Source: a virus (taxonomy: Duplodnaviria; Heunggongvirae; Uroviricota; Caudoviricetes). From it: a DNA stretch of 11,649 bases. Below are positions 1-11,649 of the stretch, piece by piece (within the stretch, counting starts at the first letter, position 1; every line of letters begins with the position of its first letter). The translations under genes were made by a program, and so were the position numbers. The notes under the pieces were generated by a model. That model did not search any database. It was not told the origin of the DNA and saw only the letters and a list, made by a program, of their open reading frames with translations. Where the stretch lies: positions 1 through 11,649 of the IMG/VR virus record IMGVR_UViG_2737471839_000019; one strand, written 5' to 3'.

Positions 1-477
1 ATGAAACTCATCAGTAACGATCTGCGCGATGGCGATAAATTGCCGCATCGTCATGTCTTTAACGGCATGGGTTACGATGGCGATAATATTTCACCGCATC
101 TGGCGTGGGATGATGTTCCTGCGGGAACGAAAAGTTTTGTTGTCACCTGCTACGACCCGGATGCGCCAACCGGCTCCGGCTGGTGGCACTGGGTAGTTGT
201 TAACTTACCCGCTGATACCCGCGTATTACCGCAAGGGTTTGGCTCTGGTCTGGTAGCAATGCCAGACGGCGTTTTGCAGACGCGTACCGACTTTGGTAAA
301 ACCGGGTACGATGGCGCAGCACCGCCGAAAGGCGAAACTCATCGCTACATTTTTACCGTTCACGCGCTGGATATAGAACGTATTGATGTCGATGAAGGTG
401 CCAGCGGCGCGATGGTCGGGTTTAACGTTCATTTCCACTCTCTGGCAAGCGCCTCGATTACTGCGATGTTTAGTTAA
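1..477 (+). CDS. ybhB: PEBP/UPF0098-family protein YbhB (host chromosomal gene flanking the lambda attachment site)
   Basis: Complete 158-aa ORF from ATG at 1 to TAA at 475-477. The sequence (MKLISNDLRDGDKLPHRHVF...YDPDAPTGSGWWHWVV...) is recognised from memory as E. coli YbhB, and the PEBP-like motif DPDAP...GxxHY is present. GC content is host-like. Confidence 0.9.
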   Translation: MKLISNDLRDGDKLPHRHVFNGMGYDGDNISPHLAWDDVPAGTKSFVVTCYDPDAPTGSGWWHWVVVNLPADTRVLPQGFGSGLVAMPDGVLQTRTDFGKTGYDGAAPPKGETHRYIFTVHALDIERIDVDEGASGAMVGFNVHFHSLASASITAMFS

Positions 478-485
478 TCACTCTG

Positions 486-508
486 CCAGATGGCGCAATG
501 CCATCTGG
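486..508 (+). terminator. GC-rich hairpin just downstream of the ybhB stop, possible ybhB terminator
   Basis: Perfect 9-bp inverted repeat CCAGATGGC (486-494) / GCCATCTGG (500-508) with a 5-nt loop GCAAT, starting 9 nt after the ybhB stop. The trailing sequence is only moderately T-rich (TATCACTT, then T-runs at 535-548), so intrinsic-terminator status is uncertain. Confidence 0.4.
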
Positions 509-540
509 TATCACTTAAAGGTATTAAAAACAACTTTTTG

Positions 541-735
541 TCTTTTTACCTTCCCGTTTCGCTCAAGTTAGTATAAAAAAGCTGAACGATAAACATAAAA
601 AACTGTAAATATCAATATGTTATGAAAGATTTAGTCTAAATAATAGACTGCATAATACTACAAAACACAACATATCCAGTCACTATGAATCAACTACTTA
701 GATGGTATTAGTGACCTGTAACAGAGCATTAGCGC
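541..735. other. Prophage-host junction attR (lambda-type: B' arm, 15-bp core, P arm with arm-type Int sites)
   Basis: The 15-bp core TTAGTATAAAAAAGC (568-582) is the reverse complement of the lambda common core GCTTTTTTATACTAA. The ybhB-side flank (557-567, ttcgctcaag) matches the attB B' arm (reverse complement CTTGAGCGAA). The phage-side flank GCTGAACGA...(583 onward) matches the lambda attP P arm as recalled. Arm-type Int sites are present: CAGTCACTATG (679-689) and TTAGTGACCTG (707-717). The central P-arm segment (about 590-660) diverges from lambda. Confidence 0.8.
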
Positions 736-770
736 AAGGTGATTTTTTGTCCTCTTGCGCTAATTTTTTG
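728..770 (+). terminator. sib/tI-like hairpin with T-run (lambda int retroregulator/terminator homologue) on the phage side of attR
   Basis: 11-bp perfect inverted repeat ATTAGCGCAAG (728-738) / CTTGCGCTAAT (754-764) with a 15-nt loop, followed by TTTTTTG (765-770). It lies about 150-190 bp from the core on the P-arm side, where lambda sib/tI lies, and the flanking sequence GCATTAGCGCAAGG matches the reverse complement of recalled lambda sequence left of attP. The T-run is on the + strand, the direction of lambda int read-through. Confidence 0.55.
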
Positions 771-903
771 TCACCGCACTGGGTTAGTTGAATTTACAAC
801 CATGCTCAGTATCTCGATAAACGCAGAGAAATGATGCAGTGGTGGGCGGACTGGCTTGATGAGAAGTTTAAAGTTAGCTCATGAAAAATGACATACCAGT
901 TTA

Positions 904-929
904 TGGTATAAGTAGATCACGTGTATACT
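904..929 (+). promoter_or_regulatory. Candidate sigma70 promoter for the acyltransferase moron (extended -10 TGGTATAAG at 904-912, or -10 TATACT at 924-929)
   Basis: AT-rich 200-bp non-coding stretch upstream of the 975 start. TGnTATAAG resembles an extended -10, and TATACT sits about 45 nt upstream of the ATG. The -35 elements are weak. Sequence inspection only. Confidence 0.2.
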
Positions 930-974
930 GTCAAGGTTCTCATTAACAATCACACAAAATAATCGGAAAATACA

Positions 975-2096
975 ATGAAACACGTTACTTCTCTTGATGG
1001 AGCTAGAGGAATTGCCGTCATAATGGTCATGTTATTTCATTCTAATATACCTTGGGCATCTTTGGGGTGGGCTGGTGTTCCATTATTCTTTTGCCTTTCG
1101 GGGTTCCTGATCACATCAATTCTTGAGGAAGACAGGAAGTATAGATTTGCCGGGTATATTAAAAAGTTTCTAATAAATAGATCGTTGAGAATATTTCCTC
1201 TATTCTATCTATACCTTGCGGTTAATTTTGTAATAGTTAAATCAATGGGAGGAGGTACGGAAGGTTATTCTTGGTTTGTCACCTACTTACAAAACTATTA
1301 CATTGGTAATAACATAACAACACCAGGAATACTTGGACACACATGGTCTCTAGCTATAGAAGAACAATTCTATTGGATTTGGCCTATTGTAATATTTTTT
1401 ATTCGCCCACCAAAGGAAGTATGTTTTTTTGTATTTCTTGTGATAATCTCACTAGCTTCTAGATATTTTATATTCAATATTTCTGGAGGTAATCCGTATA
1501 TAACTAACGTAACTCTTATCAGTTGTGTTGATATGCTTGTCCTAGGCGCTATCTTTGCTCATATAAAGGATAGCAATAAAGCACCACAAATAGCCATGTT
1601 GACATTTATAGTTGGTTCTATTGTTACTGCATATGGCGTTATAAATATTGGGATTAATAATTTTTGGCATCCAGAGCAGTGGGTTGGCAAGGGATTATAC
1701 CTATTTACATCATTAGGGATGACATTCTCATCAATTATTTGGTTCTTATATTATTCATCAGGGAAAATGACAGGCCAGCAACAGACAGCAACAGCCAGCA
1801 ACATTTTACAACTATTTATAACGACTTGTAACAAGATATTTAACTTAAAATTCCTTAGATTTACAGGAAATATAAGTTACGGCCTTTACATGTGGCACTT
1901 GCTATGTTTTTCAATAGTAAGAAAAATGTTTTCATTTGTAGGAATCACAACTGATGGATTCACTTACATAGCTGCTTCATTTATTGTATCATATGCAGTT
2001 TCAATAGCATCATTTTACTTATTTGAGAGTTTTTTCCTTCGTTTTAAAGTAAAATCTTGCAGAGAAGGCCTTATTTTAAGAAATTCAGTAAAATAA
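975..2096 (+). CDS. Acyltransferase-3 family integral membrane O-acyltransferase (Oac/OafA-like; putative O-antigen acetylase for lysogenic conversion)
   Basis: 373-aa ORF that is very hydrophobic with multiple predicted transmembrane segments. The N-terminal motif LDGARGIAVIMVMLFHS is typical of the acyltransferase-3 family (conserved R-G and H in TM1). The gene is strongly AT-rich compared with flanking phage genes. It lies between the tailspike gene and att, where Sf6 oac and P22 gtrABC lie, and is convergent with the tailspike. A putative RBS GGAAAA precedes the ATG. Confidence 0.8.
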   Translation: MKHVTSLDGARGIAVIMVMLFHSNIPWASLGWAGVPLFFCLSGFLITSILEEDRKYRFAGYIKKFLINRSLRIFPLFYLYLAVNFVIVKSMGGGTEGYSWFVTYLQNYYIGNNITTPGILGHTWSLAIEEQFYWIWPIVIFFIRPPKEVCFFVFLVIISLASRYFIFNISGGNPYITNVTLISCVDMLVLGAIFAHIKDSNKAPQIAMLTFIVGSIVTAYGVINIGINNFWHPEQWVGKGLYLFTSLGMTFSSIIWFLYYSSGKMTGQQQTATASNILQLFITTCNKIFNLKFLRFTGNISYGLYMWHLLCFSIVRKMFSFVGITTDGFTYIAASFIVSYAVSIASFYLFESFFLRFKVKSCREGLILRNSVK

Positions 2097-2104
2097 ATTA
2101 TATG

Positions 2105-2137
2105 TTCGGCATCGGTATTTTATACACTGATGCCGAA
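2105..2137. terminator. Hairpin between the convergent acyltransferase and tailspike genes (candidate bidirectional terminator)
   Basis: Inverted repeat TTCGGCATC (2105-2113) / GATGCCGAA (2129-2137) with an inner GTAT/ATAC pairing, in the 48-bp gap between the two stop codons (2096 and 2145). Flanks are A/T-rich on both sides. Confidence 0.45.
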
Positions 2138-2144
2138 ATATCAT

Positions 2145-4055
2145 TTATTCTATAGACATTCTGCTATTTGCAAAATCATAAGCATCTTGTGATTTAATGA
2201 ATTGACAAACAAAATAGTCATTTAACCTAACTACACATCCAGATGTTGTTTTCAATGTTAACTTTACTGCGCCTGATTTTACTGCTCTCCCTACTCCAAA
2301 TGTGTGTACCCATTCACCTGTAGAGGTGTATATGTTGCCAAGCTGATCTGTATCACCTGAGAACGATCCTGTAACATCACCTGATACAAGTTTAATGCTA
2401 CATCCCCAAACAACATGGTAAAACTTAGCTATGTTAGCTGGTGAAATATTCAATGATATCGTGTAACCGGCTGGAATGTTTACCTGTGCACATTTATCAG
2501 ATAACGATCCGTCAGACACGCTTGAGCCATCAACGGTGCCAGTTCCTAAAAACTGCCATGGACCATCACCTGTAAATGACTCTGAATTAAGAATTTCGCC
2601 AGTTGGCAACCTTTTAACCCTTCCTTTTATTGAAGTGCCTCTTAAAGATATATCTACGTTCTGCAATGCTCCAAAGTGTTGTATTGCTATCGACTCAACG
2701 TGAATGCTAGGACCAATGTAACCATCACAGACAACATCCCTTGCAATAATCTTGCTTGTATCATCAATCTGAATATCGTAAATACCAGTAGCGCTATCAA
2801 ATCTGCACCCTCTGGCTATTAAAGTAGAATTTATTAGTTCAATGTTATTAAAATAGCACTGCTCAGCCACCACAGAAGGCATATCAACAAGTTTAAGTTG
2901 CCTTGGCTTCTGTACCACGCCATCAATATCAACAGTTTCGTCTTTAGCTACCAGTTCAAACCAAACGTTTGAAATTACCGGTGGAACAACAGGAGCAAGG
3001 TCATTACCATTCAAATATATACCGCCACCTTCGCATTGTTCCATGATGCAGTCCTGGATTTTTATTGCATCAATTCCACCTCCTGGTGCTGGTCCTCCAA
3101 TCTTTCCATTTATATAAATGCAATATTTTTTTATTCCAGCAAAGTGGCAATTTTGCCATGAATCTGAACCTGCGTGCATATTATTTTCAGATTGCGCCTT
3201 GTGTCCGTAATTGCATTCAAGATAGCTACAATGCTTATATGTATTACCAATGTTTCCTTTTGGCTTGTAAACTCCAATATCAAGACCGTCAAAAGCAATA
3301 TCCCTAAAGTTCCATCGGCCATCAAGATTAGACGATCCAAAAGCTATGCCAATTCCTTGTGGTGTGGAAATATTTCCCTCAATAAGGAAGTTCTGCGCGT
3401 GGCGATATTGCCATAATCGCGATGATTCAGATAGTGTAATGCTTGTCTTGCCAATGTCTGGCTTAAAGATAACATTATATCCGGTACCAATGAGATTGGC
3501 GTTTCCGGAAGTGTATTCTCCAGTATATGTACCAGGAGTAATTAACAGATCGTCGCGATATCTTGTGATATCAATAGCCTCTTGTAGGTCTACGTAATTA
3601 CCGGAGTGCTTGATATCATCCAGGTTGTTATAAACAGTTCGCACACCAATGCCAACTTTCTTTGCCCCTTCGATTCCTGCGAGATCTGCTTTAAACTGTT
3701 CAAACTCTGGCCTTAGTTGGTCAGGGTCATACTTAAGCACATTAGGGAAATAGAACTGCTGAGCACCGTACGCATCATAAACAGCCATAGAATGGCCTTG
3801 CACAGTTACGAACTTGGCAATCTGTCCGTTATATACCGGGTAACCAGCAGCGTTAATGATGATTGGTTGCGAAACAGGAACGTGAGAGCCGTCTTCATTC
3901 TCTACACAAACCTGAATCTGGTTTTCAGGATTTACCGGGTCCGTGTCAATTTTACCGATATAAATTTTGCCATTGGCTACGGCTTTAAAAGAACGAGCCA
4001 TAGTGAAGAGTTGCGAAGGCATGCTTACTACAACATTGGCTGTAATGTCTGTCAT
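2145..4055 (-). CDS. Tailspike protein: P22 gp9-type N-terminal head-binding domain fused to a divergent receptor-binding domain
   Basis: 636-aa ORF. The first ~115 residues ([46 protein letters not shown]...[15 protein letters not shown]...NVLKYDPDQ) closely match the P22/Sf6 tailspike head-binding domain as recalled. The remainder has a beta-helix-like composition with no similarity to P22 that I can recall. A GGAG Shine-Dalgarno lies 8 nt upstream of the ATG. It is the last gene of the late operon, as in P22-like phages. Confidence 0.9.
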
Positions 4056-4219
4056 TTAATTTGCTCCGGACGTAGCAATGCCGGACAAGATGCAACTTGC
4101 CAAGCATTGCACTAATGTCAGTTATGGTTTGTTAATTATGAGATGAGTCTATGCAAAGAGATCTGTTGAATATTGCGTTCTACATATTTGGTTTTTGCAC
4201 GTTCCTGGTGTTTGCGAAG

Positions 4220-6217
4220 CTATTCTGACAACGCATCAGACTTGGCACCCTGCGTCATAGCGTTAATAGCCTTTTGTGCCTGCTGCATGGCTTTCTCAAA
4301 AGATGTTGATCCGCGTGGGGTGTTTGCCATTCTGAGCATTGCATTTCTGAATGGTTCGCTCTCATAGGCGCGAGTAAGAAGTCCGTAGCTTACCGCTGCG
4401 CCAGTTGTCGCCGGGTTCATTGCCGTCCCATACCCGATAATGAACGGGATGGTTTGCTGCCCTGTTGGTGTTGTTACTGCCGCTTTTGCAGCCTGCTGCG
4501 TGGATTGCAGGTAGTTTTTCAATCCTTTCAGATAAGCGGCTTCCTGACCTTTAAATGTGATGCCAGTCTGGTTTTGCAGGATGTTAAGCTGCCGAAGGAA
4601 CTGGTCAGGGGAACCACCTGATTTCTCCATCGCCTTTCCAATGATGCCATTGCGCATTTGCGCCCTGCCAACACGACCAACTGAGTTATACAGAGTCTTA
4701 ATTTCCGATTTGTTCTTGCTGAATAGCATGTTGTTGACAACTTCCGGTGTCAGATCGCCTTTCATGAGAACATTCTTCAGCCTGGTATTCTTTAGTTTCG
4801 CTGCTTCGTCAGCATAGACGGCATTGGCCTGCTGATATTTACGGAGAGTATCGTTGCCAAGATTCTGACCAATGGCACCATTGATATCGTCGGTCATTGC
4901 CTTGTAAACGCGCTGAATGGCAGCATCGGAACGGTTTGGTAACACTGGTCGTTCCCCCTTCACGTCCATTCTGAACTGGCTGCGCAGATCGCTTAATTGC
5001 TTCAAATCCAGATTTACCGGACCATCAGGACCAGCATTGCGAATAAGCTCATCACGATAGGATTGAAGTTTTGAAATCGTCTCGTTATCAGCGACCTTAC
5101 CAAGCTTCTGCAGGTTAGATATCTCAGTATCAATCTGCTGAATTGCTCGCACAGGCTGAATATTTACTCCAGCCATGGCATTCTGAACCTGCTCCAGTCG
5201 ATTACCGGCGGCACGCCGAATTCCTGATGTTTTCGCTTTAAGGCTGTCAATAACAACTGCCGGATCGTACTCGCCGAATTTATCAGCAAATCTCTGCACC
5301 AACTGACTTCTCGCTTCCTGTTGCGTTGCTCTCATTCCGCTTGTGCCAGCCAGGGGGATATTTTCTGCTGTAGTCTGCGCCATTTTCCCGACGCGGGAAG
5401 TAGGCTGTAACAGGTCTGTGGTGTGCAGAGGAACTCCTTCACGCTCTGCAAATCTGATAGCCTGCTGCGCTTCTGGCGCAATAGCACCACGAACGCCACG
5501 ATAAGCAGCACCTAATCCACGTCCGGCAGCGTTAATAGCACCGCCAGCCAACACACCAACGCCTAAATCGGTGGCGAGTGCTTCCGCATCATCTTTCGCA
5601 CTATTTGCAGCAAGTGATCCAACTGCGTTTTCTGCGAGAAGTCGTGTTGCCCCATGAGCAATTCGACCAGCAAGTGTTGGTGCCTGTGTTGCCGCTCTCT
5701 CAACGCCAGCAGGAGTGAGGTAAGGCAATGCTTCAGCAAATACCCTTCCCTCTGTCGTTTGTGGAGTCAGCGCGCCTTGCTGAAGGCCAAAGTCCTGCTC
5801 TAATCCCTGCGTTGTTACTCGTGGCGCTGGTTGATATGTACCATCACCAATACCGAGTTTACCGCCAGCCCATGCCGCCGCGCTTGTTACAGCATCGGCA
5901 ACTGATGCAGGTATGTTTGCCACGTTCACGCCAGCCTGTACCAGTCCGCGACCAGTCTCTTTTACTGCTTCGCCAAGATCAGACATAAATCCACTTTGCT
6001 GTGGTTGTTGCTGTGCTACTGGTTGCTGTGTATCAACTGGCTGCGCAGATGGCAATGGATAGGCAGCATAGAAAGCTTGCTTAGCCTGCTCTGCATTTTC
6101 TCCGGCTTGCGGGGCCACGACTTCATTGAAGTATTGCTCCTGAGCCTGCGCTTTTTGTTCTGGTGCTAACGCCTGATACTGTGGAGAGGCGATAACATCT
6201 TTCCATGCTTTAGCCAT
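4220..6217 (-). CDS. Ejection (internal virion/DNA-injection) protein, P22 gp16-like
   Basis: 665-aa ORF in the position of gene 16 (last ejection-protein gene before the tailspike). Q/A/P-rich N-terminal region and Gly/Ala-rich central region. Its start overlaps the upstream gene's stop (TAATG). Assignment is by synteny and size; homology not verified. Confidence 0.7.
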   Translation of the reverse strand: MAKAWKDVIASPQYQALAPEQKAQAQEQYFNEVVAPQAGENAEQAKQAFYAAYPLPSAQPVDTQQPVAQQQPQQSGFMSDLGEAVKETGRGLVQAGVNVANIPASVADAVTSAAAWAGGKLGIGDGTYQPAPRVTTQGLEQDFGLQQGALTPQTTEGRVFAEALPYLTPAGVERAATQAPTLAGRIAHGATRLLAENAVGSLAANSAKDDAEALATDLGVGVLAGGAINAAGRGLGAAYRGVRGAIAPEAQQAIRFAEREGVPLHTTDLLQPTSRVGKMAQTTAENIPLAGTSGMRATQQEARSQLVQRFADKFGEYDPAVVIDSLKAKTSGIRRAAGNRLEQVQNAMAGVNIQPVRAIQQIDTEISNLQKLGKVADNETISKLQSYRDELIRNAGPDGPVNLDLKQLSDLRSQFRMDVKGERPVLPNRSDAAIQRVYKAMTDDINGAIGQNLGNDTLRKYQQANAVYADEAAKLKNTRLKNVLMKGDLTPEVVNNMLFSKNKSEIKTLYNSVGRVGRAQMRNGIIGKAMEKSGGSPDQFLRQLNILQNQTGITFKGQEAAYLKGLKNYLQSTQQAAKAAVTTPTGQQTIPFIIGYGTAMNPATTGAAVSYGLLTRAYESEPFRNAMLRMANTPRGSTSFEKAMQQAQKAINAMTQGAKSDALSE

Positions 6218-7572
6218 TAATCACCCCATAGTGAAGAAAAATTACTGCTGGCTGCTGGCTGTGATACCTGTGTAGGTTGAGATTGCTGCCGCTGAGATTT
6301 ACCAACATTAACGTTATATTGCTGGTTGTAATTGTCGGTATATTGCTGAATGTCGCGCATTGATTGTTGCAGTGCTTCAGGGCTTGAGAAATCAACCTGT
6401 GGCATACCTTGAAAATACATCTTTGCTTCTGCAACGGTGTTGATACCGGATGCCCCCATGTCTCTGGCTGCTGCAATGCCCTGATTCTGCATCTTTCCTT
6501 GGATTCGCTGTGCAGCGTTGTATAGTTTCCTCTGATCACCACCAGATGCACGGCTACGAATATCTGCACCAAGAGCAGGAGAACCTGAAGAGCCTGTAAT
6601 GCCAGTCATGAAGCCAAGATCGTCAATTGATGCACCAGAAATTGCATCAAGATCTTTCTTCATTGCGTAATTCTGCGCGCTTGCTGCCGATGTAGCCGGA
6701 GCGGCAATAGAGCCAGCAGGGACGCGAACCATATTCCCCTCGTTGTCGATACCTTCGTAGAACGCATTAGCCCCAGCGCCGTGAAGCTTCCCGCCTACCG
6801 TTACAGTTCTGCCATCTGCTAACTGAACTGTACGCTCATTATTCCCAACCGACCCTTTCATTGATGCTCTCTGCATCGATAAATCCTGACCGCGCATCGT
6901 GATATTCTGACCACGCGCTGTTAGCGCCTCGCCAGCCTGATTGCTGCGGATTGTCTCTGCCAGTCTGCCTCGGTCAATCTCACGACCAGCCATCTTGTCC
7001 TGAACATTGAAGTAATCAATCGGACCAAGAGCAGCCATTCCAAGGTGATCAACAAACTCACCAAATCCTGAAGGATTCTGCTGATACATCTGAGCAACGT
7101 TATTAGGGTCAACACCGACGCGAGTCAGTTCCTTGGCGTTGTTTTGCAGCCATGATTGCATTGCTTCTGGAGACGATGACGCAAGGCGTGCGCCAGCCGC
7201 TAAGGTGCCGATAGAATTACGCTGGTCTTCATCAATGAATCCCATGCCTTTACGAACGGATTCAATCTGGTCTGGATATTGAGTAGCCAACTGACGCAAA
7301 GCACCGCGATCACCAGACGCATAAGCATTAGCGTACGCCTGCTGAAATTCTTTCTGCCGCTGAGCCTGCTTTTCCTGCTTAAACACCCCTGCAATACCTG
7401 AAAGGCCTTGCAAAGCAGTCAGCCCAACATTGTTAGCGCCTGAACGCTCAATATCATTGTTCTGCCTGATAAGCTGAAGCGTATTGCCGATGTCATTTAC
7501 GCTCGGAGCGTTTGAGTTGACGCCGCCGATACCAGCCAACAATCCGCCGTTTGTTCCTTGCCAAGTAGCCAT
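6217..7572 (-). CDS. Ejection protein, P22 gp20-like
   Basis: 451-aa ORF (P22 gp20 is about 471 aa) between the gp7-like and gp16-like genes. A strong GGGG RBS lies 7 nt upstream of the ATG. Assignment is by synteny and size. Confidence 0.7.
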
Positions 7573-7581
7573 GATTACCCC

Positions 7582-8274
7582 TTAAAACAACGAGCCAAGC
7601 AATCCGATACCAGCACCAATGCCAGCGCCCCAAGGCGTTGATGTTCCCAAAAGGCTGGCAAGACCTGCACCGGCAATCGCACCAGACGTGCCACCGCTAA
7701 TTGCAGTCTGAAGACTTGATGGTTTATTGGCATTAGCAGCGGCAAGTGCTGCGCTTTGCTGTGCAATGCTGCTCATGTTGTTGGCGTACGTCTGCCCGGC
7801 GTTTGCCTGACCTTGCAGCGCACCAAGCCCAACGTTTGCCAGATTGTTGTAATTGCTCATCTGGTTTGATAACCAAGACTGACCGAGTGTCGGCGCGATC
7901 GTAGCCAGTTGATTGCTTGTGGCTGTCGAACCAAGTCCACCCGTCGCCTCCGCAGCAGCAAGACTCTGGTAACGCGCCTGACCTGCAAGGTCTTTATACT
8001 GCTGAGAGTTGTAATACTGATTAAGTGCCTGCCCCTGACCTTCTAAACTGGAAAGATTCTGCAACTGGTTAACATACTGCTCCGCAAGAGGCGTGAACGG
8101 AGCAAGGTTTTTCATGATCGTCTGCCACTGCTGATTTTGCAGGTCTGCTGCATACTTCTGAGCTTCTGCGGCATACTTTGCGCTTTTATCAGAACTTCCA
8201 CCTTTCCCACCCTTTTCAGGGCAATAAGGTTCCTCGCCGCGCAGTTTTCTGCCCAGCTTAAATGCATATAACAT
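7582..8274 (-). CDS. Ejection protein, P22 gp7-like
   Basis: 230-aa ORF (P22 gp7 is about 229 aa). The N-terminus MLYAFKLGRKLRGEEP resembles the gp7 N-terminus as recalled, and the C-terminus is Gly/Ala-rich and hydrophobic. Gene order is correct. Confidence 0.75.
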   Translation of the reverse strand: MLYAFKLGRKLRGEEPYCPEKGGKGGSSDKSAKYAAEAQKYAADLQNQQWQTIMKNLAPFTPLAEQYVNQLQNLSSLEGQGQALNQYYNSQQYKDLAGQARYQSLAAAEATGGLGSTATSNQLATIAPTLGQSWLSNQMSNYNNLANVGLGALQGQANAGQTYANNMSSIAQQSAALAAANANKPSSLQTAISGGTSGAIAGAGLASLLGTSTPWGAGIGAGIGLLGSLF

Positions 8275-8276
8275 GG

Positions 8277-11649: not shown

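Follow-up and report, generated by a model that had tools for sequence, protein, structure and literature searches.

A lambda-type attR adjoins P22-type virion genes at the ybhB end of the lambda attachment site in Escherichia coli

P22-like prophages of Escherichia coli use several chromosomal sites, and some of these sites host more than one phage genus (PMC3603311). For the P22-like phage phiHS3, insertion upstream of ybhC and a complete cycle of integration and excision have been shown (bioRxiv 10.64898/2026.05.19.726188). The Lederbergvirus Huey (PQ850609) has also been published, and lysogeny on K-12 has been shown for it (PMC11990801). Both can be grouped with vB_EcoP-720R6 (ON470605; 720R6 below) as Lederbergvirus phages that have a lambda-type att module. 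P22-like phages at the lambda site are thus known, since phiHS3 has been published and Huey and 720R6 have been deposited. A second set of close systems consists of Sf6, HK620, CUS-3 and Kapi1, which use argW and an IntS-type integrase. A third is Gally of strain LF82, a P22-like prophage that has been shown experimentally to excise (PMC9928086).

We compared these systems with an 11,649-nt stretch of DNA, referred to below as the window. A preliminary description had read it as a mosaic in which a lambda-family int/att module and a P22-type morphogenesis module are joined in a prophage at the ybhC-ybhB attB. Our analysis supports this reading, with its int and attL half inferred from relatives. 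We consider it very probable that positions 541-773 are the attR (P-O-B') of a Lederbergvirus prophage that has a lambda recombination module and sits at the lambda attB between ybhC and ybhB. The features of the window are collected in Table 1.

Table 1. Features of the 11,649-nt window, their positions and the basis of each assignment.
Feature	Position	Strand	Basis
ybhB, PEBP-family kinase inhibitor, host	1-477	+	Pfam PBP, E 6e-42; K-12 identity; ybhB annotated in relatives
Host intergenic DNA ending in the attB B' arm	478-567		Identical to K-12 ybhB-ybhC intergenic region
Lambda common core (O), strand-exchange site	568-582	-	Exact, unique match; 15/15 versus lambda
Lambda-type P arm	583-727	-	Pairwise alignment to lambda, IHF consensus scan, BLAST
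H2-position IHF motif	610-622		12/13, one change versus lambda
X2/Fis region (putative)	about 640-654		12/15 identical to lambda
X1, Xis repeat (putative)	662-674		13/13 identical to lambda in alignment
P2 (GenBank lambda 'int 2')	672-691		19/20 identical to lambda
H1-position IHF motif	688-700		13/13 identical to lambda
P1 (GenBank lambda 'int 1')	704-723		20/20 identical to lambda
Lambda tI terminator / sib retroregulator hairpin, then T-run	728-773	+	Lambda alignment, RNA fold
Junction filler, lambda block to integrase relic	774-791		Common to Huey and JNE120393; absent from lambda and intact intS
3' relic of Sf6/HK620/K-12 IntS-type integrase	792-883	+	Translation ending in YNHAQYLDKRREMMQWWADWLDEKFKVSS and a stop codon; similarity to int 3' ends
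Acyltransferase_3 membrane protein	975-2096	+	Pfam PF01757, E 4e-24
Tailspike, P22-type head-binding domain	2145-4055	-	Pfam Head_binding, E 3e-66
gp16 ejection protein	4220-6217	-	PF26808 Phage_P22_gp16 recorded for identical gene
gp20 ejection protein	6217-7572	-	P22 type
gp7 ejection protein	7582-8274	-	P22 type
DUF2824 protein, P22 gp14 position	8277-8735	-	Pfam DUF2824
Tail needle, Sf6-type knob	8732-9580	-	Pfam Phage_tail_NK
gp10	9580-10998	-	Pfam Phage_stabilise, E 1e-297
gp4	11007-11489	-	Pfam P22_Tail-4

The junction between host and prophage was resolved to the base. From position 1 to position 582 the window matches K-12 MG1655 at 100%; this part comprises ybhB, which flanks the lambda attachment site on its bio side, and the B' arm. 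It ends in the lambda common core GCTTTTTTATACTAA, which is read from the minus strand with 0 mismatches, aligns with lambda 27724-27738 and is the sole match in the window even when up to two mismatches are allowed (0.04 expected). Among 5426 complete E. coli genomes searched, those with an empty attB, including K-12, match positions 1-582 at 100%, and the match goes no further than the final core base. When the window was aligned with lambda attP, with K-12 attB and with the two junctions of one complete relative, the five sequences gave the standard P-O-B' pattern, with K-12 sequence on one side of the core and sequence that tracks the lambda P arm on the other. The prophage boundary is thus fixed at 582|583. 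The core that the preliminary description had placed on the reverse complement at 568-582 is therefore exact and unique in the window, and the host B' arm that it had seen on the ybhB side is borne out by the K-12 identity up to position 582.

On the phage side of the core, similarity to lambda attP continues, and window 564-773 is 89.0% identical to it over 210 bp (BLAST, E 2e-73). The features of the lambda GenBank record were transferred to the window by pairwise alignment, which placed both arm-type Int sites at lambda spacing and so upheld the earlier claim of a lambda P arm that contains two such sites. The 15-bp core, the host B' arm, P1, H1 and X1 are the same as in lambda attR. There is a single-base difference in P2 and another in H2; the sequence that separates X2 from H2 has diverged, as has the X2/Fis region, where conservation within the arm is lowest. 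The IHF consensus WATCAANNNNTTR is present exactly at two positions, which match lambda H1 and H2. X1, X2 and the Fis site were placed by alignment according to what we take to be their definitions in the lambda literature and, like H1 and H2, are putative accessory sites. The interval first singled out, 541-735, does reach from B' through the core and across the entire P arm, but the lambda-derived block continues to about 773.

The core is of low complexity, and a chance match in AT-rich DNA could in principle produce a resemblance to lambda at such a place. The alignments to lambda attP and to the K-12 ybhC-ybhB region refute this explanation, to which we give no credence: the similarity is highly significant over the whole 210 bp, only 0.04 matches to the core were expected at up to two mismatches, and the K-12 breakpoint falls exactly at the core.

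The outer end of the lambda-derived block is a hairpin that has the same stem as lambda tI/sib; it aligns with lambda 27553-27577, and only the loop differs. It lies on the plus strand of the window, the direction in which int is transcribed in the circular phage. RNA folding of positions 722-780 gave -22.3 kcal/mol (z -4.8), and none of 200 shuffled sequences folded as well. A simple terminator scan of positions 480-1000 found nothing, this hairpin included, which we assume is due to the scan accepting only loops of 3-8 bases. Given the alignment and the folding, the hairpin is real despite the outcome of the scan. The function of tI/sib is known from the lambda literature.

Beyond tI/sib the window departs from lambda, and the b region is replaced by a relic of an integrase gene followed by P22-type late genes. 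Positions 792-866 are 96-99% identical to the 3' ends of the int genes of Sf6, HK620 and CUS-3 and of K-12 intS (96-97% for Sf6, HK620, CUS-3 and Kapi1), and the relic translation that ends in YNHAQYLDKRREMMQWWADWLDEKFKVSS has an in-frame stop before it. Of an Sf6/IntS-type (argW) integration module, the window thus contains only the last ~27 codons, without the catalytic domain. It shares with Sf6, HK620, CUS-3 and Kapi1 the late-gene module, including the Sf6-type needle knob, and the order int, O-antigen modification gene, tailspike, but its integrase is cut to ~27 codons and its attachment module is that of lambda. The argW prophage of strain 47-1826 is 99% identical to the window from position 792 onward, and in this strain a full-length intS continues into the same acyltransferase-tailspike cassette. 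We propose that the ancestral Sf6-like order was attP(argW), intS, conversion gene and tailspike, and that a lambda xis-int-attP-tI/sib block replaced the argW attP and all of intS except its last ~27 codons, with the recombination joint of the swap at about 774-791. Judged from its sequence, 792-883 marks the scar of the replaced argW-type integration module.

The joint between tI/sib and the relic is widespread. Among the 5426 complete E. coli genomes, 755 (about 14%) carry it, as do phage 434, ev099, Gally, several Salmonella phages and an effector-carrying lambda-type prophage at the lambda site of O157:H7. Homology among the carriers breaks sharply at both edges of the relic, the second of them at ~866, where the cargo cassettes differ. 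It is conceivable, though we think it doubtful, that the conserved relic (792-866, 75 bp), fused as it is to tI/sib, is a maintained linker and not a neutral scar. Such a linker might act as a hotspot of homologous recombination that swaps att/int modules and O-antigen-conversion/tailspike cassettes among podovirus and siphovirus lambdoid phages and the resident CPS-53 intS, or it might help to shape the structure at the 3' end of int transcripts that read through.

The same distribution raises the question of whether the locus is compound, with the attR and P arm derived from the remnant of a lambda-like siphovirus and the P22-type genes from a second, independent insertion. In O157:H7, the block formed by the P arm, tI and the intS relic lies beside lambda-type tail genes and effector cargo, and phage 434 has this block as well; it is therefore not specific to P22-like phages. 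However, the distance from the core to the tailspike stop codon is only 1.56 kb and is taken up by tI/sib, the int relic and one cargo gene. Furthermore, attP, int relic, cargo and tailspike are contiguous in the packaged genome of Huey, and relatives contain one P22-like prophage of about 40 kb between two cores, without a second att pair. On the grounds of this short contiguous spacing, the gene order of Huey and the single att pair in relatives, we rejected a compound locus as highly improbable.

Gally was considered as a second example of a P22-like prophage at the lambda site. It shares with the window the P arm from position 637 outward, tI/sib and the intS relic (92% identity), but it sits between torS and torT (locus about 43,300-43,700), and the core-proximal part of its arm differs. 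No lambda core was found at the Gally locus. Because of its location and the missing core, Gally was rejected as an att-lambda example. The torS-torT interval is presumably the site used by phage HK022. The att module of Gally is sister to that of the window; the P22-like backbone is the same, but the core specificity has changed.

That the virion genes are of the P22/Sf6 type, as the preliminary description had claimed, was confirmed by Pfam matches and by gene order. The window encodes gp4, gp10, the gp26 needle, the ejection proteins gp7, gp20 and gp16 and a tailspike with a head-binding domain in P22 order, as is characteristic of a Lederbergvirus virion. Pfam E-values in this module range from 3e-66 to 1e-297, and all late ORFs in the window are intact. 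The ejection genes matched Inj_translocase and P22_gp7; gp16 gave no match in the Pfam copy used for the window. PDB matches of the tailspike, to Sf6 gp14 and the P22 tailspike, cover residues 1-120 only, and no PDB match was obtained for its receptor-binding domain (residues about 121 to 636). Between the start of the tailspike gene and the stop of gp16 there are only 164 bp (4056-4219), and this interval has neither an immI region (mnt/arc/ant) nor a sieA-type gene, unlike P22, 720R6, Gally and P393-F10.

The acyltransferase gene occupies the place where relatives have oac or gtr. Its product is likely an O-antigen acetylase, a predicted function that would make the gene lysogenic-conversion cargo. 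Both this cargo gene and the receptor domain of the tailspike differ from those of Huey, 720R6 and phiHS3. No near DNA match to the acyltransferase and tailspike receptor domain (884-4219) was found among 50,697 deposited phage records, and strain 47-1826, with its prophage at argW, is the only complete E. coli genome in which 80% or more of the window, including the acyltransferase-tailspike cassette, is covered. Positions 884-4219 probably encode a new O-antigen specificity together with the matching conversion gene.

The int and xis genes and attL are absent from the 11,649-nt window, and we therefore turned to identical contigs and complete relatives. An exact look-up of the tailspike retrieved the NCBI draft contigs BIBA01000030.1 and JUDH01000012.1, which match the window at every one of its 11,649 bases; each breaks off within the prophage, before the int end. 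BIBA01000030.1 runs on through the coat, scaffold and portal genes, giving about 31 kb of prophage in total. The ybhB-ybhC interval of JNE120393 contains a P22-like prophage whose two exact cores are separated by 39.5 kb, and beside ybhC this prophage encodes a 72-amino acid Xis and a 356-amino acid Int that are identical to lambda at 71/72 and 352/356 positions, respectively (the Xis comparison was made for this one relative). P393-F10 likewise contains, in the ybhB-ybhC interval, a P22-like prophage about 40 kb long with a core at either end; its Int is 350/356 identical to lambda, a 219-bp excisionase gene lies beside ybhC, and it carries the window's own variant of the P arm (97% identity). 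The six differences between P393-F10 Int (locus 2342-3412) and lambda Int include S6I and H329N, and we take none of them to affect catalytic residues.

The deposited phages complete this picture. Huey and 720R6 have P22-like virion genes together with the same attP P arm/tI/intS-relic block as the window, and their records contain xis and int genes of lambda size (219 and 1071 bp). The GenBank record of 720R6, which is 96.9% identical to the window over positions 483-800, begins with uvrB and bio, passes through the same attR and continues to xis and int. Huey, a free temperate phage that is 92% identical over positions 564-866, has an intact attP and an Int that is identical to lambda at 353/356 positions, and the Int proteins of Huey, JNE120393 and P393-F10 are 98-99% identical to that of lambda. 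A cognate attL accompanied by lambda-type Int and Xis is thus found in JNE120393, P393-F10 and 720R6.

Some relatives at the lambda site are truncated remnants. In Ec40743 the prophage at the same locus (1565-16700) is decayed: a deletion mediated by ISEc52 truncates the coat gene, a partial integrase is left, and no exact core was detected at the ybhB end. This strain shows that prophages at the lambda site can become fixed remnants, and it provides a precedent for the possibility that the window holds a genuine attR of a non-excisable remnant, a fossil site that has lost its int/xis/attL end. The two contigs identical to the window, which stop short of the int end, are compatible with that possibility. 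Against it stand the intact late ORFs, the continuation of BIBA01000030.1 through coat, scaffold and portal, the unmutated core and arm sites and the existence of intact relatives, and we regard a decayed remnant as unlikely. We infer that the prophage of the window still has int, xis and attL and is competent for excision.

The sequence anatomy of the window, its homologies and the complete architecture in relatives are demonstrated by the data above, and the steps of attR excision are established lambda biology that can be transferred to this prophage by homology. Integration would have proceeded by Int- and IHF-mediated exchange within the 15-bp core, leaving the P arm (P1, H1, P2, X1, X2/F and H2) and tI/sib at the ybhB end and P', int and xis at the ybhC end. 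In lambda, P1 and H1 serve integration. Upon induction, Int would bridge P2 and the core, Xis and Fis would bend the arm at X1/X2/F, and IHF would bend it at H2; synapsis of attR with attL would then excise the phage and regenerate attP and attB. Because sib is parted from int in the prophage, as in lambda, int-xis mRNA derived from pL should escape retroregulation by RNase III.

Such an arrangement is not unusual: it is frequent in E. coli and had already been reported. In a sample of 11 genomes with P22-type late genes, three have these genes directly beside ybhB, which suggests, as a coarse estimate from a spread sample, that P22-like prophages occupy att-lambda in a few hundred genomes (about 5%). 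A lambda-type arm at the lambda site was counted, from identity bands, in about 2,100 of 5,435 records. A P22-type prophage with a lambda integration module at ybhB is therefore common in E. coli and already described. A related structure was seen elsewhere: ompW prophages (LC567822.1, PPompW_132418, locus 3500-3775) contain an internal, diverged (83%) copy of an entire lambda-type attR, in which ~75 bp of host DNA from the ybhB side is joined to a core with a 1-base deletion. This copy adjoins the effector genes espO, nleG and espM and has the look of a remnant left by an aberrant excision at the lambda site.

Nothing in these results challenges current understanding. What they add to the described systems is a boundary at base level, a map of the sites, the extension of the lambda block through tI/sib and the integrase-relic scar of the module swap. 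The main value is a clean annotation that gives the prophage boundary, the identity of the integration module and the point at which it was grafted onto an Sf6-like backbone. Lambda, 434 and their relatives should be competitors of this prophage for attB, and through specialised or lateral transduction it could transfer the bio and gal regions. The locus illustrates the free exchange of att/int modules among lambdoid phages across tail morphotypes.

Follow-up and report, generated by a model that had tools for sequence, protein, structure and literature searches.

We analysed a stretch of 11,649 nucleotides, here called the window, in which a reading frame for a 373-residue protein lies between the attachment site and the tailspike gene of a P22-like E. 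coli prophage (Table 1). The frame opens with ATG and is present exactly as an earlier note on this DNA had claimed; for brevity we refer to its predicted product as the acetylase. The identity of ybhB fixes the integration site, and bioA-ybhB stands directly upstream in two other prophage loci (L003 and L096). The attachment core reads in reverse and separates the bacterial B' arm, with ybhB, from a P arm that resembles those of lambda and 434. Hence attR does lie beside the gene, as the note had placed it. Between 564 and 866 the sequence matches, at 87-97%, the attP regions of lambda, 434 and HK106. This interval includes a hairpin that we take to be sib/tI. Its orientation suits stopping transcripts that come from ybhB. 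Homology with the argW/IntS prophages (L001, L002, L092, L098-L100) begins exactly at 792, and the IYNHAQYLDKRREMMQWWADWLDEKFKVSS* encoded by the integrase remnant is identical to the end of IntS in L001.

Table 1. Features of the window from the host flank to the tailspike gene
Feature	Position	Strand	Remarks
ybhB	1-477	+	host gene, bio side of the lambda attachment site; NCBIfam NF007609 equivalog, E 1e-103
Lambda-type att core GCTTTTTTATACTAAC	558-573	-	junction P-O-B' (attR); read from sequence
Lambda sib/tI-like hairpin followed by T6	721-771	+	-26.7 kcal/mol, z -4.6; inside the lambda-like P-arm homology
IntS-type integrase remnant	792-884	+	last 30 codons and stop (31 codons); translates as IYNHAQYLDKRREMMQWWADWLDEKFKVSS*
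Acetylase upstream region, presumed promoter and ribosome-binding site	885-974	+	weak sigma-70-like matches
Predicted acetylase gene, AT3-only, in-frame allele	975-2096	+	PF01757
Decanucleotide repeat CAGCAACAGA	1776-1803	+	2.8 copies in the window; TRF
Hairpin between convergent stop codons	2105-2137	.	core stems 2105-2116 / 2126-2137
Tailspike gene, 636 aa	2145-4055	-	P22-type head-binding domain, Pfam Head_binding E 3e-66

The note had the gene bracketed by a promoter and a hairpin terminator, and these two parts fared differently. Promoter-like matches in 450-2300 number 14, against 8.6 ± 3.2 expected, so the promoter is not established. The two matches upstream of the ATG (943-971 and 949-976) score just 9/12, an extended -10-like TGgTATAAG can be read by eye at 904-912, and an alignment of the upstream regions of four clade members revealed no conserved promoter element. 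A Dam/OxyR-type epigenetic switch, as in gtr/oafB, was rejected for positions 885-974, which hold a single GATC. The hairpin, in turn, stood: the element between the two stop codons folds at -22.7 kcal/mol on either strand (z -7.0 and -6.8), and 0/200 shuffles fold as well. A strict terminator scan missed it because its loop has 9 nt and a clean T-run is missing. It is a candidate bidirectional terminator common to the acetylase and tailspike genes. It is not the acetylase gene's own, as had been supposed, since a prophage without the acetylase (L003) retains it at 92% identity as tailspike terminator.

Family and fold of the 373-residue protein

The protein matches Pfam PF01757 (E 4e-24; 85.7 bits for a cut-off of 31) over residues 5-345 of 373 and profile positions 2-323 of 326, and a PHROG O-acetyltransferase profile at E 8e-41. 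NCBIfam offered no model for it or for the tailspike. The motifs that define AT3 enzymes and the residues essential in them have been described (PMC9833829, PMC3467182). One of them, R-X10-H, comprises a conserved arginine and the putative catalytic histidine (PMC9833829). Here it corresponds to R11 and H22 in TMH1; among 97 homologues H22 is invariant and R11 is conserved in at least 90%. RXXR, at the cytoplasmic end of TMH3, is R69-S-L-R72-I-F-P, with R69, R72 and P75 invariant in the homologue alignments. These two motifs, together with FFxxSG, WSLxxEExFY, SYGLY, H308 and E351, are invariant or nearly so in sets of 36 and 97 homologues. The acyltransferase-3 identity that the earlier note had read from the N-terminal signature, and the retention of the N-terminal His and Arg on which it had made that identity depend, are thus both borne out.

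The AF2 model (pLDDT 94.8, pTM 0.92) has the ten-helix transmembrane acyltransferase (TmAT) fold and resembles transmembrane acetyl-CoA transferases. Its closest structural match is HGSNAT, whose donor is acetyl-CoA. An SGNH domain is absent: the protein stops at residue 373, a short way past TMH10, and Pfam detects no further domain in it, whereas the alignment rows of BTP1 GtrC and PAS61 run about 270 residues further. From sequence and model, the product is predicted to be an AT3-only, ten-helix acyltransferase of the inner membrane. A tblastn search of 50,697 phage records matched 88, all below 60% identity and, among the matches listed, none above 36%. The matches listed from a profile search of genome contigs with the clade alignment were distant AT3 relatives of at most 33% identity. 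Homologues with 57% identity are known from E. coli and Trabulsiella. The reading frame itself is conserved at 99-100% over many isolates and two integration backgrounds.

A low-GC cassette and its O109 hosts

The GC content of the acetylase gene is 0.337 (GC3 0.278), compared with 0.499 in the late genes (4056-11649) and 0.524 in ybhB, which agrees with the earlier estimate by eye of roughly one-third. The receptor-binding domain of the tailspike is also low in GC (0.396); the low-GC block therefore comprises the acetylase and this domain. The acetylase gene converges on the tailspike gene, as described before. A sister prophage at att-lambda in an O109 host (L003) has about 20 bp in place of window positions ~877-2084, a clean 1.2-kb indel that runs from the int remnant to the tailspike terminator. 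Low GC, this clean absence and an arrangement like that of Sf6 fit the moron layout that had been proposed, and the locus is indeed equivalent to that of Sf6 oac, with int, oac and a convergent tailspike.

The two genes travel together. They are co-linear at 98-99.9% in L001, L092 and L096-L100. The order is int(+), acetylase(+), tailspike(-) in L001, L002, L092 and L098-L100, and in the window it is int remnant, acetylase gene, tailspike. The acetylase and the tailspike thus form a low-GC cassette that moves jointly among P22-like prophages that differ in their integration module (IntS/argW or lambda-type att). Relatives of the acetylase with 54-57% identity (L008 and L093) adjoin a tailspike or fibre gene whose receptor-binding domain differs from that of the window tailspike. 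The acetylase or a relative stands beside a tailspike or fibre gene in at least three phage contexts and, by another count, in at least five independent ones. The receptor-binding domain of the window tailspike is 65% identical to the tail protein of phages Bp4/PD38 and about 40% identical to LM33_P1-type fibres. The lytic phages with the closest such domain in a tail protein are Bp4, PD38 and Uz-1.

The cassette is associated with a single O serogroup. Two complete E. coli genomes carry the acetylase gene, one from a US chicken and one from a Chinese deer, and both are O109 by their wzx/wzy annotation. Since O109 accounts for 18 of the 5,426 E. coli genomes surveyed, the probability that both carriers are O109 by chance is about 1e-5 (our own arithmetic, on two genomes). 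A megablast search with the receptor-binding domain of the tailspike matched 4 of the 5,426 genomes, and all four are O109. Restriction to O109 hosts points to the O109 O-antigen as the receptor and as the probable substrate of the acetylase. This association, which draws on two genomes in the case of the gene and on four in that of the tailspike family, is direct for the host range of the phage and indirect for the substrate. The linkage to tailspike and fibre genes and the O109 restriction are circumstantial evidence for an O-antigen acetylase that would confer serotype conversion and superinfection exclusion.

A decanucleotide repeat and the reading of the locus

The coding sequence contains a tandem repeat of period 10, with 2.8 copies in the window and 8.8 in L001 (94-98% match; TRF). 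It encodes part of the cytoplasmic loop between TMH8 and TMH9, at about codon 268 and ~72% into the gene. The earlier note did not mention this 10-bp coding repeat, which has natural intact and frameshifted alleles. As the unit is not a multiple of three, the frame is kept by every third copy number alone. The length polymorphism had also been considered as a harmless in-frame 30-bp VNTR, which the 10-bp unit found by TRF rules out. A metagenome DNA-pattern scan anchored on the repeat tract gave no match.

Comparison of the tract across loci gave every copy number from 1.8 to 8.8 among isolates. In-frame alleles encode 373, 376, 383 or 393 residues. Frameshifted alleles of 278, 288 and 298 residues are known as proteins, from contigs of 200-700 kb, and their tails (..QQHFTTIYNDL or ..QQQPATFYNYL) are exactly those of a frameshift simulation. 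An identical 267-residue N-terminal background carries six copy numbers (2.8, 3.8, 4.8, 5.8, 6.8 and 8.8); the tract therefore varies faster than its flanks. Two variants of the unit, one with a final A and one with a final C, have expanded independently, and in L002/L092 one additional unit is offset by a compensating 1-bp deletion that restores the frame. In the window the tract is short and imperfect. Every contig read in the att-lambda lineage encodes the 373-residue allele, and the loci found with the exact tailspike of the window have 373-residue in-frame alleles only. The short tract and the uniform allele suggest that the copy in the window may be effectively locked intact. The polymorphism among isolates speaks for hypermutability, which is distinct from rapid reversible switching within a clone. 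From the allele series we infer that the repeat could act by reversible slipped-strand switching, in the manner of a contingency locus.

The following mechanism would account for these observations. By analogy with characterised AT3 enzymes, acetyl-CoA from the cytoplasm would enter a pore lined by R11, R69 and R72, and its thioester would be offered to H22 at the periplasmic face. The acetyl group would then move onto a sugar hydroxyl of a surface glycan, most likely the O109 O-antigen, which the neighbouring tailspike presumably recognises. Once acetylated, the receptor would be hidden both from the tailspike of this phage and from related phages, and the O epitope would change. The copy number of the repeat shifts readily, and isolates carry an intact or a truncated gene. 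In our preferred reading, 975-2096 would thus be a lysogenic-conversion gene of a P22-like E. coli prophage, borne on a mobile cassette, acting on the O109 O-antigen and equipped with a repeat switch. We give this reading as a whole a probability of about 0.6. A bolder claim is that this is a second 'mobile contingency locus' of E. coli, independent of neuO of CUS-3 and at the same int-tailspike position, in which an AT3 enzyme is combined with a decanucleotide and O109 lysogens switch O-antigen acetylation by strand slippage. We advance it tentatively, at somewhat below even odds.

A true AT3 acetyltransferase could instead modify another envelope glycan: ECA (like WecH), a group 1/4 capsule, colanic acid, the LPS core or peptidoglycan. 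AT3-only enzymes serve many glycans, AT3 acceptors elsewhere include ECA, peptidoglycan, capsules and Nod factors, and WecH is an E. coli AT3 enzyme that acetylates ECA (PMC9558356). One PHROG matched by the tailspike bears the label of a colanic-acid-degrading activity, and a Rouxiella homologue with 49% identity is chromosomal, between glpG and glpE, and has no linkage to phage genes. On the other hand, the recurrence of the acetylase or its relatives beside tailspike and fibre genes and a position equal to that of Sf6 oac favour the O-antigen, as does confinement of the cassette to one O serogroup. ECA, core, colanic acid and peptidoglycan are general in E. coli and thus leave the O109 restriction unexplained. 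As for peptidoglycan in particular, AT3 enzymes such as OatA have the SGNH domain that the window protein lacks. We regard a different acceptor as unlikely. The donor might also carry another acyl group, for example succinyl or a longer chain, since the family contains non-acetyl acyltransferases (PMC9558356) and the sequence fixes no donor. This is highly improbable given that the phage-borne AT3 modifiers of O-antigen cited are all acetyltransferases (Oac, OacB-D, GtrC of BTP1/OafB, PhiV10 Oac) and that HGSNAT, the closest structural match, uses acetyl-CoA. We give still less credence to a silent or non-functional passenger in this prophage. The promoter matches do not exceed chance and the tI-like terminator would block read-through from ybhB, but the catalytic motifs are all intact, the gene is conserved in both integration backgrounds, the frame-restoring mutation in L002/L092 argues for selection, and in Sf6 the gene at the orthologous position is annotated with a promoter of its own.

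More weight, while still doubtful, falls to the possibility that the repeat is merely a mutational hot spot and the frameshifted alleles mark the one-way decay of a dispensable prophage gene. Prophage cargo often decays, and the tailspike of L002 is itself broken by ISEc33 and IS1. The tract lies far into the gene, where contingency genes typically have a 5' tract, and its 2-9 copies are few compared with 14-39 in neuO (PMC8653822). One-way decay is harder to reconcile with the presence of both out-of-frame states and many copy numbers on identical flanking protein sequence, and with the independent expansion of two unit variants. In-frame alleles with one, two or three decapeptide repeats are common, which indicates repeated gain and loss with the frame retained. 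Moreover, the gene restored by an extra unit and a 1-bp deletion is intact in a prophage with a destroyed tailspike, which argues for selection for the intact protein.

Shigella and Salmonella offer well-known phage-borne AT3 acetylases that mask the receptor of the phage itself. The enzyme class is therefore ordinary, and what goes beyond it is the O109 prediction, the mobile pairing and the candidate switch. We predict that some E. coli O109 strains carry an O-acetylated O-antigen, for which a responsible gene can now be named. Since O109 turns up in surveys of poultry, cattle and STEC, the prediction bears on serotyping, on the prediction of phage host range and on phage therapy against O109. 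The cassette is a clear case of a receptor-binding gene and a putative receptor-masking gene inherited as a single unit. The full range of alleles, some in frame and some frameshifted, suggests phase variation mediated by the repeat, a mechanism that to our knowledge is rare in E. coli, where we know of neuO as the sole prophage cargo gene with such switching. If the gene does switch, lysogens would hedge phage exclusion and antigenic change against keeping the unmodified antigen, and the use of repeats to switch receptor-masking enzymes would recur in tailspike-linked prophage cargo rather than being a single case.

Comparison with known systems

Kapi1, a P22-like phage of commensal E. coli, has the same argW/IntS site as L001 and L002, has the O-antigen as receptor and alters the LPS of its lysogen (PMC8787464). 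Unlike the window prophage, it lacks an AT3 gene, and hyp24, the small gene that lies there between tailspike and int, has been tested and does not cause the conversion (PMC8787464).

GtrC of phage BTP1/OafB and OafA of Salmonella share with the window protein an AT3 domain with R-X10-H and RXXR. In BTP1, too, gtrC is flanked by int and by a tailspike gene that converges on it, and acetylation reportedly gives protection from the tailspike of this phage. These proteins differ from ours in their length of about 640 residues, their periplasmic SGNH domain and an identity of ~26%. Expression of Salmonella oafB is phase variable, but the switching is epigenetic and not driven by repeats; in oafB/gtr it follows a Dam/OxyR mechanism. 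The phase variation of oafA of Haemophilus influenzae, in turn, has a tetranucleotide mechanism. This AT3-family enzyme is a phase-variable O-acetylase of a surface glycan (LOS), which we liken to ours by description. Its phase variation and slipped-strand repeats are among the topics of PMC6479036 and PMC10505976. In contrast with the window gene, it is chromosomal, its unit is a tetranucleotide and LOS is not a polymerised O-antigen.

A close parallel in layout and enzyme class is Oac (OacA) of Sf6, which also belongs to the AT3 family, has no SGNH domain and is low-GC cargo between integrase and convergent tailspike in a P22-like temperate phage. The order in Sf6 is tailspike(+), terminator, oac(-), promoter, int(-). 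Both proteins have SG in TMH2, an arginine-rich R..RIFP loop and SYG in TMH9. By analogy, the window protein would be expected to mask the tailspike receptor and to change serotype and sensitivity to superinfection (PMC9558356). The resemblance is limited: overall identity is 21%. BLASTP, which the earlier note had suggested, aligns the N-terminal ~75-85 residues alone (32%, E 2e-5). The window protein has 373 residues and Oac 333, the length that the earlier note had given, and their hosts have different O-antigens (E. coli O109 and S. flexneri). The window protein also has a lineage-specific loop insertion with the frameshifting repeat, and no such repeat is seen in the alignment row of Sf6 Oac. 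By sequence, the window acetylase belongs to a separate AT3 clade and is not an orthologue of Oac.

The parallel in switching is NeuO, the 'mobile contingency locus' of the E. coli K1 prophage CUS-3, a P22-like argW prophage. NeuO is a soluble hexapeptide-repeat acetyltransferase that acts on K1 polysialic acid, and hence an enzyme unrelated to the polytopic AT3 protein of the window. In both prophages the acetyltransferase gene has int on one side and the tailspike gene on the other, the tailspike of CUS-3 being an endosialidase. Both genes carry a tandem repeat in the coding sequence, with a unit length that three does not divide, so that the product is full-length only at every third copy number (PMC8653822). 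The units differ (10 bp and 7 bp), as do the copy numbers (2-9 and 14-39) and the place of the tract, which is in a loop at about codon 268 here and at the 5' end in neuO. Switching of neuO was demonstrated experimentally, whereas that of the window gene is proposed from alleles. In-frame neuO alleles encode varying numbers of peptide repeats (PMC8653822); as in NeuO, the activity of our in-frame alleles might be tuned by how many decapeptide repeats their cytoplasmic loop contains. A second, independent example in the genomic slot of neuO would suggest selection for switchable receptor modification.

Family, fold and surroundings of the probable acetylase

The earlier note had claimed an AT-rich acyltransferase-3 (AT3) gene beside attR, and its reading frame and size hold at the position given in the table. 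The product matches Pfam PF01757 (Acyl_transf_3) over its full length (E 4e-24; 85.7 bits, cut-off 31), the family that the note had expected, and PHROG 3333 'O-acetyltransferase' (E 8e-41). We aligned it with Sf6 Oac, BTP1 GtrC, a Uetakevirus acetylase and 9, 35 or 96 homologues. The conserved N-terminal Arg and His are kept (R11, H22), and both AT3-defining motifs are present: helix 1 carries R11-X10-H22, and helix 3 opens with R69-x-x-R72. The R-X10-H and RxxR motifs define AT3, and OafB, OafA and Oac require them (PMC9833829; PMC3467182). Further motifs are F38F39xxS42G43, W124SLxxE129E130xFY133, S301YGLY305, H308 and E351. The AlphaFold2 model (97 sequences) has a pLDDT of 94.8 and a pTM of 0.92, with low confidence only at residues ~261-280. 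The predicted topology has ten transmembrane helices and places both termini in the cytoplasm, which fits the helix order, the hydropathy and the Lys/Arg distribution. No AT3 protein was matched among solved structures.

Features of the window around the acetylase gene
Feature	Position	Strand or direction	Description or evidence
ybhB, host gene adjoining bioA	1-477		NCBIfam equivalog, E 1e-103
lambda att core GCTTTTTTATACTAAC	558-573	-	read from sequence
hairpin with T6 tail, presumably lambda sib/tI-like	721-771	points from ybhB to acetylase gene	-26.7 kcal/mol, z -4.6
IntS-type integrase remnant	792-884		30 codons + stop, translates to IYNHAQYLDKRREMMQWWADWLDEKFKVSS*
acetylase gene	975..2096	+	ATG start, 373 aa
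hairpin between convergent stop codons	core 2105-2116 / 2126-2137	both	RNA fold
tailspike gene	2145..4055	-	636 aa; residues 1-113 = P22-type head-binding domain, Pfam E 3e-66

The acetylase has no SGNH domain and is thus of the 'AT3-only' type, as is Oac; BTP1 GtrC carries such a domain. Sf6 Oac, with which the earlier note had compared it, is not an orthologue: identity is 21% and the first 85 residues alone align. Among the matches listed by tblastn against 50,697 phage records, no relative exceeds about 36% identity; the closest non-identical relatives are from Enterobacterales (49-58%).

The attR claim was confirmed. The att core is flanked by the bacterial B' arm on the ybhB side and by a lambda/434-like P arm on the opposite side, and the junction P-O-B' is therefore attR. 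The hairpin that follows, within the P arm, faces transcripts from ybhB and so would shield the acetylase gene from read-through out of the host sequence. The integrase remnant is identical to the IntS C-terminus of related argW prophages; it is the scar of a module exchange in which IntS/argW was swapped for lambda-type/attB.

A mobile acetylase-tailspike cassette

Homology to six argW/IntS prophage loci (L001, L002, L092 and L098-L100) starts exactly at window 792 and runs through the acetylase gene and the entire tailspike gene at 98-99.8% identity. The same stretch is thus found at argW with IntS in one kind of P22-like prophage and at the lambda site in another (seen in the window and in six or more contigs from NCBI or Logan), so that acetylase and tailspike form a cassette shared by two prophage kinds. 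In strain P393-F10, a sister prophage at the lambda site (L003) shares with the window its att region and the integrase remnant, there annotated as a partial pseudogene, but lacks the acetylase gene: ~20 bp stand in place of window ~877-2084, and the hairpin is kept as the tailspike terminator. The acetylase gene is thus cargo that is present or absent as one clean 1.2-kb block.

The impression of AT-richness in the earlier note was accurate, as the gene has a GC content of 0.337 (GC3 0.278) against 0.499 in the late genes to the right of the cassette (4056-11649); the host gene at the left is at 0.524. The receptor-binding domain of the tailspike (2145-3698) is also low in GC (0.396, GC3 0.30), compared with 0.44 in the head-binding domain and 0.50 in the late genes. 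The foreign low-GC block therefore comprises the acetylase and the receptor-binding domain, which is consistent with joint travel. The proposed bracketing by a promoter and a terminator stood only in part. Acetylase and tailspike genes converge on a hairpin of -22.7 kcal/mol on either strand (z about -7; 0/200 shuffles fold equally well), which is absent from the output of a strict terminator scan, but, as its retention in L003 shows, this hairpin is part of the backbone and not of the insert. The promoter is no more than a candidate: promoter-like matches are not enriched in the acetylase region (14 against 8.6 ± 3.2 expected), and the two directly 5' of the ATG are weak.

The backbones themselves vary. 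The immI region (ant, arc, mnt), between a gp16-like ejection gene and the tailspike, is missing in the window and in L001 and present in L003, L099 and L100 (window 4056-4219 compared with L003 8448-11596, L099 and L100); the same cassette therefore occupies several mosaic backbones. The argW prophage of strain LF4-1 (L002 7363-10123) is a stub, its tailspike broken by ISEc33 and IS1 and the remaining phage lost, and yet its acetylase gene has survived intact; a 1-bp deletion beside its 3.8-copy repeat restores the frame. At window 8732-9580 lies a tail-needle gene (282 aa, Phage_tail_NK domain in the gene tables of the lambda-site loci L096 and L097), whose product we take to be of the longer type with a knob, as in Sf6 and HK620, and not of the 233-aa type of P22 gp26.

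The family, layout and locus calls of the earlier note were right. Gene order is tailspike, terminator, oac, promoter, int in Sf6, int, gtrA, gtrC, tailspike in BTP1, and int, acetylase, tailspike in the argW cassette; oac and gtrC thus occupy the slot between int and tailspike that the acetylase gene has here. A 54%-identical homologue (L008) lies between an integrase and a P22-type tailspike with an unrelated receptor-binding domain. Another, 57% identical (L093 1265-4293; IMG/VR UViG_2648501177_000012), is convergent with the gene of a 643-aa protein whose N-terminal domain is of the T7 tail-fibre type, next to a T7-like terminase and a lysozyme; the same enzyme clade thus pairs with a receptor-binding protein in another phage type. 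One relative, in an Enterobacter prophage remnant, adjoins a terminase gene and is not linked to a tailspike or fibre. The clade is not exclusively phage-borne: a 49%-identical homologue in Rouxiella sp. S1S-2 (L004 8001-9083) is chromosomal, inserted between glpG and glpE in a neighbourhood free of phage genes.

A decanucleotide tract that sets the reading frame

Acetylase alleles vary in length: that of the window encodes 373 aa, those of L002 and L092 376, those of L098-L100 383 and that of L001 393. According to Tandem Repeats Finder, the unit is 10 bp long, CAGCAACAGA; the window has 2.8 copies of it (1776-1803) and L001 has 8.8. Three units (30 bp) correspond to the decapeptide QQQTATDSNR; gain or loss of one or two shifts the frame. 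In silico, such changes lead to stops at 278, 288 or 298 aa, with tails ..QQHFTTIYNDL or ..QQQPATFYNYL. Natural proteins of 278 (n = 1), 288 (n = 3) and 298 aa (n = 4) have exactly the simulated tails; they come from the two 90%-identity clusters that surround the acetylase and are full ORFs on 200-700 kb contigs from independent isolates. The tract could be read in 27 distinct sequences, of which 19 keep the frame and 8 are frameshifted.

The tract lies within a loop insertion unique to the acetylase's lineage; this loop joins helices 8 and 9, is modelled with low confidence and is predicted to be cytoplasmic. No repeat was found in the 54% and 57% homologues. Frameshifted products lack helices 9-10, including SYGLY, H308 and E351, whose equivalents are critical in Oac and OafB (PMC9833829; PMC3467182). 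The window allele is in frame and probably the most stable of the series, because it has merely 2.8 imperfect copies.

O109 hosts, rival readings and known systems

Of 5,426 complete E. coli genomes, only two have the gene, 47-1826 (broiler, USA) and LF4-1 (deer, China), and the O-antigen clusters of both are annotated with O109-family wzx and wzy. Since O109 wzy occurs in 18 of the 5,426, the chance of both carriers being O109 is about (18 × 17)/(5426 × 5425), roughly 1e-5 by our own arithmetic. Any megablast match to the receptor-binding domain falls in four genomes, all four in the O109 list. This domain shares 65% identity with a tail protein of two lytic phages, Bp4 and PD38, and ~40% with fibres of phages like LM33_P1, which is specific for O25b.

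Two tailspike alleles occur in O109 hosts, one linked to the acetylase (window, L001, L092, L096-100) and one in the acetylase-less prophages of P393-F10 and 19AR0254. They are ~98% identical over residues 1-288 and only ~63% over 289-636 (window 2145-3190 against L003 6440-7486), and may recognise different O109 variants (2 against 2 genomes). The O109 clusters end in a gene annotated 'serine O-acetyltransferase' (L094 38999-39532, L095 41957-42490), a class of hexapeptide-repeat enzymes, and also encode a GNAT N-acetyltransferase, so O109 may already bear cluster-encoded acetyl groups, apart from any prophage-encoded acetylation.

The likeliest account joins three elements: an AT3-only O-acetyltransferase that would mask the O109 O-antigen, the receptor of its own phage; a mobile acetylase-tailspike cassette that carries its gene; and a hypermutable decanucleotide tract that sets this gene in or out of frame. 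Its main rivals bear on the substrate and on the switch. The acceptor could be a glycan other than the O109 O-antigen, and the O-antigen acetylase function proposed in the earlier note is plausible but unproven; gene position and host serogroup together point to the O109 O-antigen as the polymer that the tailspike recognises and that the acetylase most probably modifies. The frameshifted alleles, in turn, could reflect one-way decay rather than reversible switching. Bearing on this, every copy number from 1.8 to 8.8 is seen, six of them behind an N-terminal stretch of 267 aa that is identical throughout; the unit exists in two variants, with a final A or a final C, each of which has expanded on its own; and the L002/L092 allele has gained one unit and regained its frame by a 1-bp deletion at the tract edge.

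In open-access text, we found no publication that describes the acetylase gene, a phage converting O109 or an E. coli AT3 enzyme switched by a repeat. Kapi1, an argW P22-like E. coli phage, modifies its O-antigen receptor, but has no AT3 gene, and its converting gene is still unidentified (PMC8787464). The enzyme and its probable role are of the Sf6 Oac kind, and the on/off architecture is of the neuO kind. In prophage CUS-3, neuO is flanked by int and the gene of the endosialidase tailspike and contains AAGACTC heptads; its product is full-length only if the copy number is a multiple of three, and switching was demonstrated in culture (PMC8653822). The acetylase gene sits at the equivalent position of a phage of this type, but it encodes an unrelated enzyme and has a 10-bp unit in far fewer copies.

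What the first reader, a model, noticed from the sequence alone, without database searches (positions are those of the whole stretch)
2145..4055. Mosaic tailspike: conserved P22-type head-binding domain joined to a different, AT-richer receptor-binding domain
Residues 1 to about 115 are near-identical to the P22/Sf6 gp9 head-binding domain, while the remaining ~520 residues are unrelated to P22's endorhamnosidase domain as far as I can recall. The 5' part of the gene (about 3710-4055) has late-operon-like composition and the rest is visibly more AT-rich, pointing to a domain swap with a breakpoint near codon 115. The receptor-binding domain probably sets O-antigen or capsule specificity and may be functionally matched with the adjacent acyltransferase.
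Basis: partly seen in the sequence, partly recalled or inferred. Interest (0 to 1): 0.6.

Follow-up and report, generated by a model that had tools for sequence, protein, structure and literature searches.

The report
Mosaic P22-type tailspike, probably O109-specific
This is an ordinary but cleanly documented example of a prophage tail-spike gene built from swapped pieces: a standard P22-type virion-attachment domain joined to a beta-helix sugar-recognition domain borrowed from a family shared with unrelated lytic phages, most likely aimed at the E. coli O109 surface polysaccharide.

Summary
The finding holds. Window 2145-4055 (-) is an intact 636-aa tailspike at the attR end of a P22/Sf6-like prophage integrated in att-lambda beside ybhB.

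- **Head-binding domain:** residues 1-113 match Pfam Head_binding (E 3e-66). Identity is 97% to CUS-3, 96.5% to HK620, 91% to Sf6 and 75% to P22.
- **First junction:** all DNA and protein similarity to known P22-like phages stops at the KYDPDQ(L/F)R hinge, codons 107-114.
- **Receptor-binding domain:** the rest has no sequence match to any solved structure. It models confidently (pLDDT 91) as a right-handed beta-helix plus a C-terminal CBM-like beta-sandwich.
- **Family:** it belongs to a catalogued but unassigned RBP family (phrog_27367; 'X18' of Pas et al. 2023). Identity is 65% to Gamaleyavirus Bp4/PD38 and about 40% to LM33_P1, Golestan and ES17.
- **Second junction, new here:** a 1.1-kb cassette (codons 269-~633) is only ~62% identical to a sibling prophage whose flanks are 99.5-99.9% identical.
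- **Host serogroup, new here:** all 4 of 5426 complete E. coli genomes carrying this RBD clade are among the 18 with O109 wzy.
- **Composition:** this is a gradient, not a step at codon 115.

This is a new member of a well-known kind, and interest is modest.

The parts
2145..4055 (-). Tailspike gene, 636 codons plus stop; last gene of the late operon
   Evidence: ORF list. Pfam Head_binding. The exact protein is found on at least 6 public contigs in the same layout.
3714..4055 (-). Head-binding (virion-attachment) domain, codons 1-114
   Evidence: PF09008 over residues 1-113, E 3e-66. Identity 97% CUS-3, 96.5% HK620, 91% Sf6, 75% P22. 84-95% nucleotide identity to 31 phage records.
3714..3737 (-). 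Junction 1: hinge KYDPDQLR, codons 107-114. This is the last sequence shared with HK620, Sf6, CUS-3 and P22.
   Evidence: Codon-window identities fall from 24-30/30 to 6-12/30 after codon ~114. Megablast matches end at codons 110-120.
3250..3713 (-). Proximal RBD: neck helices plus the first beta-helix coils, codons 115-268. Includes the strongly conserved block of roughly residues 205-285.
   Evidence: 99.9% identical to sibling prophage L015 and at least 98% to L002. Invariant columns in A1/A2. AF2 secondary structure.
2155..3249 (-). Junction 2 and the swapped distal cassette, codons 269 to about 633: remaining beta-helix coils plus the C-terminal domain
   Evidence: About 62% nucleotide identity to L015 (412 mismatches), between flanks that are 99.5% (792-2153) and 99.9% (3250-4200) identical. 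The same break is seen against L002. Residues 401-636 are at most 68% identical to anything outside their own cluster.
2148..2610 (-). C-terminal CBM-like beta-sandwich, roughly residues 482-636 (boundary approximate)
   Evidence: AF2 strand pattern. Foldseek hits to CBM22, CBM4 and a porphyran-binding CBM jelly roll over ~131-159 columns, target TM 0.52-0.62.
975..2096 (+). Convergent AT3-family acyltransferase (373 aa); candidate O-antigen O-acetyltransferase (lysogenic conversion)
   Evidence: PF01757 E 4e-24. phrog_3333 O-acetyltransferase and phrog_6705 O-antigen acetylase. 26% identity to BTP1 GtrC and g341c O-antigen acetylases. Same position as Sf6 oac.
877..2099 (+). Acyltransferase cassette (moron): present or absent between the int-3' boundary sequence and the tailspike 3' end
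   Evidence: Missing from L002, L008 and L013, whose flanks align on both sides. Found in only 2 of 5426 complete genomes, both O109. GC 33.7%.
540..790 (.). Lambda-type attR (P-O-B'). Core TTAGTATAAAAAAGC lies at 568-582; this marks the prophage end.
   Evidence: Read directly from the sequence. 88-95% identity to the lambda/434 attP region, and to an annotated attR in phage DN1.
4056..4219 (-). 164-bp spacer between the gp16-type ejection-protein gene and the tailspike, with no immI region; Sf6-like arrangement
   Evidence: ORF list. The Sf6 layout has the same 164-bp gap. Siblings L002, L008 and L013 carry ant/arc/mnt here.

Best explanation
The gene encodes the tailspike of a P22/Sf6-like temperate podovirus, and the gene is a patchwork of modules.

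**Modules**
- Codons 1-114 are the genus-conserved head-binding domain. It docks the spike onto the tail hub (inferred by homology to P22 gp9 and Sf6 gp14).
- At the KYDPDQ hinge this domain is fused to an RBD made of a short helical neck, a right-handed parallel beta-helix and a C-terminal CBM-like beta-sandwich. This part is a high-confidence monomer model.

**Spread of the RBD.** The RBD belongs to a family that moves horizontally between P22-like prophages, Gamaleyavirus (Bp4/PD38), Kayfunavirus (LM33_P1), Kagunavirus (Golestan) and ES17. In each genus it sits on that genus's own N-terminal adaptor (shown).

**Second recombination point.** A second junction lies inside the invariant KPKGNIGN block at codon ~269. 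There a 1.1-kb distal cassette has been exchanged between otherwise near-identical prophages (shown).

**Likely function.** Every complete genome carrying this RBD clade is serogroup O109. The spike therefore most likely binds, and probably depolymerises, the O109 O-antigen as the first step of adsorption (inferred). The convergent acyltransferase most likely O-acetylates the same polysaccharide in lysogens (inferred). The consequence would be serotype conversion or superinfection exclusion, analogous to Sf6 oac.
For: **Head-binding domain and junction:**

**Gene context.** The neighbours are gp4, gp10, needle, gp14, gp7, gp20 and gp16 homologues, with the tailspike as the last late gene beside attR. 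The layout is identical to Sf6 oac/gene 14/gene 13.

**Fold.**
- AF2 model of residues 113-636: pLDDT 91, pTM 0.86.
- Foldseek probability 1.0 to K2-2 TSP and the Sf6, HK620 and P22 tailspikes, plus CBM jelly rolls for the C-terminus.

**Family.**
- phrog_27367, E 2e-132.
- 65% identity to Bp4/PD38, 57% to XT34, and 39-41% to LM33_P1 and Golestan over 97-99% of the RBD.
- BFVD TMq 0.94 for PD38 and 0.91 for ES17.
- The same RBD occurs on PF09008, PF18668 and PF03906 adaptors.
- 299 cluster representatives in the 50%-identity library.

**Internal cassette:**

**O109 link.**
- The rfb locus of strain 47-1826 is annotated with O109 wzx and wzy.
- O109 wzy is present in 18 of 5426 genomes.
- The RBD clade is present in 4 of 5426 genomes, and all 4 are in that list. 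The hypergeometric probability is about 8e-11, ignoring relatedness.
- The four genomes come from different countries and hosts and use two integration sites.

**Acyltransferase:**
Against: - No biochemical data exist for any close relative.
- The nearest characterised members point elsewhere. LM33_P1 targets O25b strains. ES17-TFP bound heparan sulfate and showed no reported enzymatic activity (PMC7885116).
- Catalytic residues cannot be assigned. No solved structure exceeds 14% identity.
- The serogroup of the window's own host is unknown. The O109 link rests on four complete genomes and on PGAP's naming of wzx/wzy.
- Two alleles that differ by ~35% in the distal RBD both occur in O109 hosts. 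Either the specificity tolerates that divergence or the serogroup-level inference is too coarse.
- The acyltransferase is missing from several carriers, so it is not required for the spike to function.
- The model is a monomer, so the trimer and any inter-subunit active site are unseen.
Confidence: 0.7

Rival explanations
1. The RBD recognises a capsular (K) polysaccharide or another surface glycan that merely co-varies with O109, rather than the O109 O-antigen itself.
For: Structural neighbours include many capsule depolymerases: Klebsiella K2-2 TSP, Kp32gp38, Depo32 and K5 lyase. CUS-3 shows that a P22-type head-binding domain can carry a capsule-specific endosialidase. The relative ES17-TFP binds a glycosaminoglycan (PMC7885116).
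Against: The four carrier genomes come from chicken, deer and two humans on three continents. The trait shown to be common to them here is O109 wzy. P22-like prophage tailspikes usually track the host O-serogroup (PMC10408124). An O-antigen-type AT3 acetyltransferase sits alongside. Capsule loci were not examined.
Confidence: 0.12
2. The RBD is a non-catalytic adhesin, or it modifies rather than cleaves the receptor (for example a lyase, epimerase or esterase-like chemistry). It would then not be an endoglycosidase of the P22, Sf6 or HK620 type.
Against: D335, E367 and D420 are invariant, and D298, E339 and E398 are nearly invariant, across 39 sequences down to 32% identity. That pattern is typical of enzymatic beta-helix spikes. 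Podoviral short spikes generally have to cut through the O-antigen layer to reach the membrane.
Confidence: 0.2
3. The gene is a decaying remnant of a defective prophage, and its mosaic look reflects decay rather than functional module exchange.
For: One carrier (LF4-1) has the gene disrupted by IS630/ISEc33 and lacks the rest of the prophage. The window shows only one prophage end.
Against: The ORF is full length and every late-gene neighbour in the window is intact. The protein is 100% conserved on at least 6 independent contigs, and it differs by only 4 nucleotides from the copy in 47-1826. The cassette boundaries are in frame and lie in conserved protein blocks.
Confidence: 0.04

Closest known systems
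Tailspikes of P22-like phages (Lederbergvirus): P22 gp9, Sf6 gp14, HK620 gp9, CUS-3 endosialidase
   Same: The N-terminal head-binding domain is shared, at 75-97% identity, and the KYDPDQ hinge is the module boundary. The gene position is the same: last late gene, next to the att/conversion region. The trimeric-spike-type beta-helix fold class is shared. The convergent oac-like gene and the 164-bp gap to the gp16 gene match Sf6.
   Different: The RBD has no detectable sequence similarity to any of them, and structural TM-scores are only 0.25-0.42. The C-terminus is a CBM-like jelly roll rather than the P22 or Sf6 C-terminal domains. The predicted target is O109, not Salmonella O:4/O:9, S. flexneri Y, O18A1 or K1.
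RBP subtype 'X18' of Pas et al. 2023 (PMC10408124, supplementary file 1) / phrog_27367: PD38/Bp4 RBP1, LM33_P1 Gp17, Golestan RBP, ES17 tail fibre
   Same: The whole RBD is homologous, at 39-65% identity over 97-99% of its length. The predicted fold is near-identical, with TMq 0.91-0.94. The logic of horizontal exchange between genera on genus-specific adaptors is the same.
   Different: Here the RBD is mounted on the P22 head-binding domain in a temperate phage. Its distal 236 residues are at most 68% identical to any relative outside its own cluster. Pas et al. left the subtype's serogroup unassigned. LM33_P1 is linked to O25b, whereas this clade is linked to O109.
Sf6 Oac, BTP1 GtrC and g341c O-antigen acetyltransferases (for the neighbouring gene)
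   Same: It is an AT3 (PF01757) integral-membrane acyltransferase encoded between the tailspike and the att site of a P22-like prophage, convergent with the tailspike.
   Different: Identity is only ~26%, GC is very low (33.7%), and the substrate is unknown. It behaves as a 1.2-kb presence/absence cassette.

Membership tests
P22-like (Lederbergvirus) tailspike | N-terminal head-binding domain (Pfam PF09008) | tested here: met
   Residues 1-113, E 3e-66, 221 bits against a 24-bit cut-off. PDB hits to Sf6 and P22 head-binding domains.
P22-like (Lederbergvirus) tailspike | Module boundary at the conserved YDPDQ hinge, about residue 110-115 | tested here: met
   Identity to HK620, Sf6 and CUS-3 ends after codon ~114.
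P22-like (Lederbergvirus) tailspike | Position as the last late-operon gene, downstream of the ejection-protein genes (gp7/gp20/gp16) and next to the att/conversion region | tested here: met
   Pfam assignments of the neighbours. attR lies at 540-790. Same layout as Sf6.
P22-like (Lederbergvirus) tailspike | Right-handed parallel beta-helix receptor-binding domain | tested here: met
P22-like (Lederbergvirus) tailspike | Homotrimer with endoglycosidase activity on the host polysaccharide | not testable with these tools
   Only a monomer model is available; no biochemistry.
P22 gp9 endorhamnosidase RBD family | Sequence homology of residues ~125-666 to P22 gp9 | tested here: not met
   phmmer against the PDB aligns only residues 1-120. 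Foldseek TM is 0.23-0.27 to 1clw and 1qrb.
RBP subtype X18 (Pas et al. 2023) / phrog_27367 | At least 30% identity over at least 60% of the RBD to subtype members (PD38_RBP1, LM33_P1_RBP, Golestan_RBP) | tested here: met
   65%, 39% and 41% identity over 97-99% of the RBD. phrog_27367 E 2e-132. Subtype membership of those phages comes from PMC10408124 supplementary file 1.
O109-specific tailspike (proposed here) | Carriage restricted to O109 hosts | tested here: met
   4 of 4 carrier genomes lie within the 18 of 5426 O109-wzy genomes. The window's own host was not typed.
O109-specific tailspike (proposed here) | Binding or cleavage of O109 O-polysaccharide | not testable with these tools
   Needs purified protein and O109 LPS.
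Phage O-antigen O-acetyltransferase (Oac/GtrC type), neighbouring gene | AT3 domain (PF01757), encoded beside the tailspike and att site of a temperate phage | tested here: met
   PF01757 E 4e-24. phrog_3333 and phrog_6705. Position as for Sf6 oac.
Phage O-antigen O-acetyltransferase (Oac/GtrC type), neighbouring gene | O-acetylation of the host O-antigen in lysogens | not testable with these tools
   Needs NMR or mass spectrometry of LPS from lysogen versus cured strain.

The most novel reading that the evidence does not exclude
The 1.1-kb distal cassette polymorphism occurs among O109 lysogens with otherwise near-identical flanks, and it sits beside a mobile acetyltransferase cassette. It could therefore reflect an ongoing within-serogroup arms race. 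In that reading, the two RBD alleles discriminate between modification states of the O109 antigen, for example O-acetylated versus unmodified. Prophages would then re-tool the spike by homologous exchange anchored in the invariant KPKGNIGN block. A related possibility is that the family uses a not-yet-described catalytic site able to cut a polysaccharide containing L-RhaN3N.
Probability: 0.15. Interest if true: 0.5.

Novelty: new member of a known kind. Interest (0 to 1): 0.27.

Why it matters
The modular tailspike architecture is textbook, so the finding adds no new principle. It has three practical uses.

1. It gives a serogroup hypothesis (O109) for one clade of an RBP family that the main published catalogue left unassigned ('X18'). 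No paper in the searched library links a tailspike to O109.
2. It provides a very clean natural example of an intragenic recombination point inside a beta-helix: 100% identical flanks around a 62% identical cassette. Such a point can serve as a splice site for engineering chimeric spikes.
3. It pairs a candidate O109 depolymerase with a candidate O109-modifying acetyltransferase. O109 is common in poultry and in some STEC, so both proteins could be useful typing or biocontrol reagents.

Tried and rejected
- **Profile re-search of the 5.8-billion-protein set** with an RBD alignment found nothing beyond the first 22 hits. The ~40% identity relatives had to be reached by seeding with LM33_P1.
- **NCBIfam** gave no hit for either the tailspike or the acyltransferase.
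- **A profile search of PDB sequences** added only adaptor-domain hits that belong to other family members, plus a weak extension into the first Sf6 beta-helix coils. Nothing assigns a catalytic type.
- **Composition as evidence for the junction** was rejected. The GC step at codon 115 is not significant.
- **A strict allele-to-acyltransferase linkage** was rejected. The variant-B protein P0004 also has the acyltransferase next to it, whereas P0007, P393-F10 and 19AR0254 lack it.
- **The O109 structure paper** (PMID 20964722) is not held, so only its title could be used.
- **Host serotypes of Bp4, PD38 and XT34** could not be found. The only information recovered was that the Bp4-identical phage Uz-1 was isolated on an avian pathogenic E. 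coli host.
I could therefore not check whether the invariant acidic residues cluster in space.
- **Promoter and terminator scans** gave nothing above background.

Full report
**1. Context**

The window is the right end of a P22/Sf6-like prophage.

| Window coordinates | Strand | Feature |
|---|---|---|
| 1-477 | + | host ybhB |
| 478-974 | | non-coding stretch |
| 975-2096 | + | AT3 acyltransferase |
| 2145-4055 | - | tailspike |
| 4220-6217 | - | gp16 homologue (no Pfam hit; PF26808 Phage_P22_gp16 on the identical contigs) |
| 6217-7572 | - | gp20 homologue |
| 7582-8274 | - | gp7 homologue |
| 8277-8735 | - | gp14 homologue (DUF2824) |
| 8732-9580 | - | needle with Sf6-type knob |
| 9580-10998 | - | gp10 homologue |
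| 11007-11489 | - | gp4 homologue |

The non-coding stretch holds a lambda-type attR. The core TTAGTATAAAAAAGC lies at 568-582, which is the reverse complement of GCTTTTTTATACTAA. The attB B' arm lies on the ybhB side, and a lambda/434-like P arm lies on the phage side. The prophage therefore sits in att-lambda.

**2. Checking the observation**

The ORF is as stated. Pfam Head_binding covers residues 1-113 at E 3e-66. Every PDB sequence hit is limited to residues 1-120.

Identity over residues 1-114 is 97.4% to CUS-3, 96.5% to HK620, 91.2% to Sf6 and 74.6% to P22. Megablast against 50,697 phage records matches only the first 110-120 codons. A codon-window comparison shows similarity collapsing directly after KYDPDQ(L/F)R, codons 107-114.

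Composition supports the idea only loosely:

| Region | GC |
|---|---|
| late genes | 50.2% |
| head-binding domain | 43.9% |
| codons 115-275 | 41.2% |
| codons 276-636 | 39.2% |
| acyltransferase | 33.7% |

The step at codon 115 is not significant (p=0.47). The head-binding domain is already below the late genes (p=0.02). The evidence for the junction is homology, not composition.

**3. What the receptor-binding domain is**

*Fold.*
- An AF2 model of residues 113-636, built from 39 homologues, reached pLDDT 91 and pTM 0.86.
- It shows neck helices, a long run of short strands typical of a beta-helix, and a C-terminal beta-sandwich.
- Foldseek gives probability 1.0 but TM 0.25-0.42 to K2-2 TSP and the Sf6, HK620 and P22 spikes. 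It also gives separate hits of ~131-159 columns to CBM22, CBM4 and porphyran-CBM jelly rolls, which I assign to the C-terminal beta-sandwich.
- The domain is therefore 'unrelated to P22's endorhamnosidase' in sequence, but it has the same fold class.

*Family.*
- By sequence it belongs to phrog_27367 (E 2e-132).
- tblastn finds 65% identity to the Gamaleyavirus Bp4/PD38/Uz-1 tail fibre and 57% to XT34. It finds 39-41% to Kagunavirus Golestan-type and Kayfunavirus LM33_P1-type fibres, over 97-99% of the RBD.
- In BFVD the PD38 and ES17 fibres superpose at TMq 0.94 and 0.91.
- The same RBD is found behind three adaptors: the P22 head-binding domain (PF09008), the TSP N-terminal domain (PF18668) and the T7 fibre N-terminus (PF03906).
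- An exhaustive HMMER scan finds 299 representative clusters.
- Pas et al. 2023 list PD38_RBP1, Golestan_RBP and LM33_P1_RBP as RBP subtype 'X18' with no serogroup assigned (PMC10408124 supplement).

**4. A second, sharper junction**

Against the 635-aa tailspike of strain P393-F10, nucleotide identity is at least 98% up to codon ~275 and then ~60% to the end.

Against contig L015 (an argW-integrated relative) the pattern is cleaner still:

| Window segment | Content | Mismatches | Identity |
|---|---|---|---|
| 792-2153 | acyltransferase region | 7 | 99.5% |
| ~2155-3249 | distal cassette | 412 | ~62% |
| 3250-4200 | proximal tailspike and upstream | 1 | 99.9% |

The right crossover lies in the codons for the invariant KPKGNIGN motif. 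The left one lies in the last ~12 codons.

Segment-wise, residues 276-400 are closest (85-90%) to other P22-type spikes (P0010, P0011). Residues 401-636 are at most 68% identical to anything outside their own cluster. The gene is thus at least a four-piece patchwork.

**5. Host serogroup**

- Strain 47-1826 carries the same tailspike with 4 nucleotide differences. Its rfb locus is annotated by PGAP as O109 wzx/wzy.
- O109 wzy occurs in 18 of 5426 complete genomes.
- A sensitive blastn of the RBD finds only four genomes: 47-1826, LF4-1, P393-F10 and 19AR0254. All four are in the O109 list.
- The chance expectation is about 8e-11 if the genomes were independent.
- The four come from chicken, deer and two humans in four countries. 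Their prophages use two att sites (argW and att-lambda), and both RBD alleles are represented.
- Following the published rationale that single-spike prophages match their host's O-antigen (PMC10408124), I infer O109 specificity.
- O109 polysaccharide contains L-RhaN3N derivatives. This comes only from the title of Perepelov et al. 2011, as cited in PMC7685785.

**6. The acyltransferase**

It is an AT3 protein (PF01757) matching phrog_3333 and phrog_6705. It shares ~26% identity with BTP1 GtrC and g341c O-antigen acetylases. It is placed exactly like Sf6 oac.

It behaves as a 1.2-kb cassette (877-2099). The cassette is absent from L002, L008 and L013. It is present in only two complete genomes, both O109 and both beside this spike.

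It accompanies either RBD allele: the window's own allele, and the variant-B allele of P0004. The match is therefore to the serogroup, not to one allele.

**7. Mechanism**

*Shown:*
- the domain architecture;
- the recombination boundaries;
- family membership;
- the host association.

*Inferred:*
- trimeric spikes dock through the head-binding domain;
- the beta-helix binds and probably cleaves O109 O-antigen, letting the needle reach the outer membrane;
- the lysogen's acetyltransferase alters the same polymer.

Candidate catalytic acids are the invariant D335, E367 and D420, and the nearly invariant D298, E339 and E398. Their geometry could not be checked.

**8. Comparison and novelty**

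The fusion of a head-binding domain (aa 1-115) to unrelated receptor domains is described explicitly for P22-like phages (PMC2629481). Exchange of RBDs among exactly these genera is also published (PMC10408124).

This gene is therefore a new member of a known kind. The incremental points are:
- the O109 assignment for one clade of 'X18';
- the precisely mapped intra-helix cassette swap;
- the spike/acetyltransferase pairing.

**9. Verdict**

- Observation: confirmed.
- Interpretation: supported, with refinements.
- Novelty: low.
- Interest: 0.27.

Noticed in passing
window 540-790 (core 568-582): This is a lambda-type attR (P-O-B'). It has the exact lambda core, the attB B' arm next to ybhB, and a lambda/434-like P arm with a hairpin-plus-T-run terminator at about 732-770. 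A P22-like prophage is therefore using att-lambda.
   Followed up: partly
window 792-884: This 93-bp stretch is 99.5% identical to the 3' end of intS in argW-integrated relatives (L001 6001-6093). The same piece abuts the tailspike 3' end in L002, L008 and L013, and it overlaps similarity to the lambda/434 attP flank. It looks like a recurrent boundary sequence or int remnant.
   Followed up: partly
window 1776-1803 vs L001 6985-7072: The acyltransferase of strain 47-1826 carries an in-frame 60-bp tandem duplication relative to the window (393 vs 373 aa). LF4-1 has a 376-aa version.
   Followed up: no
window 4056-4219: There is no immI region (mnt/arc/ant) between the tailspike and the gp16 gene, only a 164-bp gap exactly as in Sf6. 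Sibling prophages with the related tailspike (L002, L008, L013) carry ant/arc/mnt there.
   Followed up: partly
L003 (E. coli LF4-1) 6363-8384: In this O109 deer isolate the same tailspike allele is split by an IS630-like ISEc33 insertion. The rest of the prophage is gone, with IS1, torI and dsdC following. This is a decayed copy that retains an intact acyltransferase.
   Followed up: no
window 7412-10056 vs L011: Contig BGAT01000031.1 is 99.9% identical to window 1-6241 but only 90% identical over 7412-10056 (gp7 to gp10). This indicates further mosaicism within the ejection-protein and needle region between prophages sharing the identical tailspike.
   Followed up: no
window 4220-6217: The gp16-type ejection protein had no Pfam-A hit in the local scan. 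The precomputed annotation lists PF26808 (Phage_P22_gp16), and PGAP calls the 47-1826 orthologue a 'lytic transglycosylase domain-containing protein'.
   Followed up: no
L013 (GCA_005396085.1): A third integration site was seen for prophages with the sibling tailspike allele: next to dacD-sbmC, with no acyltransferase.
   Followed up: no
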